Of a stretch of DNA of 64,000 bases, positions 1 through 64,000 are shown one piece after another. This stretch comes from Chrysomallon squamiferum. Lineage: Eukaryota; Animalia; Mollusca. The stretch is taken from positions 16,244,001 through 16,308,000 of the forward strand of contig CM022670.1 in assembly GCA_012295275.1 (NCBI GenBank), read 5' to 3'. Position numbers and translations under genes: made by a program. The notes beneath the pieces are model-generated. The model was given only the letters and a program-made list of their open reading frames with translations, was not told where the DNA came from and did not search any database. Every line of letters begins with the position of its first letter. Positions within the stretch are counted from its first letter, which is position 1.

Positions 1-2819
1 TCATCTATTTGATCTATATTGTAAACATCTCCTGTGCCAGTTGGTGTTCCTGGTATAATTCTAATGACACGTTTAGAATCAGACCCTCCTGGAGTAGTAA
101 ATGAATCAGATGTTTGCAGAATGGAATTTGATTCCACTGAAGTTGTCAAACTTGTAGGAATTTCTTCACCAGTTTCTTCCTCTTCTTCATCATCATCCAT
201 GGGTTCAGCCTTGACAATAGTGTATGTTTCCTCATCATCTTCACTGATCTGATCAGCAGTTCTAGGAAGATCTCCAGAACTGGTTGGAGAAGATATGTTA
301 CCAGATAACCCCACCATAATTCTTCGCTTCTTTTGTGACTGTCCAGTCTGTGCTGTTGAGGTGGTTTGTGTTCCTGAAAACTGAGTGCTTGACATAGATG
401 TTGAATTGTTAGTTTCTGAATCAGCAATAAAATTTTCTTCTGCTTGGTCTTTTGTTCTCTTCCTGTCTTTTGAAGGTGATTCTACAGATGATGTTGCTGA
501 GGTAATGTCATCTACTCTGTTTTTAAATGGTCGACCTCTTTTTGGAGTAGCTGGAACTTCTTTTGGTTGTGCAACTGTTTTGTCTTGATATTGTTCTGGT
601 TTTCCTGCTACTTCTTCTTTAATATTTTCTATGGTTTTTGGTGGCCTGCCTCTTCCCCTTTTTGGTGTAATTTCTTCTTCTTCAGCTACTATTTTTTTGG
701 TTGTTTTTGGTATAGATTTAGTTTGAGCATCTTCATCTTCATCAGTTTTTTGCTTTGTCGATTTTATATGTTTATCATTTTCTTCAGAAGTATTTGATCG
801 ACCTTTGAGTTTTGCTTCTGCACTCTGAACCTTCTTTTCTTTTTCTTCACTATTTTCACTACTTTTTGAAGGAGGTCGACCTCGACTTCGTTTAGGCTCA
901 AGTTTATCCTCTGATTTTCCATCTTTCACATTTTTCCCACTTTCTACAGTTTCACTTTCTGTTTCTTTTGGTCGACCTCGACCTCTCTTTGGTGTTGCTG
1001 CATTTTCCTCTGAAGTACTAGTATCAGTAACTGTGTCAGACTTCCGACTTGATCTTCCTCTCACTCTTTTCAACTCTGTTTGTTCATCATCAGCCATTTC
1101 TTTCTGTGATGGTCTACCTCTCTTAGTTTTGGGAGTATCTTCAGCTTGTTCAGCATCTAAACTTTTTCTAGAAGGCCTTCCACGACCTTTTTTTATTTCA
1201 GTTATCCCTTTTGGCTCCTCTTCATCACTATCTTGTGTTGTTGCTTTAGCTTCACCTTTCTTTTTCTCAGAAAGCTCTGCTTCCATTTCTTTACGAACTC
1301 TACCTCTTGCTTTCCTAGGTTCAGGGGATTCAGAGTTTTCATCAGTCTCTTTGCTGACTTGTCCTCTTTTTTTCAATTTTTCATTGTTTAATTTTTTATC
1401 TTCTTTGGATTCAGGTTTAACCAACTGACTAGCTTCTTCAGATCCCTTACGTAACCTTCTTCTCCTTGGAGTTTCTAAATCTGATTTTTCCTCCAAGTCC
1501 TTTTTGGATGCAATCTTTTTTTCATCTGTTTCAGGATCCTTCCGTGGTCGACCTCTTTTCTTTGGTGTATCAGAAACTGCAATTTTATCTTTCTCAATAC
1601 CTTCAGATTCTGATAGATCGGTTTCTTGTTGCTTTTTACCTCCTTTTATAAATTTATCACCATCCTCGTCTTTTTTCTGACCTCTTTTTCTGGTTGTTTT
1701 CACTTCTTCAGAAGATTTACTTTCCTCTGCTTGTTCTTGAACACTTTGAGCCAAAGCCTGAATTTTAGCTAATTGAGCTTCTTGTTCATTTTGTGGAGGA
1801 GCTAATGTATCATCTTTTCTAATATCAGTTTCTAAGTGTTCTTCTGCTTTACTGTTTTTATTTTTATCCTCAAGCAAAACATAACTTTCTTTGACAATCA
1901 TGTCTTCTACCACTGGCTCAGAATTTGTACTTTCTGCAGGTGGTTCCTCTTCTATTAATGATTTGTCTACATCCTCAATCATATTAATATTTGAACCTGA
2001 ACGATTGGCCTCCAACTCTTCTTCCTCTTCATCTTCTATGTCATCTTCTAAACTAATAATTCTTGTTTCACCATCTTCCTCAGCTCCTCCTGTCAGAGCT
2101 TCACCAGGCTGCAAAAGTTGGGATGGACTTTTACTATCAGAATCATTATCTTCATCATCTAAAGGAACTGATTCTTCCTCTACAATTTCTTCTTGATGAT
2201 CTACTACATCTTCTTGATCCACAATTTCTTCTTGATCTTCAACAACTTCATCTTGTTGTTCTGTAATTTCATTTTTCTGTTCAATAGCTTCTTCTTTCTG
2301 TTTGGTAACTTCATCTTTCTGTTTGGTATCTTCTTCTTTCTGTTTGATAACTTCATCTTGCTGTTCAGTGCCATCTTCTTCTTCAGTCATTTTATCTACC
2401 TGACTGACAACTTTGTCTGGCTGTTCAGTAATTTCTTCTTGCTTTTCTGTTTCTGTTGTAACATGATGATCAGGTTCTTCCATCTCAGAGACTTCTTCTC
2501 TGCTTGCTACTTCCATTTGTTCATCTGCCAGAACTACTGTTACCTCTGATCCATTACCTTCCTCAAGTGTACCATTGTCAGTATGTGTAATTTCAGTGCT
2601 TTCTTCTTCTTTAGTGATCTTGATCTTGGTTGAAAGTTCCTGTGACAAACTATTTGCTTTTTCCTGCATTGCTTGTTTAGCACCTACATCTCCTGAACCA
2701 TCTTCCTGCAGTAATGTTTTGGGAATTTCTTCTGTCTGCAAAATGGAAGCATCTGTGATCTGGGAGCCTTCTGTAAAAGCACCACTAGATTCTGTAGCTT
2801 CTGACTGTTCAGCATCCAT
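1..2819 (-). CDS. Large acidic/basic disordered protein with multiple AT-hooks; first coding exon, partial (continues beyond the left edge)
   Basis: ATG at 2819-2817 follows a polypyrimidine/AG acceptor (AG at 2823-2822). Translation starts MDAEQSEATESSGAFTEG and the same frame is open at the window edge (..IIPGTPTGTGDVYNIDQID); the frame was spot-checked, not read codon by codon. About 7 RGRP AT-hook cores (TPKKRGRPRK, KKGRGRPSRK, PKTKRGRPSQK, TPKRGRGRPKE, PKRSRGRPPSK, TPKRGRGRPPK, KRGRPFK) and an IVKAEP SUMO consensus. It is absent from the ORF track, presumably because it has no stop in the window. Confidence 0.85.
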   Translation of the reverse strand, partial: MDAEQSEATESSGAFTEGSQITDASILQTEEIPKTLLQEDGSGDVGAKQAMQEKANSLSQELSTKIKITKEEESTEITHTDNGTLEEGNGSEVTVVLADEQMEVASREEVSEMEEPDHHVTTETEKQEEITEQPDKVVSQVDKMTEEEDGTEQQDEVIKQKEEDTKQKDEVTKQKEEAIEQKNEITEQQDEVVEDQEEIVDQEDVVDHQEEIVEEESVPLDDEDNDSDSKSPSQLLQPGEALTGGAEEDGETRIISLEDDIEDEEEEELEANRSGSNINMIEDVDKSLIEEEPPAESTNSEPVVEDMIVKESYVLLEDKNKNSKAEEHLETDIRKDDTLAPPQNEQEAQLAKIQALAQSVQEQAEESKSSEEVKTTRKRGQKKDEDGDKFIKGGKKQQETDLSESEGIEKDKIAVSDTPKKRGRPRKDPETDEKKIASKKDLEEKSDLETPRRRRLRKGSEEASQLVKPESKEDKKLNNEKLKKRGQVSKETDENSESPEPRKARGRVRKEMEAELSEKKKGEAKATTQDSDEEEPKGITEIKKGRGRPSRKSLDAEQAEDTPKTKRGRPSQKEMADDEQTELKRVRGRSSRKSDTVTDTSTSEENAATPKRGRGRPKETESETVESGKNVKDGKSEDKLEPKRSRGRPPSKSSENSEEKEKKVQSAEAKLKGRSNTSEENDKHIKSTKQKTDEDEDAQTKSIPKTTKKIVAEEEEITPKRGRGRPPKTIENIKEEVAGKPEQYQDKTVAQPKEVPATPKRGRPFKNRVDDITSATSSVESPSKDRKRTKDQAEENFIADSETNNSTSMSSTQFSGTQTTSTAQTGQSQKKRRIMVGLSGNISSPTSSGDLPRTADQISEDDEETYTIVKAEPMDDDEEEEETGEEIPTSLTTSVESNSILQTSDSFTTPGGSDSKRVIRIIPGTPTGTGDVYNIDQID
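2190..2435 (-). repeat. Degenerate 21-bp coding repeat (7-aa Q/E/K-rich units)
   Basis: Translates as EQQDEVIKQKEEDTKQKDEVTKQKEEAIEQKNEITEQQDEVVEDQEEIV; the nucleotide unit recurs every ~21 nt. Confidence 0.7.
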
Positions 2820-5800
2820 TACTTTTGTAGAAAAAAAGAGAAGAAAATGTAGTCACACTGAAGCTACATATTTATAAGTTTATAAAAAATATTTTACTTA
2901 TAGTACAATTTGGAATGTCCAAAATAAAACATTTTATATTTATTTGTATAGTCTTGAAGTTTTTAATTCTTTTTTCATTTAATAACACTGAAAAAAGTGC
3001 CCATTGCACCTCTTTTTAAAAGTAATACTTTTATAAATTAAATTTAAAAAAATATTAAAACTACTTGAGAGTTAAAACTGATAATTAATTAGAAGCTTGG
3101 AAATGATGCTAATTTATCATTTACTGTACAAAAATAAAAATAAAAAATATAAAGATATTTCAATAATGAGAACTTGGTTAGTCCTTAATGTGCATTTATT
3201 TTTAAGCTTTTTTTCTCAGTAAAGGCACAAACATGTCCAGACCATCTATTTTTTAACTGATGACTGGTTGCACATTATTCAGCCATTTGTAGATTTTGGT
3301 CTTTTCAGTTTGGAAATCATGTGCAAACTGTGTATTTGTATTCAATTTATCAGTTTCAAGGCCAACGCAGAATTACTTTCAATTCTGGAAGAAGTCCTAA
3401 CACACAGAAACATTGTTTTGGTAATATTATTAATGTTATCTACATTTAAAACTGCGAACAGCATATATTAAATCAACACTAGTACAAGTTAATAAACCAA
3501 CATAATAAAAAATATATATATTTATGTACAACTATGAATATGCATGTACTTGTTGAAGACTCAGCTCTAATCCTGCATGTAACATCACAGCATCACAAAT
3601 ATTTAACATCTTTTGGGCACTGTCTATGCATTTAATGAAATATCCAGTTTACAGCAAACTGTTTAATAGTTTTGGGATTTTAATTTAAAGTGCAATATGA
3701 TCAAGTCCATTCAAATGAGTCATCTAGTTACACAGAGGTTAAACATTTTACAGTTGTTTTTTTTACTTTTTTCATATACCTCCGCCCGAAAAGATAACAT
3801 GTATGTGTGCATATATGTATAAAGAATCCAATTTAATTTTATTTATAATAAAATGATTGTTGGATGAGACTTTAGGTCTTTGAAGAATGCAGATTTACAG
3901 CAAAACAAAATCAGTGTTGATTTACTGGTGTACATGCAGTCCTTATGTACTACCTACAAACCACCCTTGTAATTAGTAATATATGTTGAGGGTCTATGGT
4001 ATATTGTCATTAATATTCAGGTTTTCTGGCACTTTTATATGCAGACCAATAGTGATGTAACAACTAATGGAAGCCACCTCATTTTATATATATTGTACCT
4101 ATAAAAACAACAGCAACAAACAGAATACAAATTTCTATTCAAAACCATTAATTTAGAATGCAGTTAGAAATATTTGAATGTAATTTTTACTGTTTATTAT
4201 ATATATATATCATTTACCCAAGGGTTGACTTCTTTTTCAGATTTATACACATAAGATATTCTTTCAAATTTTACTGTATCTGATTTTCATTCTCTTTCAT
4301 AACCAGAATGTAGTATTAGTAAAACTTGTTAATACCATGAAAACTGAGTATTAAGATTATTACTTTATGGAGTTAGAAAGGCATAAAATATGTTTATAAT
4401 ATTACATTCCATGGAGGAAATGTTTTTAAAAATCTAAGACTGTTACAGCAAAAATTCTAAATTATATAAATAATAAAATATAAAAAAGGAATGAAATAAT
4501 TCTTGTGTTTTAAACTGTGAAAATATCTGAATTATAATTAAATTATTAATCAGTAAATACCTGGCATTTTATCTATATTTAGCTCACTCTGGAATTATAC
4601 TGTTAAACAAATGTATGTTGTAACAGACTGTCAAATTGGATACAAAATATTAGTAATCATCATTTGAAAGATAAAACTTTGTGGTTGACAAGTGAAAAAC
4701 TTATTCTACAAATGGAAATTCAATATATCTAGTGAGATTCTGTAGGGGAAACAGCCAATATAGAAATGCTTTGATCTCTTTTATAATACTGATATATTTT
4801 AAATTACAATTTTTATTTGTAAATTTCTTTAAAATACAAGTGTTCCCCAAACTTTCTAATAATTTAAATAATAATAATAATAAAAATAATTAAAAAAATA
4901 AATAATAAATAAATAAATATAAAAAAATAACAAACATAAATCCTGCAGATTTATTTTCCATTAACTGACATCTTGTTTATTACATGAAATGTTTATTATT
5001 TTTACTATTTGGTAGAGCTTTAAATTCACTATATATTAACACAGGAATAAAAATGGCTGTTTGATATATGCTTATTTTAATATATTCATGACCATTCTGT
5101 GATATAACATCATCAGATCTGTAGTTACAATGTGATAAAAATACTTGTTGTCATATATTATTTTTGTTCACTGTATATAAACACCAAATATATTTCTTTA
5201 TAGGAAATACAGTACTGCTTTATATTAGCACAATTCAATTTATTATCAGTTGTGATTAGTCTATAATTAGTCTATGAACATGAAAAAAAAAAAAAAAAAA
5301 AAATGGTACTGTACAAATTACAGTAAGCAACATGTAAATAACTTGATTTAGTATAATCACCACAGTTTATTATCCCCAAATGGCACACATCTTCTGGAAT
5401 ATTTTAGCTAATTTTATTAGAAATTATGATTATTTTATTCTTTTTATGAAAAAAATAAAATAATAACAGTAACAATAATTTATTTACTAATTTTAATGAA
5501 GGAAATTATTTATCCTGTATTTTAGATGTCTTGAAGCCAAAATCATATTTACTTATGCTATTACCTAACATGAAAAACGTAGAACATTTATTGATTTATA
5601 TCTAGGAAATGTTAAAAATATTTAGAATACATTTCATATTATTATTTTAGGTTATTTTACACAGTTACACACACACACACATACAACACACCGCTGGTAA
5701 CATCCAATCTATAAAATTTAATTCTTCAACATTCAGTGCATTTATGCTACGACATGGAATTATGAAATAGATTTTATTAGGTTCAGAATATTTTACGATG

Positions 5801-6139
5801 ACGGTATAATCATACAACGAATCTGACAGTGATATCAACAAACATTTTTTTAAATATTAAACGCTTAAATGTAACTAAAACAATGCAGCGAGCAACTCTT
5901 TACTCCCTCAGTACAGCGTTGTACCGGCTTGCTGTCGGCTAACATTAACAAGTCACATGATCAATCTCATATTTATTTATGATACTAATAATTCTAGACG
6001 GCTAAAACACCGAAATATTAAATTAATAAGACATATAAATGTATATTGTTTGATGGTGATTATTTATGATCTTAAATTAGAATTGCTTGTACTTGTAGTC
6101 AAAATATAAATGTAGTTATTCAAAGGGAATCAACTCGCA

Positions 6140-6240
6140 TATTTTATGGCTTGTCCGGGTTTCGTAGTCTCTCGATGTCGCGCGAGGCAAGAAGCCCCGC
6201 CATTACACCTTTGTCTGACCCAAAAACGTAACCGAAGTAC
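6140..6240. promoter_or_regulatory. CpG-enriched probable promoter of the AT-hook gene
   Basis: Local CpG cluster in AT-rich background (tctcgatgtcgcgcgagg, GC-box-like gccccgcc), located upstream of the minus-strand AT-hook gene. The transcription start cannot be fixed from sequence. Confidence 0.4.
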
Positions 6241-9025
6241 TACTGGTACAACATTCAATGCTAAAACCGTACAAGCAAAATAACTGTTATTTATTTCAAT
6301 TAACTACATTATGAAGTAATAATATCTTAGATCAAGATCTTTTGGTAGTGCACACAAGCCAAAAATTGTCGCCCCTGTGTTTTCCAGGGGCAGTAACCAT
6401 TTTGATAATCATAATAGGCCATCCCCCTTAGTTATCGCCCCATTACACTGCGGATGCGAAAATGGAGTGCTCTCTTTCAATTCTCAACACTTACTGTTTT
6501 TAAAACAACATCAGAAACGGGGATGCTTCGGAATTTTGCGATATTCCAACTGCAGCACAATGACTATAACAACCTTTGTTGCGCAGCCAGTAAAGAGGTC
6601 AAATATGCAATCGTTCTTGGCTTTTTTTCCTCTACCCACAATGCTTTGCGTACCGTAAATATTATAATAGCTTTTTCTTAACGATAAAAGAAGCAACGTA
6701 ATAGATATCTGCACCTGTGTAATTTAAATGTTAAATCCTACGAACCTTTCAATAAATTAAATACATTTTCGATAAATGATGATATTCAGATTTAAATAAG
6801 CTTTTTAATTTTTATTATTTTGTATTTTTTTTCTTCTCGATAGTGGGAACAAACAAGATATTAACGGGCGGTTATTGGTACTGAATCAGATTGGTCCAAG
6901 TATTTCCTATCTAATCCTCTAAATTATTGTAAGACGGCATCAGTTTTGATTTCTAAGAATAGGCTCAGATACAGTATTTTCTGAATATTTATTTTCAGTG
7001 AAATCAGAAATTGGGTTATTTTAAATAAAATAAAGTAACAAGCCTTCATAATTTAATATAATTGTGAAGACAAATTCATTTGACAGGGATAAAATTTTCA
7101 GTTACATTTTCACCTTTTCAAAACTTCCGAATCAGTTTGCAGAAAAATATTAGTTCCAAAGTAAATAATTTCCTGAAATCGCTAATTTATGAAGGAAATA
7201 AAAAGACAAAAGAGTGGAAGACTTTCAGCACTACATTTTATTATCAAATAGAGATTATAATACAGTATTTTTTCTCTTCATTTAAAAAAAAAAAAAAAAA
7301 AACGAATCATGTATAGTTAAGCTATAAAATAAAATCTTCAAAATGTTTGGTGTTTGTCGTCAAAGTTATTAAACATGCACTGTGACCAGACATTCACAAA
7401 TATAGTGTACAATTTAAAAATCAAAAATGAAATAAATTATAATTTAAAGAAAAAAAGTCTATCTACTTCAAAAAGAAAAAACTCACTGGCAAATTTATAT
7501 AACTTGAGAAAAATTTAAATAATAACAGATTCACTGGATCAGAAATTAGATTTCTGATGTCACACAGTAGATGAACCATCTGTTTAGTATGACTGATACA
7601 ATAATTTGACCTAACTAAAAGGTAACAAAGCTTTTTACAAATTTTGTTTATTAACAAAATTTTGTTGTCAGCTACAAACATCTGGAACACCAACATAATG
7701 AATAATGCAATGATTAAAAAAAAAAAAAACATGTTTATAAAATAAAAAATCTTGTAATGATATAAATGTAAGCTGAAAACGAAAGAATAATTTGTTTACA
7801 ACAAACTATTTTTTTATCTACAAAATCACTTGCAACAAAAGTCTGAATGAAATATTCTGATTAAATGATCATGCAGATTTGACAGGTATTTAAGAAACTG
7901 AACCAATTTTTTTCATAATGTATGATTTTATTAGCAGTAGTTTAGTAATAAAATTAGAAATTACAAAATGAATGAGTTACAGCAAAGCAGAAAAGTAGTT
8001 AAAGTAAATCAGATCTTAAGCAGACAGAAAAAAAAAAAAATTCCATGAAACAAAGCAAATTTAATAGATCTGGCATATTAACATTGAACAAACAAAAAAA
8101 TGCAGACAATTATTTTACCATGCAAGCAAATAATATGCAGTTTCAAATCTGAAACTGTATGTTTCAATTGTTCATATGTATATAAAAAGCTGTCATTAAA
8201 CATTTTTTACAGTTGAAGTTTAAATCCTTATTTAACTTTAGTTAAATAATTTGAATATGCTTACCACAAAACAAATGCAGGATCATGACACTTAAATTTT
8301 GAAACTGTTTAAACATACATTTGCATTTCCCATATTGCTCAAAACATCTGACAAAACTTTGTTATTGAAACAAACAAGCAAAAAATGATGTCAAGCAGAA
8401 TGGATTGCATTCTTTTGTAAGAAGAAAAAATCTTGAAAGTTTTTGATTATTAAAAAGATATAAATGGTAAAATACAATTTAAAAAAAAAATAATTTTCTG
8501 CAGTCTGATGCTGTCAACAGCCATTTAGATGAACAACCTCTTAACTTTTGTTGACTAAAAATTGTGTATTAGAGTTACGTTTATTATGACTCATGCATAG
8601 CATAAACTCTACTGCTACTAAACACATAGGTATATACATATGTACATATAACAAATAAAATCAACTAAATACAATAATTTGTGGAGTGGAGAAAAATAAA
8701 TGACTTTCTATGATGGTGAAAATTCAACCATCTTTTCCCAGTAAAAAAAACCCCAAAACATTAATACAAAAGAATTGCAGGAACTTGGTAAATCGTAATT
8801 GTTCTTAATGTAATAAAAATATTTAAGAACACATTCAAAATTCAGCATGCTACTTGCAGTTTCTATAAAATATTTCTGGGGGTAAAAATTGCAGTAAAAA
8901 AATGTAAGTCTGTCTCTGAAGCACTCTAAACATGGTGTAGTGATGGAATGCATACTGTCTTATGATTCCTACATAGCAAATGATTATTCTGAAGACACCA
9001 TTGTTTTTTTTCTGTTGAACTGTCA

Positions 9026-13512
<4,487 letters not shown>

Positions 13513-13645
13513 TCATATACCTGAAGAAAAACAAAAAATATAAATAAAAGTTAACTGGTTGACATTAATATTCAAAATAAAATGAAATATAAAACATGCA
13601 GACCTCAGAATTGGATTATAATAAACAGAGCAAATATTTTCATCA

Positions 13646-13684
13646 ACCTGCGAGTTATGAAACCTGCGAGTTATGAAACCTGCA
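13646..13684. repeat. 16-bp tandem duplication (aacctgcgagttatga x ~2.4)
   Basis: Direct reading; in the SMAD 5' intron. Confidence 0.85.
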
Positions 13685-16600
13685 AATTCAGTTAAATCCC
13701 ACTTATGTATATACAGCAGGATCAGTGTGGCATTATGTTTACTGTGTGTATGTATATATATATATATCTATATATCAGTGTGTGTGTGTGTGTGATAAAA
13801 CTGTACCAACATACCCCTTTTTTTTTTTTCTTTTTTTTTTTTAAATACATTAAGTTATTAACAGGACTAAAATAAAGTAAAACAGTTATGTGTGTTCACA
13901 CATATACCATTCATAAATGAAAATCACAACAAAAGTGCTTAAATGTCTTTAATTAGTTGATTTAATAAATTAAAACATTGCAATATATATTTATATGGCT
14001 TCTACCTATATCAACAGAAAATACTGTTGGTGCAAACCTTTAATAGTCTTTTTGGATTACATAACTGGCCAGAAATGGTGACATCTCATTTGTGTTTCCA
14101 ACTTGTATTTACAAATTGTAATGAGTAACTGTTTAAATAATTTCTGAAAATTAGTATTAAACCATGTTAAAAAGGTTATAAATGACAGGTGCAGGACCCT
14201 GAAAAATGACATGTCATTTATGCATGCTGAAAATAATTATGGGCAAATGTGTTCTGACATATAATAATACAGCTGCATTTCAGCTATTTGAGAGTGTATT
14301 TTCAAGGCTTGACATTTGATATAAATATAAAAATGCTTGGTTGTAAAGTTATATTTTTTTTAAATTGCTTATCGAATTATTTCAACAAGTCAAAATCCAA
14401 AAATAAAAAATAAAAAACATGAATCAGGTTTAATGTTCTCAGATGAAAACTGTCTTTTAAACTAGATGGAAAGGCAAAAATAAAATAACTAAATGATTAA
14501 AATATGAATACTGTTTTGAACTGGAACAAATAAAATCACTTAATCAAAATTAAAAAATTATAATTTTTATGCCAAATAAAAAGATCAGGTCATTCATTTG
14601 CTGATTTTATATGACAAGATGACAAGTGAAAAACTCTTTTAAATACTAACTTTCTAATGTATCCAACAAAATGGAAATGATTCTGAAGATTCTTACAATT
14701 TTCAATTCTTAATTGAACCTCACTCTAGCAAATGTTTATGTTTTGGGTGTCATCAGTTATTATACTATCAAAAATTCTAAGACATGAAATTTTATTCATT
14801 TATTTTTAAGACACTATTTTGATACTAAATAACTGAGCAAATGAAAAGTGCTTTTATCTTTCTTGTATATTTATATCCCTCCCTCATTTTTGAATAACTT
14901 TAATACATATTAACTTAAAATTAAAATAATCTACTCTGGGTGCACATGTAAACAGCTGTGATTTGACATCCAAATTGAAATTCCAAATGTATTTTGTGTT
15001 CCTACCGATGAAAACAACCTAACAAGAGATTCCCCATCCCCAAAATTCCAGATGTATTTATCATTTAGGAAGCATTCTTATTTTGTGCAATTTTACTTCA
15101 TACTGCAATTTATTGGAACCAATTTAAATTAAATAACAACTACCCAAGTCCATTCTAATGTTAACATTTCATTACTTTTACTTCAGATGGTTTTCGGATC
15201 CATTTCAGCCAACGTCTGCTTAAACATTAAAGCAAATAAGTACTGATATGTATAATCCAGAAAAGACAGAAAGCTTTTAAATACCGTTTCTTCTTCTTTT
15301 TAACATATTTGAAAAAGCTTAATTTCTAATGAAGCACATCTGTGGCAAACATAAAAATGAGTCATACAATCAGACCTTGATATGGCCAGGAACTCCTCAA
15401 TCAGTCAATCAAGGAAATGGTTCGAGATATTCTTTGAATTCTCCACAGTGGTGTGGAGATAATGTTCCTGATTCATGTGAAATAATCAATAAATGGAGAT
15501 TTGTTCCAGTGATGTATTTCTTACATTTCACTTGTTTTGAGATGTGTGAAAGGGGTCATATTTATTATTATCCTGATAAAGATAAATTAAATAATTGCAA
15601 ATGAAGGAAAAAAAATAAAAACATAAAATAATTACTATTCTAATAGATTATATATTTTATAAACAGGGATTTGATTTAAAATGGTAACATCAATTTAATA
15701 ATAATAAATGATTTAGATTCTTAATATATGAATAATACCAATTCCTATTTTGTTCATTTATCATTTAACACTGATTTCATTAATGTTATATTTAAAGCAG
15801 TCTATCATTTTATTCTGAATATATATTAGTTATACCATTACCACCTTGTTCCATCAGCATTTAACCATTTTTTAATCAAAATTATATTTAAAACATAACA
15901 GTCTGTTTTGACTGTTAATTTATCATAATTATAATGACATTTTTTATTTAGTGTCTATAACATGTTATTAACGAAGACTATATTTTGACCAAAAGCTTGA
16001 AGCTCGTATTTAAACTTTCAGCTTCAAAGGAATTTTAAGAAAAAGAAATATACTTTAGAAACATTTGTAACATATAAATTTACTTACGTTTAAATATTAA
16101 TGATATAAACCGAAATTTAAAAAACAATTATCAGATGTATATTTAACAATTATTCATTGCTGAACATCTAATGAAATGAAGATATTTATAGAAATGTTAT
16201 AAAATTACAGAAATATGAGGCAGTGCTGAAAATGTTTTATTATATCATCTGTGCACAAACAACAAATATACTAAACAAATTTAAAAATAATTACACTCCA
16301 CATTAATTTCTCAAACTATTTATCATGGCCGTTGACAAATTAGTTAGTTGCATGATACTTGATGGAACGACTGATAGGCCAAAGAGTAATACTTTAGGAT
16401 CTCACAATCTAACAATTTCTTAGTTACAACTGAAACATTTCATATTGGGTTATTAGAAGTTGAACAAACAGTCAGCGTTTTCTAAAAGCAAAGAATGTGA
16501 AAAAATGTCTCAAATCCAAATTTTTAATTTTAATGTTATAACAAAATTGACACTGGCATTTAATATTCTAACTATGCTCAAGTTTCAGATGGATTTGTAA

Positions 16601-17439
16601 ATATTAATGTTGACAAATTACTTTACCTTTCCCTTTTTTTGTAAAAGTATTGGTCAACTAAGATGACAGATTTTTACTTTTCTTTCTGAGATTAAATTTA
16701 TGGAAACATCAAATTTATTTTTGAGGTAAAAAGTAAAGAAAATAATAATATAAGGATCAAGTATATGATAACTTGTGTTAATTTCTCTTTAGTTTTGACT
16801 GATAAATACTTAGCTTATCTCACTCTAACAATGTAACCATTTATAAATAAAAGTAACAGAGATGGACCTAGTTTGTCAAAACTACAGGATTCAGGATATA
16901 AAATTACTGACACTAGAAACACTAACTTTATCAATGTATCATTGAGAGGTAAGAAATGTAATATAAACTTAAGAAGTATGCTTATTTCTTACTGCTGATG
17001 TTTTGACAGCTCACATCATTGTGCTTTTATTTAAAACAATATTCTTATTTGCAAAATATTACACATTTACTAGTTGCATAATAAAAGAAGCCTCCACAGC
17101 TGTAACTGAATATGTGTCATAATCATCATATAACAAAAATTAACCGATGGCTTGCAAAATATATTTATTATAAATAGAAAATCCATCTCAGTATCAAAGA
17201 TTCCTTACTCAAGTTACTGTTACTTAACACACTTAACGAAAACTTAAGTTTGTAATGCTTATTTGTAAGTAGCTAATACAACTGCGATTTATCTTATTAG
17301 GTCTCTAATTACCTCAATTATAGTCCAGAATAACAATACAATAAATACTCAATTATCAATACACGATACATCAATGAAATGGACTTAATCGCCCACAAAC
17401 CAATGTGACAACTAATACTATAAAAACAAGGCGTAAGTT

Positions 17440-18270
17440 TTACCTGTACTTATCCACTTGTTGTCTGTAAGTATGTAGCTGAATGATGTACACTAACAAT
17501 AATTTATCGATAAATGTTCAAGGCGGGAAAGATCATCCATGGAATTTTTTCATCAAAATCAGTTGCAGGGTAAGGCAGCGAATTTCTTCGCTATTGTAAC
17601 TGGCGACAGTCAGACGGGAAGTCGATTCACAGAAATAGGGTGTTAAATACCATTCCGCGTTTCTTGTACACTGTTGCTTCCTGTTTATTGATATTAGGTC
17701 AGTTATTGGAAATATAGCATTCGAGTGGTTTAAACTCAATTAATATAATATTAAAACATTTAGAGAACCAAGCATCTAAATATTTTGAATGCTCATAGTG
17801 TTTGATTAATGCACTATATTTAAGTGTATAGACAATTGACCTAGTCGTAGTTGTTAGGCCACTAGAAAGTGACGTCACAAGCAAGTGGCGACATAAAGTC
17901 GGCGAGTGTGATCCATTAATTCAAAGGGGTGAAAGGCGTTCTTGAGAATTCATTTGTCACCACATAATACCTTATTTCAAAATAATAATTAATTTTTTTT
18001 AAATAATTTTAAAAATTAATTAATTTATTATTATTATCAGAATAAATTAAAATATAGTTTGTAGTACAAATTTCTGACATTAATGCATACAACTCCTCTG
18101 GTTTAACAGTAAAATGCAATGATCTGCAGAATTTAGGGAAACACCGTCTAGTTCATTGCAAAGTCAATACGGTGCTTTGAAAAAAAACACTGAACACTAG
18201 TGTGACCCGAAAACACGCTCTTGCTCACATTTCTGTTTACTCTGCTCGCTTAACCGATTAGCAGGTGCAG
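17440..18270. promoter_or_regulatory. Divergent SMAD1/5 - GSTCD promoter region with palindromic CRE
   Basis: CpG-enriched zone between head-to-head genes. GTGACGTCAC at 17869-17878. Candidate non-coding first-exon donors at ~17443 (minus, CAG|GTAAAA) and ~18265 (plus, CAG|GTGCAG). Confidence 0.5.
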
Positions 18271-18680
18271 CAGTTTGTGCACTACATGTGCAAATTATGA
18301 TGTCATTAATGAACCACTATAGAACTGATTGGTGAAATGATGAAGGGAACGTGGATCTTTATGTCAAAATTAACTGGAAAAGGATATGATGATATGTGTC
18401 ATATATTACATAATGTAATAAAATCTTATTTTCTCTCGGATATTCTAGAATTTATTTGAAATATTATTATTATATTTTTAATTTAAAAACATACTGATCC
18501 CAACAGTGATTAAAGTAGTTTTTAATGCAGATTTGAACTTAAAATGGTTTGTTTCTTATTCATGGTGGTATTTAATACTACTAATAGATGTTTATTTCAT
18601 TTGTACCTGAAAAAAAAAAAAAAAAACAAGCATAAAAAGGTGTTTTGTTTTTTGTGAAAAAAAAAAACATTTTGTAATTC

Positions 18681-18712
<32 letters not shown>

Positions 18713-19130
18713 CAGCATGCATGCATAATACACAGACATGCACACATCCATGTTAATTGGGATGTTAAAAATTATTACCAAATGCTATTTTGTTCTTATT
18801 TTTTTATTTAAAAAAAAAAAATTGTTGTTTGTAAATATATTTTTATGTTATTTATTTTCCTTTACACTTCCTAATTTTTAGAACATAACATTTTCAAAAT
18901 ACAATTAATTTTCATATTGATCAAATATAATTTATTATTTATTCTTAGTAACATTTGCAGACTTTTTAATTTATTCATATTTATTTTCATTTTTTCGTTA
19001 CAAAAAACTACCATTTTACACAATTGATAGTGGTGTTCTGTTTTGTTTTAACCTTAAAGATTTAAAGATTTATATTGTTCATTTTCAAACAGTTATTCTG
19101 GTGTTTCATGTTGAGCATTTACTCATCAAA

Positions 19131-22100
19131 ATGACAGAAGTGTATATTGTTGGAAGAAACTTGTCAAAGCATGGCACTGTTTGTCTTCCACTCACTTCCA
19201 GTGCCATTATATTTGTCATAAAATACTGCCAGTCAGTTCCACTCAAACTTGTCATCGTTGATGACAGCAGCAGTGACGAGTGTGTGATACAGATGACTTC
19301 AGACTCGTTTAATAATTTGAATCACATATTTGTGAATGAAGTCTCTCTGCCACCACTGATAAAAAACTGTTCCTTGCCAGTCGTGTATGATTCTGATGCA
19401 GCAATGATTCGCTCTGGTTTGTGTTGTACGGTTAGACACATCATCAGCTTGGCCCATGCTCATGCTCCTGATGACAATTTTCAAGACCTTTTGGTGAGTT
19501 GAAAAAATTTGTAGTTATAATTAATTCATTATTTGCTTTCACTTTGAAAACTTATAATTTTTAGCAATTTGCATTTTGGATCCCATTAAAATTAAATTTA
19601 CCAAAAAAAATTATATTTCAAATGAATAAATGTAACATAAACGTTCCTATTTTGTTTTATCATTTTCGAATAAATAAACTGATCTATTTTTATTTAATTT
19701 CTTAAAGTGTAGATATGAGATTACTAAGCCATCTAATATGAACATACTTATGTTGTTTTTAAGTCATATATTTGGTTGAATTTATTAAGTTATGAATTAT
19801 TTACAGTTTCATTTTCAATTCTAAGAGTTGTTTAAATTGTTTACCTGAAGAAAATATACATATTTTTTATTTCAGGAAAAATAACTTACATTAGAATGTA
19901 ACTTGGAAAAATTAATTGAGAATTTGTTGAGTTAATGTTTTCAATTTTCATGAGCTACATATATTTTACTGAATATGTTTTGAATCAGAAAATGAAAATA
20001 ATATAGTTTTTTTAACACTTTTTTTATTGTTTATTTTTTTGTTATTGTAAACTGTGTTAGAATCAGTTGTTGTAATAAATGCAATCTGATAACTTACAAT
20101 GTTTTTGACATATTTATAAATGGACTAATTTTAATAATAATGTTGAATATGAAATATAATATTTCTAATATGTATTGTAATGCAAAACAAAAATGTTCAC
20201 TATAATTTCATAAAGTGTTGTATTTGTAATTGTTTTCAGGGATTTCGACAGGGAAGTTTAAGGATGTGTGCTGAGGTTAAGTGATTTCTTTTCTTCTCTC
20301 TTTTCTCAACTTTTACACTAAAAAAAAATTCAAACTATAAATGTGAAGAAACTATTGAAACATGTATATGAGGGCAGGCATTTAAAACCAAATACAATTT
20401 TTTTTTTACAGTTTTACTAATCTTTTCTTTCAATATATATATATATATTTGGAGAGACAATTATTGTCAGTTAGAGGAAGCTAGTGACAAATAGTAAACA
20501 ACCACACTCAAATGTCTAATTCACATTTACAGATTATGCTTTTATTTTAGTTAACATAGTGCTTTAAGCCATATAATTAGATAGGTTTTTTAACACTTCA
20601 TTTAATTTTGCTTGTTTAGATAGTTATTCTATAATTAATTTCATTGCTTTAATCAAGAAAATTAAATAGCTTTGTTTAATTTTGCTTTTTTAGATTATTA
20701 TTCTGTAATGGATATCATAACCGTTTTATATTTTTATTCTGTTTCAGGTTTCAGGATGGACAAAACTCTGTGAAATGGAGCTCAATACCAGCATTGCTTT
20801 GTTAATCAGACAAATCAGGTAAATATAGGGGAGATGGGACGTTTTTGTTTTTTAATCTAATCAACCTGTGCTTTCAAGATATATCAAAGTATTGTGGGCA
20901 AATGGAGCAGTTCCCAACTTCACATGTTTAATAGTTTACCCAAAACATTCTGTGTTTTAAAAATGATATAATGTTTATAATCAAGTTTAAATAAAATAAT
21001 TCATGCAAAAGTTTTTTTTTGCACTTTCATCAGAAAAATTTAGATTTTTATTCAGAGAATTTTTCTTCTTGAGAAAAACTTCAGATTTCCCAACACATCA
21101 TTAAGAGATTGGTGTAATATGTAATTGGTTGATGGTACCCACCTTTCAGGTTTTCTTACTGTGGAAGCTGGCAGAGGGAATGGCTCAGTTTACACCAACC
21201 CCCCTTTATATTACATTTTTATTTTCTTATTTACTCCTTTGATAATGTAAATACCTTACCAATGGTGGAAATCGGAGGGGACAGAGGGGTTGGTGAACCC
21301 TTACTTTTTAGTTTCCAGTTTTGAACTAATATGAAGTTAGATATATTTATTTTGCAAAGCAGTCATTATCAAATATCTATACATTTCAAACTGATTTGAC
21401 TCTGAAAATTAGCATACTGAGGTACTTTAAAACACAGCATGTTCCAACTGATGAAGAAATAAACAATAATTAAAAATACTCAGCATATGACATCTTCTTA
21501 CCTCTTCTTTCCAACCTCAGCAATCCAGATCGTAACATATCCCTAGTCCCTAAAACCCATTACTAAAATCAAACAATCAATCTGCCATAATATTTTTATT
21601 TTTTGTTTAAGTAAAAATTATCGTTTTTAATCAAACAACATATTCTGTCATTACTCAATACTTTGTTTATAAGATAACTAATTTTTATAGCTTAACTCTT
21701 GTCTCTTTTTTTTTATATTTAAGACAAGCATCTTCTGATGAACCAATAAACATCCCTAATGACCTTGTCAAGTTAGAAGTCCATTTGAAGACACTGCCAG
21801 TTGTTCACAACGACAACAAAATTAAAAGACGGTTTGTCAAGATGTTAAAGACAGATGTGCAAGACCCACAAAAGAAAGAAGATATATTAAAAAGCTGCAA
21901 CAGAGAAAACACACATTTGATACTTGAGAAGAATGAAATTTTTCCACATGGTATTCGCCAATACAGATGCAAAAAAATGAATGTCTTTGAAAAGGAGGAT
22001 AGTTCTATCAGTATAAATAAAAAAGAAAATATCTGTGATGGCATGTTGAAACTTTCACTTGATGAGGAGAACAACTCAGCTGATCTTGTGGCAGCCATAA

Positions 22101-25100
22101 TGAAACTGACTTTTTTGGATGTAGAACTAACACATCTGTATTTGGAAGGAATTGAAATGACAATTGCTGACATCATTGTATTTGTTTATTTTTACCATTT
22201 GATGGTAATTTATCCTTTATCGTCTTTGTTAAGCATAACATTATTTATTTGTCTGTTTTGTTTTCTGATATGTGTCTGCTATGCAGTGACTGGTTTGAAA
22301 TTCACATTCTGAAACATTAATTTTCTTTTGAAAACTATATTTTTTGAATTTAGATGTGACAGTTTAATTTGAATCACTTTAGTTAACTTTACACAATAAT
22401 TACTTTTAGTATATTAGTAATGTCAAAAATGGGACTTAATCAAACTTTATTTTACTTTGTCTACTATCATACATGATTTTTGAACCACATATTGTTCTTA
22501 TTAAATTTAATTTTTGTTTCTTGATTTTGTTGCAAGGAATCAATCCAGTTTAAGATTTCAGTCTTCAAAAACTATTTTCCAAAAGTTCTTCAATGGTTTT
22601 CTCATATATCTTCAATCAAACAAATACAAAATGCATCTGCCAGCTGCTGTTTCAAGTTGGAATCTCTAAGACTGGGTTTACTTGAATCTCATCTATCAGA
22701 TCTGAATGTCTGTCTTATCCTGCCAGAGATGCCTGCTAGTACAAATCAAAACATTGAACTAAGGTACTTTTAATGATTTTTATGTAATTTTTATTTAATA
22801 TCACTTTCTAATCTAGTATCCTATTAACCACTGTTAATATTTGTTGGAGATTATTTTGATAACTGATCAGTAGAATTTCATCTTTGTATAGAAATGAAAT
22901 GTCTTTGAAATACATATTCTGACACAGGAAATAAACATTTCCATTTTTTCCCTTAGATTTTCAGTTACAAAGTATTGTTAATGGCATCACAAATGCATAC
23001 AATTTATTTCATAAAAAAAAATATATATTCAGAATTTCAGTATCTGCTTTGAAAATTGTTTTTCATTTTTTAAATCTAAACAGCAGTTATTCTTGAAACA
23101 GCAAATAGCACTCAAATCCACTTTGTTTACAAAGAAGTAAACTGACTGTGTTGGAATTAAAATGTAGATAAATGGCCTCTTTTCATGTTATTTGTATATG
23201 CCAAGAAACCATCACTTGGATTAATATGTTCCAGAATTTAACATCATATATAATTTCTTTCTTATTTAATATCTAACATACATTTTTTCTGTCTTTATAG
23301 CAGAAGAAATAAGAGCAATTTCAAAGCCTACAAACCTGATGTTACCCATGTATTAAAAAAGATAAAGGTGATCATAATTTTTTTTTTCATCCAAGAAATC
23401 TGAAGTAATACTTGGAAATTATGTTGTTATTCTAAAATTTTAATATGCTGGATGTCTTTATTGTTAAATTAAAGAAATTTGCATTTATATTTAATATTCA
23501 GGGATTGAGAAGGGCATGGCATACCTAATAAAACCATGCCTGTCTAGGGCAGATTTATTGTAGACTTTAAAAAAAATTTACTGTTATTTTTTGACAGGAC
23601 AGTATGATTCATGTTCAACTGAGTGAACATCCATGTGGGAAAAATGTTGAACTTCCTTGGGACAAATTACCATCTGGTGTTCACCCTAGAGAAGGTGTGT
23701 ATATTATTGTGTGCACTTTTATATAAAACATTAATTAGTACTGATTTATATTCAATGAACTCTACTTGTGGCTGTATGAATATGAGGTATGATAAAATTA
23801 TTTATATCTCTTAAGTTGTTATTTTATTACTTTGCTTCATCTGTCAGTAAAATAACTTTTCATGTCACACTATTTAATAATTTGGTTGGTTAGAAGAGTA
23901 GGAAATAAGAAAAAAACAAAGATTGATCAATAAATTCAAAGCCTAACTACACTCAAGGGCACTAAAAGTTAAAAAATCAGTGTTTATTGATGATTTCAGT
24001 TTAGGACTTTAAATTGAATATGATATTTGGATAAAATCAATAATTGATAAATCTGGTCTTAATCAATGTTCATAGAACATTTTGATCACTTTCCAGTCTT
24101 GGGTATTGTTAAAGAAATTATAAACACATTTGTATAAGGACATTTGCACACAAGTTTTTTGTTATATTCATTTCTGAAATAAACCCAAAATATTTATACA
24201 GTTTTATTTCTTTATTATTTTTATTATGATGACACAATTTTCTATTTACAGACTGTTAATAAATAAAATAACAGATAAAAATAGCAAGATATAATTAAAA
24301 TGTTTTATGTATCCTTTAGCAAAATATTAGTATCCTTGCAAGAATAGAAATAACATTTTGTTAAACATTATAAACAGTGGAATGAAAGAGATGTTGGACA
24401 AATCATATGTGGGTTATTGATAGACTTCTGAACAAATATGTCAGTTACCAAAATAAAAACATTCATTCAAATACATTTTTATAACAGTTAAATATAAAAA
24501 TCCATCCCAGACAGCACAGAGTCACATAAATGCAATTTCTACTTAAACAGATGCTGTCTTGCATAAATCACATATTTAATGTGCTGTACTTCATGAATTA
24601 GTGGATTAACATTTATTTTGCAGGAACTGTCCCTGAAAAACGTGTTCGGCGAAAATGTCAACAACTGGAAAATTTAGTTACTGCTGTGATGAACATTGCC
24701 AAAAAAGGAAACATCATCATTGACTTCTGCAGTGGTGGTGTAAGTTGTACATAGATATTGTGTTATATGAGTTTAAAAACAAATGAAAATTTTATTCATT
24801 TTTTTTGTAAATTTCTTAATATTCACTCAAATGTTTATGAACTGATGTATGAGGATATTAGTTTATTACAAATAACATTAATGAACATTTTTTAATTCAC
24901 TATTGATTACATTACTATTTTTCAAAATGACATTTATGGTTTTATTACCTGAATGCCATAGCAAGAAGTTTTATCAAAATCATTATTTTTAAGTATAGAA
25001 AAGGAAAAAAAAAAAAAAAAAAAAAAAACATATTTAGTATAAGTTGTACATGGAGAAAAAAAAACTATTATTTTAATTTTTTTTTTTTTTCATTTGTATT

Positions 25101-27878
25101 TAAAAGGGACACCTTGGAATTGTAATAGCCTACATGTTACCTGACTGCAAGGTAATGTTTCACTTTTATTTTATTACTACTCTTTCTATTATTACAGATA
25201 TTATACATATTTTTTCTGAAATTTTGAGGAATTAAACATATTTCCTGATTATAATTTTTTTAAATTATTTTTAAAAAACAGATTTTGCTTTTTCATTGCT
25301 TAGTTATTTAAAGTTTTACATCTTCTAAATAGCTTTTGTAGCAGAAATCTAGATTTTTAATTGAGCATCACATAATTTTATGACTAAATTAATTAAATGA
25401 AGTGCCTTAATAAATTGAATAAATAAAATATTTCATTAAAAAATCAAGAAATCCTTGCAAACTTTCTGTGTTACACCTTTTAGGTCTACATGATCGAGAA
25501 CAAAGAAGAATCATTGATGAAAGCAAAACAGAGGGTTGATCAACTTGGACTGACTAATGTAGTGTTATATCAGGTAGAAAAACTAAACCAATACCCTACA
25601 GTAATAATTAATTACATCAATACAGTTAACATTCAGCCTTTTTACTCAGGGCCATGTAGTTTCCATATTTAAGCAAGAATCGTCATTTTGGAAACCCAAC
25701 ATTCAATGGTATGCTTGTATGCCATTACCATTACATGCACTTCCCAGCAAGTGGTGGTATGAGTGAAAATTACAAAATGATTGTTCATAGGTATACATTA
25801 GTGGAAGAATTACATTAGTTTAGTCTGTCAAATTATGTCCATGTCGTTGATGAAGAAAATGTTTGTAGGTAGGATGGAGGTAAAGAAATTTTCGTTGTTT
25901 GGATCCAGATTATTTACCAAATGCTTTCAGTGAATTTGATATTCAAGTAGTCTTCTTAAGGTAGGGAAAAGTCAGAGAGAAAATAGCATTTGGGCAGATG
26001 GAGAAACTGAGACTTTTGCATAATTTGGATCTATATGTTACTAAGATATACAAAAATGATGCAAAAGTGTCAGTTTAAAATTAAGCATGATGTTACAATT
26101 GGCATCAAGGTCTTTGAAGTGGCTCTGTTTTTTTGGCAAAAGTTATTCTAAGTTCTGAGAATTAAAATAGACTAATGCACACTATCTTTAAAATTCAATT
26201 TAATAATGTCATAATTTCCATTGCGTTAGCTTATTTAACTTATCCTTGTCACTTTCAGTGTAACCTGGAATACTTCAATGGTTATTTTGATATTGGTGTT
26301 AGCCTTCATGCTTGTGGAGTGGCCACTGATATGGTTTTACAACATTGCCTAGACAAGAAGGCTGCATTTGTTGTCTGTCCTTGTTGCTATGGCAGCATAC
26401 AGAAAACTGATGAAATTTCCTATCCTAGAAGTCAGCTCTTCACTGAGGCAGGAATAACCTACAAGGTATCATTCTAATAAAATTTTCTTCTAAAATTCCT
26501 TTTGTTACAGCTGCAGTAATAGTTTAAATAACCTAATTTTCTTTTATTTTGCTTTTCAAAGTATGTTATTAATTATAAAAAATTTGACAAAATAAAGCTA
26601 TGGTTATAAAATATTTACAAAACATTGTTAGAGGTTATTAAATAAAATATATTAACATTGTTCTGGGTCAGAAGCATGATAGAAATAATTTTTATTTGTT
26701 ATTAGTTTTAAAGCATTCCATTTGTCAGAATATGTCTGCCAATTCCTTCGTCAGAAATGAATGGCATGTAATTTATTTCTTAACCTTCAGATTGGACAGG
26801 CTATACCTATAGTGTCAGAACATGATCAGGTTAATACAGATGCCAGTTTGATTAACAGAACTCTATTTTTATCCTCATTTCAGGAGTTCTTAACTCTGGG
26901 TCATGCTGCAGATCAGACAGAATTCAATATAAAGCTGGAGAGCCAAGGTAATTTGTATGACAGTTCACATCTCATATCAACATTTATTATGATTCATCAG
27001 TGATCATTTTACAAATTTTATATATTTGACATGTTAAAGTTCGAAGATTGTCATTAATTACCAAGAATGTTTTTTTTTTAAATAGATTTCTCCAGGTTTC
27101 CAGAGTCCTATTGCCTAATTTTCCCATCTTTTCTTTCTTGTTACTATCTTTCTGTTACTTGTGAAACTTTTAGCTGTTGTCATATGGCTCTTCAGATATA
27201 TCTGTTCATAACTGTTTGCATTTCCAATTCATGAAGACATTATAGTTATGTCTATTGTTTTTGCTTATACTTTATAAAAATAAAAATAAGTTTCGTAATA
27301 AGAAAAAAAAAAGAAAAAGGGGGAGAAGGGAATTAACAGTTTAAGAACAAAACAAATGTTATTGTTAAGTCTAAATAATCCATGGTTTCATACATTCCAT
27401 TAAAACAATGTTAAATTACATTTCATTCATAGACAGACATTACTATTGACTATTTGGAAGGCATACAGTTTACTTGTATTTAAATGCATTGTTGCATAAT
27501 ACTAAATTTAGTTTTGTTGACAATACATTTAAATATAGCTGAAGAATAATAATATAATGGACTGGTTCTGCTTTAAGTGATCACTGGATAATAATATATG
27601 TAAAGATTTTAAATTCTCAGTATTAAAACTGCTTTTTAAGTCAGTAGAAAGGGCAAGAGATGATGAATATTTGATGAAGTAGGTACATACCAGTTGTTTC
27701 ATTAACAGGTTTAAAATATTTCTTTATTTCAGGACGTTACTGTAGCAATTTAGTGGACACAGACAGGGCACAATTTGCAAAAGAAAATGGCTTCCAAGTA
27801 AGATTATGTTCCCTACACCCTCCATCATGTACCCCAAAAAATAATTTGTTGATTGGGACCTCCTGCAAATATGAATGA
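19131..27878 (+). CDS. GSTCD: Glutathione S-transferase C-terminal domain-containing protein (GST-C plus class I methyltransferase-like domain)
   Basis: 13 coding exons: 19131-19493, 20240-20275, 20748-20818, 21724-22204, 22537-22763, 23301-23367, 23598-23694, 24624-24739, 25107-25151, 25484-25573, 26259-26465, 26884-26947, 27733-27878. Diagnostic motifs CAEVSGWTKLCE, VHNDNK, RKCQQLENL, IIDFCSGGGHLGI, SLHACGVATD, CPCCYG, CTPKNNLLIG. AATAAA at 27982. Confidence 0.93.
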
Positions 27879-29546
27879 TGGAGCAATGATGGATATAGTG
27901 CATAAATCACCATGACAGTTTAGATGCTTTGATAAATCAAAACAAACATAAAATGTTTTACAGTTATATTTTTAATTCATCAATAAAGAATGAACAAATG
28001 GAATTTTTGTGTATTTAATTTTAAGCTAATATAATAGTTGGATGTGAGTCATAGCAGGATTGAAAATTCAGCTGAGTTAATGTATGGTATTCTACAGAAT
28101 ATTTATAATAAAGATGCCTGAATACAAAAAAAAAAGAAAAGAAATGATTGCAGATATTAGTATAAAATAATGTTATGTATTTAACTGGAAAATGGTTCTA
28201 AGAACTACATGGTCAGGCAAGGAATGCAAGGAAACTATCCAATTAATATTGATGATACAACTGAAAACTGACTTCTGCAATCAAACCACAGTGCAGTGTT
28301 CTCATCCTAGTTATGTCTACAAACTATATTTCTTGAGATATATTATAATTTCTAGGTTTTTTTAGTTTTTGTCATTTTTGTTGCTGTATAAATTTAATGG
28401 TAAATAGTCAGTTTTACTGAGAATCTGAGAGGAAAACACAGCAGTTTTTGAAAACATCTACCATGTAAAATATTTTACAAAAACATTAAGAAAAAGTTCC
28501 AATAACAAATAAAATGAAAATATAAATGTAAAATTGCTATATATTCTTTTTTTACTAATAAATAGCATGTAGCATGTATCAAACGAAATCAATTCATTGA
28601 AAAAACCCTCTGAATAATCCTAGTTATTTCATTCAGTAACAAATTGATAACAAGCATAAAATTTAATTGATATATACTGACATTAAGATATATTAAACAG
28701 AGTTATATTTAATTTCATTGCAAATGGTTACACCACATAAAAATGAAATCGGAACATTAAGTTATAAAACTTGAAAATCTAAGCTATAAAACTTGTATAT
28801 TATACTATTCATTTTTTATATTATTATAATTTGTTTTATTACACTGATCATCATTTTCAAGACATGAATGTAATATTCTTTTACACATCTGAAGTCATAT
28901 ATACAGTTTGTCGTAGAAATCACATATCAGAACCCAACATCACAAAACAAATCAGAATTATAAAGTAACCACTGCATTAATTAATTCAACAAACTGACAT
29001 ATGTTAAGGTGTGATGAAAAAATCTCAAAATTTCTGCTGTTCTAGTTGCCAGGACAGGTCATATATTCACTGAGATACAATATACAAAAATCGAAATGGA
29101 AAGAACTTGGATAGGGGTGATTTGTCTTGATATGTGAGTATTGTTTTAGCATAGACCTAATTAACCATTCTCATTCTGAAATAAATTAATTAATTTTCTC
29201 TGTGGAATAATGATATATTCTGTATACTGAGATGAAATGATCAACAAACCACAGAAACCAAGATCAGTTACTTTTACTATGAAATTTCTCCCACAACTGT
29301 AGACAGTGTCTCATTGAAATAAAAATTGGACAGTTTAGAAGGAATTAAGTGTTTCTTCACTGGAGTACTCGTTAGTTTTTGTAGTCGCTTTACACAGATT
29401 GTCTTTTTCACTGATTCATGTTTCACTGAATTTGCAAATGTGTCCTGTTTAAAGTCTGATGGAAATTTTCTGAGGTAGTTGGTATTCTGATTAGAGAACC
29501 CTGTTTGTCCTTTTTGAAGGTTTGTCAACAGCATCCTCTGGACACT

Positions 29547-32500
29547 TCAACAACCCAAAATAAGACTTTTTGCCACTTCTGAATTTTTACATTTGGCTGA
29601 CATCATAAAATCAACCAAACGTTTTGACTTTTTATGAACAAAGTTAGAGATATCTGAAGACAGATTATCACTGTGATACTGAGTACATGCAGCTTTCCTT
29701 TTCACACTATTTGGAGAAGCGTCAAACTTTTGTATACCATTTAAAGACATTTTTGGAGAAACAGTTTCAGTTACAATTTTACACTGAGGAGAATTTTCAT
29801 ATTTTGAGCTGCATATTGCTGCCATTTTTATTGATGAACAAGGACTTGACAATCTCAGAGATGACAGTCGACTGACTGGTGACATTTCCAAATGTTTATG
29901 TGGTGTATTTAAATAATTTTCATCTGTTATAGCTTTTTCTCCCAAATTTCTGGTTTCCATGCTATCACATGCAAATTCATGGTTCATTTCTGAAGTCAGA
30001 CACTTTCTACTTAAATATGTTCTTTGGTTGGAATGCTCTGAGTTTACTACATAGGTCTCGCTAAGATTGGCATGTGCTTTTTTAAGTGAATGTTTGTTAT
30101 AGGCATTGTTAAAAGGTGATTTTGTACGTTTTGTTATTTGTTTAACATTCCTTTTTTGTGTTTCTTCTGCTAATACATCTTTTGGTCCTTTAATTTCAGT
30201 AGTCTTTATTGAATTAATTAAAACTGTTGAATCTGTAGAAATCCGTTTTAATGTTTTTTCACATTTAAAGTTACTCTTATGCAGATCCAGTTTCAAAGCC
30301 CCATTTGAACAAAACCAGTTTTCAGTACTTTTGACTTTCTCATATTTGTTTGAAGGTATCAAACCATTTTTTGAAATTTCTGATGGAAATTCCAATTTGA
30401 GAGGCTTGAGTGATGTTTTTTCTCCAGACCTCATTCTGTTTGATTCAGAAAGTATTTTTTCCTTTTCCCTGGAACATGATGTATCAGCAATAACATCTCT
30501 GTCATCAACTTTGTATTTTTCCGACTTTTTTTGACACTGCAGCGAAGATACACCATTTTCATTAAACGTTTGTTCTGCAGATGGATAGAAAACTGTAAAA
30601 TCTGGACAAGGGGAATCAAAAAAATCTTTTAATTGCTCATCATTCATTGACAGTTCAGACTGCTTAAACCGTTTTCTGGCTCTCAGTATTCGCCTTGATG
30701 CAGATGACTGTGGTGATTTAATATTTTGTTTCAATGGTGTCAAGAAACTTAAATTTATTTCCATCATGTTTTTTGGACAAGTACCACATAAAAGGTTACT
30801 GCTATTACCTTCTTCAATGATGTACGTAGCATCTGATTTAACAGAACTACCTGAACTTTTATTTAGACAAATATTATTTCCTGCAGATTGTATCGGATCC
30901 ATGTTTTTGGTGTCTTCCATCTCCCCTAATTTAATATCAGAAGTAGTAGAATGCACACTTTTTTGAAGATTTTGCTGTTGTTCAATAATCCAAGCATGGA
31001 CAAATTCCGACTTAGTTAACAAATAATCTTGATCGTCATGTGTCTGACATGTTGAATTCTCAGCAGAGGTTTGATATTTGACAGAATCTTCAGAGGAGCG
31101 AATGCTGTAGTCACTTTCACTTAATGGTTTCTTTAAGCTTGCAGAATGAGTAAGATTATCTGAATTTTCACTGCACCCGAGAATGTTGTCTGAATTTTCA
31201 TTGCAGCTGACATTGATGTCTGTATTTTCATCACAACTGACATTGTTGTCTGTATTTTCATTGCAACTGAAATTGTTGTCTGAATTTTCATTGCAACTGA
31301 CAATATTTCTTTCAAATGAAACAGATGATTTGTCCTGTGTCTCCACTGGTGTGGCTCTACAGTCTGTAATACTGTTTTCAGACAAACTAGATGATTTCTG
31401 TAACGAGTACCAAGACTTGCTAACCTGTTGGTCATTCTCATCCAACACTTTCTGAGAGACAGCATCAATTGATGCTGAATCAGTATTACTGAACTCTTCC
31501 CATGAGCCTTCACTTTCAGTACTAAGTGACGCCAATGTTTCTGCATCACTTGGATCATTATCTTCAACACAAATGAAGCTGAAGACTTTGGTACAGTTTT
31601 CTGAAAATTATTTTTTAAAAAAGAAGAAAAAAAGCTAAATGTTAAAAGACAATTAGGTAAATACTAAAAACTTAAATTTTTCCATTTTCAGAATTTGAAA
31701 AACAATTTGATTAAAAAAAAATTTTGGAAACTATTTTAATATCCCCTTTTTATTTCTTTTTATTGTGGAATAAATATTTTATGAAGAAAAAACAATTATC
31801 CATCACACAAACTTGATAGTGTTATAGATTATTTGTTATATAAGATATTTCGTAAATGAAACTTACAAGTGCTTACTATTTATCAAAACATATTGGACAT
31901 TTTCTAATCAATGTAACTTGTTGAGTAACACTGTTTGTAAGTCAGAAGTCTAATTATCAGTTGCATCAACATCCATAGTAACTTGTCACACTAAAAACAA
32001 TGAAAATATTCAGCTTGAAAGGTAACGACTGATGGTCTTGAAATTTATTTCAAACATAACTTACCTTCAGCAACTGATTCATTTAATGCTTCACTTGAAA
32101 ATGATTTATCAACCTGCAAAATAAGAAAAGATTAGTTAGCAACCATAACACATGCATGTCCCAGTGATTTGTTTATCTTTGTCTCAGGTTTGTTCTACAT
32201 AATAAATACACATTTAAACACACAGAGACATGCATAAACAACTTATGTCAATTAATAAATGTTAGTGTGTGTGTGTGTGTGTGTGTGTGCCTGTCTGTCT
32301 GTCTGGATGGAGAGAGAAAGACACACACATAAGAATAATTCCCAAGTAAAAGAAAAATACATGTATAGGTATTATTTTTGGAAGATGAAAAGATATTAGT
32401 CAGTACCCATTTTCCATAGTCTGAACAAAATATCTTTAAAGTATCTGCAGCCTGTGTTTTTTATTTGTGAGGAATCTTTTCTAATAGCACAAAATTTGTT

Positions 32501-34414
32501 TAAAGTATGTATATGTACACACATCATACAAACATTAAGACACTTTATAAAATATAAATAAAAACTTAAGATATATCATAAGCAAAACAAAATAATTTAA
32601 ATATAAACATTAAAAAACACTAACACATTCTGAAGATTTGTCATCAAGGAAAGTACATGTCAGAGTTTGGTTCCTTTCTGAAAATAGAATTTTAAAAAAT
32701 TATAAAATAAAATAAATGATAATACATCAAAAATTCAGATGCAGAAGCCAATAAATGCCATTACAACTGAAACTATGTTAACAATATCAAATTTTAGTTT
32801 ACATTTTTCAAAATCTGTTTAAATACCTATTCCATTGATATATATATCTCATATGTGTAATTTCTTTTTAAATTACTTTAATTTTCTATGGAAAACATTG
32901 ATGAAATTGATGAATCTATGCTGCTTTCAACACCAGGAAAGAGAAAATGGCATCAAACAAAATAAATCTGGTCTAGTGTTGATGAAACATAATTTTTTTC
33001 ATTAGTTTTTGTTAATAATTATCACCAGTATAGTATTATACATGCATGTATTTCCTTATTCACTGGTGGTCTTAAATTTGTAAGACAATTATTATTTATA
33101 TACCTCTTCGTTGTGTTGTTGCTAGCTTTGACAATCCAAATTGAGCTGGTTTGTGATTTTCCAACAAAACTAAAATATAAAAATAAACAAACATCATTTT
33201 CAAATCTTTTAAAAGTAAGATTTCACCAATATGACAAAGCACAGATACACCATCAATTTAAGACTGACAGTGACACTCTGGATCTGCTAGATAAAATTAG
33301 GACAAGGCATTTGAAATTAATTTTTAATTCATAAAGTGATAAACTGATTTTACTAACACAATCAGTACTAACAAAATAGTTTCCTTTAAGCTAATGTATT
33401 TAATCATTTAATTTACATTAATTACTTAAATTTAAAACAGTTCATTTTGCTTCAGATAAAATGATAACCTGGATAAACTTCAGAACAAAATGGTAATGGA
33501 AAAATCAGTGATATAAAATCCTAACCAGAACATTTAAATTATATACATTTATAATCTAAATACAAAATTTATATATACTGATAGTAGTACTGTGGGAAGA
33601 TTCAGATAAAGAAATCTTTAATGCATTTTTTTTTTTAAATTTCAGATGTTCACTGCATTTTGTACTATCAGATGACATTAATAACACATATAAATGTGAT
33701 TATCTGTTATAAAATTAATACTTGAGTTTTTAATAATCTTTTCTGAATATAAAATAAAACATTTGTTAGAACCATACCTCCACTGCTTATAACTTCAAGT
33801 GATGTGAGATCAATCAGGTCATCATGTAAACTAGGTTTTTGATACTGAAACATTTTAATAAAAACACAAGTCATTATGTATTGTTTATAACTTATTATAA
33901 TTATCACAAAATACATATTTTATCTATATTTATCCTATTATTTTTAATTCTGTGTAAGAAGTTTAAGAAGAGGATAAGAAATGTTAAGAAATTTTTTCAG
34001 AATGTATATTTTGTATCAAAATACTTTAGACCCATTTCAAAAAGGATAAACATAGTTGATGTCCATAGTAATAACTTTAGGGGCATAAATCAGTCTATCC
34101 ATAACCAAGATAGGTTTAAGATTTGTGCCAAAGGAAACTTTCACCTGAAATTAATGCTGATTAAAAAATACATAAATTCATTTTATTGTTTAGGCCATCT
34201 ATCTCCTCTTATGACAATTAATAAATAGTAAAATACTAACCATTAAAAATCTGAAATCTTTATTTTAACGTTCGACATGCTTGTTTTTTTTGGTGAAATC
34301 TCACAACCTTTACGGCTTTAGAATAAATTGGTTCATCCTCTGTTTATGATCAATGATGTAGTTATTACACCATCTTGATTTAAATATAAATATACACTGA
34401 TCAAATCCAAAAGC

Positions 34415-34457
<43 letters not shown>

Positions 34458-34871
34458 CATAAATAAATAAATAAATAAAATAATAAAAACAAAAAACAAA
34501 ACGAGGCAAACTGAATCTCTAATATCTATGCAGATCTGGAAGAAACACTTGACCTGAAAAGGCATTTTCTCTCTAACCTCTGCATAATTATCATATTTAT
34601 GGTTTTGTGTTCAATGCTGATACTTTTATTAAAACTTAAATGTTAACATTGTTAAACTTAAACTTAAAGTTGTGGACGGATGATTATTGGCTATTACTAT
34701 TAGTATTGTAATTGTTTATTAATGTGAAACATTATAATAAGGGTTTATCGGTTGTAATATAATTACCTTCTCGATAATAGCTTCCATATTAGTTCTAAAT
34801 CTTCGATCATTCTCTTTTGTTGATCGAATAAAGTTTGACAACAAAGTCATCGAACCAAATATCCCCGCCAT
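29547..34871 (-). CDS. HJURP: Scm3/HJURP-like CENP-A chaperone candidate (~797 aa: N-terminal Scm3 domain plus long S/T/K/N-rich disordered tail)
   Basis: Exons 34871-34767 (MAGIFGSMTLLSNFIRSTKENDRRFRTNMEAIIEK), 33844-33778 (YQKPSLHDDLIDLTSLEVISSG), 33169-33104, 32677-32625, 32113-32065 and 31600-29547. All have GT-AG ends and compatible phases leading into the 662-aa ORF frame. The N-terminus resembles human HJURP RRRFQRRMQRLIEKYNQP and yeast Scm3 NIISKYESIEEQGDLVDLKTGEIV (recalled sequences). Confidence 0.75.
31155..31305 (-). repeat. 30-bp coding tandem repeat, ~5 copies (N-[VF]-S-C-[ND]-E-N-[ST]-D-N)
   Basis: IVSCNENSDNNFSCNENTDNNVSCDENTDINVSCNENSDNILGCSENSDN; the unit ttttcattgcaactgacattgttgtctg recurs every 30 nt. 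Confidence 0.9.
34415..34456. repeat. (AAT)n microsatellite
   Basis: Direct reading of the sequence. Confidence 0.95.
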
Positions 34872-34879
34872 GATCAGCA

Positions 34880-35000
34880 GGTTCCTGTATCCTACATAAG
34901 GGAAACCCGATGCCGGTGTTACAGTTTGAAATTATTCAAGGTTTCAGGCTGCCCTTTTCAAACTGCGCATGCGCTGAAATGAAAAAATGCAGCTGCAATT
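34880..35000. promoter_or_regulatory. Promoter of the HJURP-like gene (head-to-head with MAT2B) with NRF1-type site and CHR-like hexamers
   Basis: TGCGCATGCGC at 34964-34974; TTTGAA at 34925-34930 (+) and 34957-34962 (-); CpG-enriched and within ~100 bp of the ATG at 34871. Confidence 0.5.
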
Positions 35001-37120
35001 CCTGTTGCAAATTTTAAAAGTTTTTCTTTTATTATTATTTTATTACTTTTCCCTTATTGTTTCCAAGTTTGAGATTGGCTTTGTTCTATGTAACTATAGT
35101 TTTAGAACATCGTGTGTGTATCTATGCATTATGTAGATATGTTATATAGGTATGCCGTGTAGTCTGTGATTTCAGAATAGACTCCGTTTTAAATCCTATG
35201 TATGTGGTAAATGCATACCTAAAATAATTTTCATAAAGACAAATGATAGTATATAGTATATGTTATATAAATGAAATAAAATAAGAGAAAGGTGGACAAT
35301 GTCTGTGATCCGATAGACATGACATAAACGACCAGTTTCAGGTTTTTGGAATCGTGGCATCACGTGATATATAAAAATGTATATATTTTTGTACATTTAG
35401 ATTGACACGAGGACGTTGTTTTAAACAGGTATTTATAAATGCTTTGACATCATAATTAAGAACAGATTGAAAAATATATACATAGGAAGTTAACACTATT
35501 TTAATGGAAATTTAAACAAAGAACAATATCAAACATATATTATGGGGATGTGACAACAGTCAGATAATAATAATAATAACATGTGATATATGTACATTAA
35601 GCAAAAATATCGACAGGTGAAAAGTAACTATGACGCGACAAACATTACTATCACGTAGGAAACCGGAACATGTTGAGCATGGGAATATTTAGTTCGATTA
35701 TTTTGCTGTCATCCAGTTTTAAAATGTTCACACAGTTTAATTCTGCAAGAATAGGAGATAGATAAATGAATTAATGTAAAAAGTCAACAAACCAATTGCA
35801 GAAATAAATAAATTGTATTCATTCACCCAGAAAAAGAATTTACAGTAATAAGATACATTAGAAAACACTAGAGACATTATCATGATTCTAACAAATACAC
35901 AACAATTATTATGATGAACAACAATTTGTTAAACATATATATAATAACCAGTTAACTTATATTTATTCATTCGATCATAAACAGGATAAATTTGGTAAAT
36001 AAATTTATTTTGATGTGAAAATAATCAGCATTTTGATATTCATCTGTTTAATACCTGCTAAAATGAACGAACGACTAACTGGGTAATATTTACATATAGC
36101 ATAAGTGTTAACGTATCATGTGATATAAACACACCTGAGTAACAAACAAGATAATAATTTCCAAACAATTTCAATCTACTGGTGCATGCCCAATAATTAA
36201 AGGATAATCTATAATGGGCAATAATCTCAAACTGTCACCGTATATCAGAGTAACAAAGCAGCTTTCGTTGGTATCAATATTTCCTTCAACAACAATACGT
36301 GTACCAATATTTACGTACATTTATTTAGTTATTTAACACTAATAATATTCCAGGCGGACAATTTGTTTGGGAAGGTTGATGCCATAAAAACTGATATACA
36401 AATTAATGCACTAATACAGAACAAAAACAGGTTGTTTACGCAAAAAATTAACATAGGTTCCTTTCACTTTATGCACAGTATTCTCTATATTAATATTGAT
36501 ACATAATTATACCAAAAAACGTACATTTAAATACCTAGAACTGGAAATAAATGTTTATTTACAACTGGAGATCGCTGGATTTTGCTTTGTTTTGTTGGGA
36601 ACTTATTTTTTTTTTTTTTTTTTCTGTTTATTATTAATATTTTTTTTACTTATTTATTTTATTTTTTTTTTTTTTTTTTTTTTCGCTATTTGTATTTTAT
36701 TCCTAGTGTTATATTCTTTTTTTTTTTTTTTCTTTTTTATTAAACAGCAGATAGTTTACAAATAAATGGTTGTTTTGTACTTGCATAATCATAAAGGATT
36801 AGGAAATTTAATTATAATTATTGTCTTACAATTATATATGGATGGATACAAATGTTGTTATAAATCATTGTTAAACTTTAGCTGTTATAAGTTGTGTAGA
36901 TTATAGTTTAGAATAATTCGGATTATGTATTTACACTTTATGCTGTATTTTATGATTTTTCATTATTATAGAAGTTTATAGTAAGTACTTTATAAAAACA
37001 TTTCGATGGACAATGTCATATAAAGTATTTGCTTCATTTCTCTCAAAACAAACGGACAAAATGTCCATTATTCAGTTAACAACCCCTACCCCCCGAAATC
37101 AATAAAAATTGTATGGAACA

Positions 37121-37158
<38 letters not shown>

Positions 37159-37424
37159 TTCTTTTATTTTTTCATTTTTTTTTTTTTTTATTAGTGTAAA
37201 TAAAGTTTCAACATAAATATTAAACAAGACGCCAACAACAACAACTTCATATTCCAAGTCATGGCTCAGAAGTTCATAATTTTGTAAAAATAAAAAGTTA
37301 TATTAATAATGTTTATTGTTTGAATCCAATATATGTGTGTGTTGATTTATTCTCCTATTTGCAATAAGAAAATATAACACATATATAAAAACAGTAATTT
37401 GTTTATTATTATTATTGTTAGGTT

Positions 37425-37845
37425 ATGTCAAAAAGAGTTTTAATTACTGGAGCCTCTGGACTTCTGGGCAGGGCTTTCTTCAAACAGTTTACTGCTGATG
37501 CCTCATGGAAAGTTCTAGGACTTGCATTTTCTAGGGCCAAACCACCTCTTCAGAAAATAGATCTATGCTGTAGAGACGATGTGAACAGTGTTATTAACAC
37601 ATTCAAAGTATGACATTAAGTAAATAATAAAACTGAAATATATTTAAAACAGAATATGTTTAAAATTAACTAGGGTTATAAATTAATGTAATAGAATGAA
37701 GTTCTTTATTCTCTACTGCTTGTGATAAGTTAACACAATCATTCAGTGGACTATATTTAAAACCTGCTAAAAAAACAATCTAACTTTATAATGCAGAAAT
37801 GTATATGACTAAAACCATTTTGTTTTATTTATTTATTTAATTTTC

Positions 37846-37876
<31 letters not shown>

Positions 37877-40777
37877 TAAAGACATAACTGATAAGATAAA
37901 TGATGATATGCACATTTTATTTATACCTATCCATATTTTATTTCAATACCAAAAATGTATTGTATTAAGTACAGTGTGTTCCTTTTTAAAAGCCTAAATA
38001 ACGTATATATGATGAAAACTAACAACTTCGACAGATTTCTACAGAAATTAATGTCGAAACAAAATGTTTCTAGTTCCTTTTAGTATATTATAATAAAAAA
38101 AAAGAAAAAGTTATATCTATCTGTACTATACACATAATTATTTTTAATGTTATTAAATGGTTTTTGACAGATATTCATTATACATTGCTGTTAATATATT
38201 CATCAATTTTTAAGTTTTTTTGCTTAATATTATTTTATCTTGACATTATTCTTGTTGCTACTCTGACTTGTATTAACTTGACCAGTGTCAGGACACACAA
38301 TGGATGTCATCATGAAAGAAAATATATTATTTCTTTATTGGTGTTAAAATTGGTTTTAAAAATGTATTAAAGAATTGTCTTTATTATTATATAAGATACA
38401 CCAATATAAAACATTATATTGTAATACAAGACTTATATTTTGCTTGCATATTCCTTTAAAATGTACTTGAGGAAAAATCCAGATGAAAAGATTACATTCT
38501 CTAGTGGTAATGATTCATAGTAATTCTACACATATAATTACCTTTTTCATACCTGACATCTAAATTGTAATATCTTATAATACATCTGTACTTTATATTT
38601 ATATTTTTAACAAGACAGTATCTTGTTTTTGATATGGCATATATAATTAACCACTAAAATATTATTGAAAAATTGTAGCTTACATTTGTATTGTTTTAGC
38701 CAAACATAATAATACACAGTGCTGCAGAGCGAAGACCTGATGTTGTAGAAAAGCAGGAGGAAACTACTTACAAACTCAATGTCTCAGCCACAGAGTACAT
38801 TTGTGAAGCAGCAGGTAAGTCAGCCAAAAACAGGAACTAAATTGAATTTGGCAGAACAGCCATTCATTGCATAAGTTCAAAAACATTGTGGCTTGAGTAC
38901 CAGATATGAGTTTCCAAAATTATAAGGCCATATAACAGATTTCATCAGTACTGTGTATATACCCTGTTTTTTGTTTGACTGTAACTGTAGAGAAATGGAA
39001 ATGGTCACTAAAACAAAATAATATGTGCTAAAAATGTTTTGAACTTATATGATGAATTATCTATAGCTTATTCAATGTTATTTTAATATTACATATGAAA
39101 TATTCTAATAATAAAATTGTTATTGAAATGCACACATGCTAGCACACGTACACAAACACACAAATAATGGCACACTACTGAATTAAAATTAAATATTAGA
39201 TTAATTGAATACAGGATTTAAATTTTTTACATTTTATAAAATGGCTTTATATCTGACTATTATGCTGTGCAATACTTTTATCTAGTCAAATTATCATTTT
39301 GTTTTAAGTAAGTAACAGAATAAAGATAATTTTAATTATTATTCAGGTTAGTTACTGAAGAAATAATTACCATTTCCAAATTATTCTGATGATATTATAA
39401 GCCCATGTATCATTTAAATAGAAATATCTTAAAACAGTATAATAAATAGTTATTAGTGTGCATCACATCTTACTTGTTATACTGTTACTATTACCAGCTC
39501 CAAATTACTCTAACTATTTTATAAGCTCTTTTTAACATTTAGATAGAAATATGTTAAAAATGTGATAATAAGTAATTACTAATGTTCATAATTCTTACTT
39601 ATTATATTATAATTAACAGTTCCAAAAGACTGTATATTGTAAACTCTTACTGTAATATTTAGCTAGAAATATCTTAAAACTTGATAATGCATCATTATTA
39701 ATGTGCATCACATCTTCTATATTTATACTCTGATTGACACTGTAATACATATATAAATTTAACTTTTTCAAGTAAAGGTTGGAGCTTGGGTGATGTTCAT
39801 TAGTACAGATTATGTTTTTGATGGAAAGAACCCACCTTATGGAGTTAACGACAAACCAAACCCACTGAACAAATATGGAAAGAGTAAACTGGAAGGAGAA
39901 AAGGTGACCCTTGCTCACAATCCAGGTGACAGTAATCAATTTTTTTCTGTTCCCTTTCTTATTTTTTTCAGAGAAATAGTTTTTTTTCTTCAGATATTTA
40001 GGTTAACATTCATATTCAGTAATATAAAAAGGATTTGATTGTTTAAATGAATAATATGAATAAGGACACATGTATTTGATTTAAGAAATGAATAAAAATG
40101 GATAATTTATTGAAAAATGTCTGGTATAAAAAACAGGTTATAACCAGAATTTTTAATGAATATATTGCTGAATTTAAGTAAAATATTTTTTGTTTTCTTA
40201 AATATTATTTTTATTTATTTATTAAAAAACAAAACATATCACATGAATGCAAGAATACTATTTCCCATTTATTCCAGCTTCACATAATGTCACTATCAGT
40301 GCTTGTTTTGTTGTCATACTCTATTATTAGCAAAAACTAAAACAAATAAGATTATTTCAGAGATACAAAAGATACTTTGATTATTTGTTCATATCACAAA
40401 TGAAACTATTAAATCCTAATAAGCAAAGCAAAATATTGTTTCAAATAATATTCATTCAACTACAAGAGCACTTAAGTTTTTTCTAAATATCTCTTCTTTT
40501 TTTTTTTACATTACTGTTTTGTAGACAATGGAGTGTTGAGAGTTCCGATTCTGTATGGTGAAGTGGAATATCTTGAAGAGAGTGCTGTCACTGTGCTGTT
40601 TGTGAAGGTTCATGACTGCAACAATGTTTGCTTGATGTCAGATTATGAAAAGCGCTACCCAACAGCATGTCACGATATTGCTGCTGTTGTTAAACAACTT
40701 TCAGAAATTAGACTGAAGGTAAATCAAAATAATCATAGTTTGAAAAATTAATAATTTTATATTTTTTATTTTTTTTA

Positions 40778-40809
<32 letters not shown>

Positions 40810-41564
40810 ATTTTTTTTTTTTTTTGTGGTATTGTAGCATTCTGTTGAATTTGTTATAGAATTTTTAAAATAAGGTTATTAGTCACGTTTTAAAAAGAAT
40901 TGTCCCAGAAGTTTTCAAAAGCATATGTCTAGGTTTTTTTCCAGATTTTAGTACTAATTTACATTTTAAAAAATAAAATGTAACCAAATTTCTATCTTTG
41001 GAAAAAAGTGATTAAATCATATGCTAATCATTATTGTTGTTTTTGTTTTTGTTTAATTCAATTTGTGTTATGACTTGTTTTGTTTGTCATTTGCTGAAGG
41101 AGAAAACCTTTGCATGAATATTATAAATTGAATATTACTTTGGTAGTTTAAATCTTGGTTTCAACATATTTAAAAATACATTATGTTAAAGAATTATATT
41201 TTTAAATGATACTATAATGTTGCATTAAATATTTTTGTAAATAAGTAAAATATTTTTGTAAATAACTATCAGATATGTAGTATATTTAATTTTCAAAATA
41301 TATTATTTTCAGGACAGCAGTATTAGTGGAATTTTCCACTGGAGTGGAAATGAAGAAATGACAAAATACAATATGGCTGTTGCAATGGCAGAAGTATTTG
41401 GATTACCGACCAATCACATTCAAGCAGACAGAAATCCATCAGGTGGTGCTACACGACCTTACAATGCTAATCTTGATTCTTCCAGGCTGGAAAAACTGAA
41501 TATTAATCATAGGACACCTTTCAGAGCTGGAATAAAAAATGTCCTTGAGAAATATGCAACTTAA
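37425..41564 (+). CDS. MAT2B: Methionine adenosyltransferase 2 subunit beta (RmlD-like SDR), ~298 aa
   Basis: Exons 37425-37607 ([13 protein letters not shown]), 38700-38814 ([13 protein letters not shown]), 39773-39925 ([18 protein letters not shown]), 40525-40718 ([11 protein letters not shown]), 41313-41564 ([14 protein letters not shown]); phases consistent. Confidence 0.95.
39415..39720. repeat. Degenerate ~123-bp tandem triplication in MAT2B intron 2
   Basis: tagaaatat(c/g)ttaaaa...gtgcatcacatctt-like blocks recur at about 39419, 39544 and 39664. Confidence 0.6.
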
Positions 41565-43613
41565 ATCTGTTTCTAAATCTTTTTAATTAAAAGTGGGCAA
41601 ATATTAGACATTTAGTCAAAACAGGTTGCGGTAAAGTTAAGTAGGATTAAATAGATAATTAGAATTCATCTTCACTAATTTTTTCAGCACATACTGATAT
41701 TATGAAACAACTAAATTGTCATATTTCTTTCTTTTTTTCTCAAATTATGAATCTGATGTTTTTCTGGTATATTTTTAAAAAAAAAGTTTGTTAAATTTTT
41801 CTAATAATGATGGTGGGCAATTATTTGGAGACCACTAATTTTATATCTTTAAATGTTTATTTTTAAGCAGAAAGTTTTAAATTGAATTTCTGTTCTTTTG
41901 ATAAAAAAAAATACATGGAATAAAATTTAATAATTTAAATTTGCATTTTTGGATACTAGAGAATGTAGTTTTGATAAACTATACACAGTAAAGTAAATAA
42001 TATATTTTATTACTAAATAAATTAACATCAGAAGTCAATATGGAAACAACTGCTTTTTGATAAAGAGTTACGATTTTGTGCTCACTTTAAAGGTTAAGTC
42101 AAATCACCTTTCTATTATACTGCTTCTTTCAAAGTGGATGAAAATACACAGAAACCAGAAAACAATCAATTAAAATCTGTACTACTCTAATATACATATA
42201 TATATATTTGTTTTCAATATATCAGTTTTGTTTCACATCTTATGCCAACCTGAGGTAAATACCACATATTCAGAAAGAATTAAATTGTTCCTTTTGTGAT
42301 AACCAAAATATGTTTTCTATCTTTGAATTAATTTTAAGTTACACAGCAATACATTCCATCCATTTTTTTATCCATAAAATTACCAGTATATTTACAGTTA
42401 GTTTGGAGTTTTTGACTAATTTGTTTTAAACTGTTCTATGAAAATGACAGAAGTGCCATTGGTGAATTCCGAGAATATCGAGCCATAAATGTAAACCAAA
42501 ACAAATACCGGAGTGAAAATTCAAGATTAGTAAGAGAATTATTATCTTACAGTAAAGAAGCATTTACCTCTTAAGTTTATAGTGAAACTGGAAAGAAGGC
42601 AGTAAGACCAATGTTTTGAAACTAGTTACTAAAACAAAGTACAGTTTTGTTTTTATTGACCTTTTATATTAAATGTTATTATTTATTTTGTTAGTTAGTT
42701 TTATTGAACCTGCATAGTAAGATGTCAGTTGGAAATAAAGAATTTTTACAAATATTTTGTGAAGTTGTGTTATGAAAAACAACAGGAAAAATAGATATAC
42801 CTGTACACATTTGTTTATAATAATTTTGACTGAAAACAGTCCTTTGGGACAAATTTATAAAATCTGTTAAAAAAAAAAAAAAAAAAAAAAATTTGGAGGC
42901 AGATGTTAAAATGTAAAAATAATTTGTGCAGAAATAACAGTTATAAATTAGTGATTTTTTAACATCCAGAAAATTCTTAATTCTGTGAGTATTTGTTTTA
43001 AAAAACTTTTAATTTATTTATCTTGACTTATTCACCTATATGCCCTATTTGTTAATGGCTTCAAGACCAGATTTCTTCCTAATATATATAAATATATACG
43101 TAATATATATGTGTTTGTGGGTGTGGATGTGTATATAATTATTATTTCTCAACCAAAGAAAGATTTGTTAAAAATGGAAGAACCTTTATACAGCCAAACC
43201 AAGATCTATAACATAGTATAAACGTACCATTCAAGGACCAATGAAGAAACATTTTGTAAATATTTTATTCAGTTCAAAATTAAAGCATACATAATCTACA
43301 TACGTACGTTCGTATATATTTATAATGTATATGTGTATGTAAAAATATATTTTGTATATGTACATAACATTAATAACGCAAAATCAAAAATAATTTTATA
43401 ATCAGTTGTTATGGTTATTTGGATCGCCCATTAATCATTTAAGGTGCGCTCTTTACTCTTGCTTTTCTCTTGAAAAACTGGCTAGTTACACTACAGTGTT
43501 TGTTAGGTTGCTTGTGGTTGTTTTGGCTGTTTATTTGGGTAGTATATCCAAGGGAAGTAATCTACACAGACGCACACATTGCGGTGTATTTCTTGTATTA
43601 GTTTCTGTTCAAA

Positions 43614-46346
43614 ATGAATACGTTTTTATCACGTTTGAATACAATATTTGCTTTCACGTTAAGTGTTATGGCAGCATTGACATTTTGCTGCTTTTTAACA
43701 ACTGCATTTAACATGCATAAACAGCCGGTCAGGTTAAATACGGGAAAAGTTACAGTGTAAGTTTACAGCAATATGTTAACATTAACTAAGATGACGTGTC
43801 TATTAGTATTACATCCTTTTTAGACGCAATATTTTTGTTTTATATAAAGGAGAATAAATTTTAAAAATTAATGATTAAATGTTTAATGTATCGTTCTTTA
43901 AAAAAAAAAAATTAAAATAAATAAAAGAATGTGGATATGGTCATTGCATTTGTTTTGTCCAACCTAATACTAATACTAATAGTAATAGTAATACTTATAC
44001 TAGTAACAGTAATTCTGCATATTCATAAATATTGATACTAATATAGCAAAACAGACCTATTTTTTATGTTATTCAAAGGTACCAGAACATATCTGTTTTT
44101 GTGTACAACATATAATTTAATTTTTTAGTTTGTTACGTTTGTATTGTTTATTTTAAGTATAATTATTAATAATTTTAAAGCTTGATTCAGAAAACAAGGA
44201 AATCCAGACATTGGTGTTACCTGAGCTTATTGGATAAATGGATGTAATGATACAGGGTTGTTTCTGACTATATTTAAACATGTATAGTAGACTTTTATTT
44301 TATTATTATTATATATTATCATGTAAATTAGTACAAATTTTAATTAAAATTAGAATACACTATATCTATATTGCTTTAATATATTTGTCTCTCTTTCAGA
44401 AAAAATGTTCCAGATTATTCACAAGATCGAGAAAAGAGTGACCTTGCTTTTGTTGTGTTTGATATGCAAGCTAATATCCTTTCATTGTTTTCTGGCACTT
44501 TTTCAAATGTTTCTGTTAATGATGCATTATTAGTATGAAAAATATGTTCATCAGGGTAAGACCGACATTATGATATAGGGCATTGCTGTATTAAAAATAA
44601 ATCATTTGATGCATTATAATTGTTTTAGAAAGAGGAAAATAGTCTCCTAGTATTTTATAATTACTGTTGTAATAACTGCATTAAATTGATTAAGATTTCT
44701 TTTTACTACCAGACTTCCACAGATGTTTAAATTTTCTTTGTCTTCTTTATTTCAGAATTTTTGTGTTTTATCTCCTATTTTCTGATATGACAAAGTCACA
44801 CAAACACACCTTTTACATTATGTCTTCTGCTTTATTTCAGATTTGATTCTATAGTTTTTCTTTTTGTTTTGTTTTGTTTTTCTCAAAGTTGCTGATACTG
44901 GCAAAATATGCCACATATGAAAACAAAAATCTCTATAATTGCATTTATTTGTAAACAGAATCAGATATGTCAATTGGGTCTGTGTTTAAATTCTTATTTT
45001 TAATCTAGTTATGTTGATTAGTACAGGATGTATTTAGATGAATATATCTAGAACTGTGCCTTCAATTTAATTTTTTTTATTTTGTATATTACTTTTATTT
45101 ATTTTTTGTTCCTTAATAATTTTTAGATTTAGAACAGTTATTTAACTGGAATGTTAAACAGTTATTTTTATATTTGACTGCTGAATATGAAACTAAAGAT
45201 CATGTAAGTATATAATTAAATTATTCAATTTGTTTTACATTTATTAAATACTTGTTTCATAAATTTTAAGTGACCTCTTCATCACTGTATTATTTTAAGA
45301 AAAAATACAATTTCTGCTTATGACTTAATAAGTTAATCTGTATCTTTATTTAAGTTACTGGTAAAAAGCAGTGCCAGAGCAACTATTTAATGTATTGATT
45401 CAGATATTGAAAATTTTCATATTTATTGCGGAAGTCGAATGTAATTTGACAAATTCTCTAAATTGTAAACTTTTCTGGCATGACCTCTAGTCATTATAAA
45501 AGCAAGGACACAAGATAAAATTCACAGTGCCTGTGTCAGTGCCAGTATGTAACAGCCCAAACATTCCTATTGTTTTAATTTTGTTGTCACTATGTTTTGA
45601 TGCCATCCATATTTTTGCAATTTTATATTTCCTTTAGCCGTGAATTCAATGATATTTGAAAATATTTTGATGTTTAGTTATTTATTCAATTACTGTTTAT
45701 CACAGACACTGAATCAGGTTGTTTTATGGGATAAGATAATCCAAAGAGGAGACAATGCTATTTTGGATCTGGCTAACTCAAACACTAAGTACTACTTCTG
45801 GGATTATGGAAATGGATTAAAGTAAGTAACACAGTTTGCACACATAACTCAAAAGTTTTAGATAACAAATTGGATTTTATACATTTTCTAAAGACATAAG
45901 ACAATAGCATAACAAATGGTTTTAAATTATTTGGATTTATACTCAGTTAGTTTGTTGTAGTAACAAGTTTTGCATTTTAAAAATATTTTAATATATTAAA
46001 TAATATTGTAAATTAACGTGATAGAAAAAAGGTATAATCACAGTGTACAACTTTCCTTTTTTTTCTTTTTTGTCACCAGATATATACAAACTAATTTACA
46101 TTTTATTAATTGTTATAAGAAATGCATTGTTAAACAGTTTTACATTCACAGTACATAAAAATTACTTCAGTTTCCTTTATATATATTCTTTTTGTTTTGT
46201 TTATATTTTTATCTAGAGGCAACAAGAACGTGACCTTGACATTATCATGGAATGTGATACCCAATGCAGGAACACTGCCTAAAATATGTGGAGATGGTTC
46301 TCATTCATTTCAGTTTCCTGACCAATACACTCCAGGACGTTTTTAG
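43614..46346 (+). CDS. SPCS3: Signal peptidase complex subunit 3 (SPC22/23), ~179 aa
   Basis: Exons 43614-43756 ([30 protein letters not shown]), 44400-44473, 45127-45203 ([17 protein letters not shown]), 45706-45821 ([22 protein letters not shown]), 46217-46346 ([15 protein letters not shown]). Confidence 0.96.
44474..45126 (+). other. U12-type (minor spliceosome) intron with AT-AG termini in SPCS3
   Basis: 5' splice site ATATCCTTTC at 44474. Branch-site-like TTCCTTAAT at 45109-45117, about 10 nt before the 3' end AG (45125-45126). The junction GCT A|AT TTA keeps the SPCS3 frame. Confidence 0.88.
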
Positions 46347-48602
46347 AAATATGTTTATTTCTTTTCTTTAAAAAAAAATTCTGTCAGGTATTATTAAGCT
46401 ACTTTGAATTTTAAATGTTGGGACCAAATTCAATAACAGTTTACATTTCACAATATTAAGGATTATCAGTTGTTTTACGAAAAATTGATAAAATGTACAT
46501 GAAAAAAATAATATTACCACTTTCTAAAGAGAATTAAAGTTTAGAGGGAAAAACAATTATACTTCAATAGCGTAAACAGTAATATTTATAAAGTCATATA
46601 AAAAATTTATCTTGCTTGCTTCCAAATTTTTATCTTTATTTTTTTTTAAATTTTTTGTGTTTGTTTGGTTAACCAGTATTCATTACTAACAAAGTATAAC
46701 CACAAAAGAGCACATTATGAGTACAGTAATGTGTTGTAACTGATGCCATTAGGAACAGGCATACATACCTTTAGGATATTGAAATGTGTGATTAAAAACT
46801 TTTTAGGCTGTTTGTATAAGTAACACGTTTGTTGGTTGAACTTCTATAAGTAACACTTTTGTTGAACTTGTATTAAAATGAAGTTGTATATTGGACAGTA
46901 ACAAATATTTTAGAAATGTACATGCATTCAAAAGTAATAAAAAATAGTTATATCTGTAAACATCTGGTATATTTAAATAATTAGTGCTGTTTGAAAACAA
47001 AATTGTTTCATTTTATTCTCTTACTTTTGTTATTATTAGTAAAGACAGATTGAACATAACAAACAAAATAATAACTTGAATATTTTATGAATTTATTAAT
47101 GCTCCACATAAACATTTTAGTTTCTTCATTGTGATATGTGTTTCTAAACACTGAAAGATCTACATTTCATTTTAGATTTAACAAACTATTTCATTGTTTG
47201 AAATGTATATTGAATCAAACCATCAACACTGTATGACTGTTGTATGATAATCAAATGAGGATGCAACTATTTATTACATCAGTAGAGTTTTCATTTTTCT
47301 TGTTCTTAATTTGTATATTTAGGTAATGGTTTTCATAATGTAAACTAAACTTTATTTTTGACTACTGTGCTTTGGACATTTTGTTAAATTTAATTAAATA
47401 TGAAAAGTCAACTAAATTCTGGTTACACAAATTCTTAGATATCTATTTTTCATCTAGGAAATTAATCAATAATTATTTTAAATTAATATTATAACGAAGA
47501 CCACTTGTAATACTTTTTCATCTTGTATTACAAACATGTTGGCTATTATTGATCCAACTAATTCTTCTTATTATCGAGCAATCATTTTCTATCATGCTAT
47601 CTTAAAAACATTATACTAAACACTATTTTTCAAGACAGCATGTATTTTTTATCTTTCAGTAATTTAAAATCAAATGAGAATATTATTTCTGTTAATATAT
47701 TCTACTTCAGGAAAACCATTTTGCTTTGTAAATAGTGAAAATTACAATAAATACTGTTTCCTTTTTGTATAGTTCTTTTGTTTCTTACTTTAGTCAGTGG
47801 AGTTTTTTCTCTTATTATTATTATTTATTATTTTTTGTTATTTTTATTTATTATTATTAATAATTTTGTCCCATTTGTTTAGATTAAGTGCATTGTCATA
47901 AAATGTGAAAAGAATATTTTATTACATTATGTATGCCTAAATGTTGATTTCAATAAAATATTTACAAAATGTTTTTTGAAAGATACGTTTATACTATGTT
48001 ATAATCCTTGGTCTGTATGTATAAATATTTTGTAAGTTCTTCCATTTTTAACATGCAGTTATTTTTCATTAGTTGAAAATATTTGAAAAAAAATTAAAAA
48101 TTAATAATTAACATACACATATTTCAAAAATAAATTTCTTCTTGTCATGGCATGATGTTTCATAAGCATCCATATACATGGATGTTTTTAATTACTAGAG
48201 CCAAAGAATCTTTCAAAATTAATATTTTAACAGTTTCATCTTTGGCAGAGTAATAACAATTTTATTTTAATTTTTAAAAATCAGTTTATATTAAATGATA
48301 CAACTGCACAACCTCAGTCCTCAACTGTAATATATTTACTGACTGGAATCTTAATGAGATGTGTGAAAATAAATAAATTTATATGTTTTTTGTGTATATG
48401 TTTGTGGGTCTTTTTGTGTTTTATTTATTTATTTTTTTTTTTTTTTTACTCTTGTTATGTTGACATAATATACGTATATCTTTAATTGTTAGATTCTCTT
48501 AGTGTAAGATATTACTCTACCCAACTGAAAAATAACAGCTTCATTATATCCAGAACACTCAGAAAAATACAACTGGTTGCCCTTTTTTGTACTTCTTTAA
48601 TA

Positions 48603-48636
<34 letters not shown>

Positions 48637-49075
48637 ATTCTTTGAGTTCATATTTCAGGTATAATATAACCTAAAATCCAGTATATCATTTTTGAAAAAA
48701 TAAAGATAACAGTCCTCACTGGTGGAACATGTTTTTTATTCACATGCTGGTAGTTGTGAACATTAAATAAACATGATTAAAATTGTTTAACAAAACAGCT
48801 AAGTAGAAGGTATTTTAAAAATAATCATTATTAGAGATAACGTTAACAAAATTGTAATGTTCTACAACATTTTGAAATTCATAACTAAGAAAAACGAGTG
48901 CTGCTAAACACTACAATAAATAAATCTGTCTTTGCTATCTGAAAAGATAAGTCGTTATTTTCTGCTTCAGGCCTTTTCAGTGCAAATGATGTATTTCCAT
49001 TTCACAATCCACAGAATCACAAAGAATTGTTTGAAATTATACAACACTTTTTAAATGTCCTATAAACAAAAGTGG

Positions 49076-50097
49076 TTACTCTCTAGACTGGTAAAACAGA
49101 ATGTAACCTGATTCAGAGTTTTTTTGCATGTCTGACGGAATTCCATAAAACTCTTCTATTTGCGAAGCATCAATTTTCTGAAATTGAAAAATGAAAGTTT
49201 TTTTTAACACATTGATGTTACAACAGCAAAATCAAGACAAGATACTTTAAATCTCTTCTGCATCTTCAAGCAATATATACTAATATCAAATATCACTTTT
49301 CTTTTACACATTTTAAGTTTCTTCTTGCTACATACAAAGGACTAAATGCAATTGTTTCATTTTTTAAACTGTATATAAAATTAAAATTACATTTCATATC
49401 TTTTCTTTTTTCTTTCTTTAATTTTATTATGATTCTTTAATTTTTTGTTTGTTTATTTTGATTCTTTTATTTTTTGTTTGTTTATTTTTATTCTTTAATT
49501 TTTCTTATTTTTTGCATCTTTAATGATCTGGAACAGTTTTCTCAAACACCACCAAAATTTTTGTTCTTGAACTCCTACTTCTGAACATTAAAGATGTATG
49601 CAAACTATCTTTTCATTTCTAATTTACCAGTAAAGAGAACAGATGTGTAAATGAAACTGAAAGATGACACTGGGCTTTAATGTTAAAAAAATGAAAAACA
49701 GCGTAATAAACAGTAAACAATAAATATGAAAAGTAATATAGTAGAAAACATGAATATAATGCAATAAAAAAAATTATATATATATATATGCATAAAATGT
49801 AATAAATGATAAACATGAAATGATAACAGAGAATAACAAAATGTGAAAATGATAAAAATGACTCCAGCTGTCATAAATTTGAAAGACATTTCTAAAAGAC
49901 TTACATCAACAATATCATCATCAAAGAGTAGCCAGAAGCCATGGCTTTTCACAATGCTAATATAATGTCCTCTGTTAGGACCACTCCCACAATGCACCAC
50001 CACAGCAACAAGATCATACATTCTTTCAGGATTGCAGGCATCGTCAGACTGCAGAGAAAAATACATTATCATGATTATATGTGTGTGTGTGTGTGTG

Positions 50098-50147
<50 letters not shown>

Positions 50148-52376
50148 ATATATATATATATTTAGCACCTTTTTCATACTAAGTAAGTAAAAAAGATATG
50201 GATATAAACATAATGGATATAAAATAAACAAGTCTCCTCAAAAAACTGTTTAAAATAAAAAACAGAATAACTACATAAATAAAACAGAAAGTTGCATAAA
50301 ATGTATTACATAGACAGAAACATTTAGCAAGAGAACAAAACATTAAAATTTAACTTGTTACAAAAATCTACTGATACATTACAAAAAAGAATGAAAATTT
50401 GTGTTAAAATATTGAAAGTTTAAAATGTTAAATAACAACACACTTACTGTATTGAACAATCTCAGTTCCAAAGGAAACACAACACGATAAGAAACCTTTA
50501 TGTAGCGGCTGTACTGTTCCATGTATTTAAATCTCTTTAAATGTAAGGCTAAAATTTGTGGTAATTTCTTCACTCGCATTCTAAAATAAAAAAATTAAAA
50601 ACTATGTTCTTTGTACCATTTCAATCCAATTTTGTCTTCTTAATTAAATATTACTGATACTATTACTATGGTATTTTTTATTTGTTTCTACATTATACTT
50701 TGTTTAACTAGAGTGAAAGCTGATAAGTAATTTTTTTTAAGGAAATTAATGTTAACAAATGGATATTCATATTGTAAATTATTAAATGTTATATGAAACA
50801 GTTTAGTACTGATAAAAATATTTAAAAAGCTTATCTTTTCATGATCTAAGTAGGCTGCCAAAATGTTTCTCAAAACCAAATAACCTAACCACCATAATAT
50901 AGCAAGTGTCCTGTTGACTAATGCTATTTAATTATTGACAGACGTCAATATTTAAAAATAATCTGAACTGCATGATGTCTACTTTTAGCTTGTTCTTGAA
51001 TCCGAAATGTTCTTGATGTTTATTAGTAAGTTGATTTCTATGGGAGATGTTTAACATTCCACAAGCTTGCTTTTTAAAACCTATAAAAAATTCTCATGAA
51101 ACTGTTTATTTTGTGCTGAATTTTAACTTTATACTGAACATTCCTATTTTTTAGATTATTATTATTTTTTTTTTAAATCAAAATATTGATGCTAATGTTT
51201 GTCTAATGGTTTTTGTTTAAATACCTTTTCTGGGCTTCCTGCTTGCTGCAGCATACTTCACAATAATATTTGTGTTCAGCACACAGTGTTTCTGTATTGC
51301 TGAATCCACGTAAGCAGTGGGTAATGGATGTATTCTGTTCCACATCAACTGAGAGATCCAGGAAATCCTCATCCTTACTACTGACCTGTCAAAATATATT
51401 CTCTAGATGTCAATATCTCTGCTGGTTAAACACTAGATTTTATCTAATGAGTACAGACAATTTTAGGACTTTTAAAATACTGATTTAAAAAAAAAAAATT
51501 ATTTCATTATTTACATGCACGGGAATCTTTTCTATTAATATGTATCTGGTTGAATAATATGTATAAAAGTTATTCACAGCCATCAATTCCTTTGTTAACA
51601 AAATTGAATCAAATGACTTACAGTTTCACAATTCAAGCAACGAGTTTCATTTGTCAATGTCCCTTGAAATATTTCATGCACCCATGTGGCATCAGCTTTA
51701 GGTTTGTCATCATTGGAAGGTTTAGGTTTATTGCCAAGTTTTTCTGCTAAAATACACCAATATACACGGAAATAGAAACTTTATCTTCTGAAGGAAACAG
51801 TCAAACTCACTGTTTATCATTTACATATGCAATACAAATAGGCTATTCTGAAAAAGTGTAATTACACCAACATATTTAATTCTTATAAAAAGTAAAATTT
51901 ATGTCAGTTTCTAATAATTTTACATTAGAATAAAAGATATATCAATAACATAAAAGAAAAATCTGGCACTATTCAAACATACAAAATGTTACAATAGTTA
52001 AAAACACAACATTCTATTTAGAAACTGATAATTATAGTAATGATAGAAAATAAGAGACTGCTGATAATGCTGTTAAAGATATGCTACCTTGTAAGAGATC
52101 AGCGACAGTATTGAGTAGATAATTCAAAAATTCATGAGCATCCTGTTGCATGTAGTTATCAAACTGCTCTGAAAAAACAAAAAACAAATATTTTGTTATA
52201 TCAGACTTCACATGGCTGGATGATTAGATTAAATCATTTTCCAAACAAAAACTCTACGAGATCAGACTTATTTTCTAATGAAAATCAATGATAAATATTT
52301 TCTCAGTTTTTGATGATTGTTTTTTTTTTTTTTTCCTGAGTGTGTGTGTGTTTATGTGTGTTACTTTAAGTCATTT

Positions 52377-52409
<33 letters not shown>

Positions 52410-55223
52410 TAGACAAATAGGTATTTCAAATCGTTTACTATCTAGATGTATCTGACCACTGCTTAATCATTCCTGAGACGGTAAGTAATCAATGATTTAA
52501 GTGAAATAAATAAAATTTTGTCTACGTAGAACATTTAAATACCATTTTCTTTTCTTAGCCGTGTTATAAACTTTTTTGGTGCAATTGTTCCAACTTTCTT
52601 TTTCTGTGTTGCTATGCTACAAAAGAGGTCTGCAAGACATGTAAGTAATGTTTCCTTTTTCTGATTCTTTTGATGCTGTTTGTACTGCAGCACTTTTTCT
52701 CGAAATGATCGACAGAAATACAGGGCCTGAAGCACTGAGTTGCAATAACATGTGTTCCCAAACTGAAATCAAAAAGTAAACAAAACAAGGAAAATTAATA
52801 TTAACTGAAGGTATTGTGATTATTATTTTTATTGATTATTTTATCACCACATAACAACAGAATCAGTCCTTGTAGGAATGTCTGTAGAGCTTTTCATTCA
52901 TTCCATTTAACAAGTTTATTAAAGGCTTTGCTACATGATTTCATGTCTATCAGAGAGCACTTATTTTATATTTTAAAAAAAAGAAGAATTTTAAATGTCT
53001 GATACAAAATATCAGTGTCTATTAAAATGTGTTAATTAACCAGTAAATGTTTGTTCATTTTGTAATGAAACAGTTATGGTGTAACTTTAGCATTAAGTTA
53101 ATTAGTACAAACTTCCAATTCTAACCTATATTATACCACTGATCTTATATTATTGATTTACATAAACAAAACATTGTAACATAATGCAAATAAACATTTT
53201 TAAACATATTTTATGTTTTGTTTTCTTTCTTAATTTTAAGTAAATTATAATTTAATGTATTGAAAATAAACATTCTATTAAAATATTATTATTAATAATT
53301 CTGAGTTAATTTTGATGTTGTTTTCTCTTGACAAAGAAAGTATTTCCAATTTTTAATTAAAAAATAATTAATAAAAATGTTTTATGTGATTGGAGTTACA
53401 TTGGTTAGACATATCTCTGAGTATTAATGAAATGGATATAGATAAAAGTAAAAATACATATTTATGAAAGTGAAAAGTTTGGAATAATACTTACATTGAC
53501 AAGGCCAAAGTAATGTTCATTTACTGGGAATTGTTCTGAACCTATTTCCTTCTCCAGCTGGGAAGCATTCGCTCCCTGAAATATTGAAATAAAAAAAATA
53601 CTTTCTTTTTAATATTTCATCATAAATCAGAAAAATGGAGTGAAAGTAAAAATGTTAGTATATTTAACAAGTCAATACAAAGTGTAAGAAATTCAACAAA
53701 TAAAGAGATTAATTAAAACGAGAGCTTTGATACAAATATGTATTACTAAACATAAAATCATAAAGCAATGAATTAACATTAACCCATCAAGGTTCACAGA
53801 GGATCTGACAGACCCAAGTACATTTTTCCTTTAAATCTATTACTGAATGAATTCTATGGTGCTTTTGCAATTTCTTATACCTTAATAATAATAAATGTTC
53901 TGCGATTTTATTTTATTTTTCAAATAAATTTTAAGAAACAAAACTGGGTCTGTGAGACTGTGATTACTCCTGCATGCCAAATAATTCAGGCTCTAAAGAA
54001 TTAAACTCTACTGGACAGTAATTTGGGAATTAAGCCAAAATAAAGAGGCATCATGGCATCAAGTTTATGTTAGTGGTTTAATACAAACAATATCTGTAAT
54101 GTTGTGTTTCAGCAAAAACTAATCTGTAATAAAAATTAATAAGCTTTATTTGATCATTGTAGGCCATTATAAATAGTATAATCTTGTATTATCATAAAAA
54201 TAAGCTGCTTTGGGGGGGTGAGGTTTTTTGAATATATGTTTAACCTTACTATGTCACCACTTGTACAGTAGAACCAATTTCACTAAGTTTTAAGGTTAAT
54301 ATAAACCAGTTTAAAGTACACATTTGAAATTTAATTCAATAATGACATTTAAGTGTAGAAAGCTTAAACAAATAATATTAGCATGGCAACACAGTATGCA
54401 AAAACATAATAAAATTTCCCAAGCATATTTTCTGACGATTATAAGAGAAACATTACAGACTATGTTTTTCAAATAAGAAATTGAATTGATAATTTGTATG
54501 TTAATGGCAATATGAAAACAAAAAAAAACTGTTTTATACAGAGCACAAGAGACCTGCATAAAACCTGTATGGTATGTAATGTGATTTTGTCATTCATACT
54601 GCCATAATAACAACTTTTCACAAATACAGATATATGTATGTATACATAAACATATAATTGTGTCACCAATTTAAAATGAATGTAATTTTTGTCTCTTCAA
54701 TTATTTACCATTTTATTCACATAAAATTCTTACGCAACTTTAGGGAAAGCCCCAGCTTTGATGTTCAGCTTTTCTGTCAATAAAGAGAATAAGATTTTTT
54801 TTTTTTTTCATACATTATTAGTTGTTTTGTTTTGTTGTTTTTACCCCAGTAACTGCCTTCTGATTATAATATATAATATATTAAAACTAACGAACTAAAT
54901 ATTTGGAATGACAATTTTGATTTTAGCTTCATATTTTTTACTTTGGGTTTGTGGAGGTGTGTCATTCTGTGTATTTAAGGTTGCTGTTGTAGTTATTGCA
55001 GTGTTGTTATTTGTATCATATTTTCATTTATTTTGTTTTTCTCTTTTCTGTGTTCAGAACACACATTAATAAGGAAGATAACTATCCATTTCATTGCTTG
55101 AATTATGTTTAACATAGATGAAATTAATAGTGAATACAAATTTACAACAATTACTGTGTGACATAAAAGCTTTGAACATGCATATATACTATATCAGGAT
55201 ATTCAGCATACTTAATACTTGAA

Positions 55224-55265
<42 letters not shown>

Positions 55266-55726
55266 TCGTTATTAACTCAGTTTCTGATATATTTTAGATA
55301 ACTTATTTTCTTATTTAAATACCGTTTCTTACTTTTTTCCAAAATAATAAATAACATTTAACTACTACAGATAATTTCTGTAAAAAATAGCCAGACATTT
55401 TCTTACTCTTAATGACGAGATAAATCAATTAGCTAGAGATTAATTAAGTAATCATGTTAATCAGCGTCTTCAGTTGTGAGGTATCTTTACGGTCGGTTAA
55501 ATCTTAAGATCTAGTTTTAATATAATATAAAAATATTAATACCTATAGTATATTATGTGTATTTAAACTGTAGCAGTATTCTTACCTACTTCAGAGTATA
55601 ACAACAACAAACACTATTTTAGGATTATCGGAATTTTCGAATACCTATGACTAAATTTAATTGGAATTATATTACAATGACTTAAAAATGCTTATTAAAT
55701 ATTTTATAACGGATTTTACGTACCAT
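49076..55726 (-). CDS. USP46: Ubiquitin carboxyl-terminal hydrolase 12/46 ortholog
   Basis: Exons 55726-55724 (ATG|GTACGT), 53575-53495 ([27 protein letters not shown]), 52762-52543 (Cys box [12 protein letters not shown]), 52168-52088 (QQDAHEFLN), 51746-51622, 51385-51225, 50580-50448, 50048-49905 (His box [11 protein letters not shown]), 49177-49076 ([10 protein letters not shown]). Single pro-ortholog of vertebrate USP12 and USP46. Confidence 0.96.
50079..50161. repeat. Compound (TG)n(TA)n microsatellite
   Basis: Direct reading; it lies ~30 nt upstream of a USP12/46 acceptor. Confidence 0.95.
53779..54081. mobile_element. Possible decayed piggyBac-like non-autonomous element in USP12/46 intron 1
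   Basis: Left end TTAA-CCC, right end TGGT-TTAA, and an internal inverted pair tctgacagaccca (~53804) / tgggtctgtgaga (~53945). The terminal repeats match poorly. Confidence 0.2.
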
Positions 55727-55949
55727 GTCTTTCGCAATGCAACAAGACCCAATGTTTGCTGTCAGTGTCGTTATGACAGTTGTTTAAGCCACGTAAATAA
55801 AATATAAAATATTTTACATATCAGAGAAAAAGGCACGCATGGCATCATTCAGTTTCCTTGGTCGGTGCCATATTGTTTTGTTATAGTATATTTTTTTTAT
55901 ATTATTATTTATATTTTACTCAATCTTGGAGAATTCTGGGAAAAAACAC

Positions 55950-56870
55950 CGAAATAGTCTCGTTTAATATAAATGTTTGTAGTCTCGTTTAAATTAATAG
56001 CCTAGAATACAAATTAAAGTATGCGCGTTTCTCAGGGCCGCTATGACCAATTAACTATGACTTCCGGGTGGGACAAAACTAACAACGAATAAACTCATAC
56101 TTTTGTACAAAATAGGAAAGAGTGAAAAAGAAAAAGAAGCAAGATTTATAGATTTTATTTCAGTTAAAAATACAGTAGTAATATATATTTAAATATCAAT
56201 ATTATTAATGACATCAAAATGTCATATAAATTGAAATTATAAGATTGCTGTTGATATAAAATTATATGTAACTATAACTTTATTAGCTTACCCTAACTTC
56301 GGAAAGCGATGTATAGAGATCCAAATTCATAATAACAATCAGACCACTTAAAATAAATACCTAATTACAAGCCTGAAAATATCTGTATAGATCCATCTTA
56401 ACAGCATTATTATGATTATAGGCCCTTGGGCAAATTAATGGGCTGTAACAGAAAACATACACTAACACAATTTTAGTTTGTTTAATATCAAATATTAAGT
56501 GATTCCCCCTTTCTTTCATTTTTTTTATTTTTCTTTTTTTTCTTTCTGATTTTGTTGTTACCGTTGTTTTTGTTTGTTCATTTATTTATTTGGTTGCTCC
56601 TTCATTCAAATTGTATTTCAACTTTAGTATACTACAGTATTTACATAATGATAATGATAGCATGGCACAGCATGCATATATTGCACTAGCCTTAGATCAG
56701 CTATCCAGTGCACCAGCGGCACTTCGTAATAATTATAACAGATGTAAATATAATTTAACATACAATACATACAATTAAATCCATATAAATAATAATATTT
56801 ATTTATTTATTTATTTATTACTCTTTTTATTTATTTATTATTAATTTATTATTATTATTTTTTTTTATTA

Positions 56871-56906
<36 letters not shown>

Positions 56907-57105
56907 TCAGACCAGTCTGGATATAGTTTTAGACAAATAAACGTTTTAATTCTTGATTTCACTCTATACCTGTATGTAAAATGACATTTAGTATAAAAGA
57001 GGACCAATCAATGTTCTCTTTGCCCTATCCGGAAATCACGAGTATTTGCCACAGCAGCAAAACAAATTTCGTTCTTTTCTTTTCGGCCATATTTGTTACA
57101 AGGTG
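55950..57105. promoter_or_regulatory. Divergent USP12/46 - RPL21 promoter region; RPL21 polypyrimidine (TCT/5'TOP) initiator and short non-coding exon 1
   Basis: ETS-like ACTTCCGG (~56060) and CCGGAAAT (57029-57036); CCAAT at 57004; TTCTTTTCTTTTC at 57072-57084 followed by YY1-like GCCATATT and donor AAG|GTGTGT at 57103; direct repeat tagtctcgtttaa twice near 55956-55993. Confidence 0.65.
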
Positions 57106-58775
57106 TGTGTTGGTAATGCTCTGTAGAATCTTTAATAATAATAACCCTATGCATCTTTTAAAAATAGTTGGATACAATTTTTTTTTTACTAGTAAAGGTT
57201 GTTACTTCCGTTCTGTTTTGAATTTAGAAACTAACAGGTTTAGTCTTGTAAAATCGATTGACAAATTTTAGAATAACCCACGTTCGGACGTTGGCACGTG
57301 TTCCACTGTTTCACAGTGTTTGTTGTAGTTTTGTTTTTATTAATTCTTATAACTATAAAATAACACTAACAGTCTGTTGTTGCTAAATGTGTTCAAAATG
57401 CTTTCCCGTTATAAAGATTCGTTACAAATCCGACCATAATTACGTTGCAGTGTCAAAATCAGAATCTGGAATGTAGAGATCCAGTGATGATTATCATGAT
57501 ATTCATGATAATAATCATTTATACTAGTTACTGGCTACCACTATTACGGATGTTCATTAAATAAATAAAATAATACCAACATTATGAATATATAAAAGAC
57601 CAGAGTTTGCAGATTATTAGTTTTCATAGAGTTGGTTGAATTACGTTAATAATAATACTGCATATGTAATAATTACTGCAAGTTTATTATTTTTATTTCA
57701 TTATTTTAGAAGGTTTTATTTTATAGTATTTGATAATTGATTTTGGTCATTAAATATGTGCACATGCACCTGCATAAAATTATACTTTAAACAATGCCAC
57801 AAAACATCGTATTTGATATAAATTGGGCTATTGTTTATATAAATGGGCTAGGACATATAAACACTGCATTTTGGTTCAACATATTATACCATTGTTTCTG
57901 AGTGGTAACAAGAAATATATTCAGAAAGTAAATTACATTTCAAACTACAGGAACAAATTCTGTGTGGAGATAAAGAATAATAAAATAGACATTTTTTATC
58001 TTTTACAGATTGAATTTGATGGAAATAATCCCATTTGTTAACATAAAAAAATATGTACCAATTTATGTTTTTATGACAAATAGTTACTTTTATTTTTGGC
58101 TTTTTTTCTAATATTACAGTACCCACTTTCATGAATGTCTCCAACTCAAACCACTATATTAGAGTGTGTGTGTGTGTGTGTCTCTATATCAATAGCAACA
58201 TCATTCACATGTTTCTCTAAATAACAGAGAGAAATTAGTCTTTATTTACTTACATACTTCATATTCATATTTCGAAACAACAGAAAAGTTACATTAATAG
58301 AATAGTTTATTTTTCCAAGATTTCTATCTGTCATTTTATAGTGTTGGTTTCTAAATATGTATATTCCAAATTTGGAATTTCTAACACAAATAGTTTTCAT
58401 GCAGCAGCATCCACAAAATTTGAGGATAGTATGAGGAAATATGAAAAAATGTGATAAAAAAAATCAAATGAAGTTATATAAACCAAATTTCACTAGTATG
58501 GCTATAAGGATGATGATATGCATTGTTATGTGTATATGCATTTCCTTCTGCAAAAAACCTGAATCATCTGAATTTTTTTTTTTTTTATATATATATACAT
58601 TTTCTAAATGGCCATGTAAAAAAACTAATAATCAATTTTGTTTATTCAGATTTTAATTTTTTTTGCCTAGCATGCCACCTTAACGTTGAATGACATTCAA
58701 ATTATTTTAGCTACAATTTCATGTTCTCTCATAGAAATAATTCTGTTCTTTATTATCTTTTTTACAGGCCTCAAA

Positions 58776-60028
58776 ATGACGAACACAAAAGGTTATCGTC
58801 GTGGCACACGGTACATGTTCTCCCGACCATTCCGGAAACATGGCGTTATCCCGTTGTCCACATACATGAAAATCTACAAGAGAGGAGACATTGTTGATAT
58901 TAAGGTATGAATATGTCTTACTTGTGGAAAATTAAATTTTAAAATAAAAACTTTTCTCAGATGTTATTTTCAACCTTACAGAATCTCCAGTATTTGGAAA
59001 CTTTTATAGAAAAATTCAGAATTAATCTGTACAGTAATATAAATCCTAAATTTTGTTTTTTCTGTAGTAAATGTTGATGATTCCTAATCATCTTCTCTGC
59101 ATATAGTTGACTTTTTTTCCTAAGTCGTACAAAAGCAAGTATTATCCTAATCTTACACTTATTCTAAATTTTACCTAGTGTCTTTTATTGCATCATAATA
59201 TTTAATGTAAAAAAGGTGAGATGCTTACCAAAATGACATTTAACATCTGTTTAAGTACATTTATAATTTTTAGGGACATGGTGCTGTACAAAAAGGAATG
59301 CCTCACAAATGTTACCATGGGAAAACGGGACGTGTGTATAATGTTACGCAACACGCAGTTGGTGTCATTGTCAACAAACAAGTAGGGTGTGTGTTGCATA
59401 TTTACATAAAAGAATATTAACTGTTAACAACAAAAAAATCTTTTTCACGATTGTTCATTAAAATAGATAGAAATGTATAAGTTTATATTTGAATGAAAAT
59501 TTAAAACCATTTGATTTGGGAAGTGTATTAAATACTGATTCATGCAAATTTGCTCCATGTTGTTTTATAGTAACCGGATTATACCCAAAAGAATTAATGT
59601 CAGGATTGAACACGTGAAACACTCCAACTGCCGTCTTGAATTCTTGAAACGTGTTCATGAAAATGAAGCTAAAAAGAAGGAAGCAAAGGCAACCAATACA
59701 TGGGTTTCGTGTAAACGACAGGCAAGTACATTTTCAAATGTTTTCTTGTTTGAAATCTTTGGCATGTTGAAGAACATTGTGTATTTTATGACATTAAAGC
59801 ATTTAAAATTTCTGTGTATTGAAGTTCTGTTGCTAAACCCTTTCTTGAAGACCTAGCTTGATCTTGGAGTATGCTTTGTGTCCTTAATATTTTAGTTCAT
59901 GATTAAATGAATAATTTTAAGATGTTCTGTGTTTTCAGCCTAAAGGACCCAGGAAAGGACATTTTGTTAGCACTCGATACAACAAACCAGAGATGGTGGT
60001 ACCTATTCCTTATGAGATCATAGCTTGA
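58776..60028 (+). CDS. RPL21: 60S ribosomal protein L21 (eL21), 160 aa
   Basis: Exons 58776-58904 ([23 protein letters not shown]), 59274-59386 ([17 protein letters not shown]), 59571-59721 ([13 protein letters not shown]), 59939-60028 ([18 protein letters not shown]). AATAAA at 60049. Confidence 0.98.
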
Positions 60029-61805
60029 TCATTTGACTTGGGGGAAATAATAAACATTTAAAAAAACCTCATATGTTTGTTTTTCATTAATATAAACTAT
60101 GCAGGCTTATGAAATCTCCTGTGTGCTAAAACCTGTACACATACATAAATAAAATCACATTCCTAAAAGTAATTGTGGTGGTCCTATTTACTTTATGCAG
60201 TATGCCTAAGAAAATGCAATAAAACTTAATTTGTTCTTGGTTAGTGTACAGTTTGAAAGTTGTAACTTTGATAATGACCTGAATTTGTCCGTATGTTTGT
60301 GAATTGCATAATAATAGAGATGTTATTTGAAATGGTTTGGTTCTTTCATAATTGGTAAAGATAGTTATAACATAGTTACAATTATTTGTAATTAATCTTA
60401 TAATCTTAATCATTAATATATAGCATAACCAGCTGTAATTGCTTGTTGAATTTCGAAGAAGATGTTAAATTAAGTGTCCATAATTAAAATTTGGTCACTA
60501 GCTACTGCTTAATATATAAGTAATTTACTCAGTGAAAGGTTCATGATTCTAAGAACTTGGGAAGCTAGTACTAATCATAAATAATTATAAAATGTCTGAT
60601 TATGAAATGAAGACTTAAACTTCTCTGAGGACTGATTTCGCCTAGCTTTGAGAGGACTTTTTGTGAATATTTCATATGTTCTGTTGACTTGATTTCAGGG
60701 TCTAATAAGGGAAAGCACTGATTAAGAAAATGTTAGTCTAGGAAATCGCGAATATAAACATTAACCCCAAAACATTGAACTTTCGTACACATAACAGCTA
60801 TATAATACAGTGATATAATAAATTATAATGTAAGAACAATAAACAGAGATGTAAACAAGCATATTACAGTATATATAAATATAAATATACAGTAGGAAAA
60901 TGTAGACTAGGTTGGGTGAAATAGAAAATGGCGTTAAGTTAACATTTTGTTATTTTTCCAAAACGGGCACGTGAAATAGGGTCAACAGTACATGCAAAAC
61001 TCACTGTTATGAAATATAGAAACGTTAAATAGTGACTCGTAATTATTTATTGTTTTGAAATAAATATAATTTTAAAAAAGCATACAATTTGACATTTTAA
61101 CATGAATAAAATTAAATATATAACAACACATAAAATTAAATAATATATGTCAGTCTAAATATTTCAATAACTCAACTAATTTTTAGCCAGTTCTCACGAT
61201 TTTATTGAAATAAATAGTATATAATAAATAAGAGATTTGCCAAGGCTCGCATTCGTTTTGATACTAATTTGTAATCTAAACTGTGTCGTCGAATCTGGAT
61301 AATACATTCTCTGACTACAACATGACCTGTTGTTCAAAGTAATTAATTCGGTAAAGGACTAATGGTGATATATTGTTTCACTGTTGAAAGGTTTCTGTCA
61401 CATTTTAAGAAAAACGATATTTACAAATAAGTAACAGAGCCAATGAAAACGAATAAGATAAGTTTTTGTACATGCACCAGCAAAGAAATTTAAGTCTAAG
61501 ATCGACTGTTTTGAACTAATAAGAAAATGAATTTGAAATAATTTGGATATTTTACAACATGGCCATTTTGGGTCATAAATAAGGATACTGGAACTGTCTT
61601 AAACAATATTTTACAAGACTAATTTTGTTCAAAAATACATTATAAAAATAGAATCAAATTAGTTTTCGAATCAACAGAATATCTTAATGAATCCAATGAT
61701 ATTAATTTAAAAAAAAAAAAAAAAAATGCTTATGAAAAGAACACCGTAAAATTAAATGTATTTCAACAATTATCTACATAAAACAAGATTTATCAGGGGA
61801 TTTTG

Positions 61806-62283
61806 TTAATTGTTTATTTTGCTATTAACATGCACTGTACAGTCTCTCGTAAACGAGGCTGTAGTCTTAGAGTTGTTTTTATCACATTTCACTATTTCCG
61901 GAAAGTGGCTTTCTGTAGTTGGTTGGGAACCATGCATTAACCACGAGGCAATAAAAATCTGAGAAGAAACTCCTTCGGGAAGTCGAGGCATCTTGTAACA
62001 CACTGTTCTTTCCGCAGCCGTTTGCGTGGGGACATCACTACATGATTTAAACTCATTCGAGGACACTACAGCTCTGTTATGTGCATACAGTGACTTTCCT
62101 CCGTGATGGTTTGTTAAGTAGATAAGATCATTTCTTTTATCGTTCCTACCATGCATTAAACACCGCGAAGTCTGAATTTCTGGAAGAATATTATTTTCAG
62201 TTTTCATTAAATTCGCGCGAGCAACCTGATCGATGACATCATCAGAATTTGTAGACTTGAGATTTTCTTCCACTTCCATATTT
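61806..62283 (-). CDS. Probable terminal coding exon of an unidentified gene extending to the right
   Basis: 157-codon ORF with higher GC and CpG content than its flanks, preceded by the acceptor ttttaatttacag (AG at 62285-62284). No recognisable domain. Confidence 0.45.
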
Positions 62284-63821
62284 CTGTAAATTAAAAAGAT
62301 CAGTACAGTTACTTTTTATAGATTATTTTTCGCAATAATTCTTGAAATATTTAACTTATTATGCTAGGTAATAGTTAATACTTTATATAAAACGAAGAGA
62401 TACATAGAGAGCTGCAGTTCTGCATCCAAGATAGAGTTCTAAAATGTTTATAATTTTGAAACGGCAGAAAATACGAGTAAGTATATATTCGTGTAAAATG
62501 ATAATGTTTTGGTTTTTTCTATTTAATTCAATGTTTGTGATATATACTCTGGCTAATAAATTCTTCATCGCATAAAAATAAATGGAAAAAGAGATAAAAA
62601 TAAAATAATAATAAAATAGGATTGAGGAACGAAATTAGAAAAACGGCTGATTTATTAAAATAAATGGATAGTAGTAAAAATTAGATATGTAAAAATTAAA
62701 ATTGCAATAATAAAGCAGAGTTAAATTACCAATGTTTGATAATTAAATGGTAGTCCCACATATCTTTTTTATTCTGTGTGCCTTAAAACATTACATAATG
62801 ATTTTGTTTCTTTACAGCTTTGGAATATTGTAACCGGATCATAACCTTGTTTATATTTTAGCAGTGTAATTAATATAATCACAACATAAGTAATGTTGAT
62901 CTAACAACGTCTTTAGAGTAGTTGGCGTAATTTTGAGAAATTATGTTTTATCTATAGATAATTTTTCAGAAATAACAAAAACTAAGATGATCAGTTTGTA
63001 GTGCCTTATTTTGCTTATCTGCACATAAGATTATTTAGAAAAATATTATTTTGTGGGCATTATTTATTTTTGAAATCAAGCATTCTTTACATAGCTATTA
63101 CATAATATTTTTGCGTTAACAATTTTTTTCATGCATTAATCAAGCCAAATAATTGTCTCTGAGATTACGTTACTGGTGACAGAATCTATAGCAATTTATC
63201 ATGTTAAATTTAGCTTTTCTAATAAAGTCAAAGCATTAAAATATTTTGATTTATCAAAGATCATAATAAATGTCTCTGTATTCGGAGAAAAAAAAAAAAA
63301 AAAGAAAATTCATAATGCTACATCTTTTATCATTATAGAGATTGTTTAATATAACCTTCCTTTATAATATTTGTAATCTAGTACATGGAATAAAATAAAA
63401 TAAAATAAAATACAAATTATGCCTCAAGACAATATTAACTATAAAGCCGCTGATATAATTTATTCAAAATATCTATCAGTTATAATTAAATAAATTAAAG
63501 TTCATTTGTAATAAAAGTACACCTCCGTTGGTACACCCCAAAAAAAACCCCACAGAAAACCCACAAAACAACCACATACAAAAAAAAAAAAAAAAAAAAA
63601 AAAAACAACTAAATAACTTTAAAAACTTATTATGATGCATTGATTAAGTAGAATTTATATACATAACACAATGAAAATACAAAATTCGTCAAAAGATATT
63701 GTACATGCATAAACATTATTTCATCTAACGTCTTTAGTGTAATGTAAACGAAACTAATGAAATTCAGAAAGGCATTGTACAAAATTATACTAATATTAAA
63801 ATCAATTATATTACTGCCACC

Positions 63822-63859
63822 ATTACTACTGCTGCTACTGCTGCTATTACTACTTTTAC

Positions 63860-63909
<50 letters not shown>
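63822..63909. repeat. Compound (CTG/CTA/TTA)n trinucleotide microsatellite
   Basis: Direct reading; it explains the poly-Leu pseudo-ORF 63757-63948. Confidence 0.93.
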
Positions 63910-64000
63910 GATTTACCTTCAAAACTAGTTAGAATGCGGACTGTATGATGCTGTTGCCTTGCTGTCTGTATTTTCCATTACGCAATATTACGGCTTGAAT

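Follow-up and report, generated by a model that had tools for sequence, protein, structure and literature searches.

A transcribed gene with an N-terminal Scm3 domain in the gastropod Chrysomallon squamiferum

The locus: gene model, transcripts and neighbouring genes

The window analysed here, the whole 64,000-nucleotide stretch of Chrysomallon squamiferum contig CM022670.1 (assembly GCA_012295275.1, positions 16,244,001 to 16,308,000), carries on its minus strand a spliced gene whose first exons encode an Scm3 domain. Other genes in the window were recognized from Pfam matches. These include: a Smad gene at 13512-9026 on the minus strand (MH1 exon 13012-13512, MH2 exon 9029-9436), which we take to be of the Smad1/5 type; a multi-exon gene at ~18900-27900 on the plus strand with a Methyltransf_32 exon (26166-26474), presumably GSTCD-like; an RmlD substrate-binding exon at 41262-41561 on the plus strand, assumed to be MAT2B-like; a ubiquitin hydrolase (UCH) exon at 49686-50237 on the minus strand, which looks to us USP12/46-like; and a ribosomal protein L21e exon at 59539-59853 on the plus strand. 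The Methyltransf_32 gene converges on the Scm3 gene, the two 3' ends facing each other, and stops ~1.4 kb short of the last open codon of the latter. At the edge of the window, positions 1-2900 are GC-richer and strongly skewed, and on the minus strand they hold open frames of low-complexity charged protein with no Pfam match in the two frames scanned.

The Scm3 gene is read on the minus strand as six exons that give 797 codons without an internal stop. Exon 1 (34871-34767; 105 nt, aa 1-35) runs from the ATG to the donor AAG|GTAATT, starts with MAG and encodes the long Scm3 helix, closing in I-I-E-K. Exon 2 (33844-33778; 67 nt, aa 36-57), bounded by an AG acceptor and a GT donor, supplies the Tyr of the K-Y pair and a D-D-L-I-D-L strand. 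Intron 1 is in phase 0, falls between K35 and Y36 and has canonical splice sites. The coordinates and phase-0 join that the sequence-only reading had given for these two exons are correct in the window sequence, as is its proposal of three more small exons leading in frame into a ~2-kb exon. Exon 3 (33169-33104; 66 nt, aa 58-79) encodes an extension, F-G-x-x-K-L-x-x-T-x-R, common to lophotrochozoan orthologues. Exons 4 (32677-32625; 53 nt) and 5 (32113-32065; 49 nt) are linkers: the acceptor of exon 4 is given by loose RNA ends in three of four runs and its donor was placed by frame and homology, and exon 5 was placed by strong splice sites and frame. Exon 6, taken up to the first stop (31600-29547; 2054 nt), is mostly disordered and rich in Ser, Lys, Asn and Glu, with the motif SDAET at aa 131-135. 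That stop is an in-frame TGA at codon 798 (29549-29547), past which 89 further codons stay open until a TAG (29546-29277) and include an S-T-P-x-K ... T-L-S-T motif from codons 858-862 onward.

Transcript evidence comes from RNA contigs of four runs, all of one study, in which 19-38% of sampled words of positions 29500-35000 are present. These contigs were aligned to window positions 33085-33875, and their loose ends were compared with the window sequence. Exon 2 is covered in all four runs, and the loose ends extending past it are the 3' end of exon 1, again in four of four. The transcripts thus do join these two exons, and the 34767/33844 junction, which had been put forward for confirmation in RNA, is present in every run of this one study. 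The joint of exons 2 and 3 (33169/33778, seen as CT..AC on the plus strand and hence a GT-AG intron on the minus strand) appears in three of the four runs, and loose ends past exon 3 match the start of exon 4, also in three of four. Junctions 4/5 and 5/6 are placed by the reading frame and by the colinear alignment to the Gigantopelta protein described below. One contig, from run X2, joins exon 1 to exon 2 and then continues into intron 2 (33638-33777); the RNA of this run is partly spliced or intron-retaining. At window position 34794, in exon 1, one of the four runs has another letter, a silent change in the third position of codon R26.

The Scm3 domain and its orthologues

The encoded helix carries regularly spaced hydrophobic residues (F25, M29, I32, I33) and is closed by K35-Y36, past which lies an acidic, short hydrophobic strand (D43 D44 L45 I46 D47 L48). 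These elements had been likened in the sequence-only reading to yeast Scm3, for the spacing KY-x7-DL[IV]DL, and to human HJURP, for the pattern RRF..M..IEKY.xP; both likenesses agree with the sequences of the PDB chains. Yeast Scm3 (2L5A; 2YFV chain C) shares the spacing K-Y-x7-D-[LV]-[IV]-D-L, and human HJURP (3R45 chain C) shares R-R-F...I-E-K-Y-x-x-P and, like the window protein, is long and disordered with the domain at its N-terminus. Yeast Scm3 differs in its length of 223 aa and in the position of its domain at 92-141 (PMC13001451, Table S1), and it has D-x-G, whereas here the domain is N-terminal on a protein of ~800-890 aa. In exon 3, the F, G and L of the motif are invariant in 10/10 aligned orthologues. 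The window protein carries V58 at that invariant Gly, with G57 adjoining; with respect to DxGxL, G57-x-L59 is present and the Asp is absent. Residues after aa 80 are 58% S/T/K/E/N/D/Q, and ~84% of the sequence windows there are disorder-like by a charge-hydropathy proxy.

When exons were scanned singly against Pfam, exon 1 had one match, Scm3 (PF10384), at 13.1 bits (E 0.082), below the family cut-off of 24.3 bits. Against a lophotrochozoan profile of nine orthologues, built without Gigantopelta, the joined window model scores 79.8 bits, compared with a maximum of 9.7 bits among 1829 scored shuffles (2000 made). Single exons score 30.1 (exon 1), 17.1 (exon 2) and 16.5 bits (exon 3), and these three rank highest by profile among the 1973 six-frame open stretches of the window. 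Among 181 candidate acceptors, the real second exon gives 59.7 bits versus 38.2 for the next best.

A ten-row profile searched against the PDB returned eight rows, of which the first three are 3R45_C, human HJURP (E 6e-7); 2L5A, the yeast Cse4-Scm3-H4 fusion (E 5e-5); and 2YFV_C, K. lactis Scm3 (E 0.022). For the remaining five, E>=0.63. With the single sequence, Scm3 chains also rank first but weakly (E 1.5 and 1.6). A PDB search with the whole protein gave two rows, which were judged to be chance. The hidden Scm3/HJURP domain claimed from the letters of the window is thereby upheld by significant profile matches, with HJURP/Scm3 chains as PDB ranks 1-3.

Orthologues were reached from outside the domain. 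Searched without it, the large exon matched two proteins from 7606 candidates in a set of 5.8 billion proteins (375-1196 aa): Gigantopelta aegis LOC121376433 (E 2.5e-40) and one unnamed partial protein. The C. squamiferum protein itself was absent from the large-exon matches in that same set and length range. LOC121376433, labelled 'uncharacterized' and carrying a PF10384 annotation precomputed in the database, reaches 36.1 bits with the Pfam Scm3 model and passes the cut-off. Because this protein was found via the large exon, without the domain, its link to Scm3 is not circular. The complete model aligns colinearly with it, starting at residue 1 (280/781 identical, or 36%; E 8e-108), with 49/78 identical (63%) over the N-terminal domain, and the two share SDAET as well as mid and C-terminal blocks. 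They differ in that Gigantopelta has R-Y in place of K-Y, in V58 at the otherwise invariant Gly, in length (960 aa there versus 797 or 887 here) and in the TGA that here precedes the C-terminal block.

The first 75 aa of the Gigantopelta protein, searched against 1.84 billion representatives, gave 12 matches at E<=0.001: the query itself; nine proteins of molluscs, Lingula and Owenia that match at their N-termini; and two unrelated repeat proteins. The latter, P0007 (cystatin repeats) and P0010 (DUF5666 repeats), belong to other families and were dropped as false matches. The nine new matches come from Ylistrum, Physella, Haliotis, Patella, Argopecten, Lingula, Owenia, Biomphalaria and Solemya; all nine match Scm3 in a Pfam scan, five of them above the cut-off. 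The Lingula match is XP_013387541.1, and the Biomphalaria cluster includes XP_013081743 and KAI8798300.1, which are candidates of PMC13001451. The named matches amount to one Scm3-domain gene per species. Six molluscan Scm3-domain proteins (P0003, P0005, P0008, P0013, P0021 and P0022, from scallops, abalone, Solemya and limpet) have source labels of 'uncharacterized' or 'hypothetical', and several lie below the Pfam cut-off. Among the 47 candidates of a word-index search, the Gigantopelta domain recovered nothing but itself, and a scan of metagenome contigs for related loci gave 366 pattern matches and no confirmed one. A domain tree of 13 rows is poorly resolved; the grouping of the window and Gigantopelta proteins has values of 83/88 and is not starred.

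The fold was predicted with the Gigantopelta orthologue as a stand-in. The AlphaFold2 model of its domain, of modest confidence (mean pLDDT 70.6, pTM 0.31), has a helix at 7-33 and strands at 41-43 and 48-51, in agreement with the one helix and two short strands that PMC13001451 describes for the scm3 domain. Foldseek with this model gave no match at E<=0.001, its first rank being 2YFV_C at E 0.56, and a wide VIA fold search gave generic helices only (Z<=3.1). These fold searches add little because a single helix with two short strands is not distinguishable by them. A ranking by hydrophobic moment in the orthologue did not single out the domain.

Motifs outside the domain and the in-frame TGA

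Two short motifs recur outside the domain. The model has an exact SDAET at aa 131, and 11/13 orthologues have it too, including bivalves and the annelid Owenia; it is absent in Lingula and Biomphalaria. A C-terminal S-T-P lies 37-54 residues from the end in 9/13 orthologues and is followed by a stretch of the type T/S-L/I/M-S-T-I. Of the four orthologues without S-T-P, two may be partial (Owenia, labelled as such, and Solemya, at 518 aa), and the other two, Physella and Lingula, look complete. The shuffle control for either motif gave 1-5 of 2000. Exon 6 shares two further blocks with Gigantopelta, at aa 405-455 and 680-712, and neither the large exon nor the tail has a match in Pfam.

As we read it, S-T-P-x-K matches the consensus for CDK as well as the Polo-box motif, and the part downstream matches the Plk1 target consensus. 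The acidic SDAET is tentatively read as a likely point of phospho-regulated contact, and the S-T-P-x-K near the C-terminus as a likely CDK-primed Polo-box dock, the latter by analogy with the Ser-Thr site S653/T654 of human HJURP, to which the molluscan S-T-P is likened by proposed function only. In human HJURP, according to two reports (10.1101/2024.02.23.581696; 10.1101/2024.02.23.581399), this C-terminal Polo-box site supports Mis18 binding and CENP-A loading. Among the dipteran CAL1 rows of PMC13001451 Data S1, a stretch S-D-V-x(0-2)-E-T (Aedes) lies just past the scm3 domain and is, by eye, slightly SDAET-like.

The TGA at codon 798 stands 60 codons ahead of the C-terminal motif, and the frame past it is open for 89 codons to 29277. 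Given how often stops occur locally, an open run this long would arise by chance in ~0.2% of cases. The open tail aligns with the C-termini of orthologues P0001, P0002 and P0006, and over aa 841-880 it has 18/40 residues identical to Gigantopelta. Together, the open run and this identity favour recent translation of the tail. Most likely, then, the TGA comes from a sequence error or an uncommon allele, and the normal product has 887 aa. The length of ~750-800 aa foreseen in the sequence-only reading agrees with the 797 codons to the first stop, but the conserved open frame beyond it means that the usual product may instead be 887 aa.

It is improbable, in our assessment, that this true HJURP orthologue really ends at codon 798, whether by a fixed truncation, a nonsense allele or a leaky stop, leaving the protein without a C-terminal Polo-type motif or in two forms. 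The TGA is present in the window sequence, and no convincing intron removes it: the best donor among 220 GT-AG pairs has 6/9 consensus letters. A scan of contigs for DNA beside the TGA gave 0 matches. The complete-looking Physella and Lingula orthologues, which have no C-terminal S-T-P, also fit an early end. Against it stand the 89 open codons and their likeness to the Gigantopelta tail. The context TGT-TGA-AGT also differs from leaky stops of the UGA-CUA type. One broader possibility, less likely than not and drawing on the human analogy, is that molluscan HJURP carries a C-terminal Polo-kinase module (the S-T-P-x-K dock and a Plk1-type site) together with an SDAET conserved between limpets and scallops and present in an annelid as well. 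In that case the licensing of CENP-A loading by Polo would date back to the ancestor of bilaterians, and in the snail, where the TGA precedes the module by 60 codons, forms of the chaperone that have the module and forms that lack it would both be made.

Identity of the protein and its proposed role

Taken together, the locus holds a gastropod gene that is spliced and transcribed and has its Scm3 domain at the N-terminus; it very probably encodes an Scm3/HJURP chaperone that would load CENP-A. The joins of exons 1-4, the homology of the domain and the orthology to published lophotrochozoan candidates are established by the data above; CENP-A deposition and a preference over H3 would follow from family membership. 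By its profile matches, K-Y pair, acidic strand, disordered remainder and search link to published members, the protein is an Scm3/HJURP family member and not of the tetrapod subtype. Tetrapod-type HJURP has an HJURP mid domain and C-terminal repeats. The large exon of the window gene, which matches no Pfam family, is for that reason without tetrapod-type mid or C-terminal HJURP domains.

The proposed mechanism would follow the human and yeast structures (3R45, 2YFV, 2L5A) and PMC13001451. The chaperone would take up new CENP-A-H4 dimers for loading at centromeres. Its helix (aa ~11-37) would lie antiparallel along the CENP-A alpha-2 helix, where K35-Y36 could pin it by contacting a conserved acidic residue of alpha-2. 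The D-D-L-I-D-L strand would cap, or pair with, loop 1, and thereby provide selectivity over H3. In this way CENP-A-H4 would be kept soluble, told from H3-H4 and handed to centromeric chromatin. The remaining 700-800 disorder-like residues might, more speculatively, carry targeting and timing signals.

Two other explanations would change this identity. If a generic amphipathic helix with a short strand resembled Scm3 by coincidence, this would account for the weak PDB matches of the single sequence and for the lack of a Foldseek match at E<=0.001, but even the weak searches place Scm3 chains first, the profile searches (nine-orthologue profile and PDB) are significant, and three separate exons match parts of the profile in order and are joined in RNA; we regard such a coincidence as scarcely credible. 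Somewhat less remote, though still quite unlikely, is an Scm3-domain paralogue with a changed job, such as serving a germ-line CENP-A paralogue or H3-H4 storage, with another gene loading the centromeres. Loss of DxGxL and of the Gly at the family's invariant position would fit such a change. K-Y and the acidic strand are nonetheless intact, the named matches give one gene per species, and PMC13001451 reports mostly single matches per deuterostome genome and a relaxed DxGxL in animals. The reading as a family member that would act as the CENP-A chaperone is therefore preferred.

The family has already been reported in other molluscs, and the present gene is a further member. The caution in the sequence-only reading that recent remote-homology surveys might cover this lineage was well placed: the 2026 preprint of Hollis et al. 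(PMC13001451) describes scm3 domains across most lineages of animals, with zebrafish and C. elegans members validated by experiment, and its gastropod, bivalve, annelid and brachiopod candidates include Biomphalaria, Pomacea (apple snail), Crassostrea, Mizuhopecten, Lingula and Capitella. As described there, DxGxL is an ancestral motif. These candidates resemble the window protein in their N-terminal scm3 domain, K-Y, acidic strand and long polar tail, and comparison with the window N-terminus gives 30/80 and 31/79 identical residues. In the four text supplements of that preprint, Gigantopelta, Haliotis, Patella and Physella are absent by name, as are SDAET and TLSTI. Literature searches on Scm3/HJURP with Lottia, or on invertebrate kinetochore evolution, found no paper; among the matches listed for HJURP, mollusc and CENP-A, none is listed as concerning molluscan HJURP, and the vent-snail papers among the matches listed do not name HJURP. 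By title and the start of the abstract, none of the papers on exon/intron conservation concerns the structure of this gene.

Which protein loads CENP-A in invertebrates is answered in outline by PMC13001451, and this gene adds one point in favour of Scm3/HJURP being conserved throughout animals. For the snail itself, the result is an RNA-backed gene model of what would be an essential centromere factor. Its lasting value may lie in the two short conserved motifs beyond the domain, as candidate sites of regulation that can be tested in this lineage.
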